Source: Candidatus Eiseniibacteriota bacterium (lineage in GTDB: Bacteria > Eisenbacteria > RBG-16-71-46 > JABDJR01). From it: a stretch of DNA of 64,000 bases. Every line of letters begins with the position of its first letter. The first letter of the stretch is position 1. Below the pieces are notes generated by a model. That model made no database searches, was not told the DNA's origin, and saw nothing but the letters and a program-made list of their open reading frames with translations. Location of the stretch: NCBI GenBank assembly GCA_963783375.1, contig CAWANH010000029.1, positions 416,001 to 480,000 of the forward strand, written 5' to 3'. Of this stretch, positions 1 to 64,000 are shown in pieces. Both the position numbers and the translations under genes were made by a program.

Positions 1-57
1 GCCGGCCGCGCTTCGCGGCTTCGACGCGGCGATGCGTGACGCCGACGCGCGCCGCCG

Positions 58-86
58 TTGACCCTGACCGGGTACGGCGATAGACT
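58..86 (+). promoter_or_regulatory. sigma70-type promoter upstream of scpA
   Basis: TTGACC-N17-TAGACT. Confidence 0.6.
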
Positions 87-137
87 GCGCCCTTCCGCCG
101 AACCACCCAATGCCGAGCGCCGGGGAGGGCGCGCACC

Positions 138-1196
138 TTGATTCTGGACGCCGACGATCGCTCACCGGACGAAGGGGAGGCCGAGGCCCCGCGGCCGGTG
201 GAGCCGATCTACCCCATGGGACCGGCCATGCACGTCCCCGCCGAGGCGGTCCAGCTCACCTTCCTCGATCCCCGGTCCGCCCTCCGCGAGGTCACCGAGA
301 CCGGTGAGGACGGCGAGGAGGAAGCGTTCGAGTTCAAGAGCCCCCTGGGGATCCGCCTTCCGGTCTTCGAGGGACCGCTCGATCTGCTTCTCTACCTGAT
401 CCGCCGGGACAAGCTCGATATCTACGACATCCCCATCGGCCACATCACCGAACAATACCTGGGCATGCTCGGGGTGATGAAGGTGCTGGACCTCGAGGTG
501 GCCGGCGATTTCCTGGTCATGGCCGCCACCCTCATGCGGCTGAAGGCCCGCATGCTGCTTCCCACCTGGCCCGAGGGCGAGGACGAGGACGACGATCCGC
601 GGGCCGAGCTGATCGGCCAGCTCCTGGAGTACCGCCGGTTCAAGGAGGCCGCCCGCCGGCTCAAGGACCAGGAAGAGGCGCGTCGGCTCTGGTACGGGCG
701 CGGCTTCGTTCCCAGCTACGAGAACGATCTTCCTCCCGAGCTGGAGCCGGTCTCCCATTTCGCCCTCATCGAGGTCATGAAAGAGGTGCTGGCCCGGGTG
801 GGGGAGGAGTTCTTCTATGAGGTGGAGCTCGAGGACGTCACCCTGGAAGAGAAGGTCGCCCTGGTGCTCGGGGAGCTCGAGGGCCACGGGCGCGCCCTCT
901 TCCTGGACCTGGTCACCCGGTTTCCCCGGCGCATGCACGTGGTGGTGACCTTCATGGCCATTCTCGAGCTCTCCAAGCAGGGACGGGTGGCGGTGGCCCA
1001 GGAGAAGGCGTTCGGACAGATCTGGATCTACCCGGTGCGGGAGGGCAAGGTGGTTCTGACCGCGGCGGAGGAGGGGGACGCCGTCCCGCACCCCGACGCC
1101 GGCCAGGGCGCGGCGGGCCCGCCCGCCCCCGAACCGGAAACGAGGCCCGAGGGCGAGGACGCCGGGCGGGCGGAGGACGTGGATGGAACCCCATGA
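138..1196 (+). CDS. scpA: Segregation and condensation protein A (kleisin)
   Basis: FEGPLDLLLYLIRRDKLDIYDIPI and FLVMAATLMRLKARMLLP motifs; C-terminal VVTFMAILEL; start codon uncertain. Confidence 0.93.
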   Translation: MILDADDRSPDEGEAEAPRPVEPIYPMGPAMHVPAEAVQLTFLDPRSALREVTETGEDGEEEAFEFKSPLGIRLPVFEGPLDLLLYLIRRDKLDIYDIPIGHITEQYLGMLGVMKVLDLEVAGDFLVMAATLMRLKARMLLPTWPEGEDEDDDPRAELIGQLLEYRRFKEAARRLKDQEEARRLWYGRGFVPSYENDLPPELEPVSHFALIEVMKEVLARVGEEFFYEVELEDVTLEEKVALVLGELEGHGRALFLDLVTRFPRRMHVVVTFMAILELSKQGRVAVAQEKAFGQIWIYPVREGKVVLTAAEEGDAVPHPDAGQGAAGPPAPEPETRPEGEDAGRAEDVDGTP

Positions 1197-2109
1197 GCTG
1201 AGCCCGCTGGTGGAGGCGCTGCTCTTCGCCGCCGCGGAGCCCATGACCGTGAACGCCGTGGTCAAGGCGGTGGACGACGAGGGGACGGGCGTCCCCGAAG
1301 TGCGGGCGGTGCTGGACGCCCTGACCGATCACTACGAGGTGCAGCCCCGGGGCTTCAAGCTGGTGAAGCTCGGAACCGGCTACCAGATCGTGACCCGGGA
1401 GCGCTACGCCCCGTGGGTGGAGGCGATGGTGGCCGGGAAGCGAAAGACCCGCCTCTCCCGCCCCGCCCTGGAGACCGCGGCGGTGATCGCCTACAAGCAG
1501 CCCATCACGCGGCTCGACGTGGAGCGGATCCGGGGGGTGGACGCCGGGGCGGTGCTCAACACCCTCCTGGAGCGGAGCCTGATCATGATCAAGGGGCGCG
1601 ATCCCGGACCGGGGCGTCCCCTCCTCTACGGCACCACCCAGCAGTTCCTGGACTACTTCGGGTTGGCCAAGCTCAGCGATCTCCCGCGGCTGGACGAGAT
1701 CGCCGCCCTGGCCCGGACCGAGGCGCCGGGGATCTGGGACGACAGCGAGCGGGCCCGCTTCGAGAAGCACGGGGTGGAGCCGGACTCCGTACCTCTTCCC
1801 GGAGGGGAGGAGGGACCCGACCCCGAGGCGCCGGGGGCGGAGTTCGCCGAGGCCGCCGGCGGGGCGGGGAACGAGGGCGCCGGCGCCTCGACGGTTCTGA
1901 TCCCCGAGGAGGACCGGGAAGGCGACCGGGCGGAGTTCCTCGAGGTGGTTTCGGAGCTGGCCGGTGAGGCCGACGACGATCCGGACCGCGGGGATCCGCC
2001 GTCCGGTCTCGACGACGAGGATGCCCCGGACCTCGGGAGCGCGGCGCCCGATCTCGACTCGGACGACGGCGACGCGAGATCGGAGGAGTCCGTCCGGCCC
2101 CCCTCATGA
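1183..2109 (+). CDS. scpB: SMC-Scp complex subunit ScpB with acidic C-terminal tail
   Basis: LSRPALETAAVIAYKQPITR, IRGVD, GRPLLYGTTQQFLDYFGL; overlaps scpA. Confidence 0.95.
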   Translation: MEPHELSPLVEALLFAAAEPMTVNAVVKAVDDEGTGVPEVRAVLDALTDHYEVQPRGFKLVKLGTGYQIVTRERYAPWVEAMVAGKRKTRLSRPALETAAVIAYKQPITRLDVERIRGVDAGAVLNTLLERSLIMIKGRDPGPGRPLLYGTTQQFLDYFGLAKLSDLPRLDEIAALARTEAPGIWDDSERARFEKHGVEPDSVPLPGGEEGPDPEAPGAEFAEAAGGAGNEGAGASTVLIPEEDREGDRAEFLEVVSELAGEADDDPDRGDPPSGLDDEDAPDLGSAAPDLDSDDGDARSEESVRPPS

Positions 2110-3179
2110 GCGAGCAACTCGCCCGGCTCCGGACCCGGATCGACGATCTCGATCGCCGCCTCCTGGAGCTCCTCATCCGGCGGGCGGAGGCGGCGCGGGC
2201 CATCGGCGGACTCAAGGCGCGCACCGGTTCCACGGTGCTGGACCCCGGCCGGGAACGGGAGATCCTGGGCCGGCTCGAGACCCTGAACGCCGGGCGCTAC
2301 CCCCCCGAGGCGCTGACCGCGATCTTCCGCGAGATCATCTCCGCCTCCCGCGCCCTGGAAGCTCCCATCACCGTGGGCTACCTCGGCCGCCCCGGGGGAT
2401 TCGCCGAGCTGGCCACCCGCCGCCGGTTCGGCTCCGGGGCCACGGTGAGCGCCTACGTCGACGCCGCCCACCTCGTCCGCGATCTCGACACCGGGCGGGT
2501 GGAGTACGCGCTCATCGCTCGGGAAGTGGGGGACGAGGATCCCGCTCTCGACACCTTCGACCTCTTCCTGGACGCGCGGGTGACCCTGTTCGGCGAGTTC
2601 GTGCTGGCCCGGGGATACGCGGTCCTCATGAAGGGCCCGCGGACGGCGGAACGGCCCTCGGTGGTCTACGGGCACCCCGGTGCCCTCGCCCGCTGCCGGG
2701 AATGGCTGGCCGCCCATCCGGAGGCCACGGTGATCGCCGCCGCCGGCTCCCGCGAGGCGGCGGCGGCGGTGACCCGGCGGGGCGAGGCGGCCCTGGCCCC
2801 GGCGAGCCTGGCCGACGGCCGGAAGCTGGTGGTCGCCGCGTCCTCGGTCGAGGACGATCCCGACCCCCGGCGGCGTTTCTTCCTCCTGGCCCGGACCGCC
2901 CCCCGGCGAAGCGGGCGCGATCGGACCGCCCTGGTCTGCGTGCTCCCCAACCGTCCCGGCGTGCTGGCCGGGTTCCTCACCGTGTTCGCCGACCATCGGG
3001 CCAACGTGGCCTGGATCGAGATACGCGAGAGCCGCCACCGCCCGTGGGAGCACGCGTTCCTCATCGAGGTGGACGGTCACACCGCCGACCCCGGGGTGAA
3101 GCGCGCCCTGGCCGCGGCGGGGGAGATCGCCTCCCACCTCCAGGTGCTCGGGTCCTACCCGGTCGAGACGTCGGCCTGA
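2106..3179 (+). CDS. pheA: Chorismate mutase / prephenate dehydratase-like P-protein (PDT motifs degenerate)
   Basis: AroQ motif LRTRIDDLDRRLLELL..R...IGGLK...DPGRE; PDT-like middle; ACT domain PNRPGVL...VLGSYP. Confidence 0.8.
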   Translation: MSEQLARLRTRIDDLDRRLLELLIRRAEAARAIGGLKARTGSTVLDPGREREILGRLETLNAGRYPPEALTAIFREIISASRALEAPITVGYLGRPGGFAELATRRRFGSGATVSAYVDAAHLVRDLDTGRVEYALIAREVGDEDPALDTFDLFLDARVTLFGEFVLARGYAVLMKGPRTAERPSVVYGHPGALARCREWLAAHPEATVIAAAGSREAAAAVTRRGEAALAPASLADGRKLVVAASSVEDDPDPRRRFFLLARTAPRRSGRDRTALVCVLPNRPGVLAGFLTVFADHRANVAWIEIRESRHRPWEHAFLIEVDGHTADPGVKRALAAAGEIASHLQVLGSYPVETSA

Positions 3180-3204
3180 AGCGGCGGCGTCCTAGCGACG
3201 CCGT

Positions 3205-4983
3205 TCAGAGGACCCGGAACCCCTCGTCCTGGTTGCTGAGGATCCACGCCACCGCGGTACCGATCTCGATCTGTTCCGAGAAGTAGGTCGAGCGGTTGAC
3301 CCGGGCCGTGGCCCAGCTCTCCCCGTCCCGGGTGGAGCGGCTCTCTTCCATGTGGGCCAGGGTCTCGAGCCACCACGCCACCCGCGAGGGGCGGAGATCC
3401 ACCCAGGTGCCGACGTACTCGTCCAGCTTCTCCGGGGTGATGGCGATCTCGCTCCGGAACTTCCGGTAGGGGGGGGCCGAGATCATGGGGCCGCGGAGGA
3501 GCGTCTTTCCGTCCGGGCAGAGGATGGGGATACCCACCGAGGTGGCGAGGCTGGTGAGCAGGGGGTCGTCGTCGAGGAGCTTCATCAGGCGGTCGGCGAT
3601 GTCCGTCGCCGCCTTGGGTCCGGCCTTGGCTTCGGCCAGGACCGCGGGAAGGGTTCCGTAGGCCCGGCGGAAGAGGTAGATCTCGAAGAGATGCTTGGCC
3701 AGGCCGGGCGGGCCGAGCCGTCCCAGGGCGATGGAGGGCACGCCGTGCTTGGCCTCCAGCCGCTCCAGCATCTCACCCGCCGCCGAGCGCAGGAGTCCGG
3801 CCTTGTAGGTGGAGCCGAGCACGGAGGAGTCGATCGCGCTCACCACGTCGCGGCCGGTTCCGACCCCCTTCACTTCCAGGAGCACCACGTCGGCGATCTC
3901 CTCGGGGGTGATGTACTCCATCTGGTCCAGGGAGGTGATGGCCTCGAACTCCCCGCGGGTGAAGAGCCCGTTCTCGCCGGTGTCCACCAGGGGGACCCGG
4001 AGCCGGTCGGTGCCGTCGGGGCCGCGGAGCTTCTCGTAGCCGGTGGGATCGGGAGTGAGGTCCAGGGTCGGCCCCAGCTCCACCCGGCGGGGCCGGTAGA
4101 GGACGTAGGGCTCGCTCGCCTCACCCAGTTCGAAGACCGTCCGGTCGCCCTCCTCCCGGCGGTGGTACTGCTTGCCCACCGCGGCGCGGAACTCGACGCC
4201 CCGGTAGCCGATCAGGGCCGCCGGCTTCACTTCCTTGATGATGGGGCTCCCCGGGGTCCGGGCCATCAGGAAGAGCATGCCGCTGTGGGCGAAGGCGATG
4301 GCGTTCTTGTTGAGGAGCTGGGGACTCGGTCGTTCCTCGCCGTGGGTGTAGGGGATGTTGAGTCCCATGCCGCCGGTCCCGGTGGTCCCCACCTTGAGAT
4401 ACAGGCGGGCGCCGCACTCCACCAGGGCGCGGTTCAGGATCCGCACGTGGAGGATCAGCTGGGGAATGGAGATCGAGACCATGAGCTTCTCGACGTCCTC
4501 GCGAAGCTCCTCCGCTCCCTTCTCCCGGGCGTCGAGATCGGATTGGACCGCCTGGCAGGAGGTGTAGACGTCCTGGTAGGAGATGCCGGTGGCGGTGTTG
4601 ACGCAGTCCACGATCACGTCGGGCCGTTCCTGGAGAAGGAGCCGGGCCAGGAAGGAATCGCGGTAGGCGCCGTCGAAGTCGCGATAGGTGTCGGTGAAGA
4701 GGCGGCGGCGAAGCCCGGGGTCGCGCCGATGGGGCTGGCCTTCGCCGTCGTCCCCGGCGGGAATCGGTTCGCCGGGAAGGAAGAGGTCCCCGTGAAACCC
4801 CCGGACCCGGAGCGCCGGGAATTCCCCGGCGAGCTTCTCCACCGCGTCCCGGGTCTCGCCGGGGAAGCGCGCCGCGATCACCAGTTCCTCGATCCCGATG
4901 TGCGCGGCCAGGTTCCGCGCGACCTGGTAGCCCACCAGCCCACTTCCACCCAACACCATGGCCCGCCTGTCGCCCTGTCCCAT
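3205..4983 (-). CDS. Conserved hypothetical protein with N-terminal Rossmann (NAD(P)-binding, SDR-like) motif
   Basis: VLGGSGLVG near N-terminus, VIVDCVNTAT, KVGTTGTGGMGLNIPYTH; GGAGGAG SD before ATG 4983. Confidence 0.75.
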   Translation of the reverse strand: MGQGDRRAMVLGGSGLVGYQVARNLAAHIGIEELVIAARFPGETRDAVEKLAGEFPALRVRGFHGDLFLPGEPIPAGDDGEGQPHRRDPGLRRRLFTDTYRDFDGAYRDSFLARLLLQERPDVIVDCVNTATGISYQDVYTSCQAVQSDLDAREKGAEELREDVEKLMVSISIPQLILHVRILNRALVECGARLYLKVGTTGTGGMGLNIPYTHGEERPSPQLLNKNAIAFAHSGMLFLMARTPGSPIIKEVKPAALIGYRGVEFRAAVGKQYHRREEGDRTVFELGEASEPYVLYRPRRVELGPTLDLTPDPTGYEKLRGPDGTDRLRVPLVDTGENGLFTRGEFEAITSLDQMEYITPEEIADVVLLEVKGVGTGRDVVSAIDSSVLGSTYKAGLLRSAAGEMLERLEAKHGVPSIALGRLGPPGLAKHLFEIYLFRRAYGTLPAVLAEAKAGPKAATDIADRLMKLLDDDPLLTSLATSVGIPILCPDGKTLLRGPMISAPPYRKFRSEIAITPEKLDEYVGTWVDLRPSRVAWWLETLAHMEESRSTRDGESWATARVNRSTYFSEQIEIGTAVAWILSNQDEGFRVL

Positions 4984-5152
4984 GACCCTCTCCTCCGCTG
5001 AGCGCCGCACGCCCGGAAACCGTGGTTCACGTTCCCCGCCCCGGATTCCGGTTGTCGCCGCCGGGGCATTCGCCGGTAGTCATTGTAGCCGCCCCGCGGA
5101 TGGGAGGCGAGCCCCGCCCAGGGGAGAATCGACCCGACGCGGTCGCCGCCTC

Positions 5153-5181
5153 TTGAGCCGGCCGGCACGGGCCGATACACT
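5153..5181 (+). promoter_or_regulatory. sigma70-type promoter for hisC-aroA-cmk
   Basis: TTGAGC-N17-TACACT. Confidence 0.55.
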
Positions 5182-5216
5182 CGGCGGGCCACCCCCGGCA
5201 CCGAGGAATCCATTCC

Positions 5217-6323
5217 ATGCACGTTCGCGACGCGGTGAAGACCCTGACCCCCTACCGGCCGGGGCAAACCCTCCATGATTTGAAACGGTTCGGGCTCACG
5301 TCCTGCGTGAAGCTGGGGTCGAACGAGAACCCGCTCGGGCCCGCCCCCGAGGTGCGCCAAGCCATGCTCGACGCCCTCGCCGACACCCGGCTCTACCCCG
5401 ATCCTGGCTCCCCCCGCCTCCGCCGCGCCCTGGCCGAACACTACGGCCGCCGGGTGGAGGAGACCATCGCCGGCGCCGGAATCGACGATCTGCTCGACCT
5501 CACCGTGCGGTGCATGCTCGATCCGGGGGACGATCTCGTCCTGGCCCACCCCGGTTTCATCCGTTACGCGGTGGCCGCCCAGGCCGCGGGGGGCGCGGTG
5601 AAGGCGATCACCGGTCCCCCCGGATCCCCCTACGTCCACGATCTCGACGCGATGCTGGCCGCCGTCGGCCCCCGCACCCGGATCGTGGTGCTGGTGAATC
5701 CGAACAACCCCACCGGCTCCATGTTCGACCGCGATGCCCTGGATCGCTATCTGAAGCGCGTGCCCCCCGGTGTGCTCACCATCCTGGACGAGGCGTACTT
5801 CGAGTTCGTGGAGGACCCGTCCTATCCCGACGGCCTCGAGTTCCTGGATCGCGGAAAGCCGGTCATCGTCTTCCGGACCTTCTCCAAGATCCACTCCCTG
5901 GCCGGTCTCCGCGTGGGGTTCGGCTTCGGTCCGCCGGAGCTGATCGGGTTCCTGGACCGGGCGCGGCTTCCCTTCAACGTGAACGTGGTGGCTCAGAGCG
6001 CGGCCCTGGCCGCCCTCGGAGCCGTCGATCACGTGGCGCGGAGCCGACGCCTGGCCCGGAGCGAAACCGCCTTCCTCGCCCGCGGCCTTGCCGATCGCGG
6101 ATGGAGAACCCAGCCCACCCACACGAACTTCGTGTTCGCCGAGGCGCCGCTGGCGGGAACTCCTCTGGCCGAAGGTCTCCTCGCCCGGGGGTTCATTCTC
6201 CGACCGCTCACCGGGTTCGGGCTCCCCGACACTTTCTTCCGGGTGAGTCACGGCACCCGGGATCAGAACGAGGCCTTCCTCCGCGCCCTCGACGAGGTGA
6301 GCGCGGAGATCGCCCCCGCGTGA
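5217..6323 (+). CDS. hisC: Histidinol-phosphate / aromatic aminotransferase
   Basis: KLGSNENPLG, NPNNPTG, DEAYFEF, RTFSKIHSLAGLRVG (PLP lysine). Confidence 0.92.
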   Translation: MHVRDAVKTLTPYRPGQTLHDLKRFGLTSCVKLGSNENPLGPAPEVRQAMLDALADTRLYPDPGSPRLRRALAEHYGRRVEETIAGAGIDDLLDLTVRCMLDPGDDLVLAHPGFIRYAVAAQAAGGAVKAITGPPGSPYVHDLDAMLAAVGPRTRIVVLVNPNNPTGSMFDRDALDRYLKRVPPGVLTILDEAYFEFVEDPSYPDGLEFLDRGKPVIVFRTFSKIHSLAGLRVGFGFGPPELIGFLDRARLPFNVNVVAQSAALAALGAVDHVARSRRLARSETAFLARGLADRGWRTQPTHTNFVFAEAPLAGTPLAEGLLARGFILRPLTGFGLPDTFFRVSHGTRDQNEAFLRALDEVSAEIAPA

Positions 6324-7609
6324 GCATCGCCTCGCACCCGGTGGCCCCCTTCCGGTCGACGCCGCGGCTTCCGGGGGACAAGTCGATCACCCACCGTGCC
6401 TACCTCTTCGCGGGGATGGCGGCGGGGGATTCGGTGGTCGAGAATCCCAATCCCGGCGAGGATTGCCGAAATACCCTGGCCGCGCTCCGGATCCTGGGAG
6501 TGGGGGCGGACGGGGAGACGCCGGGCGCGGTCACCCTCCGGGGACGCGGCGGGTCGTTCGAGGCCCCGCGGTCGCCGATCGATCTCGGCAACTCGGGCAC
6601 CGGGCTCCGGCTCCTGCTTGGAGTCCTGGCCGGGCGGGCCATGACCGCGACCCTGACCGGGGATGCCTCGCTCCGCACCCGGCCGGTGGAGCGGGTGCTC
6701 GAACCGTTGCGGCTCATGGGGGCCCAAGCCGAAGCTCCCGGCGACCACCCGCCGGTAACCCTCACCGGAGGCCGGCTCCGCGGGATTCGCTGGAAGCTGC
6801 CGGTGCCAAGCGCCCAGGTGAAGTCGGCGTTGCTCCTGGCCGGGACCCAGGCCGAGGGGACCACGGTCATCGAGGGGGGCGGGGCGAGCCGCGACCACAC
6901 CGAGCGCTTCCTGCTCGCGGGGGGCTACCCGATCACCGTGGACGGAGACCGGATCGCGATCGAGGGTCCCTTCGGGATCAAGCCGTTTGCGATACACGTC
7001 CCCGCCGATCCCTCGGCGGCCGCGTTCTGGGGCGCGGCGGCGGCGTTGGTCCCGGGAAGTCAAGTCTTGCTTCAAGAGGTGAGCGTAAACCCAACCCGGA
7101 CAGCCGGATTCCTGGCATTGGAGGAGATGGGGGCGGGTTTCGACCGGGAGGCTCCGGCCGGGGACATCGAACCCCGGGCCAACGCGCGGGTGCGATCCGG
7201 GACCCTCCGGGGGATCACCTTGGGCCCCGACCGCGTCCCGGGGCTGATCGACGAGCTCCCGATTCTGGCGGTGGCCGCGGCCTTCGCCGAAGGGACCACC
7301 GTGGTGCGCGGGGCGGGGGAACTCAAGCTGAAGGAGAGCGACCGCCTGGAGGCGGTGGCCGAAGGGCTTCGAGCCATCGGGGCCACGGTGAACCTGCTCG
7401 AGGATGGCTGGCAGATCACCGGGAGCGGGGGAACGCCCCTTCCCGGAGGCGTGGTGCGGAGTTTCGGGGACCACCGGGTGGCCATGGCCTTTCTGGTGGC
7501 CGGCCTCCGGTGCCGGAGCGGGGTGAAGATCGCCGACCCCCCCGGTATCGGAACCTCGGACCCGTACTTCCTGGAGAACCTGAACCAACTCCTGGAAGAA
7601 AGACTATGA
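6320..7609 (+). CDS. aroA: EPSP synthase (class II)
   Basis: PGDKSITHRA, GNSGTGLRL, SAQVKSA, SRDHTER, KESDR, GDHRVAMAF; GTG overlaps hisC stop. Confidence 0.95.
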   Translation: MSIASHPVAPFRSTPRLPGDKSITHRAYLFAGMAAGDSVVENPNPGEDCRNTLAALRILGVGADGETPGAVTLRGRGGSFEAPRSPIDLGNSGTGLRLLLGVLAGRAMTATLTGDASLRTRPVERVLEPLRLMGAQAEAPGDHPPVTLTGGRLRGIRWKLPVPSAQVKSALLLAGTQAEGTTVIEGGGASRDHTERFLLAGGYPITVDGDRIAIEGPFGIKPFAIHVPADPSAAAFWGAAAALVPGSQVLLQEVSVNPTRTAGFLALEEMGAGFDREAPAGDIEPRANARVRSGTLRGITLGPDRVPGLIDELPILAVAAAFAEGTTVVRGAGELKLKESDRLEAVAEGLRAIGATVNLLEDGWQITGSGGTPLPGGVVRSFGDHRVAMAFLVAGLRCRSGVKIADPPGIGTSDPYFLENLNQLLEERL

Positions 7610-8328
7610 CAGCACGTTCCGCCTCTCTCGATTCCATCCGGGTGGCCATCGACGGTCCGGCCGGAGTGGGGAAGACCACCACCGCCCGGGCCCTGGCCGA
7701 CCAGCTCAGGCTCCTCTACGTGGACACCGGGGCCATGTACCGCGCCCTGGCGGTGCAGGCGGAGGAGGTCGGGGTCTCTCCCGACGACGCCGGGGCCTCG
7801 GAGGGGTTGGCGCGGCGCGCCCGGCTCCGGCTGGAGCGGGCCCCCGACGGAACCCTGCGGGTGGAGATCGAAGGGCGGGATGTGACCGAGGCCATCCGCA
7901 CCGACCGGGCCTCGGACGGAGCGAGCCGCATATCCGTCCATCCCGGGGTGCGCCGGGAGCTGGTGCGCTGGCAGCGGGAGCTGGCCGCCGCGGGAGGGGT
8001 GGTGATGGAGGGCCGGGACATCGGGACGGTGGTGCTCCCGGACGCCGAGGCCAAGGTGTTCCTCACCGCCTCCCCCGAGGAGCGGGCGCGCCGGCGGCAC
8101 CGCGAGCTCCAGGCCCAGGGGCGGAACCCGACCTTCGAATCGGTGCTTCGGGACCTCCGGGAACGGGACGCCCGGGACCAGGGCCGGGAGAGCTCTCCCT
8201 TGCGCCCTGCAAAGGACGCGGTTGTGCTAGACTGTACCGCCCTTGGAGCCCCCGATCAGGTGGCCGCGGTCCGCCGGGTGGTGGAAGCGCTGGTGGCCAT
8301 GGGCCGGGGGGCGTTCGAGAAGAATTGA
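7606..8328 (+). CDS. cmk: Cytidylate kinase
   Basis: AIDGPAGVGKTT, DTGAMYR, EGRDIGTVVLPDA; ATGA overlap with aroA. Confidence 0.95.
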   Translation: MTARSASLDSIRVAIDGPAGVGKTTTARALADQLRLLYVDTGAMYRALAVQAEEVGVSPDDAGASEGLARRARLRLERAPDGTLRVEIEGRDVTEAIRTDRASDGASRISVHPGVRRELVRWQRELAAAGGVVMEGRDIGTVVLPDAEAKVFLTASPEERARRRHRELQAQGRNPTFESVLRDLRERDARDQGRESSPLRPAKDAVVLDCTALGAPDQVAAVRRVVEALVAMGRGAFEKN

Positions 8329-8647
8329 CCCTCCCGCCCGATGTGGGCTCGCGGCCGCGGGGCCGTGGGGCGGCGCGCCGTACCGCGCCGTCGGACCCGC
8401 GCGGGAGGATGTTCCGGACCGGGAGACCCGCGGATCCGGACGCATGAGTTCCCAAACCGCATTCGCCGGGGGAACCGTGCGCCCGTCCCGGGTTGCGACC
8501 GGTCCGGCGATGGGCGCTGGATAACCGAACCAGGCGGGTTCGGGCGACGTTCGGCACGGGGTCGAACGCCGATGTCCCGGAACCGCCGCACGAACCGAGC
8601 GGGAGACGCAGGGCGCGTCCTCCCTCATTCGGAGGACCCCAACCGAC

Positions 8648-10546
8648 ATGAGTGAAGATATGAACCTCGCCACCGGTGAGACCGAAGAAACCGAAACCAC
8701 CCCGGTGGCCGCCGCCGAAGAGAAGCCCAAGCCCGTCAACATCCTGAACCGGGATGAGGACGAGGACGGAGCCCCCGACGCCGAGACCCTCCAGATGCTG
8801 GAGATGGTCGAGGAGTCGATGCGGAGCCTGGAAGAGGGCGAGATCGTCCTCGGCACCGTGCTGCGCGTCGACGAGAAGGAGGTCCTGGTCGACATCGGAG
8901 GAAAGTCCGAGGGAGTGATCTCCATCGACGAGTTCTCCGACTCCGACTCCATCAAGGTCGGGGATCGCATCGACGTCTTCCTGGAGAAGATGGAGAACCA
9001 GGACGGTCTGGTCGAGCTCTCCAAGACCCGCGCCGACTTCGTCAAGGTGTGGGACAAGGTGAAGGAGGCCTACGACAACGACCAGGTGGTCGAGGGGCGC
9101 CTCCTCCGCAAGATCAAGGGGGGCGTGGTCGTCGATCTCTTCGGGGTCGAGGCGTTCCTGCCCGGGAGCCAGATCGCGCTTCGCCAGGTGCAGAACGTGG
9201 AAGAGCTCCTGAGCCAGGTGCTGCGGTTCAAGATCATCAAGCTCAACAAGCGGCGCCGGAACATCGTGGTGTCGCGGCGGGTGGTCCTGGAGCAGGAGCG
9301 GCAGGCCCTGAAGGAGAAGATCCTGGGCGAGCTGGCCAAGGACCAGGTGCGCGAGGGGGTGGTCAAGAACATCACCGACTTCGGCGCGTTCGTGGACCTG
9401 GGCGGAATCGACGGCCTCCTTCACATCACCGACATGTCGTGGGGGCGGGTGAACCACCCGTCCGAGGTCGTGTCCATCGGCGACAAGGTCATGGTCAAGG
9501 TCCTGAACTTCGATCTCGAGCGTGAGCGCATCAGCCTCGGCCTGAAGCAGCTCACCCCCTATCCGTGGGAGAACGTGGACGAGAAGTACCCCGCCAGCAC
9601 CAAGGTGCGGGGGAAGGTGGTCTCCATCACCGACTACGGCGCTTTCGTGGAGCTGGAGAAGGGGGTGGAGGGTCTGATCCACATCGGCGAGATGTCCTGG
9701 ACCCGCCACGTGCGTCATCCCTCCAAGGTGGTCGCCATCGGAGAGATGGTGGAGTGCATGGTGCTCAAGGTGGACAAGGACAACGAGAAGATCTCCCTCT
9801 CCCTGAAGCAGACCGAGACCGATCCCTGGGAGACCCTGGACCTCAAGTACCCGGTCGGCTCGCGCTTCACCGGAAAGGTCCGGAACCTCACCAACTTCGG
9901 TGCCTTCGTGGAGCTGGAAGAGGGGATCGACGGCCTGGTGCACATCTCGGACATGTCGTGGACCCGCCGGATCAACCATCCCTCCGAGGTGGTGAAGAAG
10001 GGGGACGACGTCGAGGTCGAGGTGCTGAATATCGACAAGGGGGGCCGCCGGATCTCCCTGGGCCTCAAGCAGACCCAGCAGAATCCCTGGCCCACGCTGG
10101 AGCGCAAGTACGCTTCCGGAACCCTGGTGGACGGACGGGTGGTGCGGTTGATCGACCGCGGGGTGGTGGTGGACCTGGGCGACGACGTCGAGGGCTTCGT
10201 GCCGCTCTCCCAGCTGGGAATCGGCGACAAGAAGCCGGCCGAGGCGTTCAACGAGGAAGAAGTGCTCCAGCTCCGGGTGACCAAGGCGGACGGCCAGAAC
10301 CAGCGCATCGTGCTGGCGGTGCGGGACGTGGCCGACGCCGTGGACGTGGACGACGGTCTCCCCGAGTCCTCCTATCAGGGCAAGTACGCGGGCTCCGGGA
10401 CCGCCTCGCTGGGCGAGCGCCTGGCCGAGGAGCTCGAGGCCAGCCGGAAGGCCGCCCTGGAGAACGAGGAGGCCGCGGCGGAGACGCCCGCGGCCGATGA
10501 AGAGGAGGAGGCCGCTCCCGAAGACGACGGAGACGCCACGGAGTGA
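8648..10546 (+). CDS. rpsA: 30S ribosomal protein S1
   Basis: Repeated S1 domains (KNITDFGAFVDLGGIDGLLHITDMSW etc.); GGAGG SD; follows cmk. Confidence 0.97.
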   Translation: MSEDMNLATGETEETETTPVAAAEEKPKPVNILNRDEDEDGAPDAETLQMLEMVEESMRSLEEGEIVLGTVLRVDEKEVLVDIGGKSEGVISIDEFSDSDSIKVGDRIDVFLEKMENQDGLVELSKTRADFVKVWDKVKEAYDNDQVVEGRLLRKIKGGVVVDLFGVEAFLPGSQIALRQVQNVEELLSQVLRFKIIKLNKRRRNIVVSRRVVLEQERQALKEKILGELAKDQVREGVVKNITDFGAFVDLGGIDGLLHITDMSWGRVNHPSEVVSIGDKVMVKVLNFDLERERISLGLKQLTPYPWENVDEKYPASTKVRGKVVSITDYGAFVELEKGVEGLIHIGEMSWTRHVRHPSKVVAIGEMVECMVLKVDKDNEKISLSLKQTETDPWETLDLKYPVGSRFTGKVRNLTNFGAFVELEEGIDGLVHISDMSWTRRINHPSEVVKKGDDVEVEVLNIDKGGRRISLGLKQTQQNPWPTLERKYASGTLVDGRVVRLIDRGVVVDLGDDVEGFVPLSQLGIGDKKPAEAFNEEEVLQLRVTKADGQNQRIVLAVRDVADAVDVDDGLPESSYQGKYAGSGTASLGERLAEELEASRKAALENEEAAAETPAADEEEEAAPEDDGDATE

Positions 10547-11901
10547 TTCGATCCGATCGCGAAACGATCACGGAGGCGGCCCGCCCGACGCGGGTCGCCT
10601 TCCGTACTTTCGGGTGCAAGCTCAACCTCTACGAGTCCACCGGGATGAGCCAGGCCGCCGGGCGGGAAGGCTTCACGGTGGTGGACGCGGACAGCGGGGC
10701 CGACGTGGTGGTGGTGAACACCTGCTCGGTGACCATGCGCGCCGACCAGGAGGCCCGCCAGTACATCCGGGCCCTTCACCGCCGTAGCCCCGAGGCCAGG
10801 GTGGTGGTGACCGGGTGCTACGCCCAGCGGGCGCCGGAGGAGCTGGCCGCGCTTCCGGGGGTGGCGCTGGTGGCCGGCCACGCCGAGAAGGACGTCCTGG
10901 GCTCGCTCCTGACCGAGCTTCCCGAGGTCGGTTCCGCGCCCCGGGTGGCGGTGGGGACCCTGGACGGAAAGGGCATGACCCGGCTCCGCGCGGTGGGGGT
11001 GGAAGGCCGCACCCGGGCGCTGCTCCGGGTCCAGGACGGCTGCAACTCGGCCTGCACGTATTGCATCATTCCCAAGACCCGAGGCGCCTCGGCGAGCCTC
11101 GCCCTGGAAGAGGCGCTCGACGAGGGCCGGCGGCTCCTGGACGCCGGCTACCGGGAGCTGGTGATGACCGGCACCCATCTCGGCCACTACGGCGTCGACC
11201 TCTCCCCGCGTCGGAATCTTTCCGATCTGGTGGAGGGCCTTCTCGGCCTCGATGCTCCCCACGCCTGGCGGCTCCGGCTCTCCTCCGTCGAGCCCCAGGA
11301 GATCGACGACCGACTGGTGGAGATGCTGGCGGGATCCACGACCCTGGCCCCGCACCTTCATCTTCCGCTCCAGTCGGGGAGCGACGACCTGCTTCGGGCC
11401 ATGCGCCGCTCGTACCGAACGCCGGCCTACCGCCGCCAGGTGCGGAAGGTGGCGGCGCGGGTCAGGCCCCTCGCCCTCGGCGCCGACCTCATCGTGGGGT
11501 TCGCCGGGGAGACCGAAGGGGACTGGCGGCGGACGCTGGGCATCCTGGCCGAGCTTCCCTTCACCTACCTGCATCCGTTCACCTACTCGCCGCGCCCGGG
11601 AACCCCGGCGGCAAGATGGAACACCCGGCCTCCCGGGGACGTGGCCGGACGCCGGCTTCACGCGGCCAAGGCGTTGATGGCCGAGAAGAACCTCGCCTTC
11701 CGTAAGAGCCTGGTGGGGACGAACTCCGTGGCGCTGGTGGAGGAGACCGACGCCGACGGCATGTGCCGGGGGTTCACCGAACACTACGTGCGCGTCCGCT
11801 TCCCGGCGATGAAGCGCCTGATCGGCCGCTTTGCCCTTGTCAGCCTGACCGGATTGGTCGAGGATGGTTTATCCGCGAGGATGCTGGAGGCGATTCCCTG
11901 A
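10543..11901 (+). CDS. mtaB: tRNA t6A37 methylthiotransferase MtaB
   Basis: TFGCKLNLYES, NTCSVT, VTGCYAQ, radical SAM CNSACTYC, RLRLSSVEP. Confidence 0.88.
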   Translation: MIRSDRETITEAARPTRVAFRTFGCKLNLYESTGMSQAAGREGFTVVDADSGADVVVVNTCSVTMRADQEARQYIRALHRRSPEARVVVTGCYAQRAPEELAALPGVALVAGHAEKDVLGSLLTELPEVGSAPRVAVGTLDGKGMTRLRAVGVEGRTRALLRVQDGCNSACTYCIIPKTRGASASLALEEALDEGRRLLDAGYRELVMTGTHLGHYGVDLSPRRNLSDLVEGLLGLDAPHAWRLRLSSVEPQEIDDRLVEMLAGSTTLAPHLHLPLQSGSDDLLRAMRRSYRTPAYRRQVRKVAARVRPLALGADLIVGFAGETEGDWRRTLGILAELPFTYLHPFTYSPRPGTPAARWNTRPPGDVAGRRLHAAKALMAEKNLAFRKSLVGTNSVALVEETDADGMCRGFTEHYVRVRFPAMKRLIGRFALVSLTGLVEDGLSARMLEAIP

Positions 11902-11933
11902 CCGATGAACCCGGGCGGGGCTAGAGGAACCGA

Positions 11934-13262
11934 ATGAAGGCATACCTGGAAACCTACGGTTGCCAGATGAACCTGAACGAGTCCGACGTGCTGGGGAAGC
12001 GCTTCGTGGAGGAGGGCTACACCCTGGTGGAGAAGCCCGAGGACGCGGAGGTGGTCCTGGTCAACACCTGCAGCATCCGCGAGCACGCCGAGGCCAAGGT
12101 CATGAGCCGCCTGGGAGTCCTGAAACGCCTCAAGGAATCGGGTAGTTGCGAGGTCCTGGCGGTGACCGGGTGCATGGCCCAGAGGCTGGGGGGAGAGTTC
12201 CTGGCCCGGGTTCCCTTCGTGGATCTCGTGGTGGGATCGGGAGCCTACCCCCGGTTCTTCGAGACCCTCGACGCCCGCCGCCGCACCGGCCGCCCCCAGG
12301 TGGACGTGGGTTTCGCCCGCGACTTTCAGGTGGAGGACCGGCCCCTGATCGAGCCCGGCTCCATCAAGACCTTCCTGACCATCATCCGGGGTTGCGACAA
12401 CGCCTGCCACTACTGCATCGTTCCCTTCACCCGGGGGCGTGAGCGCTCCAAGCCGATCGGGCAGATCATCCGGGAGGCGGAGTGGTGCGTGAGCCGGGGG
12501 GTGAAGGAGATCACCCTGCTCGGGCAGAACGTGAACCACTACCGGGACGGGGAGTTCGGGCTTGCCGACGCGCTCCGGGTGGCGGCGGGGGTGGACGGGA
12601 TGGAGCGGGTGCGCTTCACCACCTCGCACCCCGGGTACATGACCGACGACGTCCTGGTGGCCATGGCCGAGGAGGAGAAGGTGATGCCTCACCTTCATCT
12701 CCCCATGCAGTCCGGGAGCGATTCCGTGCTCCGGGCCATGAACCGGGAGTATACCCTGGCCCGCTATCGCGAGCTGATCGGGCGGGCCCGGGAACTCATG
12801 CCCGACATCGCCCTGTCCACCGATGTGATCGTGGGCTTCCCGGGAGAGACCGACGAGGATTTCGAGGCCACCCGGTGCGCCATGGAGGAGATCGGCTTCG
12901 ACTCCGCTTACATGTTCAAGTACTCTCCCCGCCGGGGGACGGTGGCTGCGGGGCTCGTGGACGATGTGCCGGCGGAAGTGAAGCAGCGGCGGCTGGCCGC
13001 GGTGATCGAACTTCAACGCCGCGTCACCGCCGAGCGGTCGGCCCGGTTCCTGGGCCGCGAGGTCGAGGTTCTGGTGGACGGCCGAAGCCACCGCGACCCG
13101 GAGGCGGTGGTGGGGAAGACCCGGGAGTTCAAGAATGCGGTGCTCCGGGGATCGCCGTCGTGGGTCGGCACGCTCCGGAGGATGCGGGTCGTGGAGACGC
13201 GGGGAGTGACCCTGACCGGGGTGCCGATCGCGGAGGCGGACGCCGCCACCCACGCCGCCTAG
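11934..13262 (+). CDS. miaB: tRNA i6A37 methylthiotransferase MiaB
   Basis: TYGCQMN, NTCSIREHAE, CDNACHYCIVP, LLGQNVN, RFTTSHP, TRAM domain. Confidence 0.93.
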   Translation: MKAYLETYGCQMNLNESDVLGKRFVEEGYTLVEKPEDAEVVLVNTCSIREHAEAKVMSRLGVLKRLKESGSCEVLAVTGCMAQRLGGEFLARVPFVDLVVGSGAYPRFFETLDARRRTGRPQVDVGFARDFQVEDRPLIEPGSIKTFLTIIRGCDNACHYCIVPFTRGRERSKPIGQIIREAEWCVSRGVKEITLLGQNVNHYRDGEFGLADALRVAAGVDGMERVRFTTSHPGYMTDDVLVAMAEEEKVMPHLHLPMQSGSDSVLRAMNREYTLARYRELIGRARELMPDIALSTDVIVGFPGETDEDFEATRCAMEEIGFDSAYMFKYSPRRGTVAAGLVDDVPAEVKQRRLAAVIELQRRVTAERSARFLGREVEVLVDGRSHRDPEAVVGKTREFKNAVLRGSPSWVGTLRRMRVVETRGVTLTGVPIAEADAATHAA

Positions 13263-13272
13263 GAGGGACTGT

Positions 13273-13626
13273 ATGTGGTTCGTGAAGGCCTTCCTGGCCA
13301 TCCTGGTTCTGGCCGGCCTGCTGTACGTCTCGCTCCTCAACGCCGGCCAGCACGTCAACATCTACCTCACCGATCCCAACATCCCCACCATACCCAACGT
13401 GGAGCTCCCGGTGGTGCTCCTGGGGAGCTTCATTCTCGGGGTGCTGGTCTGGTTCATCGTCTCCTTCTTCCAGGTGGTCTCCGCCAAGTCCGAGGTCTCG
13501 GCGTTGAAGCGGAAGAGCCGCCAGCTGGCGCGGGAGCTGACCGACCTGCGGAACATGCCGGTGAAGGACCTCGATCCGGAGAGCCTTCCCGCCGGGATGG
13601 GTGACGGGGATATTCGGGAAACCTAG
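13273..13626 (+). CDS. lapA: LapA family LPS assembly protein
   Basis: Two hydrophobic helices with ...N motif, coiled C-terminus, upstream of lapB; AGGAGG SD. Confidence 0.7.
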   Translation: MWFVKAFLAILVLAGLLYVSLLNAGQHVNIYLTDPNIPTIPNVELPVVLLGSFILGVLVWFIVSFFQVVSAKSEVSALKRKSRQLARELTDLRNMPVKDLDPESLPAGMGDGDIRET

Positions 13627-13662
13627 CCGCCGGCCCGGCCGCCGGCGACGAAGCGGGAAGCC

Positions 13663-14817
13663 ATGACGCCATCGCAATTCCTGATCCTGGCCGCAGCGGT
13701 CGTGGGACTCATAGTCATCCTGTGGTTGATCTTCGCCTGGGTTCGGGTGCAGCGCCGCCGGGTGGCGCCGCCCCAGGCTCCCTACACCATGGCGCTCTCC
13801 GCGTTGATCGGAGGCGATCCGCGGGAGGCTCTGCGCCGGCTCAAGGAAGCGGTCCAGCTCGACTCGGAAAACCTCGACGCCTACATCCGCCTGGGCGATC
13901 TTCTCCGGGACAGCGGCGAGGTGCAGAAAGCCCTGTCCGTCCACCGCGATCTCACCGTGCGGCCCCGCATCGAGGACGCGGATCGGGCGCGGATCCTGGA
14001 GAGCCTCACCCGGGACTACCTCGCCGCCGGACGGTACGAGGAGGCGGGGCAAAGCGCGGAGCGGCTCCGTCACCTCGACCGGGGGAACCGGTTCGCGCAC
14101 CGAGCGCTCCAGCAGGTGGCCGAGGCCCTCAAGGACTGGCCGCGGGCCGTCCAGGTGGCCGACGAACGGGCCAAGGTGGAGGGTCGCGACAAGGCGAGCC
14201 TGGCCCGCTACCGCGGGTTCGTGGGGTCCCAGGAACTGGCGGCAGGCAACCGCAAGGAAGCGCTCCAGCACTTCGAGGAAGCCCTGAAACTCGACCCCGA
14301 ATGTCTCCTGGCCTACCTCTACCTCGGAGACATGGAGCACGCGGAGGGGCGCACCGAGAAAGCCGTGGAGCACTGGCGCACCCTGGCCCTCAAGAACCCG
14401 GAACGCGCCGGGTTGGTGTTCGACCGCCTGGAGCGGGCGTTCTTCGAGATGGGGCATTTCGGGGACGTGGTGTCCTTCTACCAGGAACTCCTCCATCGCG
14501 CCCCACGCGAGGCCTCGGTCCCGCCGCTCCTGGCTCTGGCGGAGATCCATCGCCGGAAGGGCGACATGGCCGAGGCCGAGACCTTTATTCACGAGGCCCT
14601 GGAAGTGGACCCCGATCATCCCCGCGCCCATCGCCATCTGGTGAAGCTGGCCCTGGATCGCCGGGACCCCCAGACCGCTCTCGCCCGCCTGGATCGCCTT
14701 CTGGCCTCGCTCCAGGACGCGGAAGGGCCTGGGGATTGCCGTCACTGTGGACGCCCCCTGGCCGCGCCGGCCTGGCGGTGCCCCCATTGCCAGGCCTCCG
14801 ATCCCCTGGGGCTCTGA
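13663..14817 (+). CDS. lapB: LapB-like TPR protein with C-terminal rubredoxin-type metal site
   Basis: N-terminal TM, LGDLLRDSGEVQKALSVHRDL, TPRs, CRHC...WRCPHC. Confidence 0.8.
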   Translation: MTPSQFLILAAAVVGLIVILWLIFAWVRVQRRRVAPPQAPYTMALSALIGGDPREALRRLKEAVQLDSENLDAYIRLGDLLRDSGEVQKALSVHRDLTVRPRIEDADRARILESLTRDYLAAGRYEEAGQSAERLRHLDRGNRFAHRALQQVAEALKDWPRAVQVADERAKVEGRDKASLARYRGFVGSQELAAGNRKEALQHFEEALKLDPECLLAYLYLGDMEHAEGRTEKAVEHWRTLALKNPERAGLVFDRLERAFFEMGHFGDVVSFYQELLHRAPREASVPPLLALAEIHRRKGDMAEAETFIHEALEVDPDHPRAHRHLVKLALDRRDPQTALARLDRLLASLQDAEGPGDCRHCGRPLAAPAWRCPHCQASDPLGL

Positions 14818-14818
14818 G

Positions 14819-15886
14819 GTGAGCGCGCGCATCCCGCCTTTGTTCCTGGCCCTGGCCCTGCTCCTGAGCGCGGCGCCGGCCCGCGCCACCGGTGCGGCGG
14901 TGGAGCGGGCGCGGGCCCTGGCCGCCGGGGGCGACCGCGCCGGGGCCCGGGCGGTGCTCGACTCCGTCCTCGCCCTCCCTCGTCTCGATCCCGCCGAGCG
15001 CGCCGGCGCCTCGCTGGAGCGGACACGCCTGGAAATGGAGGGCGGTGAATACGAGAGCGATCTCCGGGGACTCATCGAGGGTGAGAAGGATCCGGCCCGC
15101 GAGGGGGCCCTCCGCCTCGCCCTGGGGAAGGTGCTCTTCGCCAAGGGAGACCTCCAGGGCGCGCTCCGGGAGTTCGGGGACAGCCGCAAGAAGGGCCGCG
15201 AGGAGGAAGGGAGTCTCTGGGAGGGACTCACCGCCCTGGCCCTGGGGGACGGACCCACCGCGCTGGAGTCTCTCGAGCGGGCGGCGGAATCGGGCAACCG
15301 CGCAATCCGGGACCGGGCCCGGATCGCTCTCGGCGACGCCTACCGTCTGGCCGGGGACTGGGCCGACGCCGCCACCCAGTACGAAGGGGTCTCCGAGGGA
15401 ATCTCGGGGAGCCCGGGCTGGTGGTCCACCGCGCAGTACGAGCGCGCCCGTTGCCTGGAAGAGCTGGAAGACCCCGTTCGGGCGCGGGCGCTCTATGTCG
15501 CGATCCTCACCCGGGCCCCGGGCGCCTACGAGGCCCCTCTGGCCCGGGCCCGGCTCCGGGCCCTCGGTGCGACCGCCGAGGCGACGCCCGAAGCCGTTCC
15601 CCGGGGCGCCGGAACCACCCCCGTCCCCGAAGGTGGAAGCGCGGCCCCCGCGGAATCCCTCACCGTCCAGGTGGGGGCGTTCAGCCAGAGCAAGAACGCG
15701 GCTCGGTTGGCCGGCACGGTGAGGGACGGGGGGTTCGGCCCGGTGCGGGTGGTGAAGGGAGGCGACGGCCTCTTCCGGGTCATGGTGGGCGGCTTCGCCA
15801 GCCGCGACCGCGCCGAGGCGGCGGGGGATTCCCTGGGAGCCGCTCTGGGGCTCGGGTTCAGCGTGGTGCCCGCCGGAGGGAACTGA
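14819..15886 (+). CDS. Exported TPR protein with C-terminal SPOR peptidoglycan-binding domain
   Basis: Signal peptide, helical repeats, VQVGAFSQSKNA...FRVMVGGFASRDRA. Confidence 0.8.
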   Translation: MSARIPPLFLALALLLSAAPARATGAAVERARALAAGGDRAGARAVLDSVLALPRLDPAERAGASLERTRLEMEGGEYESDLRGLIEGEKDPAREGALRLALGKVLFAKGDLQGALREFGDSRKKGREEEGSLWEGLTALALGDGPTALESLERAAESGNRAIRDRARIALGDAYRLAGDWADAATQYEGVSEGISGSPGWWSTAQYERARCLEELEDPVRARALYVAILTRAPGAYEAPLARARLRALGATAEATPEAVPRGAGTTPVPEGGSAAPAESLTVQVGAFSQSKNAARLAGTVRDGGFGPVRVVKGGDGLFRVMVGGFASRDRAEAAGDSLGAALGLGFSVVPAGGN

Positions 15887-15888
15887 GG

Positions 15889-18483
15889 GTGCCGCGCGCC
15901 AAGTCTCCCTCCGAGACCCCGGTGATGCGGCAATACCTCTCCTTCAAGGAGAAGCACCCCGATGCCGTTCTCTTCTTCCGCATGGGCGACTTCTACGAGA
16001 TGTTCTTCGCCGACGCCGAGCTGGCCGCGAAGGAGCTGGGCCTCACCCTTACCAGCCGCGACAAGCAGAAGGAGAACGGCGTTCCCATGGCCGGGGTGCC
16101 CTACCACGCCGCGGAGGGCTACATCGCCAAGCTGGTGCGGAAGGGGTACCGGGTGGCGGTGTGCGAGCAGGTCGGTGATCCCTCCCGGACCAAGGGGCTG
16201 GTTGAGCGAAGCATCACCGAGATCGTGACCCCGGGAACCGCGCTCAGCGATTCCCTGGTGTCGGAAAGCGCGAACAACTACGTGGCCACCCTTCTTCCCA
16301 GCCGGGACCTGGTGGGCCTTGCCGCCGCCGACATCACCACCGGGGAGTTTCTCCTGGAGGACATCCCTCTCGAGCGCTTCGAGCAGGACGTGGCGCGGCT
16401 CGGGATCTCGGAGTGGGTGGTGGCCGAGGGGGATCGGAAGGATCCCCTCCCTCCGGGAGACCTCCGCCCGGTGCGCCGGCCGGGGTGGTGGTTCGATGAA
16501 GCGCGGGGACGGCGGGAGCTCACCGCGCACTTCGGCGTCCAGAGCCTGGCCGGCTTCGACTGCGACGACCTGGGGCCCGCCCTGGGAGCGGGGGGGGCCC
16601 TCCTCGATTACCTGCGCGAGGTTCGCGGAGGAGAGCTCAGGCACCTGGTGCGTCTCCGCCGCCTCGGCATCCGGGACTACATGGTGCTGGACGCGGTGAC
16701 CCGCCGGAACCTGGAGCTGACCGCCCCCCTGATGGGAGAGTCCCGCACCCTGACCCTCCTCCACACCCTGGACCGGACGGTGACCGGGTTGGGGGCGCGG
16801 CGCCTTCGCGCATGGCTCGAACGGCCACTCGTAACCCTTGAACAGATAGAGCGTAGGCTTGATGCGGTCCAGGAACTCGTCGAGCGGCCGGAGGAGGCCG
16901 AAGCCCTCGAGGCGACCCTCCGCCGTTTCCGGGACCTGGAGCGGCTCCTGGGAAAAGCGGCTTGCGGGAAGGCCGGCCCCCGGGACGTTCGGGCGTTGGG
17001 GGAGGGGGCGATGGCGACCCCGGAACTCTCCGGGCGACTGGCGCGCTTCCAGGCCCCGATGCTCGCCGGGTGGATGGGCCGGCTTCCCGATCTCACCGGG
17101 CTGGGAACGCGGGTGACCGGGGCCCTGGTCGACGAGCCGCCCTTGAGCGCGGGGGATGGCGGGGTCTTTCGCCCGGGTTTCCACGTCGGCCTGGATGAAC
17201 TCCGCGAGCGGGCCCGGGGGGGGAAGGCATGGATCGCGCGCCTCCAGGAGCAGGAGCGGAAGACCACCGGGATCGCCAGCCTCAAGGTCGGATTCAACAA
17301 GGTTTTCGGCTACTACCTGGAGGTGACCGCCTCCCATCAGGCCAAGGTGCCCGACCGGTACATCCGGAAGCAAACCCTGGTGAACGCGGAGCGCTACGTC
17401 ACCCCGGAACTCAAGGAGGAGGAGGAGAAGATCCTGGGTGCCGAGGAGCGCCTGCGGTCCCTGGAGCTGGAGCTTTTCGCCGCCCTCCGGGACGAGGTGG
17501 TGGCGGATGCGGCCCGGATCCAGACCGTGGCGGAGGCGGTGGGGGAGGCCGACGCCCTCCTCGCCCTGGCCCGGGTGGCCCGGGAGGGGCGCTACGTTCG
17601 CCCCGAGATCGTCGAGGAGCCGGTTCTCAAGTTCAAGGAGGGCCGGCACCCGGTGGTGGAGCGGATCCTGCCCGCGGGGGAGTTCGTGCCCAACGATCTC
17701 GGCCTCGACGCGGCGAGCCGCCAGATCGCGGTCATCACCGGGCCCAACATGGCGGGCAAGTCCACCTACCTCCGCCAGGCCGGGCTCCTGGCCATCCTGG
17801 CCCAGATGGGTTCCTTCGTGCCCGCCGCCTCGGCGCGGGTGGGAATCGTGGACCGGGTGTTCACCCGGGTGGGGGCGTCGGACAACATCGCCCGGGGCCA
17901 GTCCACTTTCATGGTGGAGATGGAGGAGACCGCCACCATCCTGAACGCGGCTACCGGAGGGAGCCTGGTTCTCCTGGACGAGGTGGGGAGAGGGACCAGC
18001 ACCTACGACGGGCTGAGCCTGGCCTGGGCGGTGACCGAACATCTTCACGAGCGGCCCCTCGGACGGCCTCGTACCCTGTTCGCGACCCACTACCACGAGC
18101 TCACCGCCCTGGCCGGAACGCTCCCCCGCGTGGTCAACTTGAACGTGCAGGTCAAGGAGTGGAACGGGAAGGTGATCTTCATGCGGAAGATCGTGGACGG
18201 GGCGGCGGACAAGAGCTACGGCATCCACGTGGCCGAGTTGGCCGGCCTCCCCCCCGAGGTGGTGGCGCGGGCCCGCGCGGTCCTGGCCCGGCTCGAGGAA
18301 GGCCGGTTTGCCCGCCGCGGCCTGGAGGAGGCTCCCCCTCCGCCCCAACTCACCCTGTTCGAGCCGGTGGGGAACGAGCTGGTGGAGGAGCTTCGCGATC
18401 TGGAACCCGAACACATGACCCCCATCCAGGCGTTGGAGCTTCTGGCCGCCTGGAAGAAGCGATACCAAGGAAGGTCCTCATGA
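15889..18483 (+). CDS. mutS: DNA mismatch repair protein MutS
   Basis: TPVMRQY, FFRMGDFYEMF, TGPNMAGKST, DEVGRGTSTYDG, FATHYHEL, SYGIHVA. Confidence 0.97.
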   Translation: MPRAKSPSETPVMRQYLSFKEKHPDAVLFFRMGDFYEMFFADAELAAKELGLTLTSRDKQKENGVPMAGVPYHAAEGYIAKLVRKGYRVAVCEQVGDPSRTKGLVERSITEIVTPGTALSDSLVSESANNYVATLLPSRDLVGLAAADITTGEFLLEDIPLERFEQDVARLGISEWVVAEGDRKDPLPPGDLRPVRRPGWWFDEARGRRELTAHFGVQSLAGFDCDDLGPALGAGGALLDYLREVRGGELRHLVRLRRLGIRDYMVLDAVTRRNLELTAPLMGESRTLTLLHTLDRTVTGLGARRLRAWLERPLVTLEQIERRLDAVQELVERPEEAEALEATLRRFRDLERLLGKAACGKAGPRDVRALGEGAMATPELSGRLARFQAPMLAGWMGRLPDLTGLGTRVTGALVDEPPLSAGDGGVFRPGFHVGLDELRERARGGKAWIARLQEQERKTTGIASLKVGFNKVFGYYLEVTASHQAKVPDRYIRKQTLVNAERYVTPELKEEEEKILGAEERLRSLELELFAALRDEVVADAARIQTVAEAVGEADALLALARVAREGRYVRPEIVEEPVLKFKEGRHPVVERILPAGEFVPNDLGLDAASRQIAVITGPNMAGKSTYLRQAGLLAILAQMGSFVPAASARVGIVDRVFTRVGASDNIARGQSTFMVEMEETATILNAATGGSLVLLDEVGRGTSTYDGLSLAWAVTEHLHERPLGRPRTLFATHYHELTALAGTLPRVVNLNVQVKEWNGKVIFMRKIVDGAADKSYGIHVAELAGLPPEVVARARAVLARLEEGRFARRGLEEAPPPPQLTLFEPVGNELVEELRDLEPEHMTPIQALELLAAWKKRYQGRSS

Positions 18484-21023
18484 AGCAGACGATTCTGCGC
18501 CGGCCGGCGGGGTGGGCCCCGGCGGCGCTCGTGGCGATGCTCATCCTCGGTACCGGGGCCCGGGCGGTCGCGGCCCCGATCCCCGCTCCCCCGGGGGCCG
18601 GATCCGGACTGCTCCAGACCCTGGCCCGCAGCGGAGTGGGCTGGACCGCCGGTCCGGACCGGCCCGCGGCCGGAGCGCGGACCGTCGCCGCCGTGACCCC
18701 GGTTCGCGTGCTGATTCGGGGTACGGTGGATCCCGCGGCCATCGTGGCCCGGGGGGGGCGGGTCTTCACCCGCGCCGGGGAGGTGTTGACCGCGGAGATT
18801 CCCCTGGGAGAGGCCATCGCGCTCACCCGGCTCCCCGGGGTGCGGTTCGTCTCGCTCTCGGCTCCGCTCCACTACGACCTCGACGTGTCGGTGCCCGCCG
18901 TCGACGCCGACACCCTTCGTCAGAGGCTCGGGAAGGACTGGACCGGACTCACCGGAGCCGGGGTGGTGGTGGGCCTGGTGGACAGCGGCCTCGATGTGCA
19001 TCAGCGCGATTTCCAGAATCCCAACGGAACCACCCGGGTCAAGTACTACTGGGACCAGACCGACCTCGAGGGACCGCGACCGGTGGTGGATGGGACGACC
19101 CTCTACGGTACCGAGTGGACCGCGTCCCAGATCGACGCCGGGACCGACCGGACCGCGGACCGGGACGGGCACGGAACCCACGTGGCGGGCATCGCCGCCG
19201 GGAACGGGCAGGCCTCCCAGGTGGACAGCCTCCGCTACCGCTACGCGGGAATGGCTCCGAATGCGGACCTCATCGTGGTCTCCGCGGTCAACGAGTCGGG
19301 GAACGTGATCGACGCGGTGAACTACGTGTTCAGCCGCGCCCAGGCCCTCCTCCGTCCCGCGGTGGTGAACCTTTCCCTGGGCTACCATCTCGGGCCTCAT
19401 GACGGAACCGGTCCGCTGGCCGCCGCCCTGGACGCTCTCGCCGGCCCGGGGAGATTGATCGTGGCCGCGGCGGGAAACGACGGGGACAGCCGGGTCCACG
19501 CCGAGCTTCACGTTCCGGCGGGGGGCAGCGACAGCGCGACGGTCACCATCCCCGCCTACACGCCGCTGATCGGGGAGAACGACTACTTCGCGGTCAACGG
19601 CTTCTACCGGGTCCCCGACTCCCTGTCGGTGACCCTGGTGAGTCCGGCGGGGGCGCGCTACGGCCCGATCCGGCTCGGCGAGGTCCAGACCGATCTCCTG
19701 ACCGACGAGGGGACGGTGTACCTGGCCAACATCGATACCGATCCGGTGGGAACGAACCTGGAGATCCAGATGGATGTGAGCGACTTCGATCCCGGGGGGG
19801 GCGGGGCCGGCCTTCCCCCCGCACCGGGGGAGTGGAGGCTCGTCTTCCGGGACCTGAAGGGGTCTCCCGGCGGGGGAGAGGTCGATCTCTGGATCACCGC
19901 GTCGAACCCCTTTTCCGTCGGCTGGGATCGGGGCTTCGATCCCACCGAGGAGGTGGAGTCTCCCGCGGTGGCCGAGCGGGTGGTGGCGGTGGGGTCGTTC
20001 ACCACCAAGACATGCTGGGTCAAGGCGTCCGGAGAAACCCGGTGCTTCACGAACGTGGCCCCCGAGGACACGGTGTTCGGAGCCATCAGCTTCTTTTCGA
20101 GTCACGGTCCCACCCGGGACGGGCGCCGGAAACCCGAGGTGGTGGCGCCGGGATTCGGGGTGGTCTCGAGCCTCTCCAACCAGATCAGCGACGAGTTGCT
20201 CACCCGGTACCAGATGCCCGAGCGGATGACCCCGGACCTGGAGCACTTCATGTTCGCGGGGACCAGCGCGTCCGCCCCGCATGTGGCCGGGGCCCTGGCG
20301 CTCCTCCTCCAGCGGGATCCCACCACCGATCCCGAAACCGCCCTGGGCAAGCTTGTCGCCTCGGCCCGGACCGACGCCTTCACCGGCCCGACCTGGGACA
20401 CCGCCTCGGGATGGGGAAAGCTCGACACGGCTCGCCTCGTGGCCCCCGACCTGGTGCCGGTCACCGCGCGCGTGCTCCGGATCCTCACCGCGGCCGACGG
20501 GCGGCCCGAACTCCGCTGGCAGGCGGCGGAGGCGGATCCAGTGGTCCGTTTCCGCCTGGAGAGCCGCGGCGCCGGCGATCGGTGGCGGGAGCGGGGAGAG
20601 TTCGACGGTCCGGGGCCGCACCGCTGGATGGATCCCGAGGGAACCCCGGGCGCCGCCTATCGGCTGAGCGCATGGCTGCGGACCGGGGCCTTCACGACCT
20701 GGGCCGAAGGGGTCTGGGCGGGGGAATCGCTTCCCCCGAGACTCGTCCTGGGGCCGGCGCATCCGAACCCGGCCCGGGGCGTGGTGGCGGTCTCCTTTCG
20801 CCTGGCCGGGGCGGCGGCCCGCCGCCTCCAGGCGGAGGTCGTGGATGCGGCCGGGCGCAGGGTATGCTCCCTGGGCGGCATCAAAACGGACGGGGGAGGC
20901 GGGGGCGAGGTGCGGTGGGACGGTCGCGACGCCGCGGGGAGGCCGGCCGCCGCCGGCCTGTACTGGATCCGGGTGCGGACGGGATCCCTGGAGGGGACGG
21001 CGCGGGTGATCCGGTTGCCCTGA
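18480..21023 (+). CDS. Secreted S8 subtilisin-like peptidase with inserted domain and FlgD/T9SS-like C-terminal domain
   Basis: Signal peptide; triad GLVDSG, DGHGTHVAG, AGTSASAPHVAG; C-terminal HPNP...WDGRD...GLYWIRV. Confidence 0.88.
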   Translation: MKQTILRRPAGWAPAALVAMLILGTGARAVAAPIPAPPGAGSGLLQTLARSGVGWTAGPDRPAAGARTVAAVTPVRVLIRGTVDPAAIVARGGRVFTRAGEVLTAEIPLGEAIALTRLPGVRFVSLSAPLHYDLDVSVPAVDADTLRQRLGKDWTGLTGAGVVVGLVDSGLDVHQRDFQNPNGTTRVKYYWDQTDLEGPRPVVDGTTLYGTEWTASQIDAGTDRTADRDGHGTHVAGIAAGNGQASQVDSLRYRYAGMAPNADLIVVSAVNESGNVIDAVNYVFSRAQALLRPAVVNLSLGYHLGPHDGTGPLAAALDALAGPGRLIVAAAGNDGDSRVHAELHVPAGGSDSATVTIPAYTPLIGENDYFAVNGFYRVPDSLSVTLVSPAGARYGPIRLGEVQTDLLTDEGTVYLANIDTDPVGTNLEIQMDVSDFDPGGGGAGLPPAPGEWRLVFRDLKGSPGGGEVDLWITASNPFSVGWDRGFDPTEEVESPAVAERVVAVGSFTTKTCWVKASGETRCFTNVAPEDTVFGAISFFSSHGPTRDGRRKPEVVAPGFGVVSSLSNQISDELLTRYQMPERMTPDLEHFMFAGTSASAPHVAGALALLLQRDPTTDPETALGKLVASARTDAFTGPTWDTASGWGKLDTARLVAPDLVPVTARVLRILTAADGRPELRWQAAEADPVVRFRLESRGAGDRWRERGEFDGPGPHRWMDPEGTPGAAYRLSAWLRTGAFTTWAEGVWAGESLPPRLVLGPAHPNPARGVVAVSFRLAGAAARRLQAEVVDAAGRRVCSLGGIKTDGGGGGEVRWDGRDAAGRPAAAGLYWIRVRTGSLEGTARVIRLP

Positions 21024-21077
21024 GCGTGGGCGGTGAGGGCGTCCCGGCGGGGACGGAATCCTTGAAGGGAGAGCGGC

Positions 21078-21719
21078 ATGAAGGCGCGGTGGTCGACGAC
21101 GGTTGTGCTCTTTACGTTCATGGCGGCGGGGACCGCGGCGGCCGAGGTTCCGCCTCCCCCCAGTCCTCACGTCTACGTGACCCCCACCGTGGGCATCTGG
21201 CGATGGGACGAGAAGGCGGTGGACGGTTCCCGGCTCAACGACCGCTCCGGCCTGGTCTGGGGGGGGCGGGCCGGCTACAGCCCCATCGAGGCGTTCTCGG
21301 GCGAGCTGGTCGTACTCACCGGCACCAACGACTTCCGGCGGGGAGGCGTCGCATTCAGCGCCCGCCTCACCCAGGTGGAGCTTTCCTTCGTGGTGAACTT
21401 CCGCTCCCTGGTCGACGCCCCGGTCTACCCCTTTCTCGACCTGGGCTCGGGGATTTCCGCTCGCCGCGCCGGCACGGGAGGAGAATCGGTGGAGGGGGTG
21501 AACGCCTCGCACCTCGACTTCCATCTCGGAGGGGGCGTCAAGGTGGATCTGGGCCGCCTGATCGGCATCCGCCTGAACGTCCGGGACACCTTCTTCACCG
21601 AAACCCAGGGAAGCGGGGACGCCAGGGACCAGACCACGGTGGACTCGGTCGAACTCTCGGGGGGTCTCGAATACCGGTTCGCGCTGGGGAAGCGTCACGG
21701 TCCCCGCCGGCTCCGCTGA
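21078..21719 (+). CDS. Outer membrane beta-barrel protein (OmpA-like membrane domain)
   Basis: Signal peptide, amphipathic beta strands, ...SGGLEYRF near C-terminus. Confidence 0.72.
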   Translation: MKARWSTTVVLFTFMAAGTAAAEVPPPPSPHVYVTPTVGIWRWDEKAVDGSRLNDRSGLVWGGRAGYSPIEAFSGELVVLTGTNDFRRGGVAFSARLTQVELSFVVNFRSLVDAPVYPFLDLGSGISARRAGTGGESVEGVNASHLDFHLGGGVKVDLGRLIGIRLNVRDTFFTETQGSGDARDQTTVDSVELSGGLEYRFALGKRHGPRRLR

Positions 21720-21752
21720 CCGCCCCTCCCCGTGGGCAAATTACGCCGAGCA

Positions 21753-21781
21753 TTGACAAATTCCGAAACAGTTCATAGCTT
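21753..21781 (+). promoter_or_regulatory. Near-consensus sigma70 promoter
   Basis: TTGACA-N17-TAGCTT in an AT-rich patch. Confidence 0.75.
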
Positions 21782-21786
21782 AGAAG

Positions 21787-21966
21787 GTAGTGAGCTGCCC
21801 ACACCGGCCGGTTTGGGGGAGTGTCGGGGTGGCAAGGAAGGGCAAGGCAGCAGCGGTCGGATCCTGTGTTTCTCGACCTCCTTAGCGACAGGAGCCGGCT
21901 GTGTCCCGACCCCGCCCCGACCCCCCCGTTCTTCGTCTGCGCGGGGGCCCCTCCAGGGGGCCTTCG
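21787..21966 (+). ncRNA. Candidate structured small RNA with anti-SD loop (family unassigned)
   Basis: Follows a strong promoter; long imperfect hairpin with loop containing ACCTCCTTA; 3' GC hairpin; no convincing ORF. Confidence 0.5.
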
Positions 21967-22090
21967 TACGCCCCCGAACCTCCGCGAACATCCTCGGGAA
22001 GCCTCGCCCCCCCGTGGGGGTATGTCCCCTGACCCCGGTGAGATCATCTGCTACCATGATGGGTCGGGAGGCTTGGATCGGCTGTTACCC

Positions 22091-22561
22091 ATGACCTGGA
22101 AAATAACCCAACGACTTCTGGCACTGGTCCTGGTCGTGGCTCTCGGAGCCCCTTCCGGCTGTGCGAGCGGACCCAAGACATTGGGCCGAAAGGATCTCGT
22201 CCATCCGGAGCCCGCCCGGGCCTATCACGTTTCTCTCACCGACGGGCGGACGATGACCCTCATCTCCCTGCACCTGGAGGGGGAGTGGTTGATGGGAACC
22301 CAGAGGATCACCGAATCGACGACGGAGGGAACGGGGGAAGAGGCAAGGACCAACGTCACCAACCGGTATGAGGAGGTCAAGATCCCCTGGTCCGAGGTGG
22401 CCGGAGTGGCGGCGGACCGCGGTTCGAACCGGGACTCCTCGGTATTTCTCGCCGGGGCGGCCCTGTTGGCCGGGGTGGCCGCCTTCCTCCTCCTGAGCGG
22501 GAATTCGAACACCGCCCCCACCACCGGGGGTGGCGGAGGCGGAGGCGGAAAAGACTTTTGA
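22091..22561 (+). CDS. Hypothetical lipoprotein with C-terminal hydrophobic helix
   Basis: MTWKITQRLLALVLVVALGAPSGC signal with lipobox-like Cys; extended -10 TGCTACCAT upstream. Confidence 0.65.
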   Translation: MTWKITQRLLALVLVVALGAPSGCASGPKTLGRKDLVHPEPARAYHVSLTDGRTMTLISLHLEGEWLMGTQRITESTTEGTGEEARTNVTNRYEEVKIPWSEVAGVAADRGSNRDSSVFLAGAALLAGVAAFLLLSGNSNTAPTTGGGGGGGGKDF

Positions 22562-22646
22562 TCGACGGGCCGGACGGCCGGAGGGCTTCCGGTACGGGTA
22601 CCCAGGCCGCCCGGGGCGGCCCGTAGTGAACCCAAAAGGAGAGAAC

Positions 22647-22979
22647 ATGGCGAAGCATCTGCTCGATCTTTCGGACTCCAACTTCTCGGCGACGCTCGAG
22701 CAGGCGGAGGTTCCGGTGATGGTCGATTTCTGGGCCCCGTGGTGCGGGCCCTGCCGGCTGGTGGCTCCGATCGTGGAGGAACTGGCCGAGAGCTACTCCG
22801 GCCGACTCCAGGTTGGGAAGCTCAACACCGACGAGAGTCCCTCGGTGGCCGCCCAGTACAACATCCGGTCCATCCCCACCCTGCTCTTCTTCAAGAAGGG
22901 CCAGGTGGTGGGCACGGTGATCGGTGCCGTCCCCAAGGACAAGCTCAAGCAGAAGGTCGAAGAGGTCCTGGGCAACTGA
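22647..22979 (+). CDS. trxA: Thioredoxin
   Basis: VDFWAPWCGPC, IRSIPTLLFFK; AAAGGAG SD. Confidence 0.97.
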   Translation: MAKHLLDLSDSNFSATLEQAEVPVMVDFWAPWCGPCRLVAPIVEELAESYSGRLQVGKLNTDESPSVAAQYNIRSIPTLLFFKKGQVVGTVIGAVPKDKLKQKVEEVLGN

Positions 22980-22993
22980 CCGCCCGGCCTTTC

Positions 22994-23039
22994 CGGCGCG
23001 CCCCGAGCGTCTTTCGACGCCGGGGCGCGCCGTGTTTTT
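22994..23039 (+). terminator. Intrinsic terminator after trxA
   Basis: CGGCGCGCCCCG...CGGGGCGCGCCG stem followed by TGTTTTT. Confidence 0.75.
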
Positions 23040-23049
23040 GCCCCGCGCA

Positions 23050-23078
23050 TTGAGGGAGGGTCGGAGCCGTGTTAGCGT
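23050..23078 (+). promoter_or_regulatory. sigma70-type promoter for methyltransferase-bsh operon (probably leaderless)
   Basis: TTGAGG-N17-TAGCGT with TG extension; -10 ends 7 nt before ATG 23086. Confidence 0.5.
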
Positions 23079-23085
23079 CTCTGCC

Positions 23086-23835
23086 ATGATTGCCTGGTAC
23101 GATCGGGCCTTCGGTCCCTGGTACTTGAAGCTCTACCCGCACCGGAACCTCGAGGAGGCGGAGCGGGCGGTGGGCACGATCGATGGGTTCCTGCCCTCCG
23201 GGGGCCGCTGTCTCGACGTCGGCTCCGGGGCCGGCCGGCACCTGGAAGCGCTCCGCCGGCGGGGGTTCGACGCGGTGGGCATCGACCGCTCCTCGGCCCT
23301 CCTCGCCGAGGCCTCGGAGCGGCGGCCGGCGCGCGACCGGTTGGTTCGGGGCGACATGCGCCGCCTTCCGTTCCCCGACCGCGCCTTCGACGCGGTCCTG
23401 AGCATGTTCACGAGCTTCGGCTATTTCGAGTCCCGGGCGGCCCACGCCCGGCTGCTGATCGAGTTCGCCCGGGTCGCCCGGCCGGACGCAGTCCTGGTCC
23501 TGGACTACCTGAACGCGCCCGAGGTGAGGCGGGGGCTCGTCCCCCGATCGAGCCGGCGGGTGGAGGGATACCTGGTGGAGGAACGGCGCCGGATCCTCAC
23601 CCGCTCCGACGACGAGGCGGTGGTGAAGGAACTCACCATCGTCGGTTCCGACGGAGATCCGGAGGAGCGCTACCACGAGGAGGTGGCCCTCTACGACCGG
23701 GACACCCTGATAGCCCTCTGCGCGGGCGCGGGCTGGCGGGAACGGGTGAGTCTCGGAAACTACGGCGGCGCTTCCTGGACGCCCGAATCCCCGCGGCTGC
23801 TCCTGGTGGCCGACCGCGAAGGGCGCGGGCGGTGA
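23086..23835 (+). CDS. Class I SAM-dependent methyltransferase
   Basis: CLDVGSGAGRH motif I, GIDRS, RGDMRRLPF, FDAVLSMFTSFGYF. Confidence 0.88.
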   Translation: MIAWYDRAFGPWYLKLYPHRNLEEAERAVGTIDGFLPSGGRCLDVGSGAGRHLEALRRRGFDAVGIDRSSALLAEASERRPARDRLVRGDMRRLPFPDRAFDAVLSMFTSFGYFESRAAHARLLIEFARVARPDAVLVLDYLNAPEVRRGLVPRSSRRVEGYLVEERRRILTRSDDEAVVKELTIVGSDGDPEERYHEEVALYDRDTLIALCAGAGWRERVSLGNYGGASWTPESPRLLLVADREGRGR

Positions 23836-25343
23836 AGTCGCCGCTCGCATCGCGGCCGCTTCCGGACCCGGTCCCCGAGCGCCTGTACGCCGATAGCCCC
23901 GGCCCCAAACACCTTGCCGCAGAACTCCTGGACCGCTGGCGGGAGAGCCTGGGACGTTGGGACGCTCCCGGTCCGGTCCGCGCCGCTCTCGACCGGCTGG
24001 CCGATCCGGAGACCGCGGTGGTGGTGACCGGACAGCAGCCCGGGGTCTGGGGAGGGCCGCTCTACTGCGTGTACAAGGCGGCCACCGCGGTCGAGACCGC
24101 CCGGCGGATCCAGGCCGAGACCGGCCGCACCGCGGTGGCGGTGTTCTGGATCAACGCCGACGACACCGACTGGGACGAGGTGGGGTGGGGAACCCTGCCG
24201 CGGCCCGACCTCGATCTCTACCGCACCCGCTGGAAGACCTCGCCGGTGGGTTCCCGGCGCTGGGTGGGCGGGGCCCGGCTCGCCCGTCCCGAGGGGGCGG
24301 GCGAACTGTTCGCGGCCTGGGGCGGCGGGGGACCGCTTCTCGGCGCCCCGATCACCGAGGAGCCGGCGGAACTGGGCGATTCCTTCGCCCGCGGTCTCCT
24401 GACCTGGTTCGGTGATCGCGGCCTCATCCCCCTGGATGCCCGCTGGCCCGAGGTGCGGGCGGGTGGGGAGCGACTCTGGTCGCGTTACCTCCCGCGTCAC
24501 TCGGCCATCGCGGGCGAGGTGCTGGCCGAGGGGGAAGCCCTGGCGGCGGGGAGCGGCGCGCCCTCCCTGGACGCTGAGGCGGCCGACCACGGGCTGTTCC
24601 TGCTCGAGGGGGACCGCCGCATGGAAATCGACCCGGACACCTGGGACGCCGAAGTGGGAGCGCGGCTGGAGGCGGGACGGGCCGCGGAACTCGCGCCCTC
24701 GGTGCTCCTTCGGGCGCCGCTCCAGGATCATCTGTTCGGCACCGTCGCCCACGTGGTGGGGAAGGGCGAGGCCGCCTACCTCCGCCAGCTGGCCCCGGTC
24801 TACCAGGCGCTCTTGATCCCTCCTCCGATCCGCCTTCCGCGGCTCCACGCCACCCTGGTTCCCGAGGGGCTCCTTCCCCTCGAGCGGGCGGCGGGGATCC
24901 TCGTCGATCCCGAGAGCTGGCTGGCCGAGCGGGCCCGGGAGCGGGTTCCCGATCGCGCGCTCCGCATCCTGGGGGAGGCGCGCGGCGGCGTGGCCGACCG
25001 GCTGCGCGATTTCGCCGAGGCTTCGGCGGAGTTCCAGAAGGACGTGGGGGACCTCGCCGAGTCCGCCCGCCGCAAGATCGACGGCCAGCTCTCCCGGCTG
25101 GAGGAGAGCCTGGACCGGCGGGCCCGCCAGGATCTCTACCGGGACGAGCCGGCGCTCCGCGGGCTCCCCGAGTTCCTCCGCCCGCGGCGGGAAGACCAGG
25201 ATCGGGGTCTCTCCGGCGCCACCCTGGCCCTGGCCTGGGGCGATGAGGCCCCCCGGCGGGTGCTCGCCTCGGCCCGGGCCCACCTCGACCGGCTGGCCGA
25301 GGGAACGCTCCACCACTTTGTCCTGGAGGGTCCCCGTGTCTGA
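23832..25343 (+). CDS. bshC: Bacillithiol biosynthesis cysteine-adding enzyme BshC
   Basis: VVTGQQPGVWGGPLYCVYKA, VFWINADDTDWDEV, PSVLLRAPLQD, GKGEAAYLRQL; bsh context. Confidence 0.85.
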   Translation: MKSPLASRPLPDPVPERLYADSPGPKHLAAELLDRWRESLGRWDAPGPVRAALDRLADPETAVVVTGQQPGVWGGPLYCVYKAATAVETARRIQAETGRTAVAVFWINADDTDWDEVGWGTLPRPDLDLYRTRWKTSPVGSRRWVGGARLARPEGAGELFAAWGGGGPLLGAPITEEPAELGDSFARGLLTWFGDRGLIPLDARWPEVRAGGERLWSRYLPRHSAIAGEVLAEGEALAAGSGAPSLDAEAADHGLFLLEGDRRMEIDPDTWDAEVGARLEAGRAAELAPSVLLRAPLQDHLFGTVAHVVGKGEAAYLRQLAPVYQALLIPPPIRLPRLHATLVPEGLLPLERAAGILVDPESWLAERARERVPDRALRILGEARGGVADRLRDFAEASAEFQKDVGDLAESARRKIDGQLSRLEESLDRRARQDLYRDEPALRGLPEFLRPRREDQDRGLSGATLALAWGDEAPRRVLASARAHLDRLAEGTLHHFVLEGPRV

Positions 25344-26055
25344 CGTCCTCGCCATCGCCCCCCATCCCGACGACATCGAGCTTTCCGCCGGAGGCACGGT
25401 GGCGCGGTTGGCCGCCGCCGGGCGCTCGGTGGTGATGGTGGATCTCACCGCGGGGGAGCGCGCGACCCGCGGCACCCCGGCGATCCGGGCCGGGGAAGCG
25501 GCGGCCGCCGCCGACGCCCTGGGGGCGGCGGGGCGCGAGGGGCTGGGGTTTCCCGACGGCGGTCTCTCCCGGCGGGACCCCGATCAGATGAAGGCGGTGG
25601 TGGAGGCGATCCGTCGCCACCGTCCGCGGCTCCTGATCGGGATGCACTGGAACGACGACCATCCGGACCACGTGGAGGCGGGGAGGATGGTGCGCCGGGC
25701 CGCTTACCTGGCCGGTCTCCGGAACTTCCCCGAGCCGGGCCGGGAGCCCCACCGGCCGGCGCGCGTGCTCTTCGCCATGGGACGGCGCCCGTTCGTTCCC
25801 TCCCTGGTGGTGGACGTTACCGCCGCCTACGACACCAAGCGCCGGGCGGTTGAGGCCTATCGAAGCCAGTTCCATCGCGAACCCGGCGATGCGCTGGTGA
25901 CCCCGATCTCCGAACCGGAGTTCCTCCTCCGGATCGAGGCTCGCGACCGGTACTTCGGAGGGATGATCGGGGCCCGGTTCGGCGAGCCCTTCTTCGAGGT
26001 GGGACCGGTGGCGGTCCGGACGGCGGCGGCGCTCATGGAGGAGGACCCGCATTGA
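25336..26055 (+). CDS. bshB1: Bacillithiol biosynthesis deacetylase BshB1
   Basis: PHPDDIELSAGGT, DLTAGE.TRG, DHPDH, AYRSQF. Confidence 0.88.
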   Translation: MSDVLAIAPHPDDIELSAGGTVARLAAAGRSVVMVDLTAGERATRGTPAIRAGEAAAAADALGAAGREGLGFPDGGLSRRDPDQMKAVVEAIRRHRPRLLIGMHWNDDHPDHVEAGRMVRRAAYLAGLRNFPEPGREPHRPARVLFAMGRRPFVPSLVVDVTAAYDTKRRAVEAYRSQFHREPGDALVTPISEPEFLLRIEARDRYFGGMIGARFGEPFFEVGPVAVRTAAALMEEDPH

Positions 26056-27164
26056 GAGTCGGAATTTCCTGCTATCCCACCGAGGGGGGGAGCGGGGTGG
26101 TGGCCACCGAACTGGGCAAGGCCCTGGCCCGCCGAGGGCACCAGGTGCACTTCATGACCTCGAGCGTGCCGGTCCGGCTCCGGAGCTTCGAGGAGAACAT
26201 CTTCTTCCACGAAGTGCGCCCCGAGAACTACCCCGTGTTCCTGTACCCACCCTATTCCTTGTCCCTGGCCGCAAAAATGGCCGAGGTGGCCACGGCCTAC
26301 GATCTGGACGTCATTCACGCCCACTACGCCATGCCCCACGCCGCCTGCGCCTACCTGGCCCAGCGCATGCTACGGAAGCAGAAGGTGAAGACGGTGACCA
26401 CCCTCCACGGCACCGACATCACCCTGGTGGGGCAGGCCCCGTCCTTCTACCCGGTCACCAAGTTCTCGATCGAGGAGTCGGACGCGGTGACCGCGGTGAG
26501 CGCGTGGTTGCGCGACGAGACCCATCGGATCTTCCACACCGACCGTCCCATCCACGTGATCCCCAATTTCGTGGACAGCGACACCTTCCATCCCGGACGG
26601 AGCCGGGCCAAGCGATGCCAGCTGGCCGCCGATGACGAGAAGATCATCCTCCACATCTCCAATTTCCGGCCGGTCAAGAACCTGCCCGCGGTGGTGCAGG
26701 TGCTGGAAGGCGTGCGCCGCCGGGTCCCCGCCCGGTTGGTGATGGTGGGGGACGGCCCCGAGCGGATCCCCACCGAACGCCTGGCGCGGGACCTCGGACT
26801 GGCCGAGCACGTGGCGTTCCTGGGAAACCAGGAGTTCGTCGAGGACATCCTGCCCCTGGCCGACGTCTACCTGCTTCCCTCCCTCCACGAGAGTTTCGGG
26901 CTCACCGTGCTGGAGGCGATGGCGGTGGGGGTGCCGGTCATGGCCACCAACGTGGGGGGGACGCGCGAAGTGGTGGTGGACGAGACGACCGGATTTCTTC
27001 GCGATCCCCACGACGTGGAGGGGATGGTGGCCGCGCTGGTGCGGCTCTTCACCGACCCGTCCCTGGCGAAGCGCATTTCCGAGGCCGCGACGGCCCGGAC
27101 CCGGGAGCACTTCCAGGTGGAGCACATCCTGCCCCGCTACCTGGAGGTCTACGGGGATTGCTGA
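26052..27164 (+). CDS. bshA: N-acetyl-alpha-D-glucosaminyl L-malate synthase BshA
   Basis: GISCYPTEGGSGVVATELG, HAHYAMPHA, TTLHGTDITLVG, HISNFRPVK, ESFGLTVLEAM. Confidence 0.95.
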   Translation: MRVGISCYPTEGGSGVVATELGKALARRGHQVHFMTSSVPVRLRSFEENIFFHEVRPENYPVFLYPPYSLSLAAKMAEVATAYDLDVIHAHYAMPHAACAYLAQRMLRKQKVKTVTTLHGTDITLVGQAPSFYPVTKFSIEESDAVTAVSAWLRDETHRIFHTDRPIHVIPNFVDSDTFHPGRSRAKRCQLAADDEKIILHISNFRPVKNLPAVVQVLEGVRRRVPARLVMVGDGPERIPTERLARDLGLAEHVAFLGNQEFVEDILPLADVYLLPSLHESFGLTVLEAMAVGVPVMATNVGGTREVVVDETTGFLRDPHDVEGMVAALVRLFTDPSLAKRISEAATARTREHFQVEHILPRYLEVYGDC

Positions 27165-27847
27165 GACGGCCCCTTGATTCCCGCGGCGGCGAGGACGGCG
27201 AAGGCGGTGTTCCGGCCCGGAGCGCCGGCCGATCCCCGATGGGAGTGCAGGAGGTGCTGATGGCACCGGGTACAGGGACCGGGTGCGGAAATCGATCGCT
27301 CCGCCACCCCGGCGCGAGCGAGGCGTGCCCGGGCCTCGGCCCGAAGATCCACGTGAGGGCGGCGGCCGGGGCGGAGAAGCACCGCCGCGTCGTCGAAGCG
27401 CGTCGCCACCTCCGGACCCACCTCGAAACAGCACGGTCCGATGGCCGGGCCGAGGATGGCGTGGAGGGTATCCGGACGATGAAAGCGGGCGACCGCGTTT
27501 TCCAGCACCCCTCCCACCAGGCCCCGCCAGCCCGCGTGGATCATCGCCGCCGCGCCGTCGGGGGAGGCGAGAAGCACCGGGAGGCAGTCGGCCACGCGCA
27601 CCGCGATCAGCAGACCCGGGGTCCGGGTGAGGACCCCGTCACAGGCGGGAACGATCCCGGCCGCCTCCGCGTCCCGGACCACGGTCCCGTGCACCTGCTC
27701 CAGGCGGACCCGGGGCCGACCGGCAAGTGGTCCGGGCGCTCCGGGGCGGAGGGCCCGGCCGACCACCCCGAAATCCGCGATACCCGGGGGGAGCGGCCGG
27801 TGGCGCAGCACGAGAACGTCTTCCTCACAGCTCCAGGTCCAGCTCAT
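27149..27847 (-). CDS. pgeF: YfiH/PgeF (laccase-domain, purine nucleoside phosphorylase) family protein
   Basis: QVHG, ADCLPVLL, HAGWRG, GPAIGPCCFEVG, CTRC...SHR. Confidence 0.88.
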   Translation of the reverse strand: MSWTWSCEEDVLVLRHRPLPPGIADFGVVGRALRPGAPGPLAGRPRVRLEQVHGTVVRDAEAAGIVPACDGVLTRTPGLLIAVRVADCLPVLLASPDGAAAMIHAGWRGLVGGVLENAVARFHRPDTLHAILGPAIGPCCFEVGPEVATRFDDAAVLLRPGRRPHVDLRAEARARLARAGVAERSISAPGPCTRCHQHLLHSHRGSAGAPGRNTAFAVLAAAGIKGPSQQSP

Positions 27848-29765
27848 GACCGCCGAGCATAGCAACCGCGGCCCCAAGCGGTCCTGGTGGATGGACCCCT
27901 GGGTGTGGGCGGTGTTCGTGCTTGCCCTGGCGCTTCGGCTCCTCTACCTGACCGATCTCCGGCACACCCCCTTCTTCGACCATCCCCAGATGGATGCGCT
28001 CTATCACGACCAATGGGCCCGCCGGCTGGCCGCGGGGGATTGGGTGGGGGACGGGGTCTTCTTCCGCGCTCCGCTCTACCCGTACTTCCTGGGAGCGGTC
28101 TACGCGATCTTCGGGCCGAATGCCGTGGTGGTGCGCCTCATCCAGTTCGGGATCGGGGCCGGTACCGCGCTGTTGACCGCGGCCTTCGCCTATCCCCGCT
28201 TCGGACGCTTTGCTGCGGTGGCCGCAGGACTCCTGGTGGCTCTTCACGGCCCGTCGATCTACTTCGAGGGGGAACTCCTCCTGGTCGTCCTGGAGGCGCC
28301 GCTGTTTCTCATCGCCGCCTGGTCCCTGGACCGGGCGGTGACCCGGGGGACGGTCCGGTCCTGGCTCGGGGCCGGCGCCGCGGCGGGGGTGGCCGCCCTG
28401 GTGCGACCGACCATCCTCGCGCTGGCCCCGGTGGTCGCGGTCTACCTCCTGGCCCGGCGGGGGCGGCGGGGGCTTCGGCCCGCCGTGCTCTATGCCTCCG
28501 CGGTGCTGCTCGCCGTCTCCCCGGTCCTGGTCCGGAACTACGCGGTGGGACGGGACCTGGTGCCGGTGGCTTCCCAGGGAGGATTGAACTTCTACCTGGG
28601 GAACAACCCCGCCTCCGACGGGATGGCCGCTATCGCCCCGCAGTTCCGCCGGACCTGGGAAGGCCAGATCCACGACTCCGCCCGGGCGGCCGAGCTGGCG
28701 ATGGGACGGCCCCTGAAGCCGTCGGAGATTTCCCGGTACTGGTACCGGGAGGCGGCGGCCTGGATGATCCACGACCCCGGGGCCTTCCTCCGGCTCGAGC
28801 TCCGGAAGCTCGGCTACTTCTGGGACGCCTTCGAGATCCCCAACAACCAGGATTACTATTTTTTCTCCCGACTGACTAGAATATTTCGAGTCCCTATTCT
28901 CTCCGGGTTCGGGATTCTGGGTCCCCTGGCCCTGGCCGGCCTCGTGCTGGGACTCATCCGCCGGCGCCTGCCCTTCGCCTGGGTGGCGGTGCCGGCGGTC
29001 CTGGGCCTGGTGATCGTGGCCTTCTTCGTGTGCGGCCGGTACCGCGCGCCGTTGACCCCTCTCCTCGCGATCTGGGGCGGCTACGGGCTGGCCGACGCGG
29101 TAACCCTGATCCGCGGCGGCCGGCGGCCCCGATTCCTGGTCTACGCCGCGGTGCTCATTCTCTCCTCCTGGGCCCTCAACGCCGATCTTCTCCACAACCG
29201 CCTCCATCACTCCTACGCAGAGTCCTACCTCCGTCTCTCCATCTTCCACGCCAAGATGGGGGAATCCGCCGAGGCCTTCGCCGCCTGCAAGACCTCGATC
29301 ATGGTCGACCCCGGCTTCGCCGACGGCTGGAACAATCTGGGGGTCCTGGAGGCCCGGCGGGGGACCCTGGACGCGGCCCGCGAGGACTTCACCACCGCGG
29401 TGCTCCTGAACCCCGTCCATCCCAAGGCCCTGGGGAACCTGGCCGCGCTGGCTCTTCGCGAGGGGAAACCGGCCGAGGCGGATTCCCTGGCCCGGCGCAC
29501 CCTCGCCGCCGCGATGCACGCCCCCGAAGCGCTCATGAACGCCGGGGTCGTCCTGGGTAACCTGGGCCGTTTCCCCGAGGCCCTCGCCGCGTTCCATCGG
29601 GTGGTGGAACTGGAGCCGGAAAACGCGGCCGGCCGGGTGGGGGAAGCCCGGGCCCTGACCGCGCTCGGGCGGCGGCAGGAGGCCCGGCGCGTCCTGGAGG
29701 AGCTTCCTCCGGAGAAACGGACCCCGGACGCCACCCGTCTCCTGAAGGAGTTGAACGCGTCGTGA
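27846..29765 (+). CDS. GT39/ArnT-like membrane glycosyltransferase with C-terminal TPRs
   Basis: D..YH..A motif, RAPLYPYFL, many TM helices, GGLNFYLGNN, TPR tail; start may be 27891. Confidence 0.8.
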   Translation: MTAEHSNRGPKRSWWMDPWVWAVFVLALALRLLYLTDLRHTPFFDHPQMDALYHDQWARRLAAGDWVGDGVFFRAPLYPYFLGAVYAIFGPNAVVVRLIQFGIGAGTALLTAAFAYPRFGRFAAVAAGLLVALHGPSIYFEGELLLVVLEAPLFLIAAWSLDRAVTRGTVRSWLGAGAAAGVAALVRPTILALAPVVAVYLLARRGRRGLRPAVLYASAVLLAVSPVLVRNYAVGRDLVPVASQGGLNFYLGNNPASDGMAAIAPQFRRTWEGQIHDSARAAELAMGRPLKPSEISRYWYREAAAWMIHDPGAFLRLELRKLGYFWDAFEIPNNQDYYFFSRLTRIFRVPILSGFGILGPLALAGLVLGLIRRRLPFAWVAVPAVLGLVIVAFFVCGRYRAPLTPLLAIWGGYGLADAVTLIRGGRRPRFLVYAAVLILSSWALNADLLHNRLHHSYAESYLRLSIFHAKMGESAEAFAACKTSIMVDPGFADGWNNLGVLEARRGTLDAAREDFTTAVLLNPVHPKALGNLAALALREGKPAEADSLARRTLAAAMHAPEALMNAGVVLGNLGRFPEALAAFHRVVELEPENAAGRVGEARALTALGRRQEARRVLEELPPEKRTPDATRLLKELNAS

Positions 29766-30334
29766 GCCTCGACCACGCCCTCTTTCGTCTCATCAATCTC
29801 TCGTGGGGGCTCGACGCCCTGGCTCCGGTCATGAAGGTGCTGTCGAACCCCCTCTACTGGCTCCCGGTCATGGTGGGGCTCATCGCCTGGATGCTCCTTC
29901 GGGACGGACGCCACGGCCGGATCACCCTCCTCGTTCTCCTGCTCCTGGTCCCGGCCACCGACCAGATCTCGAGCCATCTCCTGAAGCCGCTGGTGCACCG
30001 CCCGCGGCCTTGTCGGGCGGAGGCGGCCATCGCAGGGGTGAAGAACCACGGCGCGCACTGCTCCAGTTCCGGCTCCTTTCCCTCATCCCATGCCTTCAAC
30101 ATTGCCGGGCTGGCGGTGTTCCTGGCCCTTCGGCACCGGAAGTGGGCGGTTCCCGCCGCGCTGATTGCGATCGGGGTGGGCTACAGCCGGGTCTACCTGG
30201 GCGTCCACTACCCGTCGGACGTGCTGGGAGGCTGGGCCATGGGGTCGGCGATGGGGTGGGGGGCGGCCCGGCTGGCGGCCCGGCTGGATCGCGGCCGGGC
30301 CGCCCCGAGTCAACCGACCGATTCGGTGGCTTGA
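29762..30334 (+). CDS. PAP2 family phosphatase (undecaprenyl-PP/lipid A phosphatase-like)
   Basis: KPLVHRPRP, SFPSSH, SRVYLGVHYPSDV. Confidence 0.9.
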   Translation: MSLDHALFRLINLSWGLDALAPVMKVLSNPLYWLPVMVGLIAWMLLRDGRHGRITLLVLLLLVPATDQISSHLLKPLVHRPRPCRAEAAIAGVKNHGAHCSSSGSFPSSHAFNIAGLAVFLALRHRKWAVPAALIAIGVGYSRVYLGVHYPSDVLGGWAMGSAMGWGAARLAARLDRGRAAPSQPTDSVA

Positions 30335-30359
30335 CGCCGGACCCGAATCCCAATAGACT
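30331..30359 (+). promoter_or_regulatory. sigma70-type promoter for M6 protease gene
   Basis: TTGACG-N17-TAGACT. Confidence 0.6.
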
Positions 30360-30425
30360 GGAGTTTGACGGGGTTGGAATTCGAATTGGATAGACGACCC
30401 GCTGCCTGAGGGTCACCGTCACCAG

Positions 30426-33341
30426 ATGAACCTGTCAACCGCCCGGCCGGGCGAAACCTGGGTGCGGCGCTTCAAGCGACAGCTTGCCCCCTCGGTCCCG
30501 CCTCTTCCCGTGAACCCCCGGCTCATGATGCTCCTCATCCTGGCTCTTTCCGCGTTTTCCCCCTCCCGGGCATGGACGGCGGAGGCGACGCCGACCTTGG
30601 CGGGACCGCTAACGCCGGCCCCGGCGTGGCTCGACCTGCCCCCCACCCAGCAACGGCTCTGGGAAGATCAGGGGTTGGGCCGCCCCGCCGCTCATCTCCT
30701 GGGGCAGAGCGACCTCCGGGCCGCGGGCATGGTCACCACCCTCCGGGTGGTGGCGATCCTGATCGACTTTCCCGATGTGGCCGCCGACACCGAGGCGCAC
30801 CCGCCCGAGTACTACCGGAAGCTCCTCTTCAGCCGCAACGAGCTTCCCGGAGGTTCGGTGGCCGACTTCCTGTACGAGTCCTCTCATGGCCGGCTCGAGT
30901 TCACCGGGGAAGTGCGTGGCTGGTTCACCGCCTCCTCGAAGCACACCGATTACACCCAGGGGCAGGGAGGGCTGGGCCGGCTCTACCCCAACAACTCGCA
31001 GTTCCTGGCCGAGGAGGCCATTCACCTCGCCGACCCCACCATCAACTTCGCGTACTTCGACGACGAGGGGCCGGACGGCGTCCCCGACTCCGGGGACGAC
31101 GACGAGACCATCGACGGCATCGTGATCATTCATGCCGGCGGCGGGGACGAGCTCCGCTATCGGCCCGATGAGTTCACCGCGGTCCACTGGTGGACGGTGG
31201 CCCCGATCCCGGTGGACGGCGTGTTCGGGCGGTACTTCACCATGAATCCCGAAGACGGGGGGATCGGGATCTTCTGCCACGAGCTCGGCCACCTGATGGG
31301 GCTCCCCGATCTGTACGACAAGGTTTCCCCGCCCAGCGCAGGTATCGGACAGTGGTCGCTCATGTGCGGGGGAATCTCGGTCGGGGCGGCGGGGATTCCG
31401 GTGGATTTCGATGCGTGGTCGAAGATCCGGCTGGGGTTCGTGAACGTGGTGCCTGTCTTCTACGATCGGGACCGGGCGGTCATTCCTCCCAGTTCGGCCA
31501 CGGACAAGGTGTATCGCCTGTGGGGGAACGGAACCAACGGATCGGAGTACTTCCTTCTCGAGAACCGCCGGAAGTCCGGACTGGATCGGGCCCTCCCCGG
31601 GGAGGGGATCATGATCTACCACATCGACGACCGGGTACCGGGCAACGACAGCGCCGAACACTACAAGGTGGCTCTCGAGCAGGCGGACGGTCTCTACCAG
31701 CTCGAGGGGAGAACCGGCTTCATCAACTATGGGGACGCGGGCGATCCGTTTCACGCGGGTGACGTGTTCGCGGCCTACACCCAACCTCCCAGCACCGCCT
31801 ACAACGGCACCGACACCTATGTTTCGGTTTTCGGCATCGAGGGGCCGGATCCCGACGGGACGATGACCGCGAACCTCCACGTGGAGCCCGGACCGGTGGT
31901 CGAGGTGAGCGCGGTGAACATGATCGAGCTGGAGGGAAACGGGGATGGGCTGGTCACCGCCGGCGAGACCGCGGGGATCCTGCCGCGCATCACGGTGTCG
32001 CGGCTGGCCGCGTCCCACCTGCACCTCCATCTCCGGTCCCTGGATAGCCGGGGGGAGATCCTGGATCCGGATTGGGACGCCCTCTCGATTCCGGCGGGAT
32101 CCTCGATCACTCCCGCGAATCCCCTCAGGGTCCGGATCTCCTCGGACCTTCCCAGCGACCCCTATGGCCTTCCCCTGGCCCTCGACCTCTCCTGGGACGA
32201 CGCTCCGGTCCGCCACCTCCCGGTCGAGCTTGGGTTGGGCTCGGTCGTCGGCCGCTCCGACGATTTCGACAGCTCCATCTCGGGGTGGCAGCACGAACCG
32301 GTCCGGTTGACCGCCTTCGATCAGTGGAGCTATGCCCCCGGTATGGGCCGGGACGAGACCCCCGGGTTCCGCTGCGGGAACTATCCCTACGGATATCGCC
32401 AGGGGGCGGATTGCGCGTTGGTGTCTCCTCCGGTGCTGCTTCCCCACGGAGCTGAACTCCTGTTCGATCAGAGCGTGAGCATCTTCCTGCCCGACTCCAC
32501 CAGCGGCCTGGCCGGGGGGGTGATCGAGATCTCGGTGAACGGGGGCGACTGGACCCAGGTCGACCCCGATGGGGGCTACCCGGGCCGCTACGGCGGCACC
32601 AACCCGATCTGGGCGGCGCGCGCGATCTACACCGGACGCATCCTGAGCGGGGCTTGGCACACCGTGCGGGTCGATCTCTCCCAGTACGTGGGCGCGGTGC
32701 GGGTGCGTTTCCGCTTCTTCGCCGAGATGAGCTCGAGCGGGGGGAACGGATGGAGGATCGACAACGTGCGCATCCAGTCCGCCCTCACCCCGGTTCACGT
32801 GATCACCGCCGCGGCCACCGTGGAAGGGGAGGACGTGAGGTTGGCCTGGAAGCTCGGAGAACCCCTTCCTGCCCGCGTCCGGTGGATCAGGGGCCTCACC
32901 GCGGAGAGCGGGACGCCGGTGGGGGATGGCTGGGTGGAGGCGACGGCCGAGGGATCGACCCTCGATACGGGAGGGACCCGGTTCCTTCCCGCCCGCTACT
33001 GGCTGGAGGGGCGAGAACGCGACGGCACCGTCGACCGCTTCGGGCCGGTCCAGGTGGAGGGGGGGGGGCCTGCCCCGCCGGTCGTCCCCTGGCGGGTCGG
33101 CGGGAGCCCCTCTCGCGGGCCGGTCCAGTTCGTTTGGAACGTCCCGCTGCCCGAGGGGGCGGCGCTTCAGGTCTTCGATGTGCGGGGCCGCCTCGTGGCC
33201 GAAACCCCCCTACCCCCGGCCCCCGGGAGCTACACCTGGGGAGGGACGACCTCGAGCGGGACGGCGGCCGCTCCCGGAATCTACTTTGCGCGGATCGCCG
33301 GCGCGGGGCTGAACCCGCTCCGGGTCGTGAGGCTCCCATGA
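30426..33341 (+). CDS. Secreted M6 (immune inhibitor A-like) metalloprotease with FlgD/T9SS-like C-terminal domain
   Basis: ILIDFPD, IIHAG, CHELGHLMGLPDLYD, WSLM Met-turn, EYFLLENR; C-terminal VFDVRGRLV...GIYFARI. Confidence 0.87.
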   Translation: MNLSTARPGETWVRRFKRQLAPSVPPLPVNPRLMMLLILALSAFSPSRAWTAEATPTLAGPLTPAPAWLDLPPTQQRLWEDQGLGRPAAHLLGQSDLRAAGMVTTLRVVAILIDFPDVAADTEAHPPEYYRKLLFSRNELPGGSVADFLYESSHGRLEFTGEVRGWFTASSKHTDYTQGQGGLGRLYPNNSQFLAEEAIHLADPTINFAYFDDEGPDGVPDSGDDDETIDGIVIIHAGGGDELRYRPDEFTAVHWWTVAPIPVDGVFGRYFTMNPEDGGIGIFCHELGHLMGLPDLYDKVSPPSAGIGQWSLMCGGISVGAAGIPVDFDAWSKIRLGFVNVVPVFYDRDRAVIPPSSATDKVYRLWGNGTNGSEYFLLENRRKSGLDRALPGEGIMIYHIDDRVPGNDSAEHYKVALEQADGLYQLEGRTGFINYGDAGDPFHAGDVFAAYTQPPSTAYNGTDTYVSVFGIEGPDPDGTMTANLHVEPGPVVEVSAVNMIELEGNGDGLVTAGETAGILPRITVSRLAASHLHLHLRSLDSRGEILDPDWDALSIPAGSSITPANPLRVRISSDLPSDPYGLPLALDLSWDDAPVRHLPVELGLGSVVGRSDDFDSSISGWQHEPVRLTAFDQWSYAPGMGRDETPGFRCGNYPYGYRQGADCALVSPPVLLPHGAELLFDQSVSIFLPDSTSGLAGGVIEISVNGGDWTQVDPDGGYPGRYGGTNPIWAARAIYTGRILSGAWHTVRVDLSQYVGAVRVRFRFFAEMSSSGGNGWRIDNVRIQSALTPVHVITAAATVEGEDVRLAWKLGEPLPARVRWIRGLTAESGTPVGDGWVEATAEGSTLDTGGTRFLPARYWLEGRERDGTVDRFGPVQVEGGGPAPPVVPWRVGGSPSRGPVQFVWNVPLPEGAALQVFDVRGRLVAETPLPPAPGSYTWGGTTSSGTAAAPGIYFARIAGAGLNPLRVVRLP

Positions 33342-34543
33342 AACGCCAAGCCTGCGTGTTCGCCTTCCTGGTGGCTCTGCTCGCGGTTGCGGTCCAGGCG
33401 GGGGCCGCCGAGTGGGGGTCGGAGAGGGTTCCGGTTCCCGCCCCCTGGGGAAATTCGAGCCTGGGCGTGGCCGGTCAACCGGCGGTGGTCCGCCAGGACG
33501 GCTCCGTCGACCTCGTTTTCCAGAGCTACGTGAGCCCGGAGTCCGCTCGGGTGGTTTTCGCCCGTCGCGATCCAGGCGGGGTGTGGGGCCAACCCGAGAT
33601 CATCTCGCCTCCGGACCGCCTGGCCCGAAATCCGTGCGTGGTGCTGGACCGCCGCGCGTCGCTCCACGTGTTCTGGGAGGACTACACCGAGCCGGGGGGG
33701 GACATCGTGCACCGCGAACGTCTCGCCGACGGCGCCTGGCAGGCCCCGGAGGTGGTGAGCGCGGCTCCCGGCCTCTCTCGTGATCCGGTAGCCGCGGTGG
33801 ATGCCTTCGATCGCGTCAACGTGGTGTGGGTGGACGGGAGGAGCGATGAGCGCGAGATCATGCACGCGGTTCTCGCCCCCGGCCAGGACTGGTCCGCGGG
33901 AGACGTCTTGAGCCCCGGCAGCGACAGCCCCGACGAGCCGAGCGTCACCGCCGACAGCGTGGGGGCGGTGCACGTGGTATGGAGGGATCGGGACGCTTCG
34001 GTCCGGAACGGCTACAGCTCCCAGATCATCTACGTGCGCCTCGGTCCGGAGACCGCCGATCCCCACCCGGTGCGCCTGGTGGATAAGGTCTCCGTTTCCC
34101 AGAGCCCCTTTATCATGGCCGCGCCGGACGGCACCCTGCACCTGGTCTGGGCGGACAACCGTGCCTCCAGCATCGGCATCCGCTCCGACTACTTCGACAT
34201 ATACTACAAACGCTATCTGCCCGGGGTGGGCTGGGGACACGACAAGCAGTTCACCTGGGACGGGACCGACCATGCCCGACCCATCCTGACCCTCGGAGCC
34301 GGGAACACCGTGAACATCTGCTGGGAGGACTACCGGTTCGGCAACCCGGAGATCTACTACCGCCAGATCACTCCCGAGACGGGGTGGGACCCTGATCCAA
34401 GCCGGCTCACCGCCGACGCCGGGGCCTCCCAGGCGCCGGTCCTGGTGTCGGTGCCTGTCGGCGGCCTCCTCCTCCTGTGGGCGGACGCCCGGGGGAGCGG
34501 GGAGTACTCCCTCTATGCCCGCACCGGCAGCATCGCCCCCTGA
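33338..34543 (+). CDS. Secreted repeat protein (BNR/beta-propeller-like)
   Basis: Signal peptide; recurring HVxWxDxR...EIYY motifs; coupled to protease gene. Confidence 0.7.
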   Translation: MKRQACVFAFLVALLAVAVQAGAAEWGSERVPVPAPWGNSSLGVAGQPAVVRQDGSVDLVFQSYVSPESARVVFARRDPGGVWGQPEIISPPDRLARNPCVVLDRRASLHVFWEDYTEPGGDIVHRERLADGAWQAPEVVSAAPGLSRDPVAAVDAFDRVNVVWVDGRSDEREIMHAVLAPGQDWSAGDVLSPGSDSPDEPSVTADSVGAVHVVWRDRDASVRNGYSSQIIYVRLGPETADPHPVRLVDKVSVSQSPFIMAAPDGTLHLVWADNRASSIGIRSDYFDIYYKRYLPGVGWGHDKQFTWDGTDHARPILTLGAGNTVNICWEDYRFGNPEIYYRQITPETGWDPDPSRLTADAGASQAPVLVSVPVGGLLLLWADARGSGEYSLYARTGSIAP

Positions 34544-34696
34544 GCCATCCCCGGGGCTTTTTTCCCCCGAGGCGGGTGAAATACCCCTCGATTCAATCTG
34601 GCTTCCCGGGAACCCCCGGGACGGGAGTCCGGCTTCGAACCCCCATTTCTCGATGCCCGATGCGTTTGCGCGAGTCATCCGTGACGGCGCGTCGCA

Positions 34697-34712
34697 TGGC
34701 ACGGCGGTTGCA
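34697..34712 (+). promoter_or_regulatory. sigma54 (-24/-12) promoter
   Basis: TGGCAC-GGCGG-TTGCA, exact consensus and spacing. Confidence 0.75.
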
Positions 34713-34722
34713 ACTTATACGC

Positions 34723-34888
34723 GGTGGATGACGGAACGAAACCCGGGCCCCGACAAACCGGGTTCTTCCTGCGGTGTTTGTGATAGCTCGTGTTGAGAAG
34801 TTGATCCGCCAGAGTAAACGCCATTCACCGGGCACACGGCATCCGCGGGGAACGGGAGAGGCCGGCCGCAAGGTCGGTCTCTCCTTGT
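34723..34888 (+). ncRNA. Candidate sigma54-dependent small RNA
   Basis: Starts at predicted +1; 5' end pairs with 34819-34829; internal hairpin; ends in 13-bp GCAA-tetraloop hairpin. Confidence 0.45.
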
Positions 34889-34896
34889 GCGACGGA

Positions 34897-34926
34897 TTGA
34901 CACCCCCTGATCCCGCCTGATACGTT
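34897..34926 (+). promoter_or_regulatory. sigma70 promoter for sppA
   Basis: TTGACA-N18-TACGTT with TG extension. Confidence 0.6.
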
Positions 34927-34987
34927 GCGCGTTCGCGACCCGGGCGAACGTCCCCGCGCGCCGCACTCACCGTCCTGGGTAACCTCC

Positions 34988-35869
34988 ATGGCCAGTCGGA
35001 AAACAGGTCTCTTGCTCGGGTGTCTCCTCCTCGCGGCGATGGTCGTGATTGCGGTGGCGTCCCTGTCCATCTTCGTGGCCGGACCGTGGGTGGGAGGGAG
35101 CCTCCCGCTGATGGCCGGCGGAAAGGTGGGGCTGGTGGTGCTGGAAGGGCCGATCGGGCCGTCCCGCGCCCTGGTGCGGGAGTTGGACGCCAACCGGAAC
35201 GACGCCTCCATCAAGGCGGTGGTGTTGCGGGTGAACAGTCCCGGGGGTGAAGTCGCCCCGTCGCAGGAGATCCACGACGCCGTGCTCCGGCTGTCCCGGG
35301 AGAAGCCGGTGGTGGCCTCGTTCGGCTCGGTCGCCGCCTCCGGCGGCTACTACGCGGCGATTGCCGCTGATTCCATCCTTGCCGACCCCGGCACGCTCAC
35401 CGGGAGCATCGGCGTCATCTTCTCCTATCCCACCGTGGAGCGCCTGCTGGACAAGGCGGGGATCCAGTGGCAGGTCTACAAGAGCGGGGCGCTCAAGGAC
35501 ATGGGCACCTTCACGCGGGAACCGACCGAGGAGGAGGCGGCGGTTTTCGACGGGCTGGTGATGGACGTCTACGATCAGTTCGTGACCGCGGTGGCCGAGG
35601 ACCGGGAGTTGGACCGCGACCGCGTTCTCGCCATGGCCGACGGCCGGGTCTTCACCGGCCGCCAGGCCGTCGAACTGGGGCTGGTAGACGGGATCGGCGA
35701 CCTCCACGCCGCGGTCGGCATGGCGGCACGGATGGCCGGTCTGTCCGGGGAGCCGCAGGTGGTCCGGAAAACCCGTCCCCGTATTCCCATTCTCGACGTC
35801 CTCGACCAGTTCCTGGGCGACCACGCCCGTTCCGCCTCCTCGCCCCGCCTCGAGTACCGCTGGCGCTGA
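34988..35869 (+). CDS. sppA: Signal peptide peptidase SppA (S49, short form)
   Basis: LRVNSPGG, KPVVAS, AASGGYY, TLTGSIGV, KSGALKD, ADGRVFTGRQA. Confidence 0.93.
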   Translation: MASRKTGLLLGCLLLAAMVVIAVASLSIFVAGPWVGGSLPLMAGGKVGLVVLEGPIGPSRALVRELDANRNDASIKAVVLRVNSPGGEVAPSQEIHDAVLRLSREKPVVASFGSVAASGGYYAAIAADSILADPGTLTGSIGVIFSYPTVERLLDKAGIQWQVYKSGALKDMGTFTREPTEEEAAVFDGLVMDVYDQFVTAVAEDRELDRDRVLAMADGRVFTGRQAVELGLVDGIGDLHAAVGMAARMAGLSGEPQVVRKTRPRIPILDVLDQFLGDHARSASSPRLEYRWR

Positions 35870-35970
35870 TCGCGCTCCCTCCCCACCGTTCCGGTGTTCC
35901 CGAATCTGTGGATCGGTTTATCGATTTTCCACTTTGCCGATGGTCAAACCCTCTTTCTTGGGGGTATATC

Positions 35971-36000
35971 TTGACAACCCACCGCATTTTGTGGTAGGGT
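35971..36000 (+). promoter_or_regulatory. sigma70 promoter
   Basis: TTGACA-N18-TAGGGT with TG extension, AT-rich upstream. Confidence 0.6.
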
Positions 36001-36005
36001 GCCTG

Positions 36006-36185
36006 AACGGCTTCGAGCTGGTCTGAAGCGAGGGCTTCCGCGCCATGTGCGGCGTGAGTCGGTGGCTGAAACCGGACGTCGCTGTGTTAGCTTTATACAT
36101 GCCCGTCGGCGACCGCCCTTGCAGCGGTCCCCAGGCGGCCCCGGCCCAACTTCAAACCGGAAGGGCCGGCTTGAAGCCGGTTTTT
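36006..36185 (+). ncRNA. Candidate ~180 nt structured RNA or regulatory leader (family unassigned)
   Basis: 16-bp terminal stem 36008-36023/36164-36179, internal hairpins, TTTTT at 36181-36185. Confidence 0.5.
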
Positions 36186-36363
36186 AGGGACCCGTCCCGC
36201 TGGGTCCCGGAGGTGAGGTGCCGGAGACGGTGATTGCCCCGCCCTCGCGTGGGGCTTTTCCATGGGGATGGAACTCTCCGGACGTTGCGGTGTATTTGTG
36301 GGCGATGGGCGTCCCCGGCCCGTCCCCGGTGGACACGCCATGTGGGCGGTGCGGAGGATTGAC

Positions 36364-36771
36364 ATGCCGAAGAAGGCAGTGAGGGAGCGGCGCAAGGCTC
36401 CTCGGATCGATTCGAGGCTCGCGCTGCAAGTTGAACGGGCGGTCAGAAGCAATACCGAGCGGCCGATGACCACGGAGAGCGTGAACGTCTCCAGCGGTGG
36501 CATCTGCTGCAACGTTCGTTCCTTTGTCGAGCCCCTGACCAAGGTGGGTCTGACCCTGCTACTGCCGTCCTTCGGCCGCAAGGGCAAGAAGACCCAGGTG
36601 GTTTCCTGCAACGGGGTCGTGGTGCGATGCCTGTCGTATCCTGCGGTCAGCGAGTTCGAGTTGGCCTGCGCCTTCACCGACATCAAGAAAGAGGACAAGA
36701 CCCTCATCGAGGAATACATCGGCTGGAGGCTGATGCAGGACCTCGTGGACGAGCGACTGTCCCAGCCTTGA
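36364..36771 (+). CDS. Stand-alone PilZ domain protein
   Basis: ERRKAPR (RxxxR) and NVSSGG (D/NxSxxG); GGAGG SD. Confidence 0.82.
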   Translation: MPKKAVRERRKAPRIDSRLALQVERAVRSNTERPMTTESVNVSSGGICCNVRSFVEPLTKVGLTLLLPSFGRKGKKTQVVSCNGVVVRCLSYPAVSEFELACAFTDIKKEDKTLIEEYIGWRLMQDLVDERLSQP

Positions 36772-36811
36772 CCCCGATCCTCCGGCCCGGGGCGGGGCAA
36801 AGGAGACCCTG

Positions 36812-37843
36812 ATGAATGCGGTCCCTCTCCGGCAAGCGCGCCTGTTCCCCGGATCCGGCCTTCGCGCCGGGATCGCCGCCGCCGCGGCGACCGCCGTGCT
36901 GCTCGCCTCGGCCGTGCCCGCGTTTGCGGTGGACAAATACGCCGCGGAATTCCTCAAGATCGGCGTAGGGGCGCGCGCCCTGGGCATGGGCGGCTCCTTC
37001 GTCTCCATGGCCGACGACGCCAGCGCCGCCTACTGGAATCCCGCCGGCCTCGTGCATCTCGAGTCCCGGGAAGCGCTGGGGATGCACGCCAGCCAGTTCG
37101 GGGGAGTGGAGGCCCATGACGTCCTCGGCGTGGTGTCCCCGATCGAGGCGGGAGGGCGCCGGGCGGCGATCGGCGTCACCGTGATTCGTCTCGCCGTGGA
37201 CGACATCAAGGTGACCAAGGACGCCAAGATCGGCGAGGATGAGAACGGAAACCCCATCATCGACCCCAATCGGATCCAGACCAAGAGCGCTTACGATCTC
37301 GCCATGCTCCTCTCCTACGCCCGGGGATTGGGTGATCACTGGGCGATGGGGGTGAATCTCAAGCTGGTCCGTCAATCCCTGGTCGGCGAGGGAGCGAGCT
37401 TCGGGATCGGGACCGACCTGGGAATCCTCTATCAGGCCAACCCCAATCTCGGGTTCGGCGTGCGTCTGGCCGACATCACGACCACCCGGCTCTACTGGGA
37501 CACCGGACGGCGGGAGACGGTGTCTCCCACCGTCACTCTGGGTGCGCACACCACCCGGGAGATCGAGTCCCTCCAGGGAAGCTTGAGCCTCGGCCTGGAC
37601 GCCGCCTTCGCTTTCGAGGGGCAGACCGGCGATCAGTTCGACAGCGGGAGCCTGTCCGGCAATCTCCTTCCCGGGGCGGAGTACTGGTTCCGTCACACCG
37701 TGGCCCTGCGCCTGGGATCCGACGGCGGCGATTTCACTGCGGGGGCGGGGGTGCGCTACAAGCGGATCGGCGCCGATTATGCCTACCTGTCCCACCCAGA
37801 GTTGGACGCGACCCACCGGGTGAGCGCACTGATCCGATTCTGA
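36812..37843 (+). CDS. PorV/PorQ family outer membrane barrel (T9SS-associated)
   Basis: FLKIGVGARALGMGG, DDASAAYWNPAGL, C-terminal THRVSALIRF. Confidence 0.8.
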   Translation: MNAVPLRQARLFPGSGLRAGIAAAAATAVLLASAVPAFAVDKYAAEFLKIGVGARALGMGGSFVSMADDASAAYWNPAGLVHLESREALGMHASQFGGVEAHDVLGVVSPIEAGGRRAAIGVTVIRLAVDDIKVTKDAKIGEDENGNPIIDPNRIQTKSAYDLAMLLSYARGLGDHWAMGVNLKLVRQSLVGEGASFGIGTDLGILYQANPNLGFGVRLADITTTRLYWDTGRRETVSPTVTLGAHTTREIESLQGSLSLGLDAAFAFEGQTGDQFDSGSLSGNLLPGAEYWFRHTVALRLGSDGGDFTAGAGVRYKRIGADYAYLSHPELDATHRVSALIRF

Positions 37844-37883
37844 TCGGGCGGAACCGGCGATCCGCCGGGAATGGGGGGAAGCA

Positions 37884-39116
37884 ATGAAGCGAGTGATGGC
37901 ATTCGCCCTGGCCGGCGGCCGTACCCGCGGGCTCTCCGTCCTCTCCCAGCCCCGATCGGTCGCCGCCGTCCCCTTCGCCGGCAAGTTCCGGCTCATCGAT
38001 TTCACCCTCTCCAACTGCGTCAACTCCGAGATCTTCCACGTGGAGGTTCTGGCCCAGTACGCTCCTCTCTCGCTGGCCCAGCATCTGGGACGGGGGGAGC
38101 CGTGGGATCTGAACCGACGGGAGGGCGGGGTTCGGATCCTTCAGCCTTACGCCCGGCAGGAAGGGGCCCGGTGGTACGAGGGAACCGCCGACGCCCTGCG
38201 GCAGAACCTGGACGTGCTCGAGAACTCCGGGGCGGAGTGGGTCTTCGTGCTGTCCACGGACCTGATCTACAAGATGGACTACTCCTGGATGCACGAGCAG
38301 CACCTGGAGACCGGGGCACGGGTGACCCTGGCGGTGGGCCAGGTTCCCTACGGGGAAACCGAACACTTCGGCATGCTTCGGATCGACGGGGAAGGGAGGA
38401 TCTCCGGTTTCCAGGAGAAGCCGGAGGCCACCGACTTCGATCGGGCGTTCATGGGGGTCTATCTCTTCGACAGCGCCTTCTTGAAGCGGATTCTCCAGGA
38501 GAACGAGGACCCCAACCTGATCCTGGACATTCTGCGGCCCTATCTCGGGGACCCGGCGGTGGTCCGGGCGTACACTTTCGGCGGTTACTGGGACGACGTA
38601 GGCTCGATCCCGCGCTACTTCCGGGCCCACCAGCGACTCCTGGGGGACGACCCCGCCCCGAACCTCCACGACCCCGGCTGGCGCATCTACACCCGGAGTG
38701 AGGAGATGTCCCCCGTCCTCTTCCATGCCGGTTCCGAGGTTCAGGACAGTCACCTGAGCAACGGCGCGGTGATCGCGGGACGGGTCGAACGGTCGGTGAT
38801 CTCCCCCGGGGTCTATGTGGGCCCGGGGGCGGTGGTGCGGGACGCGATTCTCCTGAACGGAACCACGGTGGGAGCGGGAGCCACGGTGGAGCGCGCGGTG
38901 GTGGACAAGAACGTGGTGATCGGAAACGGGGCGCGGGTGGGCCGGCGGGACGCCGGCGCGGAGAGCGGAGTCCCCGAACTCATGGGGATCACCCTGGTGG
39001 GGAAGTGGGCGCAGGTCGACGAGGGGTCCGAGATCGCGGCGGGGACGCTGATTCCTCCCGGCGAGGCGATCTCCGCCCAGGCGTACCACCTTCGCATGGG
39101 GGAAGCGCGGCAGTGA
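37884..39116 (+). CDS. GlgD-like ADP-glucose pyrophosphorylase subunit
   Basis: AVPFAGKFRLIDFTLSNCVNS, WYEGTADAL, left-handed beta-helix; lacks GxGxRL/RAKP and SGDH motifs. Confidence 0.75.
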   Translation: MKRVMAFALAGGRTRGLSVLSQPRSVAAVPFAGKFRLIDFTLSNCVNSEIFHVEVLAQYAPLSLAQHLGRGEPWDLNRREGGVRILQPYARQEGARWYEGTADALRQNLDVLENSGAEWVFVLSTDLIYKMDYSWMHEQHLETGARVTLAVGQVPYGETEHFGMLRIDGEGRISGFQEKPEATDFDRAFMGVYLFDSAFLKRILQENEDPNLILDILRPYLGDPAVVRAYTFGGYWDDVGSIPRYFRAHQRLLGDDPAPNLHDPGWRIYTRSEEMSPVLFHAGSEVQDSHLSNGAVIAGRVERSVISPGVYVGPGAVVRDAILLNGTTVGAGATVERAVVDKNVVIGNGARVGRRDAGAESGVPELMGITLVGKWAQVDEGSEIAAGTLIPPGEAISAQAYHLRMGEARQ

Positions 39117-40402
39117 GCGGGGTCTATACCATGATTCTGGCCGGCGGCGTAGGAAGCCGACTCGCCGTGCTCACCGAGCAGCGGGCCAAGCCCGCCGTTC
39201 CCTTCGGCGGGAAGTTCCGGATCATCGATTTCGCCCTCTCCAACTGCGCCAACAGCGGGTTCTTCGACGTCGGTCTCCTCACCCAGTACCGTCCCATGTC
39301 CCTGATCGAGCATGTGGGAACCGGCCGGACCTGGGACCTGGACCGGAGCCTCGGGGGTCTTCAGGTGCTTCAGCCCTACCTGGAAGCGGAGTCCGGGGAC
39401 TGGTACCAGGGAACGGCGGACGCGGTCTACCGGAACCTCCTCCAGGTGACCCAGCGCGCGGTGGACGACGTGGTCATCCTTTCCGGCGATCACGTCTACG
39501 CCATGGACTATCGCCCCATGCTCGACTTTCACCGCGAGCACCGGTTTCCGGCCACGGTGGCCGTGACCCCGATTCCGCCCGAGATCACCCACCAGTTCGG
39601 GATCGTGCAGACCAATTCCCGGGGTCATATCACCGGCTTCCAGGAGAAGCCCCGGGAGGCCCGGGGGAACCTGGCCTCGATGGGAATCTACGTGTTCCGT
39701 CGCGACACCCTGATCCGGCTCCTTCAGGAATCCGCCGCCGACCCCGCCTCGAGGAACGATTTCGGGAAGGACATCTTCCCCCGGCTCATCGAGGTGGCCG
39801 ACGTGGGGGCCCACACCTTCGACGGCTACTGGCAGGACATCGGCACCGTGGAGGCGTTCTACGACGCCAACATGAAGCTCCTCGATCCCGACCACAGCCT
39901 CATTCTCTCCCACCCCTCGTGGCCGGTTCGAACGCCCAGCACCGACGCTCCTCCCGCCCGGGTGGTGGGCCGGGGACGGGTGTCGCGGAGCCTGGTGGCC
40001 AACGGGGCGGTGGTGCGGGGCCGGGTGGAAAACTCCATCCTGTTCCCCTGGGTGCGGGTGGAGGACGGAGCCGAGGTCCGGGACTCGATCCTGATGAACG
40101 AGGTGCATGTCCACCCCGGGGCCTCGGTGGTCCGGGCGGTGCTGGACAAGCGGGCCGAGGTGTTTCCCGGGGCGCGCGTGGGAGGGGAGGGCGCCGGCGT
40201 TTCCAACCTCGCCATGCCCGAGTTGCTCTGCACCGGCCTCACCGTGATGGGGAAGGACGTGGTGGTGGGGGAAGGGGTGACGGTGGGACGAAACGCCTGG
40301 GTGGGGGGGCGCCATGTGGTGGCCCCCGGCGCCGACGTTCCGGACGGCGGATACCTCGAAGGGAAGCTGCTCCGCCCCGGAGCCAAGCTCCGATCCGGCT
40401 GA
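39113..40402 (+). CDS. glgC: Glucose-1-phosphate adenylyltransferase
   Basis: [59 protein letters not shown]. Confidence 0.93.
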
Positions 40403-40436
40403 CCCGCGTCGTCCTCGGTTTCGGCGAGCCGGGAAA

Positions 40437-41738
40437 CTAGCCGGGAATCTTCAGCCGCTGGCCGGGGCGGATGAGCCCCGCCGCCCCGATTCCGTTCAGC
40501 TTCCGGAGCGTGGACACCGGGACTCCGTACCGGTGGGCGATGCCCCACAGGGTGTCCCCGGCCTTCACCCGATGCACCTGGGAAGGCGGGGCGGGGCGGG
40601 TTTCGGGGATGGCCTCCCTGCGGAGTTCGGCCAGCACCGATTGCCCGGTCCCCTTGGGAACCCGGGCCCGCACCGCGTGGCCGTCGAAGGGGGTGGTCTC
40701 CCGAAGCCAAGCCGGGTTCAGGCGCCGGAGGGAGTCCGCGGAAACCGAACACGCCCGGGCCAGGTCCTCGATCCGCATCGGATAGGAGAGGCTCACCACG
40801 TCATAGGACATCGCATCCTCTCCGGAAGCGGGTAGGGGATCCTCCCCGTCGAGCCCGTGCAGAAGATCGGCCAGGGCGAGGGCGCGGGGAACGTAGCGGC
40901 GGGTCTCGGGGGGGAGCGGGATCCTCCAGAAGTCGGCGGTCCCTGCCTCGGCCATCCGGTGGAGCACTCGGCTCGGTCCGCAATTGAACGCGGCGAGGGC
41001 CAGGAGCCCGCTCCCAAGATCCTCCCGGAGCTGGGAGAGGTAGCGGCATGCCGCCCGGGTGGCCGCTTCCCAGTCCCGGCGCTGGTCCCGGTCGGCGGTG
41101 ATGAGAAGGCCCAGATGGCGGGCGGTGGGACCGACGAACTGCCAGGGGCCGACCGCGTTGGATCGACTCCGGGCCCCCACGTCAAGACCGCTCTCCAGGA
41201 GCGCCAGCACCCAGAGCTCGGTCGGGAGCCCCTCGTCCCCGAGGATCCGGACGATGTCCTCCCGGTAGGGCGCAGCTTGTCTCAACCACTGGGCGAGCCC
41301 TCGAGCGCCCTTCCCCCCGAAGTAGGCCCTCCACCGCCGGACCTCGGGACGGGCGAGATCCTCTGGGCTCCACCACGGCTCGACCGGCGGGGCCATCTTC
41401 TCCGCGGCCGGGGCCGGCCGGGACAGCCGTCCGAGCACGTCGGTTCGCGCCCAGAGGGCCAGCACCGAGGCGGCGAAGGCCGGTCCCTCCTCCCCGGCGG
41501 CCGGCTCCTCGACCCCCAGGCGGACCAGGAGGTTCTCAGCCGCCCGGGAGGCGGCCAGAGGTCTCCCGGATTCCAGGAGCACCCGGGCGGCGGAGAGCTC
41601 GAGGCGGAGATCGGCCAGGCGGGGATCGGGGGCGATGACCTCGGGAGCGACCGGGGACGGAGCCGGAGGCGGCGCGGTGGCGCATCCCGCGACCAGGGCG
41701 GAGGCGATGAGGAGAAGGGTTCGCCGCAGTAGTTTCAC
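40437..41738 (-). CDS. MltD-like lytic transglycosylase lipoprotein with LysM
   Basis: LVAGC lipobox, LLESG, AVGPWQF, AAFNCG, ETRRYVP, C-terminal LysM HRVKAGDTLWGIA. Confidence 0.87.
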   Translation of the reverse strand: MKLLRRTLLLIASALVAGCATAPPPAPSPVAPEVIAPDPRLADLRLELSAARVLLESGRPLAASRAAENLLVRLGVEEPAAGEEGPAFAASVLALWARTDVLGRLSRPAPAAEKMAPPVEPWWSPEDLARPEVRRWRAYFGGKGARGLAQWLRQAAPYREDIVRILGDEGLPTELWVLALLESGLDVGARSRSNAVGPWQFVGPTARHLGLLITADRDQRRDWEAATRAACRYLSQLREDLGSGLLALAAFNCGPSRVLHRMAEAGTADFWRIPLPPETRRYVPRALALADLLHGLDGEDPLPASGEDAMSYDVVSLSYPMRIEDLARACSVSADSLRRLNPAWLRETTPFDGHAVRARVPKGTGQSVLAELRREAIPETRPAPPSQVHRVKAGDTLWGIAHRYGVPVSTLRKLNGIGAAGLIRPGQRLKIPG

Positions 41739-41794
41739 GGCGCCGGAGTCTACCAGCCGGCCCCCGCCCCGGAAAGCGCCGGGGCTCTTCCCGG

Positions 41795-41822
41795 TCAAGG
41801 CGCTCGCCTCCGAGGCCGATAA
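41795..41822 (+). promoter_or_regulatory. Putative sigma28 (FliA/WhiG)-type promoter
   Basis: TCAA-N16-GCCGATAA upstream of SD and TTG at 41853. Confidence 0.45.
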
Positions 41823-41852
41823 TCCAACCATACCCTGAGGAGGGAGACCCCT

Positions 41853-42146
41853 TTGCCCTACGAAGACTACCGCCTGAATGCCCAGGTGCGGACCGTCCTG
41901 GTGCGCCGGTGGATCGATCTCAGCAAGGTCGAGTACGGCGTGACCAACGGCGTGGTGTACCTGCGCGGCTCCCTCCTGCCCCACCAGACCAAGCGGGAGC
42001 AGGGCGACGAGCGCCTCCGGCAGGAAGAGGAGGCAACGGTGGCGGGAAGGTTGGAGCGCCTGCTCCGCCAGCTCCCAGGTGTTCGCGATGTCGTGTTCCA
42101 GCTCGACCGGGTGGTCAAGGTGGGCTGGCGCTGGAGGCCCCGATGA
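41853..42146 (+). CDS. Small BON-domain-like protein
   Basis: D..LNAQVR..L, VTNGVVYLRG, LPGVRDVV; GAGGAGG SD. Confidence 0.6.
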   Translation: MPYEDYRLNAQVRTVLVRRWIDLSKVEYGVTNGVVYLRGSLLPHQTKREQGDERLRQEEEATVAGRLERLLRQLPGVRDVVFQLDRVVKVGWRWRPR

Positions 42147-43453
42147 CGGATCACAAGCGGCTCATATTCGGCCTCCCCGTCGATGCGGACGTGCTGCGCC
42201 TGGTGGAGGAGGAATCCGAGCGCCACCCCCACTGGCCGGACGTCCAGAACCGTTGGGGCCTGGTCCTTCTGCTGCGCGGCAGGTTCACCGAGGCGGAACA
42301 GGTGTTCGGGCGGTGCCTCGATCTCAACCCCCGTTACGCGTGGGCGGCCTTGAACCTCGCCCAATGTCTCGCCCTGGCCGGCAAGTACGAACGCGCCCTC
42401 GCGGTGTGGAAACAGGCCGGGGAGCCGGAGCGGGGCGCCCGCGACTACGTGGCCGCCTTCCTGGATCTCCTGGAGTCGCGCGCCGAGGCGGGGAGGGCCC
42501 GCCTCGACGGACTGCCGGATGATCTTCGCGAACGTCCGGACTTTCTGCGGCTGCGCGCGACGCTGCTCCGCGAGTCCCGGCCCGAGGAAGCGGAGAGTCT
42601 CCTGCAGAGGGCGCTCGAGGATCCGGATGTCGGCGGGACCGGCATCGATGACGCCGGCGACGCCTGGCCCTTCGGGTACGTGGCCGGATTGTGGCAGCTG
42701 TGGATCGAGGTCAGCAGCCTGGAGGCCCGACTGGGCCGGATGGATGCGGCCGAGGCCTATGCCCATCGCGCTTTCCGTCATTGGTCCGACCGGGGAACCC
42801 TCTTTCACCAGCGGGGGATGGTGGCGTCGTTGGCCGGGAACGACGAACAGGCGGTGGCTCTTTACGAGGAGGCGGCCCGGATGGCTCCGGACACCCCCCG
42901 GCCCCTCATCTCGCTGGCTTACCACTGGAGCGCCATGGGTGAGTTGGAGCGGGCGCGTGAAGCTCTGGCTCAAGCGCTCCAACGAGCCCCGCGCTTCGCC
43001 GATCTGCACCACCAGATGGGGCTCCTGGAACGCGCGCGCGGTTCGTTCCAGGACGCCCTGCACGAGTTTCAGGTCGCGCTGGAGATCAACCCGCGCTACA
43101 CCCTGGCGCGCCTCGACGTGGCCGCCGCCCTCTTCGATCTCCATCGATGGAAGGAGGCGCGGGCGGTCTACCGCGAATGCGTCGCCGGGGGTATCCGTTC
43201 CTCCGACATCTACCTCCAGGTGGGGGAGGCGGAGGAACATCTCGGAAACCTCGAGGAGGCGGAGAGCTCCTATCGCGAGGCGCTCCGCCTGAACCCCGGG
43301 GAAGTGGAGGCGCACTACCTCCTGGGCCGGCTCTATCGCACGTGGGGGGATGCCGAGAAGGCCCGTCTCTCCTGGTCCAAATTCCTGGAGCTCACCGGTG
43401 ACGATACCCGCGCCGCCGAGGTGAAGACGCTGCTCCGGGACAAGGCTTCGTAA
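42143..43453 (+). CDS. Tetratricopeptide repeat protein
   Basis: Multiple TPRs (P.WPDVQNRWG, ALEINPRY, EAHYLLG). Confidence 0.8.
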   Translation: MTDHKRLIFGLPVDADVLRLVEEESERHPHWPDVQNRWGLVLLLRGRFTEAEQVFGRCLDLNPRYAWAALNLAQCLALAGKYERALAVWKQAGEPERGARDYVAAFLDLLESRAEAGRARLDGLPDDLRERPDFLRLRATLLRESRPEEAESLLQRALEDPDVGGTGIDDAGDAWPFGYVAGLWQLWIEVSSLEARLGRMDAAEAYAHRAFRHWSDRGTLFHQRGMVASLAGNDEQAVALYEEAARMAPDTPRPLISLAYHWSAMGELERAREALAQALQRAPRFADLHHQMGLLERARGSFQDALHEFQVALEINPRYTLARLDVAAALFDLHRWKEARAVYRECVAGGIRSSDIYLQVGEAEEHLGNLEEAESSYREALRLNPGEVEAHYLLGRLYRTWGDAEKARLSWSKFLELTGDDTRAAEVKTLLRDKAS

Positions 43454-43476
43454 TCGCATCCGGAGGGGGAACGAAC

Positions 43477-44654
43477 ATGGATATGGAACAGGAAATCCAG
43501 ACCGCCCCGGCCCGGCGACGCCGGTCCGGCGGTTTCTTCTGGGGTCTGGCCCTGGGGCTCCTGGGGGCGCTGGCAGTTCTCGCCGCCGGTGACCTGGGAT
43601 GGACGGGGATGCCCTCGTTCTCCGGCCGCCCCGCCGCGGCGGAGACCGCGGGGGGAGCGACGGCGCAATGTCCACCGCGGCGGTGTACCTGGCCGGCGCC
43701 ATCCCCGAGGGACTCTCGGTCTACGTGGACGGAAAGGTCACCGCCCCCGCCTCCGGCGGCGACGGAAGCCTCTTCACCGTGGATCGGAACGCCCGTCGGC
43801 TCGAGGTCCGGGGGTCCCAGGGTCCGCTCTGGGCCACCCGGCTCACCCTTCGCGGAGACGCCCCGGATACCCTGCGACCCCTCCTGGGCGGCGACGTGGT
43901 GACGGAGGTGAACCGCCAGGGCCCGACCGGAGCCCTCTACGTGGACGGAACCCTACGCGGCGCCGCTCCGGGCACGGTTTCCGACGTTTCGCCGGGCTGG
44001 CACGTGGTGAGCGTTCGAAACGGGGACGACGTCCTCTTCGAGGACGCCTGCGTGGTGCGCTCCGGGGAGGTGACCCTGGTCACCGTCCCTCCGGTTCCCC
44101 CCCAGGGGAAGGGTCGGATCGACGCCCGCTCACGCATTCTCGACGATCGGGGCCTGACCGAGGTGGAGGGAAACCCGGTCTCGGTGGACGGCCAGCCCGC
44201 CGGAGTCACCCCGGCCGAACTCACCTTGCCCGCGGGATTTCACAGCGTGCGGGTTGAGTGCGCGGGCTACCCGGCCCGGGTCAACGTGGTCTATCTCGAA
44301 GCCGGGCGCTCGCTCTACGTGAACGCCGATTTCGGGGGCGAAGAGGGGCTTCAGGTATCGGTGGCTCCGCCGTCCGAGGCCGCGGTGCGGGGCCCGGTGG
44401 CCATTCCGGTGCGGGTGGAAGCCGGGGGTGAATCGGTGGAGCTCCGCCAGGGGACGCTGTCCCTGGTGCGGCCCGGGCAGGCCCGGCCCCTGACCATCCC
44501 GATGGTGGCTTCCGGGACCGATTCCAGACTCTGGGTGGCGGTGCTCCCCGCGAACCTCACCGCCTCGCGAGCCACGCTGACCGGCTACGCTTCCGGGGTC
44601 GACGCCCTGGGACGCCGCGGGGATTCGGAGATCTTCCATCTGACCCTGCGTTGA
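43477..44654 (+). CDS. Membrane-anchored PEGA domain protein (apparent frameshift near 43650)
   Basis: SD, ATG and TM segment in one frame; PEGA motifs (LYVDG, VSVDGQPAGVTP, LPAGFHSVRV) in another frame. Confidence 0.65.
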
Positions 44655-44712
44655 CCGGTCGCCCGACCGGACCGTCGGGATTGTGCCGGGGCCGCGCCCC
44701 CTGATAAAGTGA

Positions 44713-47088
44713 GTGCGGCCCTGCCGCTTGCCGCCCCGCTTCCCGCGTCTCCTCCGTCCCTGGGAAACTCATCGCGTGGGATGGAGATGTCCGACCGGCG
44801 TGGCCACCGCTGCCGCCCTGGTCCTGGGGACCGCCCTCGGTCCCCTCGGTCCCCCCGGTCCGCTCGCCATCGCCGCCGCGGCGTTCGGCGTTCCGGCTCT
44901 GTTGTTCCGGCGCCGCCGCCGGCGCGGGGCGCCCGCCCTGGTGGCCTCGGTGGTCGCGATCACCACGCTCGGGGCCGGCGCGGGAGCGCTCCGGATCTCC
45001 GGCCCGCGCCCCGCCCCCCTGATCTACCGAACCGACGTTCCGGTGGCCGGAAAGGTGGAGGGGTGGGAGACGCGCGCGGGCGGGATTATGGTGACGGTCC
45101 GGGCCTACCGCGTCGGCGCCCTCCGACCCGACCCTCCGGTGACGATCACCCTGTTCGGGGAGCCGGCCTGGGGAGACGTTCCCGCCGCCGGCTGGGTACG
45201 CCTCCGGGGCCGCGTGGTCCCGTCCCGCAGCGGCACCGTCCCCGGGGGATGGGTGGATCGGAGAAGCGCGGGGCGGCTGGTCCCCGCGCGCGGGACCCGT
45301 CCGGAGTGGGGGCCGGGGCGGCCGCCCGCGATGCTGGTTCGGCGAGCGGCGTTGGCCCGCCGGGTCCGCAGCGCCCTCCGAGGCTTCCCGGCTCGTCTGG
45401 CCGAGGCCATGCTCCTCGGACGCGGGAGCGCGCTCACGCCCGGGGAACGCGCGGCGTTCCGGCGCTCCGGGGCGTCGCACCTGGTGGCGGTGAGCGGCCT
45501 CCACGTGGGACTTCTGGCCGGACTCGTCGCCTTGCTCCTGGCCGGTGCGCCGGCGTGGATGCGGAGCGCGGCGGTGGCGCTGGCCGGATGGGGTTATGCC
45601 GCACTGGCCGGATGGTCCCCCTCGGCGGTGCGCGCCGCCACCCTGGTGACCCTGGTCACCGCGGGATCCCGGGTCCGGCGGCCGCGGCCCTCTCCGGCGT
45701 GGCTCGCCCTGGCGCTCCCGTGGCTGGTGTGGGCCGATCCGGCCCTGATCCGATCGGTGAGCTTCCGCTTGTCGGTCGGAGCGGTTGCGGGAATCCTCCT
45801 CGCCCTCGAGATCGTCCGCCCCCCGACCGGACTCCGGGGGATCCTCGCCGGCCCGGCCGCCGCGGGGCTCGGCGCTCAGTGGGGGACACTACCCGCCGCG
45901 CTCGCCGCCTTCGGCACCATCTCCCCCCTGGCCCTCCTTCCCAACCTGGCCGCCATCCCCCTGGCCGGGCTCTTCCTGCCCGCGGTCCTGGTGACCCTGG
46001 CCAGCGCCGGGACGCCCGGGGTGGGGGTGATCGCGCGTGACGCGGCCATGGCCCTGGGCGCGGCGATCGGGGGGGTGCTCGGGCCCGCTTCCCGGCACTT
46101 GCCCTACGTGAGCGGGTGGCCGCCGCCCGCCGCCTGGGCGGTTGGGTTCTCGGCCCTGGTGCCGCTGATCTGGTTCGCGGGTCCGGGCGAGGTGCGCCGG
46201 CGGGGGAGGTGGCGGTGGGCGGCGCTCCTGGCCTCGGCGGCGGCGGCGGCTCTTTGCCTGCTGTCCCGGCCGCCGGAGAGGGGACCGTGGGCCGCGTTCC
46301 TGGACGTGGGGCAGGGGGACGCCGCGGTGTTCCGACTCGCCGGGGGCTCGGTGTGGGTGGTGGACGTCGGGGACGACCGGGGCCCCGGCGACGCGGCGCG
46401 AAACGCGGTGCTGCCGTTCCTCCGCCACGCCGGCGTCCGCCGGGTGAACGGGCTCATCCTCTCCCACCGGCACCGGGACCACGTGGGAGCGTTGGGGCCG
46501 TTCCTCGACGGGATGCGGGTGGACCGGATCTACGACGCGGGCTACGGGCGAGGCGGGGGAACCGCGGGGCGGGTGGACAGCGTTCTCGCCGCGCATCATG
46601 CCCTCGCCTGCCTGGTGGCGGCGGGGGACACCTTGTATCACGCCGGGACCGCGGTGATCCTGGCCGTCCATCCACCGCGGGGCAATCCCGTGGGGCCGGT
46701 TCCCGGCGGAGATCTGAACGAGGTCTCGCTCATGGTGCGGGTGGTGGATGGAAGCTTCTCGGTGCTCTTCGCCGGGGACGGCGGGTTTCCCGCCGAGACC
46801 GCCTGCCTGGCCCGGGGAGAGCCGCTCTCCGCCCGGGTGCTCAAGGTCGGACATCACGGTAGTCGCTGGGCCAGCTCTCCGGAGTTCCTGCGCGCCGTCC
46901 ACCCGGGGACCGCGGTCATCTCGTGCGGAGTGGGGAACCGATACGGGCATCCCTCCGAGGAAGCCCTGTCCCGTCTCGCCGCCGCTCGGGCCCGGGTCCT
47001 TCGCACCGACCGGGACGGGACGGTTCTCGTTCGGGAGGGGCCCCGCGGCGCGATCTCGGTCTCCCTCCACCCGCCCCGGCGCCCGTGA
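44713..47088 (+). CDS. comEC: DNA internalization competence protein ComEC/Rec2
   Basis: HLVAVSGLHVG, SAVRA, SFRLS; metallo-beta-lactamase LDVGQGDA, SHRHRDHVG, KVGHHGS; start uncertain. Confidence 0.9.
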   Translation: MRPCRLPPRFPRLLRPWETHRVGWRCPTGVATAAALVLGTALGPLGPPGPLAIAAAAFGVPALLFRRRRRRGAPALVASVVAITTLGAGAGALRISGPRPAPLIYRTDVPVAGKVEGWETRAGGIMVTVRAYRVGALRPDPPVTITLFGEPAWGDVPAAGWVRLRGRVVPSRSGTVPGGWVDRRSAGRLVPARGTRPEWGPGRPPAMLVRRAALARRVRSALRGFPARLAEAMLLGRGSALTPGERAAFRRSGASHLVAVSGLHVGLLAGLVALLLAGAPAWMRSAAVALAGWGYAALAGWSPSAVRAATLVTLVTAGSRVRRPRPSPAWLALALPWLVWADPALIRSVSFRLSVGAVAGILLALEIVRPPTGLRGILAGPAAAGLGAQWGTLPAALAAFGTISPLALLPNLAAIPLAGLFLPAVLVTLASAGTPGVGVIARDAAMALGAAIGGVLGPASRHLPYVSGWPPPAAWAVGFSALVPLIWFAGPGEVRRRGRWRWAALLASAAAAALCLLSRPPERGPWAAFLDVGQGDAAVFRLAGGSVWVVDVGDDRGPGDAARNAVLPFLRHAGVRRVNGLILSHRHRDHVGALGPFLDGMRVDRIYDAGYGRGGGTAGRVDSVLAAHHALACLVAAGDTLYHAGTAVILAVHPPRGNPVGPVPGGDLNEVSLMVRVVDGSFSVLFAGDGGFPAETACLARGEPLSARVLKVGHHGSRWASSPEFLRAVHPGTAVISCGVGNRYGHPSEEALSRLAAARARVLRTDRDGTVLVREGPRGAISVSLHPPRRP

Positions 47089-47165
47089 CCGTCCGATAAG
47101 TCCGCTGACATTCCAGAGGAATCGAGCTAAGCTGCCGCCACACTCTGGGCTGTGGAGGTTCTATC

Positions 47166-48539
47166 GTGAGTTCCTGGATACGGTGCCGTGTCCCGACCCT
47201 GATCGGATCGCTCGTCGTCCTGCTCCTGGGACCGGCGTGCGGGAAGGACACCCTCTCGCCCGAGGATCCCGGTTGCATGGTCGAGCCCACGAGCCTCGAC
47301 CTCGGCGCGGTTCTCACCTTTCCCGGCGATTCTCCGGACACCATCGACGTGGCGATCACCGTGCATAGCCTGGTGATCATCAACTCCACCGGGGGAACCT
47401 CTCCCCTGACCGGGCAGGTTTCGGTGGCGATGCAGTCCACCGCCGCGCACCCTCCCCGGGTCGTGCTGCTCCCCGAGGGACGCGACCCCCACTTCGTGCT
47501 ACCCGCCCGTTCCTCGGAGACCTTCCGCTTCAAAGTCATCTACGACCCGACCACGAGCCCCGGGCTCCACCAGGGACAGCTCGCCTTCGGCCCCCCCTGC
47601 GCCGCGGTTCCCTTTTCCATCGAGGTCACCGTGGCGGCCGAGCCCAAACCGGTTTTCGTGGACGAGTGGGGAGAACCCGGGACCGGCCCCGGCCAGTACC
47701 GGACCCCGTCCAGCCTGGCCATGGGGAACGCGCACACCCTCTACATCGCCGACCAGGTCAACAACCGGGTGCAACTGCTCAACCGGACCGGCCAGGTGCT
47801 CGGGGAGTGGCGCCAGTGGGACGAACACGACATGGACCAGGGGCTCACCCAGTCCTTCCTCCCCGCCGGGGTGGCGGTGGGGCCGGACGGCGACGTCTAT
47901 CTCGCGGATACCGAGTACGAACACGGCCGGAAACGGATCACCCGGTTCACCGCCGACGGTGAGTTCGTGAAGCGGTGGGGACCGGTCCGCACCGGGGGAT
48001 CGATCTTCACCGATCCCTTCCATCTCGCGGTGGCTTCCGACGGAACCATCTTCTCGGTGGATTCGGGGGCGCGGGTGGTGCGGGCGTTTGTCCTCGACCA
48101 GAGCTCCGAGGGATATCAGGTGGTCGCCGAGTGGGGGGGATCCGATCTCTTCGGCGTCCCCCACGGCATTGCCCTTGGCGACTCGGGCTGGGTGTACGTG
48201 AGCGATCAGTCCCGGAACCGGATCCATCGCTTCGACCGGGAGGGGAACGAGACTCTCTCCTGGGGTGCGTTGGGCGAGGAGATCGGGCAGTTCCGGAGCC
48301 CGCTGGGGATCGCGGTGGACGGCGCGGGAGAGGTCTACGTGGCCGACTCGGGAAACTCCCGCGTCCAGAAGTTCACCTCCGACGGGACCTTCATCACCAC
48401 CTGGGGCGACCCGGGCGCCGACATCGGCCAGATGGACAAGCCGAACGACGTGGAGGTGGACGAGAACGGAATGATCTACGTGCTCGACCAGAGCCGGGAC
48501 AGGATCCTCCGATTTCAGCCCGCCCAGTCGGTTCCCTGA
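47166..48539 (+). CDS. NHL-repeat beta-propeller lipoprotein
   Basis: LLGPAC lipobox; GQFRSPLGIAVD..G.VYVADSGNSRVQKF repeats; CTGACA-N17-TAAGCT upstream. Confidence 0.82.
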   Translation: MSSWIRCRVPTLIGSLVVLLLGPACGKDTLSPEDPGCMVEPTSLDLGAVLTFPGDSPDTIDVAITVHSLVIINSTGGTSPLTGQVSVAMQSTAAHPPRVVLLPEGRDPHFVLPARSSETFRFKVIYDPTTSPGLHQGQLAFGPPCAAVPFSIEVTVAAEPKPVFVDEWGEPGTGPGQYRTPSSLAMGNAHTLYIADQVNNRVQLLNRTGQVLGEWRQWDEHDMDQGLTQSFLPAGVAVGPDGDVYLADTEYEHGRKRITRFTADGEFVKRWGPVRTGGSIFTDPFHLAVASDGTIFSVDSGARVVRAFVLDQSSEGYQVVAEWGGSDLFGVPHGIALGDSGWVYVSDQSRNRIHRFDREGNETLSWGALGEEIGQFRSPLGIAVDGAGEVYVADSGNSRVQKFTSDGTFITTWGDPGADIGQMDKPNDVEVDENGMIYVLDQSRDRILRFQPAQSVP

Positions 48540-48638
48540 ATCCGCCCGGCGAATCCCGGGAAGCGGCCGTCCGACCTCTTGCCGGTGGGGGAGACGGCCT
48601 GATACAGTCCTTCCTTCTCGAAAGGGAAGGATCCGCCG

Positions 48639-49250
48639 GTGACCACGCTTGGAATCCTGGCCTCGGGACGGGGCTCCAACTGCGAAGCCATCCTGCGCGC
48701 ATGCGGGGAGGAACGTCTTGCCGCCCGCGTCGGCCTTGTCCTCTCCGATAACCCCGGAGCCGGAGCCCTGGCCCGGGCCGCGGAGCACCGCGTCCCCGCC
48801 CGTCACCTCGACCCCGGACGCAAGGGAGCCCGGCTCACCCCCGACGCCGAGACAGCTTACGCCGCCGCCTTCCGTGAGGCGGGGGTGGAGTGGGTGGCCC
48901 TGGCCGGGTTCATGCGCATCCTGGGTCCGGTCTTTCTCGACGCCTACGCGGGACGGGTGGTCAACATCCACCCTTCGCTCCTCCCCGCGTTCCCCGGGCT
49001 CCACGCCCAGCGACAAGCCTACGAGTACGGGGTCAAGACGGCGGGTTGCACCGTGCACTTCGTGGACGCCGGGGTGGACACCGGCCCCATCGTGATGCAG
49101 CGCGCGGTGCCGGTTCGCGACGAGGACTCGGTGGAGGACCTCGAAGCCCGGATCCTGGCCGAGGAGCATGCTCTCTACCTGGAAGCGCTGGCTCTCCTCA
49201 TCTCCGGCGGCTATCGGCTCGACGGCCGCCGGGTCGTCCGTTCATCCTGA
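48639..49250 (+). CDS. purN: Phosphoribosylglycinamide formyltransferase
   Basis: ASGRGSN, LAGFMRIL, NIHPSLLPAFPG, GCTVHFV..GVDTGPI. Confidence 0.95.
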   Translation: MTTLGILASGRGSNCEAILRACGEERLAARVGLVLSDNPGAGALARAAEHRVPARHLDPGRKGARLTPDAETAYAAAFREAGVEWVALAGFMRILGPVFLDAYAGRVVNIHPSLLPAFPGLHAQRQAYEYGVKTAGCTVHFVDAGVDTGPIVMQRAVPVRDEDSVEDLEARILAEEHALYLEALALLISGGYRLDGRRVVRSS

Positions 49251-49268
49251 TTCAATCGGAGGAACCTC

Positions 49269-50209
49269 GTGACATCCAAGTTCGTCGATGAAACCCCCCT
49301 GACCACCCTCGACTTGGGTCCGATCCAGCCTGCCCACCGGGGCAAGGTGCGCGAGATGTTCGATCTCGGGGACCGGCTCCTGATGGTGGCCACCGACCGC
49401 ATCTCCGCCTTCGACTGCATCCTTCCCACCGGCATTCCCGGGAAGGGGAAGATCCTGACCGAGCTCTCGGTGGCCTGGTTCGACGCTCTGGACGGGGTCG
49501 TGCCTCATCACTACATCTCACAAGAGGCCAACGAGTTCCCGGATCGAATTTCAACCGTTTCGTGAAGTCCTGGAGGGGCGGTCACTCCTGGTCAAGAAGG
49601 CCGACCGCTTCGACGTGGAGTGCGTGGTGCGCGGGTACCTGGCCGGCTCGGGCTGGAAGGAATACCGGAAGACGGGGGAGGTGTGCGGGATCCGCGCTCC
49701 CCGCCGGGCTCCGGGAGTCCGACCGGCTTCCCGAGCCGATCTTCACCCCGGCCACCAAGGCCGACGAGGGGCACGACGAGAACATCTCCTTCGACCGCAT
49801 GGCCGACATCGTGGGGAGCGAGGACGCGGCGTCGCTCCGGGACCTCTCCCTGGCCATCTACCGGAACGTGGCCGCCTACTGCGCGTCCCGGGGGATCATC
49901 GTCGCCGACACCAAGTTCGAGTTCGGCCGGGTCGGGGACGCCATCACCCTGATCGACGAGGTGCTCACCCCCGACTCCTCGCGGTTCTGGCCCGCCGACC
50001 TCTACGAGCCGGGACGCTCCCAGGACTCCTTCGACAAGCAGTACGTGCGCGACTACCTCGAGCAGCTCGACCTGGGACAAGGCCCCGCCCGCCCCGGCGC
50101 TTCCCGAGAAGGTGGCGCGGGCCATCCGCCGCGCCGCTACGCCGAGGCCCTGGAACGGCTGGTGGACCGCGCGCACCCGCTCCGCTTCACCCCGGAGACC
50201 TGGCGATGA
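49269..50209 (+). CDS. purC: SAICAR synthase (several frameshifts, probably sequencing errors)
   Basis: [56 protein letters not shown] spread over frames. Confidence 0.9.
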
Positions 50210-51758
50210 TCACCGATACGTCGCGCGCTGGTGAGCGTCTACGACAAGACCGGTCTGGACGAGCTCGGCCGCGCCCTGGCCTCGGCCGGGGTGGAGGTGG
50301 TCTCCACCGGGGGAACCGCGGCCCGGCTCCGGGAGAGCGGGGTCCGGGTGACCGACGTGAGCGAGGTGACCGGGTTTCCCGAGTGTCTGGACGGACGGGT
50401 GAAGACCCTGCATCCCAAGGTCCACGCCGGGATCCTGGCCGACCGCTCCAAGCCCGAGCACCTCGAGCAGATCCGAAAGCTCGAGGTGGAGCCGATCGAC
50501 CTGGTGGTGGTGAACCTCTATCCCTTCGAGGCGGCGGCGGAGCGCGAGGGCATCGGCCGCGCCGAACTGATCGAGGAGATCGACATCGGGGGGCCGACCA
50601 TCCTCCGGGCCGCGTCCAAGAACGCCGATCACGTGGTGCCGGTGTGCGACCCCGCCGACTATCCCGCGGTGATCGTCGCTCTGGGTGGGGGCGGGATCCC
50701 GGTGGATCTTTCCCGTCGCCTCGCGGCCAAGGTGTTCACCGTCACCGCGGCCTACGATGCGGCCATCGCCGCCCGGCTCGCCCCCGAGCCGGTGGAGCGG
50801 CGGACGCCCTTCCCTCCCGCCTTCCCCTCGGGCTCCGCCGGGTGGCGCAATTGCGCTACGGCGAGAATCCGCACCAGCGCGGGGCCCTCTACCGCCCCGC
50901 CGGCCTGCCCGCCGGACGGGCTGGCCGCCCTGGACCAGCTCCAGGGGAAGGAGCTTTCCTACAACAACTACCTGGATCTCGACGCCGCCTACCGGCTGGC
51001 CGCCGCCTTCACCCTGGGGACCGCGGTGGTGGTGAAGCACCTGAACCCCTGCGGGGTGGGGTTCGACGAGGACGCGGAGAGGGCCTACCGGCGGGCGCTG
51101 GCCGCGGACCCGGTGAGCGCCTTCGGGGGCATCGTGGCCCTCAACCGCCCCCTCACCGCCGCCGCGGCCTCGGCCATGAAGGAGATCTTCCTGGAGTGCA
51201 TCGTGGCCCCGGAGGTGGAGCCGGCCGCCCTGGAGGTGCTGGCGGCCAAGAAGAACCTCCGGGTGGTGACCGCGCGATTCGCCGCCCCGCCCCTGGGGCT
51301 CGAGATCCGTTCGGTGGCCGGGGCCTGGCTGGTGCAGTCGCCGGACGGCCCCCAGGGGGACGTCGAGCGAAAGACCGCCACCCGGCGCGCCGCCGACCCC
51401 GGCGGAAACCGAGGCCCTCGAGCGGGCCTGGATCATGGTCCGCAACGCCAAGTCCAACGCCATCGTGATCGCCGCCGGAGACGGGATGCTGGGTCTGGGC
51501 TGCGGGCAGACCAACCGGGTGGACGCGGTGCGCCAGGCGGCGGAGCGGGCGGACAAGGTGGACGTAAAGCCGGGGGTGAAGGTCCTGGCCTCGGACGCCT
51601 TCTTCCCCTTCCGGGACGGGATCGACGCCGCGGCGGCCGCCGGGGCGACCGCGATCATCCAGCCCGGGGGTTCGATCCGGGACGACGAGGTGATCGCCGC
51701 CGCCGACGAGCACGGCATGGCCATGGTGTTCACGGGAAGGCGTTGTTTCCGACACTGA
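50206..51758 (+). CDS. purH: Bifunctional AICAR transformylase/IMP cyclohydrolase (frameshifted)
   Basis: [58 protein letters not shown] across frames. Confidence 0.9.
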
Positions 51759-51869
51759 TCGTTTTCGAGACGGTTTCGACACCACAGAAAACCTATCGGA
51801 ATCGCCGCTCCGGGGCCCGCCGGCCTCGGAACGGGCGGCGGTTCCCGGACGTCCCGGGAGACGCCCCCC

Positions 51870-53401
51870 ATGATCCTGGTCCTCGACTTCGGGTCCCAGT
51901 TCACCCAGCTCATCGCCCGCCGGGTGCGGGAGCAGAGGGTCTACTGCGAGATCCATCCCTTCTCGATGCCCCTGGAGGAGATCCGGAAGCGCCGGCCGGC
52001 GGGGATCGTCCTCTCCGGCGGCCCGTCCAGCGTGTACGCGGCCGACGGCCCCCGCCCCGACCCGGGGGTGTACGGGCTGGGGGTGCCGGTGCTCGGGATC
52101 TGCTACGGGCTCCAGACGATGATCCACCACGAAGGCGGGGGCGTGGAGCGGGTAGGGCAGGGGGAGTACGGGCGGACGCCGGTGCACCTCACCGAGTCCG
52201 CCGGCCCGCTCTTCGAGGGACTGCCCGGGACCCTGACCACCTGGATGAGCCACGGCGACTCGGTCACCCGGCTCCCCGCGGGGTTCCGGCGCGAGGCGGC
52301 CACCGCCGACGGCATCGTGGCTGCGGTGGGGGACGAGACCCGCCGGTTCTACGGCCTCCAGTTCCACCCCGAGGTGGCCCACACCGAGCACGGGTCCGAG
52401 CTTCTGGCCAACTTCCTCTTCCGGGTGTGCCGGGCGGAGGCGGACTGGAATCTGGAGGACTTCGGGGAGCGCGCGGTGCGGCGGATCCGCGAGACGGTGG
52501 GGGAGGCGGGGATCGTGTGCGGGCTCTCCGGCGGGGTGGATTCCGCGGTGGTGGCCACCCTGGTCCACCAGGCGGTGGGGGACCGGCTCACCTGTGTCTT
52601 CGTGGACCACGGCCTTCTCCGGAAGAACGAGGCCGACGAGGTCATGCGGGTCCTGGACTCCGGCTTCGGGCTCCGCATCGTCCGGGTGGACGCCGCGGAC
52701 CGGTTTCTGGACAAGCTCGAGGGGGTCGCCGACCCCGAACGAAAGCGGAAGATCATCGGGGAGGAGTTCATCCGGGTGTTCGAGGCGGAGGCCCGGAAGC
52801 TGGCCGGGGTGCGGCTTCCTCGCCCAGGGCACGCTGTACCCCGACGTGATCGAGAGCGTCTCGGTGGCCGGACCCTCGGCCCGCATCAAGTCCCACCACA
52901 ACGTGGGCGGGCTGCCCGAGCGGATGGACCTCGCCCTGGTCGAGCCGGTGCGGGAGCTGTTCAAGGACGAGGTGCGCGAACTGGGGCGGGGTCTGGGCCT
53001 TCCCGAGACGGTGATCGGGCGCCACCCGTTCCCGGGACCGGGTCTGGCGGTGCGCATCCTGGGGGCGGTCACCCGCGAGCAGGTGGCGACCCTCCAGGAG
53101 GCGGACCGGATCTACATCGAGGAGCTCCGACGGGCCGGGCTCTACGACGCCATCTGGCAGGCCTTCGCGGTGCTGCTTCCGGTGCGCTCGGTGGGGGTGA
53201 TGGGGGACGAGCGCACCTACGGGAACGTGGTGGCGCTCCGCGCGGTGACCAGCGTGGACGGGATGACCGCGGACTGGTTCCCGCATGCCCGCCGAGGTCC
53301 TGGGCCGGATCGCCAACCGCATCGTCAACACGTTGCCGGGGGTGAACCGCGTCGTCTACGATGTGACCTCGAAGCCTCCCGCCACCATCGAGTGGGAGTG
53401 A
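51870..53401 (+). CDS. guaA: GMP synthase (frameshifted)
   Basis: [57 protein letters not shown]. Confidence 0.92.
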
Positions 53402-53421
53402 TCGGGCGATGCGGATACCGG

Positions 53422-56107
53422 ATGAACCACATGCTGAAACGAGTCCTCCCGGGCGGTCGCGACGGCGCTCTGCGTCGCCGGGGCGTGCCTGGCCCCGGTG
53501 CTCGCGTCCGCGGGCGGGGTTGACCCCGGCGCGGGCGCGCTCCGGGCCCCGCGTCCCCGATCCGCCCCCGGATCTCCGTCCCCCCGCCGCCCCCGGCGCC
53601 CGCGCGCCCGGCCTCCGGTTCTTCCGCCTGACCCCGCCACCGCCGACACCGTCTACCGGCTCCTGGCGGTCCCGGTGCGCTTCCCCGAGGACGCCGACCT
53701 GGGCGCCACCCCGGGCGAGCTCGCCGCCCGCCTGAACGGCGGGGACCCGGCGAGCCTCGCCGGCTACTGGAGCGCGGCCACCTACGGGCGCATCCAGTTT
53801 CGAGGTGACGGTGGCCCCCGTCGTGACCGCCGCCCACTCCCGCGCCTACTACACCGCGGAGGGGGCCGGAAACACCGGCTACGGGATCGACCCCGAGGCC
53901 TATCCCCACAACTCCCAGGGCCTGGTGGCCGAGGTCACCGCCGCCCTGGCCGACCGCGTCGATTTCCGCGGCTACGACAATACCGGGGACGGGATCGCCG
54001 ACGGACTCCTCATCCTCCACTCCGGACCGGCGGCGCCCGAGATCATCGATCCCCAGCTCCCGCGGACGGTGATGCTGGCCCACGCCTTCACCCTTCCCGG
54101 GTCGCGACGCGCGGGGCGGGGACGGTGTTCCCCTACGCGGTGGTCTCCGCCCGCGATCCGATCGGCCCCTGGGCCCATGAGACCGGACACCTCCTGGGGC
54201 TGGTGGATCTCTACGTGACCAACCCGCTCTGTCCGGGGGAAGGCCTGGGCGACGTGGTCGCTCATGGCCACCGGGGCGAACCGGGACGGCGGGCGCTCGC
54301 CCACCGGGCTCGACGCCATGAGCCGGGAGATCCTGGGGTTCGAGCCGACCTACGCCCCCGCCGCGGGCCCGCTGGCGGTGACCGGCGGGTCCTTCGCCCG
54401 GGTGTTCCGGGCCGGCGAGGCCCGCGGACCGCGCTACTTCCTGGTGGAGCGGCGAGACGGCGCGGACGGGCTCCCGGTTCCCGAGGCGGCCACGCTGATC
54501 CTGTACGTGGACGAGGCCGCGGTGGACAACCGGAACTGCCTCCGGCTTCTGGCCGCGGTTCGGGCCGCGGCCTGCGCGGGATCCGGAACCTGCGACGAGG
54601 TCCTGACCGACGACACCGCCCCCGATCTCCGGGACGGGGACGGGAACCCCACCGGCTTGGTGCTCCGCGCCGGCGGCGACGGGGTGACGGTGAGCTACGC
54701 GGGAAACCCGCCCCTGCGCCTGGAGTCGGTGCGGCTCCTCGACCCGCGCGACTCCGGGGGGACCGCGGCCCGGGTGCAGCCCCTGGCGATCACGGTGCGA
54801 AACCTCTCCGACGCTCCCCGCGGCGTGACCCTCGCCGTGGCCCCCGCGCGGCGGGCGCGCTCTGCGCCGCCGAGGAAGGGACGCCGGGGCTGGGGACGAT
54901 TCCGGCGGGAGGCACCGCCACCGACACGAGCTGGGTGCTCCTCGCCTGCGCCGGCTCCGGCGCGGTTCCCGAGCGACGGAGACCTTCGAGGTGTCCGTGG
55001 CCTCGGTCGGGGCGGGCCCGCGGCCCGGACAGCCTGGCGCTGGCCGCGGGGGGCTTCGGCCTCCCCGGCGACCGGCTGGCCGGGTTCACCGCGGTCAACC
55101 TCGCCGCTCCGCGCCGGAACCCGTGGTCCTGGGACGGATCGGCGTGGCGGGCCGCCGACATCCGGCCCCTGGCCGACGCCGAGATCGTGAGCCCCTGGTT
55201 CACCGTCCCCGAGGACGCCGCCCTGGTGGTGGACCACGGCTGGACCCTGGACGCCCTGGCCCCGGACGCGGCCCTCGATGCCGGCCGGGTGGAGATCGAG
55301 GATCAGACCGGGGTCAAGGCAACGCTGCTCCCGCCCGGGGGGTGGGGGTTCACCGCGGAGCGGGGAACCGGGAACGCCCTCGGCGGGCTCGACGTGCTCT
55401 CGGGGGACGGGGACCGGATCCACGTGATCGATCTGACCCCTTATGGACGGCGCACGGTGCGGTTGGCGTTCCGGGCCGCCGGGGACGTGGACCTCTCCGG
55501 AAGCCGGTGGACGATCCGCGGGGCGCGGGTCCTCGCCTCGCCCCCGGTGGGCTTCACCTTGAGCGAGGCCCGGCGGGGAGCCGCCGGTTTCTCGCCGTGG
55601 CCGACCGGCCGGTGGAGGCGGGCACCGGGTTGATCCTCTATGGTGGGCGTCTCGCCGTCACCGCGACCGGGGTGGTCGGGACGGGCGGCGCCGCCGAAGC
55701 GGACACCTTCCAGGCCCCGGCGGATCCGTGGCTCCGGCGCTTCGAGCTGGTGTGGATCGATTCCCGGGGACGGGGGGGAACGCGGGTGTTGACCACCGGG
55801 CCTTCGCTCGTGTCCGGTCCCGCGCTCTTCGCCGCCCCCAACCCGTTCCACCGCGGGGAGACCCAGACCTGGGCGGCGAGCCTCTCCGAGGGGTCCGCCG
55901 GGGGGCGCTTCGTCTTCCAGGTGATCGACGTCGCGGGGCGGCGGCGGGCGGAGCGGAGCGTGGTGATCGCGGTTCCCGGACCGCTTCTCGGTCGCCTGGG
56001 ACGGCCGGGACGCGGAGGGAAGGGAGCTCGCGGCCGGGGTGTACTTCCTGCGGATGGCGCGGCCGGACGGCGGAGCGGCGGTTCGCCGGATCGTGCTCCT
56101 TCCGTGA
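53422..56107 (+). CDS. Second M6-like secreted metalloprotease with FlgD/T9SS-like C-terminal domain (frameshifted)
   Basis: [38 protein letters not shown]; C-terminal APNPF...WDGRD...GVYFLRM...RIVLLP*. Confidence 0.7.
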
Positions 56108-56176
56108 AGCGCGCGCGGTGGACCACCCGGGGCCGCAACCGGAAACGCCCATGAACGTCTTCCCGGAAAGGCACCC

Positions 56177-58638
56177 ATGCACCTGAGGCGAAACATCGTC
56201 CTGGCCGGCGCGGGGCTGGCGGTGGTCCTGGCCTGGTTCGGGCTCTCGGGCGAGGCCCCGCCGGTCCCGGACCCCGGGGGCCCGCCGGCGCGCCGGCGGA
56301 TAGCCTGGCCGCGCCTCCCTCGACCCGGTGGGGATCCTGACCGCCCTCGACTCGACGGCGTCGGCGGGACGGGCCCTGGCCCTGGCCATGTTCGCCGGGG
56401 ATTCGAGCGGCATGGTCGAGGCCTCGGCGGTTCGATCCCGGGCCATGGATCGGCTGGAGCGCGCCGCCCGGGCCCCCGATGTCATCCTTCGCATGCCCTG
56501 GCCCGACCGCGTCCGCTGGCTCTCCCGCGCCCTGGAGGAGCAGCGTGTGGACTGGTCCCGGGCGCTTCTCCGGGGGCTCGGGGACCGCCTCCCCGAAGCG
56601 GGGTCGGGCAACGCGGGGCCGGCCGGCCTGGCCGTGGCCCTGTCCCGGATCGCGGTGGCCGGGGCGGACGCCGAAGACGGGCGGCAGGCAGCGGGAACCG
56701 CTCCGGGGAGGCGCCGCCGCCGCCGATTCCAACGGGGTGGGGGACGCCCTCCGGATGGCCGCCGGGGCGCGGGACTTCCGCTCCGGGACGAGGCGCTCTA
56801 CCGGCTGTGGGCGGACGCGGAGGCGGAGGGGGACACCGCGGCCGCCCTGGCCTGGGCGGACAGCCTGGTGGCCGCCGCGCCCCGGAGCCTGCGGACCCCG
56901 TCGGTCCGGCTCACCCGGGCCCGGGCGCTTCTCGCCGCCGGGGCGGCCGGCGGAGGCGGTGGCCGAGGCCCGCCTGGCCCTCCCCGGGGCCGACTCCGCC
57001 GCCCTGCGCTGCGTTCGTGGCCCGGGCGCTCCTCCGCCTCGGCTTCGTCCGGCGAGGCCGCCTTCGAGCTCGAAACCCTGATCGGCAACTACGGCGGCGA
57101 CCCCCTGGCCACCGACGCCTACGCCCTGCGCCTCCGCCTGGTCGAGCGCGGGCAGCGAGCTCTACCCCGGGTGGAGAATCGTCTCGATCTCCGAACGCGC
57201 TCCTGGCCCGGCCGGAGAGCGGCGCCCTGGAGCGCATGCGGGCCGTGGCCGACAGCGCCGCCCTCGCCCCAGCCGGTGCGCGAGTAGGCGGCGCTCCTCC
57301 TGGGCTGTTTCTACCGGGCCAAGCGATACCCCGAGGCCGAGCCGCTCCTCGGGGTCTCGTGGATCCCCGCTGCGGAAATCGCGCGGGAAGCCGGTCTCAT
57401 CCTGGCCCGCATCCTGCGCAACACCGGGCGGGTGAAACCCATGACGCGGGCTATCGCGCGCTCATGAAGACGGCGGGGGGAACCGGGGCCACCGCGGCCT
57501 GGGAACTGGGCCGGGAGATGGAGAGCCTCGGCCGGTGGAAGGAGGCGGCGCGGGTCTACGGCGAGTTGATCGCGCCTATCCCGGTCACTCCCATGCCCGG
57601 GACGCGCTCTTCCGCCGCGGTTTCAACCGGGTGCGGCTCGGGCACGTCAGGGAAGCGGTGGAGGACTTCCGCGCCGCCTATCGCGCCTCCATCCTGGCGC
57701 CGGATCAGGAACAGGCGGGATTCTGGCTGGCCCGGACCCTGAAGCCCTGGGGCGGGAGGCCGAGGCCCGGGAGGCGGCGGTGTCGGGGCCTGGCGGACCG
57801 CGCCCACGGACTACTACGGCGTCCGGTATACCGGGAGGGTTCGGGCCCGAGGGTCCCGAGCTCCCCCGGAGGGCCGCCCTTCGCCGGCGGACGAGGGCTG
57901 GACGTGCTGGGCGATGCGGAGTGGAGCGGCCCCCTCCGGGAGGCCTTCGCCGGGGGCTCGACCTGGCCCGGCTGGGGGTGATCGACGAGGCGCGGCGGGA
58001 ATGGGGACGGGCGGCCGTCCTCGGCGCGGAGACCCCCGCCGCTATCCAGGCCCTGGCCCTGGCCGCCGCCGTTCATGATATCTACCCCGAGGCGGTGCAC
58101 TGGGCCAGACACTCGGGGATGGGGCTCCCGGTCACCTCCGGGATGCGGACCGGCTTCGATCGCCTCACCTTTCCCGCCGCCTACTACGGCAACGTGAGGC
58201 GGGCGGGGGCGGCGGTCGGGATGGAGCCGGAGATCCTCTGGGCGATGATGCGTCAGGAGAGTCTCTACGATCCCCTGGCCGTGTCCCGGGCGGGCGCGAT
58301 CGGGTCTGCTCCAGATCATGCCGGGGACCCTGGGCCGGATCACCGCGGAGGCCGGGATCGATCCGCTGCCGGTGGCCGCGCTCTACCGCTCCGACGTGAA
58401 CGTCGATCTGGGCGCGCGCTTCTTCGCCGACCGGCTGGCCGAGTTCGGGGGCGACCTCCTTCCCGCTCTGGCCAGCTACAACGCGGGGGAGGCCAAGGCC
58501 CGCGAATGGATGGAGCGGGCGGACGGCGACTCGGCGGAGGTGTTCGTGGAGTGCATCGGCTATCCTGAGACCTACAGCTATGTCCGACGAATCGTCTGGC
58601 TGGCCTGGGTCTATCGGGACTACTACACCGCGAGGTGA
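56177..58638 (+). CDS. Slt-type lytic transglycosylase with TPR-like N-terminus (frameshifted)
   Basis: MMRQESLYDPLAVSRAGAIG, QIMPGT, ASYNAGE, IGYPETYSYVRRI. Confidence 0.8.
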
Positions 58639-58671
58639 GTCCGGCGAATATCGGTATTCTGGAGGGCGAGC

Positions 58672-60862
58672 ATGCCGCTTACCGCACGCTGCCATAGCCT
58701 TCGCCCCGAACGCCATTCGGGGTGGCTGGCCTTCTTCGAGCTTTCCCCCACGGGCACGCGCTCGGGCCATTTCCTGGTGGTCGGACCTTCCGAGGCCTCG
58801 GGGGAACGGGAACGCGAGGCGGCGCTCCGGGCCGGGCAGGCCGCGGTTCGGTACCTGAAGGAGATCCCCGAGAACGCGCCCGACCTCACGGTCCTGGAGT
58901 CCACCTTCCGGGTGATGAAGCACGAGGCGCGGGCGGCGGGAGTTCAGCTCGAGTTCGGCTGCGCGGTGCTGGACCGCGACCAGCTCTGGTTCCACACCGA
59001 GGGGCGGGTGCGGCTGGTGCCGCTCTCGCCCGAGACCGGACGCCCCCTCGACGCCGAGATCCCCCTGGCCGCTCCGGTGGCCGCGGGGACGCGGTTCTTC
59101 CTCGGCCGGCTTCCCCTGAGCGGAGAGGCGGACCGGGCGTCCCGGGATTTCCTCGCCCGGCTCGAGCACGGCGGGGGTGGGGACGGCGGCCTGGTGATCG
59201 CCTTCGCCGAGGGGCCGGGGCCCCGGGTGGTGGAGGGCGCGCATCGGAGGGAGCCCGCCTCGAGAGCCCGCCGCGGCGCCGGTTTCCGAGCCCCTCCCCG
59301 ACGCTCCCGAGCCCGCCGCCGCGGGCCCCTCCACCCCACCGCCGGCCCCCGAGCCCGACCCCGGCTCAGAGGAGTCCGCTCCGGCGCCCCCGGAGAGTGC
59401 CGCGCCCTTCGACGCCCTGGTGAGCGAGCTTCAGCAGACCTTCACCTTCGACCCCGGGGGGGGAAAGAGCCCGGAGGCCGAATCCGAAGCCCAATCCGGA
59501 GCCGAATCGAAAGCGTGGTCGGATGCGGACGCCGGATCCGAAACCGGCGAGGACAGCGGGCCCGAGGACGACGTTGCTTCCGTCGAGCCGGTCGTTCCGG
59601 AGACGGCTCCGGAGTCCGTCGAACCCTCAGGGATTCCCGCGGAAGCGCCCGCCGGCGTGACTCCCGCCGTTGCGGACCGGGATCTCTACGCGCCCGAGGA
59701 GCGGCGCGGCCTGGGTTTCTGGGTGAGCCTGGTGGCGGCGGCGTTGGCCCTCGCGCTTCTGATCGCCTATTTGGTCGTGGTCCGGCCTCACCTGGGGCGC
59801 AGCGACGGGCCGCCGTCCGGCGCCTCCGCGACGGAGGGGGAATCGGCCCCGAACGTCCAGGCGGAAAACGCTCTTCTCGACCAGGTCACCGCCACCGTGC
59901 TCTGGGAGGACCGCTTCGATCGCCCGATCACCTCCAGTCCGCTGGTGGCCGGAAGCGCGGTCATCTTCGGCTGTCGCGACGGCCGAGTCTACGCCCTGGA
60001 GAAGGACAGCGGGGAACGGCTCTGGGCCTACGCGGCCCCGGAGGGATTCGGATCGTCTCCCGCCGTGTCCGAGAGCACGGTGGTGATCGGCGGGTACGAC
60101 GGCCGGCTCTACGCCCTCGATCTGGCCACCGGCGGCGAGCGCTGGAGCGTGGCCACCTCGGGACGCATCGTGGCTTCTCCCGCGGTGGACGCCGAGCGCG
60201 CGTACGTCGGCTCCTACGATCGAAACCTCTACGCGGTGCGGCTGGACGACGGGCGCGTCCGGTGGAAGCGGGACCTGGGATCGGTGCAGTGGTCGAGTCC
60301 GGTGGTGGCGGGGGAAACGGTGGTTTCCTGCGGGCTGGACGGCAAGGTGTCCGCCCTCGACGCCGCCACCGGCCGGATCCGGTGGGAGGCCCAGGCCGGA
60401 GACGCGATCTACGGCTCGCCGGTGGTGGCCAAGGATCAGCTGGTGGTGGGTTCGGTGGACCACAACCTCTACGCCTTCGACCTGGCCACCGGCGCCGAGA
60501 CCTGGCGCGTGGACCTCGGAAGTCCGGTCAACGGCTCCCCGGCCTACCAGGAGGGACGGGTCGTGGTGGGAACCGGATCCGGAACGGTGTACGGGGTGGA
60601 CCTGGAGCTGGGGAAGACGGTGTGGAAGGTCCCCACCGGGGGCAAGGTGAAGAGCCGCCCCGCCTTCTTCGGGCGCACGGTCTGGGTGAGCGGCTACGAC
60701 GGCTTCCTTCACGGGATCGAATGGCTCACCGGGTCCGAGGCCGCCCGGATCGAGGTCGACTCCTCGATGTACTCGTCCCCCGCGGTGGAGAATGGAACCG
60801 CTTATCTCGGGGCGATGGACGGTCGGTTTCTCGCCGTCCGGCTGGGGCTCAAGGCATCCTGA
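58672..60862 (+). CDS. Bitopic membrane protein with C-terminal PQQ/BamB-like beta-propeller (apparent frameshift about 59250-59420)
   Basis: SSPxV...GSxD..LYALD..TG..RW repeats after TM LGFWVSLVAAALALALLIAYLVVV; N-terminal domain in another frame. Confidence 0.75.
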
Positions 60863-60948
60863 CCCCGAAGGGATCCGGGCGGGGAACCGGCCCCGCGGCG
60901 GGAAGGCCGGGGCGCTCCCGGGGTAGAAGGGGGGGGCAGGCCCGAGTC

Positions 60949-60977
60949 TTGCCGGCACCCACCGACTTTGCTAAGTT
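60949..60977 (+). promoter_or_regulatory. sigma70-type promoter for secA
   Basis: TTGCCG-N17-TAAGTT with TG extension. Confidence 0.5.
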
Positions 60978-61036
60978 AGACTGTTTGCGACTTTTGCGGC
61001 GGTTCACCGTCCCACGTTCAGGAGAACGAGAAGCCC

Positions 61037-64000
<2,964 letters not shown>

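Follow-up and report, generated by a model that had tools for sequence, protein, structure and literature searches.

A conserved structured RNA of an Eisenbacteria order with a loop complementary to the ribosome-binding site of a predicted secreted-protein mRNA

Loop-borne anti-Shine-Dalgarno RNAs and the Eisenbacteria locus

The occlusion of Shine-Dalgarno (SD) sequences by a C-rich loop of a small RNA (sRNA) is an already well-known mechanism, and abundant envelope proteins are repressed by sRNAs such as MicA and MicL. In S. aureus, RsaE and RNAIII carry an unpaired C-rich loop motif for which pairing with SD sequences is predicted, and they are described as Hfq-independent (PMC2790875). Among the cuckoo RNAs of Alphaproteobacteria, NfeR1 is likewise Hfq-independent and presents in its loops an anti-SD motif starting with CCUCCU; this motif, CCUCCUCCC, is repeated in three redundant hairpins, and the target sets are reported to be very large (10.1101/2025.11.14.688489). 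In Vibrio, the sRNA VrrA represses ompA (PMC2628432).

Here, we describe a locus of an Eisenbacteria genome, lying in a window of 64,000 nt (the whole stretch of DNA that was analysed), in which an earlier note had proposed an unassigned sRNA able to sequester SD sequences. The conservation of the element, the covariation of its stems, the lack of any Rfam match and a conserved, predicted, trans-encoded SD complement support this proposal, and the feature is regarded as a putative promoter-driven, structured sRNA with an SD-pairing loop. In common with stand-alone non-coding genes it has its own promoter pattern (13/13 homologous loci) and no conserved ORF; in common with anti-SD sRNAs it has a conserved C/U-rich seed, unpaired in a loop according to predicted accessibility, and complementarity in trans to a ribosome-binding site in 9/9 assembled orthologues, over 9–17 contiguous pairs. 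The cmscan comparison with Rfam suggested by the earlier note assigned the RNA to no known family: there were no matches at the gathering score over the window, and only five chance miRNA matches at E ≤ 10 over the region.

The likeness to RsaE and RNAIII lies in the unpaired, conserved C-rich loop with predicted SD pairing; unlike them, this RNA has no Rfam match and no UCCC in the loop, offers a 13-nt seed in one loop instead of short UCCC boxes, and, in another phylum, forms one long rod that no clear intrinsic terminator follows. With the cuckoo RNAs, AbcR1 and AbcR2 it shares an anti-SD motif that starts with CCUCCU and sits within a hairpin loop; however, the presence of CCUCCUCCC in several loops, typical of NfeR1, was not found, as the RNA has one loop with CCUCCUUAG and no Rfam match, and its single CCUCCUUAGCGA loop is extended in a target-specific way and has one match that is deeply conserved. 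VrrA-type sRNAs, compared by description only, are similar in that the present RNA, too, is predicted to act on the 5' region of an exported envelope protein and to repress it, whereas here the promoter is sigma70-like and the target is a TWG-tail protein of predicted cohesin fold.

Other classes were considered and rejected. 6S RNA (RF00013; 46.4 bits, ~187-nt rod with a central bubble) is also a long rod, with a sigma70-type promoter and a single copy, but the present RNA is shorter, has its conserved letters in the apical loop and gives no match to the model at E ≤ 10. The true 6S was found by cmscan elsewhere in the genome (80 bits; L012:1227-1407, minus strand, corresponding to G000:C29, ~533224-533404), directly after zapA, and the gene on its other side is presumably ymdB-like; the whole-genome look-up had missed this 6S, and therefore its blanks for RNA models are weak. 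The bacterial small SRP RNA (RF00169) has no model match here and is encoded elsewhere in the genome. A CsrB/RsmZ-type sponge is not consistent with the lack of an invariant GGA and of a detectable CsrA in this 97%-complete genome, nor a type I antitoxin with the lack of a conserved short ORF nearby and with a match that is a 230-aa exported protein 65 kb off.

Table 1. Coordinates of the features (window positions, unless a contig or locus is named)
Feature	Position	Strand	Basis or remark
Upstream neighbour, outer-membrane beta-barrel gene (PF13505)	21078..21719	+	syntenic in 8/8 family genomes
Sigma70-type promoter	-35 TTGACA 21753-58, 17-nt spacer, -10 TAGCTT 21776-81	+	sequence; pattern common to 13/13 loci
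Predicted sRNA, ~149 nt	21788..21936	+	start placed ~7 nt past the -10, end placed at the U-rich tail
Variable 5' leader	21788..21814	+	holds the proposed switch strand 21798-21808 (not conserved)
Rod	21815..21926	+	outer stem 21815-32 with 21912-26, short middle helix, inner stem 21854-67 with 21888-901
Unpaired internal-loop motif GGCAGCAG	21846..21853	+	conserved
Seed ACCUCCUUAGCGA, in and beside the apical loop	21876..21888	+	complementary to the SD region of the G000:C29:372213-372905 gene
U-rich tail behind the outer stem, candidate 3' end	21928..21936	+	U-rich in most homologues, weak in G003
GC hairpin	21943..21962	+	genus-restricted, probably outside the conserved RNA
Extended -10 promoter (TGnTAnnnT) of the downstream gene, TGCTACCAT	22049..22057	+	sequence
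Downstream neighbour, small lipoprotein-like gene	22091..22561	+	no Pfam or NCBIfam match
Thioredoxin gene, after the lipoprotein-like gene	22647-22979
Predicted target gene	G000:C29:372213-372905, outside the window	minus
Target leader	L114:1492-1657 (leader of G000:C29:372905)	minus	no Rfam match

Distribution, fold and extent of the RNA

The RNA is present at the same locus in 10/10 genomes of this Eisenbacteria order, namely 8/8 of the family and 2/2 of a sister family. BLAST detected it in six of the seven other family genomes, the seventh being recovered by synteny, and a covariance model built from the sequences of the eight family genomes (R1) matched the locus with 147 bits, as a single copy in the genome. 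Four metagenome loci fetched by the upstream protein alone contained the whole RNA in three cases, scoring 74–80 bits with a model built without them, and in the fourth the sequence was cut inside the RNA. Both sister-family genomes carry a diverged RNA, flanked by mutS and by the lipoprotein gene seen in the family; the promoter pattern is unchanged, the rod is longer and the loop reads GCCUCCUUAGCGA. The homology of this RNA is based on synteny, promoter and motifs, because the model scores only 14–15 bits on it. In a 151-genome sample of the phylum the model retrieved the family members and one weak match (24.6 bits, G102); since it missed the sister family too, more distant forms of the RNA may exist. 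The weak match lies in another family, at L057:800-917 on the minus strand. Among 16 bshC-flanking regions from other families only two contained the RNA, both of the same order. An exact-pattern scan gave 27 matches in genome contigs, seven of them family members and 20 without promoter and rod, and none in viral contigs, and no phage or plasmid matches were found for the element.

The surroundings of the RNA differ between the two families. In the family, genes for an S8 peptidase with a FlgD-Ig tail and for the beta-barrel protein (window 18486-21719) lie between mutS and the sRNA; in the sister family these genes are missing at that place and the promoter directly follows mutS. In G004 the beta-barrel gene (L020/L022, G004:C2:156142-156772) is split into two frames (residues 8-110 and 108-213), by a frameshift or an assembly error. 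Further downstream, window positions 23832-27164 hold a bacillithiol-type cluster with a BshC domain, a PIG-L deacetylase and a GT4 glycosyltransferase, for the latter two of which the names bshB1 and bshA are presumed; a BshC homologue is present in 60/81 genomes of the class.

The earlier note had asked for homologues, covariation and loop conservation, and on all three points the 13 loci collected agree with a structured RNA. When the 11 family-type sequences are aligned with MAFFT, 87.5% of the cells pair, and changes on both sides occur in 13 of 33 pairs (8 of 12 in the inner stem); the covariation score was reached by none of 500 shuffles and slid controls were far lower, with a structure derived from 8 of the 11 sequences and a test that ignores kinship. 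Stem covariation that includes G.U pairs argues for an RNA, not for an untranscribed DNA element. In the loop, CCUCCUUA is kept at 13/13 loci and the full 13-nt seed, with A or G allowed at either end, in 10/13 RNAs, while the internal-loop motif varies to GGCAGCGG in two homologues and to GGCACCGACAG in the sister family. It is likely that a small RNA is made from this folded element, which is conserved throughout one order.

The three stems of the rod were located correctly from the start (21823-32/21912-21, 21854-60/21895-901 and 21862-67/21888-93), with ACCTCCTTA in the apical loop at 21876-84, and the predicted fold has these three stems, with the loop open, the opening of ACCUCCUU costing 0.2 kcal/mol by predicted accessibility. 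Against shuffled sequences the whole 191-nt interval folds no better (z -1.07), whereas the 119-nt rod, with boundaries picked after seeing the fold, reaches z -3.38; z is at or below -2 in 9 of the 13 homologues. The GC hairpin that had been taken for the 3' end is limited to this genome and, in altered form, to its closest genome, G002, so this assignment was dropped. The conserved element ends in the U-rich tail near 21928-36 and is therefore about 145–150 nt long, not 180 as proposed at first. No ORF is conserved in the region on either strand at the 13 loci; a small ORF, or a minus-strand gene with TAAGGAGGT as its SD, was considered, and none is conserved.

As for the promoter, its boxes and spacer are where they had been reported, and TTGAC(A/G)-N17-TAnnnT precedes the RNA at 13/13 homologous loci; the description as near-consensus was too generous, the -10 TAGCTT agreeing with the consensus at just 3/6 bases and a consensus-based scan finding no site at the sRNA locus. 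The promoter call is thus supported by the conservation of the pattern across the 13 loci and not by the scan.

Target gene and specificity of the pairing

In this genome (G000), ACCTCCTTA or its complement occurs five times, and one of these sites, some 65 kb away, serves as the SD of a gene (Table 1) whose mRNA reads UCGCUAAGGAGGU, the exact complement of the 13-nt seed, with its end 8 nt ahead of the AUG. The reverse complement of the loop, TCGCTAAGGAGGT, covers the SD of this gene in 9/9 genomes with the start assembled, while in G002 the contig ends inside the gene; a pattern search of the order found CGCTAAGGAGG ahead of this orthologue in 9/10 genomes, and retrieved three further SD sites, two of which belong to genes for other TWG-tail proteins. 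Pairing falls on the SD itself, 7–10 nt upstream of the start codon. The comparisons establish a conserved promoter pattern, a covarying rod, a conserved loop and, in two families, a 13-nt complement over the SD of the orthologue.

The product is a protein of 230 aa with an N-terminal segment resembling a signal peptide and a C-terminal TWG tail, as read from the alignment. It has no NCBIfam match, Pfam Cohesin appears only below threshold, and its Atlas neighbours are unnamed clusters of Eisenbacteria and Krumholzibacteriota. An AlphaFold2 model from 42 homologues (pLDDT 91.6) has cohesins as best Foldseek matches (2vo8, E 2.8e-6, TM 0.49/0.63), and the target is thus predicted to be a secreted protein of cohesin-like fold, an assignment that comes from Foldseek alone and does not imply dockerin binding. 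A TWG-type tail ends 62 of the 3,630 called genes. The cohesin-fold subfamily of the target has 13 copies here and 4–28 per genome in the order; at E<1e-25 it is found in 10/10 genomes of the order and in 1/61 others. The gene ranks 149/3,484 for codon bias, a weak proxy in this genome, and its stop codon is followed by a hairpin and a U-run.

Between cognate seeds and targets the contiguous pairs, G.U counted, are 13 in G000, G001, G003 and G009, 11 in G004 and G006, 17 in G005, 14 in G008 and 9 in G007, with a net binding, accessibility considered, of -7 to -17 kcal/mol across genomes. The lowest value is that of G007; in G004, G006 and G007 the sRNA has lost 2–4 of the 3' pairs while the target site is unchanged. 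Where the seed changes from A to G, at position 1 (G008, G009, L061) and position 13 (G003), a G.U pair remains; only such one-sided, G.U-keeping changes occur, and two-sided compensation between seed and target was not found. Seed and target are nearly invariant, and the pairing is therefore deduced from their co-conservation, within two related families only; the ten genomes of the order, being kin from these two families, do not count as ten independent events.

Several comparisons bear on whether the match is a chance product of a strong SD. The target forms the sole 13-bp Watson-Crick helix with the loop among the 3,630 called genes, which are crude calls, and the next-longest match, of 11 bp, also belongs to a TWG-tail gene. 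For 112 AAGGAGG sites, 0.03 would be expected to carry the 5-nt extension on the basis of column frequencies. In the 30 nt that precede the start, the longest word shared by the nine target orthologues is the 13-nt seed complement, whereas leaders of 12 ribosomal-operon genes, encoding better-conserved proteins, share words of just 3–5 nt; this control set is small, 19 other candidate frames having been dropped for lack of a start or for too few genomes. Fifteen paralogues from the same genomes make 5–11 pairs with the loop. The 13-mer is found in 10/10 genomes of the order against 10/196 other genomes of the class, and none of its 11 outside sites belongs to a target orthologue or has the promoter; a look-alike loop in G011 was discarded, as it lies inside a coding gene. 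The conserved block of the target leader within the family is ~28 nt, longer than the seed, and therefore something else constrains it too. A second pairing site in the target for the internal-loop motif was sought and rejected, the tests being not significant: against the region just upstream of the SD the motif shows no preference for its cognate and falls in the top 7–52% of 1,156 null windows, and against codons 9–14 it falls in the top 1% in G000, G001 and G009 and not in the other six.

Our preferred reading, with a probability of roughly 0.6, is that of an Hfq-independent, trans-acting sRNA of ~150 nt that represses the distant secreted-protein mRNA at its ribosome-binding site. The RNA would be transcribed from the conserved promoter and end near 21936, and its stable rod would hold the seed unpaired, making Hfq unnecessary; in fact, neither Hfq nor CsrA nor ProQ was found in this 97%-complete genome, in which an RNase III gene and two KH-domain genes of KhpA/B type are present. 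Pairing would nucleate at the anti-SD core CCUCCUU, and the additional AGCGA would single out the target among the ~112 AAGGAGG-type sites. The duplex, of about -14 kcal/mol net and 9 nt short of the AUG, may then exclude the 30S subunit, perhaps followed by decay through RNase III, while the conserved internal loop probably contacts a protein. As the loop matches a ribosome-binding site, the sRNA would probably switch off the synthesis of a surface protein. Among the next-best loop matches are the TWG-tail genes at G000:C28:1099610 (plus strand, 11 bp) and C29:1349176 (minus strand, 10 bp), a hint that the loop may also act on a small number of other TWG-tail mRNAs that match it nearly, as secondary targets.

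The strongest competitor, although unlikely, is a broad-spectrum anti-SD sRNA of cuckoo or AbcR type, which would damp many mRNAs with strong SDs, the conserved gene being one of many. By duplex energy the target ranks only 9/3,630, or 10/3,615 with accessibility (the best 450 being rescored), so a prediction in a single genome does not single it out; more than 20 genes lie within 3 kcal/mol of its accessibility-corrected score, and the anti-SD core is nearly fully open. The core is also intact in all 13 RNAs, whereas the 3' extension erodes in three, and additional CGCTAAGGAGG SDs occur in G004 and G005. Among genes with at least 10 bp to the loop TWG-tail genes are 3/5, compared with 0/6 when the 16S tail is the query, these numbers being small. 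Large target sets are, moreover, described for NfeR1 and AbcR1/2 (10.1101/2025.11.14.688489). On the other hand, the 5 nt beyond the anti-SD, kept in 10/13 RNAs and 9/9 target sites, would be needless for a generic SD binder, and the RNA has a single loop rather than several redundant ones.

Remaining alternatives and biological meaning

We consider it very unlikely that the RNA is a cis-acting leader or attenuator of the lipoprotein and thioredoxin genes, co-transcribed with them from the upstream promoter. The RNA does precede the lipoprotein gene on the same strand and in the same order at all 13 loci, and a terminator scan called no strong intrinsic terminator at the sRNA end. However, the extended -10 that had been noticed before the downstream gene is indeed there and, read by eye, recurs at 13/13 loci, the spacer is not conserved, and the perfect match to the loop lies elsewhere in the genome. 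A conserved alternative fold coupled to the downstream gene, as in riboswitch or attenuator leaders, was not found: the switch once suspected through the 5' strand was abandoned, since the alternative pairing is 20 kcal/mol less stable than the main fold and G005, G006, L062 and L063 (the latter two from metagenomes), 4 of the 11 family-type sequences, lack the strand.

No better are the chances of a protein-binding RNA, acting either as a scaffold built on the internal loop or as a decoy that draws factors or nucleases away from the 16S tail they recognise; the mRNA match would then be incidental. Era and toxins that cleave the anti-SD are candidate binders of RNA resembling the 16S tail; the rod is long and stable, its invariant unpaired GGCAGC has no significant partner in the target, and the loop is identical to the 16S tail over 8 nt. 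In particular, the 16S gene of this genome ends ...GATCACCTCCTTTCT, and the loop therefore shares ACCUCCUU with it and then diverges, continuing with AGCGA. It leaves the 16S tail exactly where the match to the target mRNA goes on, so that 5 of the 13 seed-target pairs fall outside the 16S anti-SD, and it lacks the GAUC that precedes the anti-SD in 16S. The AGCGA extension fits the mRNA and not the rRNA, and an incidental match, expected ~0.03 times, should not persist over two families. Of the 16S 3'-end mimic proposed in the earlier note, the 8 shared nucleotides hold and the mimicry finds no support, as the loop then follows the target.

Even slimmer is the chance that the roles are reversed, with the target leader titrating or stabilising the sRNA as a sponge, or that pairing times translation without lowering it. 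The leader is 155–177 nt long and structured; its own promoter stands at a fixed distance in 9/9 genomes, and in the family a closing stem is conserved as well. A site of simple repression would need less than this, and the leader may itself act as a regulatory RNA; pairing on the SD so close to the start codon, however, normally blocks initiation, judging from the systems described in PMC2790875. The sister-family leaders (L126:1492-1660 and L120:1494-1648, both minus strand) contain another SD-like stretch, GGAGGTGAT, which no start codon follows, and a hairpin holding a segment partly complementary to the real SD.

The slightest probability goes to a housekeeping RNA that has diverged, such as a second copy or piece of 6S, SRP RNA or tmRNA, or to a DNA element that is not transcribed, as suggested by the rod shape and by the whole-genome look-up that at first gave no 6S, because canonical 6S, SRP RNA and tmRNA are all elsewhere in the genome and none matches here even at E ≤ 10, and the covarying stems speak against a DNA element.

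Returning to a trans-acting repressor, a more elaborate version is speculative and rather unlikely: a dedicated RNA pair may have arisen with the order-specific cohesin-fold expansion, the 5-nt extension turning the anti-SD, the most promiscuous of seeds, presented by a rod that needs no chaperone, into a one-gene selector that sets the level of the principal scaffold of a TWG-tail surface system, and the internal loop binding a protein partner in a lineage that lacks Hfq, ProQ and CsrA.

The RNA is a new family, neither RsaE/RNAIII nor NfeR1/AbcR, given that it has no model match, one loop and a different motif, and it is likely of a known mechanistic kind. A literature search on small and non-coding RNAs of Eisenbacteria, which did not extend to the supplementary tables of RNA-motif surveys, returned nothing on this RNA or its target. 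What the locus adds, in a phylum that is uncultured and for which no regulatory RNA was found described in the literature, is thus a new sRNA family and, with it, a specific target open to testing. For such a test the organism need not be cultured, as the sRNA and the target leader can be brought together in vitro or in a laboratory reporter strain. Furthermore, the match marks one of about 60 exported proteins with a TWG tail as apparently regulated throughout the order, and in this way provides a handle on the envelope biology of Eisenbacteria.

Follow-up and report, generated by a model that had tools for sequence, protein, structure and literature searches.

Organization of the locus

The window, by which we mean the whole 64,000-nt stretch of Candidatus Eiseniibacteriota DNA analysed here, contains a predicted non-coding transcription unit located between a gene that stops at position 34543 and sppA (34988-35869), the latter named from a Peptidase_S49 domain match; all features described for this locus lie on the forward strand. 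The unit begins with a sigma54-type -24/-12 promoter motif, TGGCACGGCGGTTGCA, at 34697-34712, which agrees with the consensus at 12 of 12 positions and from which a transcription start near 34723 is predicted. The motif had been pointed out in a first-pass annotation of this DNA, and its genome-wide occurrence is beyond chance, with five occurrences of the strict form in 4.7 Mb (expected, 0.15) and 13 of TGGCAC-N5-TTGC (expected, 0.95; 0-7 occurrences at other spacings). Furthermore, the genome encodes one rpoN and yields 30 matches to PF00158, 24 of them above 200 bits; together with the conservation of the motif described below, these genes bear out the annotation's view of a self-contained, sigma54-driven unit without a gene of its own. 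The annotation had also left room for an activator site at 34550-34690. Within this interval, at 34560-34588, we identified a candidate activator (enhancer) site: an imperfect C4/G-rich palindrome and a repeat, which precede the -24 element by 135-110 nt and contain columns invariant in all seven family-f1 loci aligned.

Downstream of the predicted start, the 5' leader (34723-34761) is unconserved, varying from 2 to 148 nt across 70 loci, and is likely trimmed off or dispensable, dispensability being suggested by the predicted start in family f18, which sits 2 nt before the conserved portion of the RNA. The leader hairpin AACCCGG/CCGGGTT was found at 34740-46/34758-64, where the annotation had placed it. 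Its proposal that the first 11 nt of the transcript (34723-34733) pair with 34819-34829 fared less well: the complement exists and the duplex is worth -14.7 kcal/mol, but its ensemble probability is about 0 and a similar pairing occurs in only one of six family relatives, and it was rejected as the conserved fold. The conserved structure is instead a rod at 34762-34853, absent from the annotation, comprising a closing stem and downstream duplex of the 6S RNA type and a cap in which a loop takes the place of the 6S bubble and apical arm; a UGAUCC motif and the terminal loop form a near-invariant segment at 34802-34816.

The rod is followed by a 13-bp GC-rich hairpin with a GCAA loop (34855-34890), also as annotated, whose stem (34855-34884) is exceptionally stable (z -5.9, with 0 of 200 shuffles reaching it) and which is followed by a weak U tail; the modelled hairpin is likely an intrinsic terminator. 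As the annotation had further indicated, a separate sigma70-type promoter precedes sppA (34897-34926), consisting of TTGACA at 34897-902 and an extended -10, TG-a-TACGTT, at 34918-26. A downstream TTGAC is present in seven of eight family loci compared with none of eight on the other strand, and sppA is not the downstream neighbour in most other families. We also considered a small protein gene and rejected it: a conserved ORF with a ribosome-binding site is absent, any such ORF occurring in 6 of 70 predicted transcripts.

Elsewhere in the window, two tandem GlgC-like nucleotidyltransferase genes occupy 37884-40402, the first combining NTP_transferase with hexapeptide repeats, and the regions 30426-34543 and 36812-37843 encode an M6 peptidase with a FlgD-like tail, a 401-aa secreted-looking unannotated protein and a PorV-like gene product, a set resembling cargo and a component of type IX secretion.

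Conservation of the RNA and its promoter motif

A DNA search for relatives was positive in 13 of 41 genomes, all of which retain the promoter motif, a core of ~92 nt, the sppA promoter and, after the core, a terminator-like hairpin; the leader and the annotation's 5' pairing are not conserved. Covariance models were built from 11 (R1) and 41 (R2) sequences of the short RNA, and from full-length 6S genes of the lineage (R3). R1 matched 85 of 151 genomes of the class, at one place each, and R2 matched 113 of the 151 Ca. Eisenbacteria genomes at E<=0.05 (110 at E<1e-5), with none in families f14, f15, f16, f8, f7 and f11 among the genomes sampled. At the sppA loci searched in 10 genomes without a match, nothing exceeded 16.5 bits. 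A pattern scan of GTDB returned 63 loci, 26 of them labelled Eisenbacteria; of the other 37, 15 were confirmed by R1 and 22 were chance matches. Eight further confirmed loci led to a second small phylum, where R2 gave strong matches in 29 of 31 genomes. R2 found none in five genomes of other named groups, confirmed 0 of 17 pattern matches in viral contigs, and of the metagenome scans one yielded no copies and another five of the f9 type. Counts over related genomes, here and below, are not independent observations.

Within the 41-row alignment, 18 of 32 pairs show changes on both sides and 86% of cells are paired, a value reached by 0 of 500 shuffles and compared with 37-48% in slid controls; these pairing figures lean towards the structure, since it was derived from the same alignment. 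Overall, the terminal stem is the best-conserved part of the rod. Within each of the two large families f9 and f10, conservation is higher in the loop than in the stems: a 20-nt stretch beginning with UGAUCC is invariant among all 27 f9 loci and shared by 22 of 24 f10 loci, and it differs between families. Homologous rods measure 87-106 nt (~92 nt in the window) and end in a loop. The window copy is a weak folder among them, being not unusually stable alone (z -1.1), with an alternative fold involving the leader 0.6-1.0 kcal/mol lower than the rod in this genome; the probability of its closing stem is 0.14 in the full window transcript and exceeds 0.5 at 57 of 70 loci. As judged from these sequence comparisons, the short RNA is real and conserved across two phyla.

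The promoter motif is conserved along with the RNA. Omitting two loci with too short an upstream sequence (L014 and L084) and a weak model match dropped as spurious (L105), we found a motif matching at least 9 of 12 positions in the 200 nt preceding 68 of 70 class loci (between -28 and -174), compared with 4/70 on the reverse strand, 3/68 further upstream, 8/69 downstream and 57/1400 in shuffles. It is likewise present upstream of 25 of 25 short-RNA loci in the second phylum, and upstream of 0 of 23 housekeeping 6S genes. With rpoN detected in 145 of 151 class genomes and all 31 second-phylum genomes, the conserved -24/-12 motif, the sigma factor and activator genes are all in place at the sequence level, as expected of a sigma54-dependent RNA. 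Tandem copies of the short RNA were observed in G169 (L179) and G158 (L189), those of G169 each having their own sigma54 motif. Among families without a short-RNA match, f15 and f16 usually carry two divergent rpoN copies per genome, and f14 carries one lower-scoring copy.

Relationship to 6S RNA

No match at the Rfam gathering threshold was found in the window, so that an Rfam search, which the annotation had proposed, recognised no sRNA family; a search of 34500-35050 at E<=10 gave three chance matches and none to 6S/SsrS (RF00013) for the window copy. In relatives, RF00013 does match the short RNA weakly. At three loci (25-29 bits, cmscan), homologues align to model positions 1-~50 and ~146-187, with the 83-95 positions between them replaced by 4-15 nt; the closing stem and the presumed region of the pRNA start are kept, and the '-35' arm is lost entirely, the bubble for the most part. 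None of the short RNAs reaches the RF00013 cut-off of 46.4 (best homologue, 32.6 bits), and all 17 RF00013 matches in the 31 second-phylum genomes are short RNAs. In the opposite direction, of 27 loci given to it, R1 matches 14 full-length or yraN-type 6S loci (E<=1, best 32 bits), and R3 matches the window rod (22.6 bits, E 1.7e-4) as well as each of five other short copies presented to it, in alignments resting mainly on the terminal stem. Pairwise, the window rod scores 52.6 against the 6S of its own genome, above the shuffled maximum of 47.2; in the comparison with E. coli 6S, its score stays within the shuffled maximum.

The geometry also appears similar. In 71 of 72 loci, 35-38 nt separate a conserved U from the closing-stem anchor; the corresponding distance to U44 of E. 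coli, the site of pRNA initiation (PMC8876501, available sections), is 38 nt. In the window, this U lies at 34805, base 44 of the rod, a register uncertain by ~4 nt: a 196-nt full-length 6S from G059 (L316, 65.4 bits) has the GGCUGAUCC motif of the short RNA at its duplex/bubble junction, in an alignment shifted by 4 nt. This copy and L315 of G133 are extra full-length 6S genes located on short contigs.

Hence the short RNA has the closing-stem sequence and pairing, the downstream duplex length and the duplex/bubble-junction motif of 6S. It differs in measuring 87-106 rather than ~180-200 nt with a central bubble, in lacking the apical '-35' arm, in scoring below the family cut-off, in being preceded by a sigma54 motif, and in lying outside the zapA/rny/ymdB neighbourhood, where the zapA-ymdB locus is occupied by a full-length copy. 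On length, arm and cut-off it falls outside the 6S family, yet it is homologous to it and may work similarly. On sequence grounds, we conclude that the unit encodes a conserved paralogue of 6S RNA, about half its usual length, downstream of a sigma54 promoter motif. The annotation's reading as an sRNA therefore stands insofar as the unit is real, conserved and non-coding, but not as a generic sRNA. GlmY, Qrr and NrsZ are sigma54-dependent sRNAs with a -24/-12 promoter and their own terminator. The window RNA shares this type of promoter motif and a likely terminator of its own, but it has no Rfam match and is 6S-derived, and base-pairing sRNAs of that kind are consequently not the best model for it.

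The window genome possesses three 6S-type copies, of 181, 155 and 92 nt, two with sigma54 motifs. The longest, the housekeeping 6S (G000:C29:533224-533404, minus strand; 80 bits, cmscan), is flanked by what we take, by similarity, to be zapA-like and ymdB-like genes. The second (G000:C17:21819-21973, minus strand), convergent with yraN, scores 49.6 bits, above the Rfam cut-off, and has a sigma54-type motif 45 nt upstream; this yraN-linked type occurs in f1, f5, f7 and f18, with the motif at 10 of 11 loci. A whole-genome RF00013 filter missed the housekeeping copy, which BLAST/nhmmer and cmscan found, and for this reason whole-genome blanks are to be taken as 'not found' only. With this proviso, 140 of 151 class genomes yielded a full-length 6S, as did 0 of 31 second-phylum genomes by RF00013 and R3, where only the short RNA matched; nor was a 6S seen at the zapA-rarA-rny-ymdB locus in the five genomes of that phylum examined. 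A similar situation was encountered in the Eisenbacteria genus g26, with full-length 6S in 0 of 6 genomes by R3 and the short RNA in 9 of 9. At four g26 loci (L304-L307), all that is left of 6S between zapA and rny is a short piece of its terminal stem, which points to loss of the housekeeping gene. One 168-nt R3 match in G186 was discarded, as it resembles coding sequence.

Additional RNAs with a 6S closing stem were also noted. Six loci of f9 (L187, L188, L190-L193) encode RNAs of ~103 nt in which the stem is capped by two small hairpins and no sigma54 motif is present; other capped variants are L182/L183 (f17, 94 nt), L185, L186, L189 and L195. In the phylum of G204, 6 of 121 genomes contain 85-89-nt 6S-stem hairpins without a sigma54 motif (L296-L301), and G217 of that phylum also has a full-length 6S after zapA (L308). 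Hairpins that combine the 6S stem with different caps, and have no sigma54 motif, indicate that the stem can be reused.

Given scores below the Rfam cut-off and the weak fold in this genome, the short RNA might be taken for a decaying 6S duplicate without function. This is almost certainly wrong: one copy is present in most genomes of two phyla, with compensatory changes, invariant loops and a conserved promoter, and the covariation and spread already largely refute it.

A number of described RNAs resemble this form in part. Like 6S-2 of Bacillus subtilis, it accompanies a housekeeping 6S as an additional gene of the 6S type (PMC8876501, available sections), but such second paralogues are full length, whereas those found here are graded (181, 155 and 92 nt), two with sigma54 motifs. 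Engineered B. subtilis 6S-1 derivatives (6S78 and 6S82cp) also lack the -35 region, and bind and cycle (PMC8876501, available sections); these artificial RNAs keep both bubble strands between two helices and drop the terminal stem, whereas in the short RNA the terminal stem is retained and an upstream helix is absent. 6S-Flavo (RF01685) is a 6S-related model of comparable size (~108 positions), but it matched none of five genomes at E<=1, and its rows start with the bubble and extend over the apical arm, which the short RNA lacks (PMC2864571, available sections). Ms1 and CoRP bind RNA polymerase without being specific for the sigma70 holoenzyme; these actinobacterial RNAs measure ~300 and ~500 nt (PMC9130861, PMC11077062, available sections). 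6S RNAs are described as sigma70-holoenzyme decoys of ~180-200 nt, with ~160 nt among the shortest (PMC9130861, available sections), and one ssrS has an ECF-type rather than an RpoN promoter (PMC13492112, available sections). The short RNA is not mentioned in the available parts of a 2026 language-model survey and a 2026 review, and no description of such an RNA was found in Rfam or the open literature searched, which covers the core 6S literature incompletely; as far as searched, the half-length form is undescribed.

Possible functions of the short RNA

With the terminal stem, helix P2 and presumed start region kept and the sigma70-reading arm lost, the short RNA could act as a sigma54-induced, weaker and less sigma70-selective decoy of RNA polymerase, a reading that we give an even chance of being correct. 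An enhancer-binding protein would activate sigma54-RNA polymerase at 34697, and the transcript would be trimmed to a rod of ~90-105 nt, which would enter the downstream channel through its 6S-type downstream duplex and beta/beta' contacts; the terminal loop would take the place of the melted bubble. Because the '-35' arm, which sigma70 region 4 recognises, is absent, binding of the rod should be weaker and less selective for sigma70 than that of ordinary 6S. The polymerase could then synthesise a short pRNA starting at about U44 (34805), and would be released. The expected effect is a temporary draw-down of general transcription while the sigma54 signal is on, adding to the housekeeping 6S or, in some lineages, replacing it.

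Studies of other 6S RNAs bear on several of these steps. Binding of 6S to the housekeeping holoenzyme relies on a '-35'-like region of the apical arm and the '-10'-like 3' bubble, helix P2 of the RNA contacts beta/beta', and the terminal stem is dispensable for binding; 78-82-nt variants of B. subtilis 6S-1 without the -35 region bind ~10-fold more weakly, and pRNA synthesis and release still take place (PMC8876501, available sections). 6S also binds core polymerase and the sigma38 holoenzyme more weakly (PMC1874619). Retention of the short RNA where full-length 6S was not found (the second phylum and g26) likewise favours a decoy. Against it stand the lack of an upstream helix, the loss of most of the 3' bubble with its -10-like element, the concentration of conservation in the dispensable stem, the competing fold in this genome, and the differently capped 6S-stem hairpins that have no sigma54 motif. 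If the decoy reading is correct, a natural form of ~95 nt without the sigma70-reading arm, found in two phyla behind a sigma54 motif, would represent a natural test of a minimal 6S, and would connect global sequestration of polymerase with activator-dependent transcription by sigma54. The distribution of the RNA suggests that short forms overlooked by Rfam may be present in lineages regarded as '6S-less'. Also, the three graded paralogues of one genome could be compared in vitro, with no culture needed.

The best-conserved element of the rod, its terminal stem, is the one that is dispensable for polymerase binding (PMC8876501, available sections), and may thus be a module for processing or stability. 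This observation is consistent with a different explanation, in which the 6S-derived stem is a processed, stable chassis whose loop binds another protein or G-rich ribosome-binding sites of mRNAs, making the RNA a trans-acting sigma54 sRNA. The loop is family-specific and C-rich, and other 6S-stem RNAs with unrelated caps exist. Such a chassis would have no need to keep the 44-nt distance and the P2/bubble motif, however, and the CCUCC anti-Shine-Dalgarno core occurs in no family's loop, the nearest being CCUC in f9; pairing with the genome's own 6S showed no cognate preference either (13 pairs). Overall, we consider this explanation possible but unlikely.

The sigma54 motif at 93 of the 95 loci scored, together with the loss of the sigma70-specific arm, raises the further possibility of a 6S for sigma54, binding sigma54-RNA polymerase (or core) specifically and exerting negative feedback on the sigma54 regulon that produces it. 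Binding of the -12 element by sigma54 involves a fork junction, which the duplex-to-loop junction of the rod resembles. In addition, families without a match (f14, f15, f16 and f8) have a lower-scoring RpoN, usually duplicated in f15/f16, but this pattern may reflect phylogeny or model sensitivity, and f6, f7 and f11 combine an ordinary RpoN with at most one weak match. Furthermore, no GG-N10-GC mimic is conserved across families (a candidate promoter mimic in the RNA was confined to f10 and rejected), no arm is long enough for the -24 reading head in the 6S orientation, and retention in place of the housekeeping 6S fits sigma70 binding better. Specific sigma54 binding is accordingly quite unlikely in our judgement. 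We would assign a similarly low probability to the broader scenario that 6S has expanded into a toolkit of polymerase decoys, the half-length form being the first '6S for sigma54', made on an activator signal, trapping sigma54 holoenzyme or core as feedback, and outlasting the housekeeping 6S in one phylum.

Genes downstream of the RNA offer one more alternative to the polymerase decoy, namely a cis-acting role as leader or attenuator of the following operon, be it of microcompartment genes or sppA. Directly downstream and on the same strand, BMC shell genes are found at 24 and a PduL-type gene at 22 of 97 loci, and sppA lies within 1.5 kb at 37 of 97; the nearly isoenergetic alternative leader fold in this genome and the weak U tail would also suit a leader. 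Conversely, the kind of downstream gene is not fixed (BMC, PduL, sppA, OPT-like transporter and PfkA), a second promoter (TTGAC) follows the RNA at 25 of 96 loci against 7 on the other strand, the tandem G169 copies have separate sigma54 motifs, leaders are unconserved, and the RNA is homologous to 6S. A cis-acting role is therefore very unlikely. Independent of this question, most families and the second phylum have a microcompartment operon (BMC, EutN and PduL-type genes) downstream of the RNA (L087, L205, L088 and others), which is likely the ancestral neighbourhood of the short RNA; in the window genome, BMC and EutN genes are located on contig C3.

Follow-up and report, generated by a model that had tools for sequence, protein, structure and literature searches.

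A gap of 494 nt separates sppA from the gene of a single-domain PilZ protein in a Candidatus Eiseniibacteriota genome with a GC content of 69%, and the question is whether this intergenic region encodes an RNA, and if so of what kind. The window, that is the whole stretch of DNA analysed, comprises 64,000 nucleotides, and the genes listed next lie on its + strand. The gap is preceded by the S49 peptidase gene sppA (34925..35869; PF01343, E 1.5e-47; TIGR00706 above cut-off), the start of which may be an ATG near 34988. It is followed by the pilZ gene (36364..36771; PF07238 above cut-off), a PorV/PorQ-family gene (36812..37843; NF033709, 137 bits with a cut-off of 90) and two overlapping GlgD/GlgC-like nucleotidyltransferase genes (37884..40402, i.e. 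37884-39116 and 39113-40402), whose best matches are the glgC/glgD models, both scores being slightly under the curated cut-offs. RxxxR and NxSxxG motifs are readable in the PilZ protein, which is presumably a c-di-GMP receptor. GGDEF domains are present in 5/5 genomes searched. One of them, in the host genome, is spread over two frames (G000 C17:52564-53041), possibly through a frameshift or an assembly error.

A sequence-only reading had placed in this gap an RNA of about 180 nt with mutually exclusive folds, taken to be either a divergent 6S-like RNA or a new riboswitch/attenuator. It had recognised no 6S, SRP, c-di-GMP riboswitch or c-di-AMP riboswitch signature. The Rfam covariance scan produced no match at the region. 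A permissive scan of 35800-36450 returned chance-level matches only, while the gathering-mode scan of the window gave no match at all; the latter is weak evidence, since gathering mode also missed the true 6S RNA of this genome. Neither in this region (E <= 10) nor in 12 orthologous loci (E <= 1) did the models for the c-di-GMP-I, c-di-GMP-II and c-di-AMP riboswitches find a match, and the sppA-pilZ gap of these 12 loci was likewise devoid of Rfam matches. SRP RNA, RNase P RNA and tmRNA models also had no match at the region, and their copies were found elsewhere in the genome (SRP at C29:1084073, RNase P at C29:254335, and one tmRNA detected by aragorn).

The true 6S RNA of the genome is located between zapA and ymdB (G000 C29:533224-533404, - strand; 80 bits with RF00013), and it (L087:1725-1905) is 86% identical to the 6S RNA of a relative at the syntenic place. 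Fast genome searches missed it too, and a blank fast-mode result is therefore weak evidence in this genome. RF00013 matches 90 of 101 relatives; 6S-Flavo was found in 0/5 genomes. The proposed RNA does resemble 6S RNA (SsrS, RF00013) in its length of about 175 nt, its own sigma70-type promoter at the start and its long 5'-3' closing stem, and a -10-like sequence lies inside it. A second, divergent 6S RNA at 36008-36180 is nevertheless extremely improbable: no RF00013 match appeared in the scan mode that gave the true 6S 80 bits, four of the matched relatives are of the same family and carry their 6S at another locus, and the closing stem is limited to the genus. The fold argues in the same direction. 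6S RNA is described in PMC8414754 as rod-shaped with a central loop between helical arms, whereas both the MFE and the centroid structure of 36008-36179 are multibranched, with no rod and no large central loop.

Comparison within the family was based on 18 distinct sequences, 8 of them from genomes and the other 10 from a set of 20 metagenome loci. Copies that were identical or nearly so (five), loci that lacked upstream sequence (three) and sister-family loci (two) were left out, the last two being retained for some controls. Genus-level comparisons rest on five sequences. In family f1 the promoter-like motifs described below keep their fixed spacing, while the length of the sequence between varies, with values of about 150 to 400 nt.

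Most of the individual elements described in the sequence-only reading are indeed there. TTGACA-N18-TAGGGT is present at 35971-36000, the 16-bp stem (36008-36023 with 36164-36179) pairs at 16/16 positions including three G-U pairs, it is followed by a single G and by TTTTT (36181-36185), and the local alternative hairpin at 36150-36176 pairs at 10/11 positions. Of the inner pairings, GAAG/CTTC, CGCGCC/GGCGTG and GACCGC/GCGGTC occur in the MFE structure and GTCGCT/GGCGAC in the local fold, but GGGCT/GGCCC, complementary by inspection, is in neither. The two folds exclude each other sterically; they are, however, not in balance, as the P1 transcript gives the closing stem a probability of 0.999 and the alternative hairpin 0.0. 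The proposed RNA folds moderately better than chance (MFE z = -2.72, with 2/200 shuffles as good; z from -2.0 to -2.9 on repetition), compared with -1.35 for the reverse strand and -6.0 for the genome's true 6S. When 79 genome segments that follow the same -10 motif are compared, its 16-bp helix is the sole one of at least 14 bp; 4 of the 79 have z <= -2.5. The strongest fold of the set (z = -5.9) is that of the 187 nt behind the extended -10 site at G000 C28:142272 (-).

The closing stem and inner hairpins (36008..36179) are predicted in 4/5 genus sequences, with 87% of the cells of the stem paired and a double change at 1 of its 16 pairs. For the whole genus fold 77% is paired and 0/500 shuffles do as well, the fold having been derived from one of only five rows. 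Among 17 orthologues the 5'-3' stem beats shuffles at p < 0.01 in two, both close kin; outside the genus it is not significant save in one borderline case, and family leaders there have folding z-scores between -2.0 and +0.9. In the five genus sequences no compensatory change was seen in the alternative hairpin. Better kept is a further hairpin, T1 (CCGGCT-TGA-AGCCGG plus T run, 36166..36185), which is also limited to the genus, competes with the closing stem and has 93% of its cells paired, with no double change. A switch at T1 between transcripts from P1 and from a second promoter-like site, P2, was considered and rejected: T1 has probabilities of 0.67, 0.34, 0, 0 and 0.07 across the five P2 transcripts, and is thus favoured (p > 0.5) in one of them. 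A riboswitch or attenuator built on the two named folds found no support, given the lack of compensatory change in the one and the 2/17 significance of the other. The most plausible reading of the 175-nt domain is not a switch but a stem, kept at genus level, by which the first part of the P1 transcript is closed. What had been overlooked were the promoter-like site at 36064-36093, the T1 hairpin with its TTTTT, and a conserved structure further downstream at 36218-36348.

Three promoter-like motifs at fixed spacing are supported by the comparison. P1 is a sigma70-type site (TTGACA-N18 with the extended -10 TGTG-G-TAGGGT, 35971..36000, + strand) with a GC-rich discriminator, and an extended -10 is found at its position in 18/18 complete intergenic regions, the sister family included, the -35 being weaker in two. 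P2 (GGCT-N15-TGTG-T-TAGCTT, 36064..36093, + strand) is an extended -10 site inside the proposed RNA, with an AT-rich discriminator; the pattern GGCT-N15-TGTG-N-TAnnnT is present at fixed spacing in 12/16 orthologues. Mean GC content of the discriminator is 4.8 of 6 for P1 and 2.7 of 6 for P2, in sequences that as kin are not independent. Discriminators that contrast in this way are known from promoters under opposite stringent control, to which P1 and P2 offer an analogy. The same -10 motif has 79 copies in the genome, 63 of them outside a crude coding mask covering 63% of the genome, i.e. a non-coding share of 80% compared with 51-72% for AT-rich control motifs. The idea of a sigma mimic, in which an RNA hairpin would expose the -10 of P2, was rejected, as the z of the hairpin ranged from -0.9 to +0.3 in 12/12 sequences, similar to genome controls; since folding around P2 does not exceed that of shuffles, P2 reads as a DNA element. 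In sister-family sequences a site resembling the third motif, P3, follows P1 at a distance of about 75 nt, with no terminator in 2 of the 3 sequences, and P1 would therefore serve pilZ there. No sigma54 site was seen in the sppA-pilZ leader of 21 sequences, and no conserved small ORF in the three + strand frames of the same number of sequences.

With regard to RNA structure, a structured, cis-acting leader of pilZ-porV-glgD-glgC, as the sequence-only reading had suggested, is supported, but its conserved and covarying part is 36218-36348, downstream of the 180-nt unit; the flagged stretch is likely the front half of this long leader. An alignment of 36195-36370 shows conservation of the motif GYGCYGGAG, a GCCCCGC/GTGGGGC hairpin, GGAAC, TGT, a further hairpin whose loop is C-rich, and the ribosome-binding site. 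Unconstrained RNAalifold pairs GYGCYGGAG with the sequence directly after GGAAC, which forms helix Pa (36218..36284; 5' arm 36218-36226, 3' arm 36276-36284) closing a three-way junction, and it also recovers the hairpins Pb and Pd; the MFE structure of the host sequence itself includes Pa, Pb and Pc. Pa shows double changes at 6/9 pairs (14 cells, compared with 4.3 expected), beats all slid controls and is equalled by 0/500 shuffles on four measures. Pd (36304..36324, GATGGG/CCCGTC, its C-rich loop being conserved), which lies close to where P3 transcripts are predicted to begin, has double changes at 3/6 pairs and 89.5% pairing. Among 24 conserved stacks these two rank first by covariation sum (0.68 and 0.56; the next is 0.19), whereas in an all-pairs scan of the 18 sequences, too small a set for significance at single pairs, no single base pair rose above background. 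A covarying structure in the 5' leader, such as is looked for in riboswitches, is thus provided by Pa and Pd. Taken one by one, Pa is significant in 8/18 sequences (p = 0.10 in the host genome), and its predicted probability is about 0.45 in the full P1 and P2 transcripts.

Within the junction, the terminator-like hairpin Pb (also designated T2; GCCCCGC/GTGGGGC followed by TTTT, 36236..36259), picked up by the terminator scan, is nearly invariant, with 92% of cells paired. Four T follow it in 11/18 sequences and none in 3, so not every sequence would terminate at Pb; pairing with GGAA may be the reason why the T run is kept. Pc (36258..36273, TTCCAT/ATGGAA with a GGGG loop) is less well supported, being 83-86% paired with no double change among its four core pairs. 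Downstream of Pd, a short hairpin Pe (CGCC/GGCG) and the ribosome-binding site GGAGGA (36353-36358) are aligned at 36336..36358.

Do these changes reflect RNA at all? One could hold that the region acts as DNA only, with three promoters and inverted-repeat operator half-sites, the RNA folds being by-products of 69% GC. The promoter motifs are the most conserved bases, the Pa arms are 46-53 nt apart in 17/18 sequences, and the hairpin spanning P2 is at chance level, all of which would fit. However, Pa arms pair better with the partner from their own species than across species by 3.2 kcal/mol, compared with 0.5 +/- 0.8 in 40 composition controls; the result stands with 13 less related rows, and the own-partner advantage is about zero for three other segments. 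Changes in Pa and Pd, read by eye against the pilZ tree, went via G-U intermediates on about five separate branches, which point to a + strand RNA. Moreover, the dyad CGGCT-N3-AGCCG, tried as a palindromic operator, has 11 genome copies and no excess over other spacings. We consequently regard a purely DNA-level function as distinctly unlikely.

A different possibility is that P1 and P2 make a stand-alone, trans-acting small RNA, which would measure about 175 nt if it ended at T1, as in this genus, and 160-280 nt if it ended at Pb or where Pa ends, with P3 as the main promoter of pilZ. In 4/5 genus sequences a discrete unit is indeed framed by the promoter, the closing stem and the T run, the hairpin right after P2 has double changes at 4/8 of its pairs in the genus, and Pb is nearly invariant. 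On the other hand, the 5' half shares no sequence or fold across the family, the conserved GYGCYGGAG is accounted for by its pairing in cis, and neither Hfq nor CsrA was found in the 5 genomes searched. A small RNA is in our judgement rather unlikely.

The third promoter-like motif, P3 (GGAACT-N16-GTA, 36270..36295, + strand), is of the ECF type, and its spacer coincides with the 3' arm of Pa. Its GGAAC and TGT are invariant, with no indel, in 18/18 sequences. GGAAC(C/T)-N16-GTA has 27 non-coding sites in the genome at spacing 16, compared with 7-18 at eight other spacings, and stands upstream of 3/22 sigma-factor genes. The predicted P3 thus has the GGAAC -35, the 16-nt spacer and the short -10 of an ECF-type promoter, and shares them with other loci including sigma genes; together these sites are a probable ECF regulon, judged by motif and spacing. 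The sites include G000 C29:783368, C29:1485505, C28:1443748 and about 24 others, among them those ahead of the three sigma-factor genes; an ECF sigma gene is located at C29:782726. SigE/SigH-type ECF promoters are given as GGAACN-N16-CGTT in PMC10012870, and P3 shares with the promoters as presented there the GGAAC(T/C) -35 and the 16-nt spacer, but differs from them in having TGTA in place of CGTT as its -10 and in having a spacer that doubles as a strand of a conserved RNA helix. It is likely that the same 16 nt serve both as P3 spacer and as RNA strand of Pa. In two sister-family loci (L024 and L025), inspected by eye, a simple long hairpin carries the GGAAAC of a P3-like site at its tip and the spacer as its 3' arm; it may represent the arrangement of Pa in minimal form.

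To explain these features, we favour an arrangement, with about an even chance of being correct, in which a leaky terminator stands behind two sigma70-type promoters, a junction forms on read-through and an ECF promoter provides a bypass. P1 and P2, as housekeeping-type promoters, would send RNA polymerase into the terminator-like hairpin Pb and its T run, and Pb would stop part of the transcripts and so limit the amount reaching the genes. Read-through RNA would then fold the family-conserved three-way junction. P3 would start behind Pb and bypass the hairpin under stress, its transcripts beginning just ahead of Pd and never carrying the junction. Since Pa and Pc both need sequence beyond the T run of Pb, they cannot prevent termination and form on read-through RNA only; as a first guess, the junction could serve the processing or stability of the long transcripts, or bind a protein on them. 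Sequence comparison shows the promoter-like motifs with their fixed spacing, the covariation of Pa and Pd and the near-invariance of Pb, whereas promoter activity, termination at Pb and the role of the junction are inferred.

Transcription attenuators are leaders with an intrinsic terminator ahead of the first gene, and the region resembles them in its promoters, its long leader and its GC-rich hairpin with T run. It differs in that no conserved upstream antiterminator or leader peptide was found in it, and in that Pa, by requiring sequence downstream of the T run, is not a classical antiterminator. Under the arrangement favoured here, the choice of promoter would decide whether the junction fold exists. 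It is unusual, moreover, that one 16-nt stretch should be both a predicted ECF promoter spacer and the covarying RNA strand closing over a terminator-like hairpin. A more ambitious version, in which 36218-36348 is a new ligand- or protein-sensing switch, with a terminator hairpin wrapped by a junction built from an ECF promoter spacer, we consider quite doubtful; if it were true, the c-di-GMP receptor and the glycogen genes would be under RNA gating when read from the housekeeping promoters and free of it on stress transcripts.

It is similarly improbable that the junction and Pd form a ligand-sensing aptamer, e.g. for c-di-GMP, with control of pilZ translation via Pd, Pe and the ribosome-binding site. 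The locus invites this idea, as a covarying multi-helix fold stands directly ahead of pilZ and the genome encodes GGDEF proteins, a location in common with the c-di-GMP-I/II and c-di-AMP riboswitches, and the conserved C-rich loop of Pd is not explained by the promoter. But the region has no match to any Rfam riboswitch model, the motif is single-copy in the host genome and confined to one family, and the most conserved unpaired bases are the -35 and -10 of P3. Two candidate pairings were also rejected: a GGGGA/UCCCC kissing loop is only 69% paired, and pairing of the Pd loop with the ribosome-binding site is no better within than across species (p = 0.57), i.e. without covariation. Access to the ribosome-binding site, compared between long and short transcripts, went up in 5 and down in 8 of 18 sequences, with no consistent direction.

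The distribution of the motif is narrow. Its covariance model finds all 7 family genomes searched, the same from which it was built, and outside the family it gives weak matches of 20-26 bits in 8/144 genomes. The motif at 36218-36348 has no Rfam match; it is confined to one Ca. Eisenbacteria family and absent from Rfam. The false call of a 6S RNA or riboswitch is thereby replaced by a defined RNA motif in an uncultured phylum, which appears to be a new but narrow cis-acting element with a reach of one copy and one family. Among the publications listed in our search, none links Eisenbacteria with an RNA motif; the supplements of large motif catalogues could contain this one.

The surroundings of the motif vary across the class. 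In 9/20 loci fetched, a promoter, an HU-like gene and a gene for a small basic protein of 31 aa come after sppA, and an RNase R-like gene was read ahead of pilZ in the f9 loci of the same set; these three labels are presumptive, read from the sequences themselves. In 1/20 sppA adjoins pilZ, and in 10/20 there is no sppA match within the fetched stretch. Because an HU-like gene follows sppA in other orders, P1 occupies the position of the hup promoter there. The loci of other orders with such genes between sppA and pilZ are L101-L105, L113 and L117-L119, whereas in the host genome the three genes sit elsewhere (C3:242318, C1:45802 and C1:80141). The sppA-pilZ gap of another genome (G006, locus L034) is about 150 nt longer and carries an extra TTGACC-type site with CCCCACTACATAGTG, which resembles an NrdR-type box.

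Finally, a separate element was observed 1.2 kb upstream, in the gap before sppA (34697-34890, + strand). It consists of a sigma54-type site (TGGCAC-GGCGG-TTGCA, 34697-34712) and an RNA of about 95 nt (34762-34853) followed by a terminator-like hairpin, the ends of the RNA resembling the 6S closing stem and the apical arm being absent. A model of this short 6S-like RNA matches 92/151 phylum genomes and picks up canonical 6S at 22-25 bits; conversely, RF00013 matches one copy of the short RNA at 34 bits, the apical 95 positions being absent. In the alignment 91% of cells are paired, and the folding z alone is only -0.35. A sigma54 site accompanies 37/43 copies, compared with a background of 2.5%, and rpoN is present in 5/5 genomes. 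The sigma54-driven RNA is a candidate short paralogue of 6S, and the element is phylum-wide and separate from the pilZ leader.
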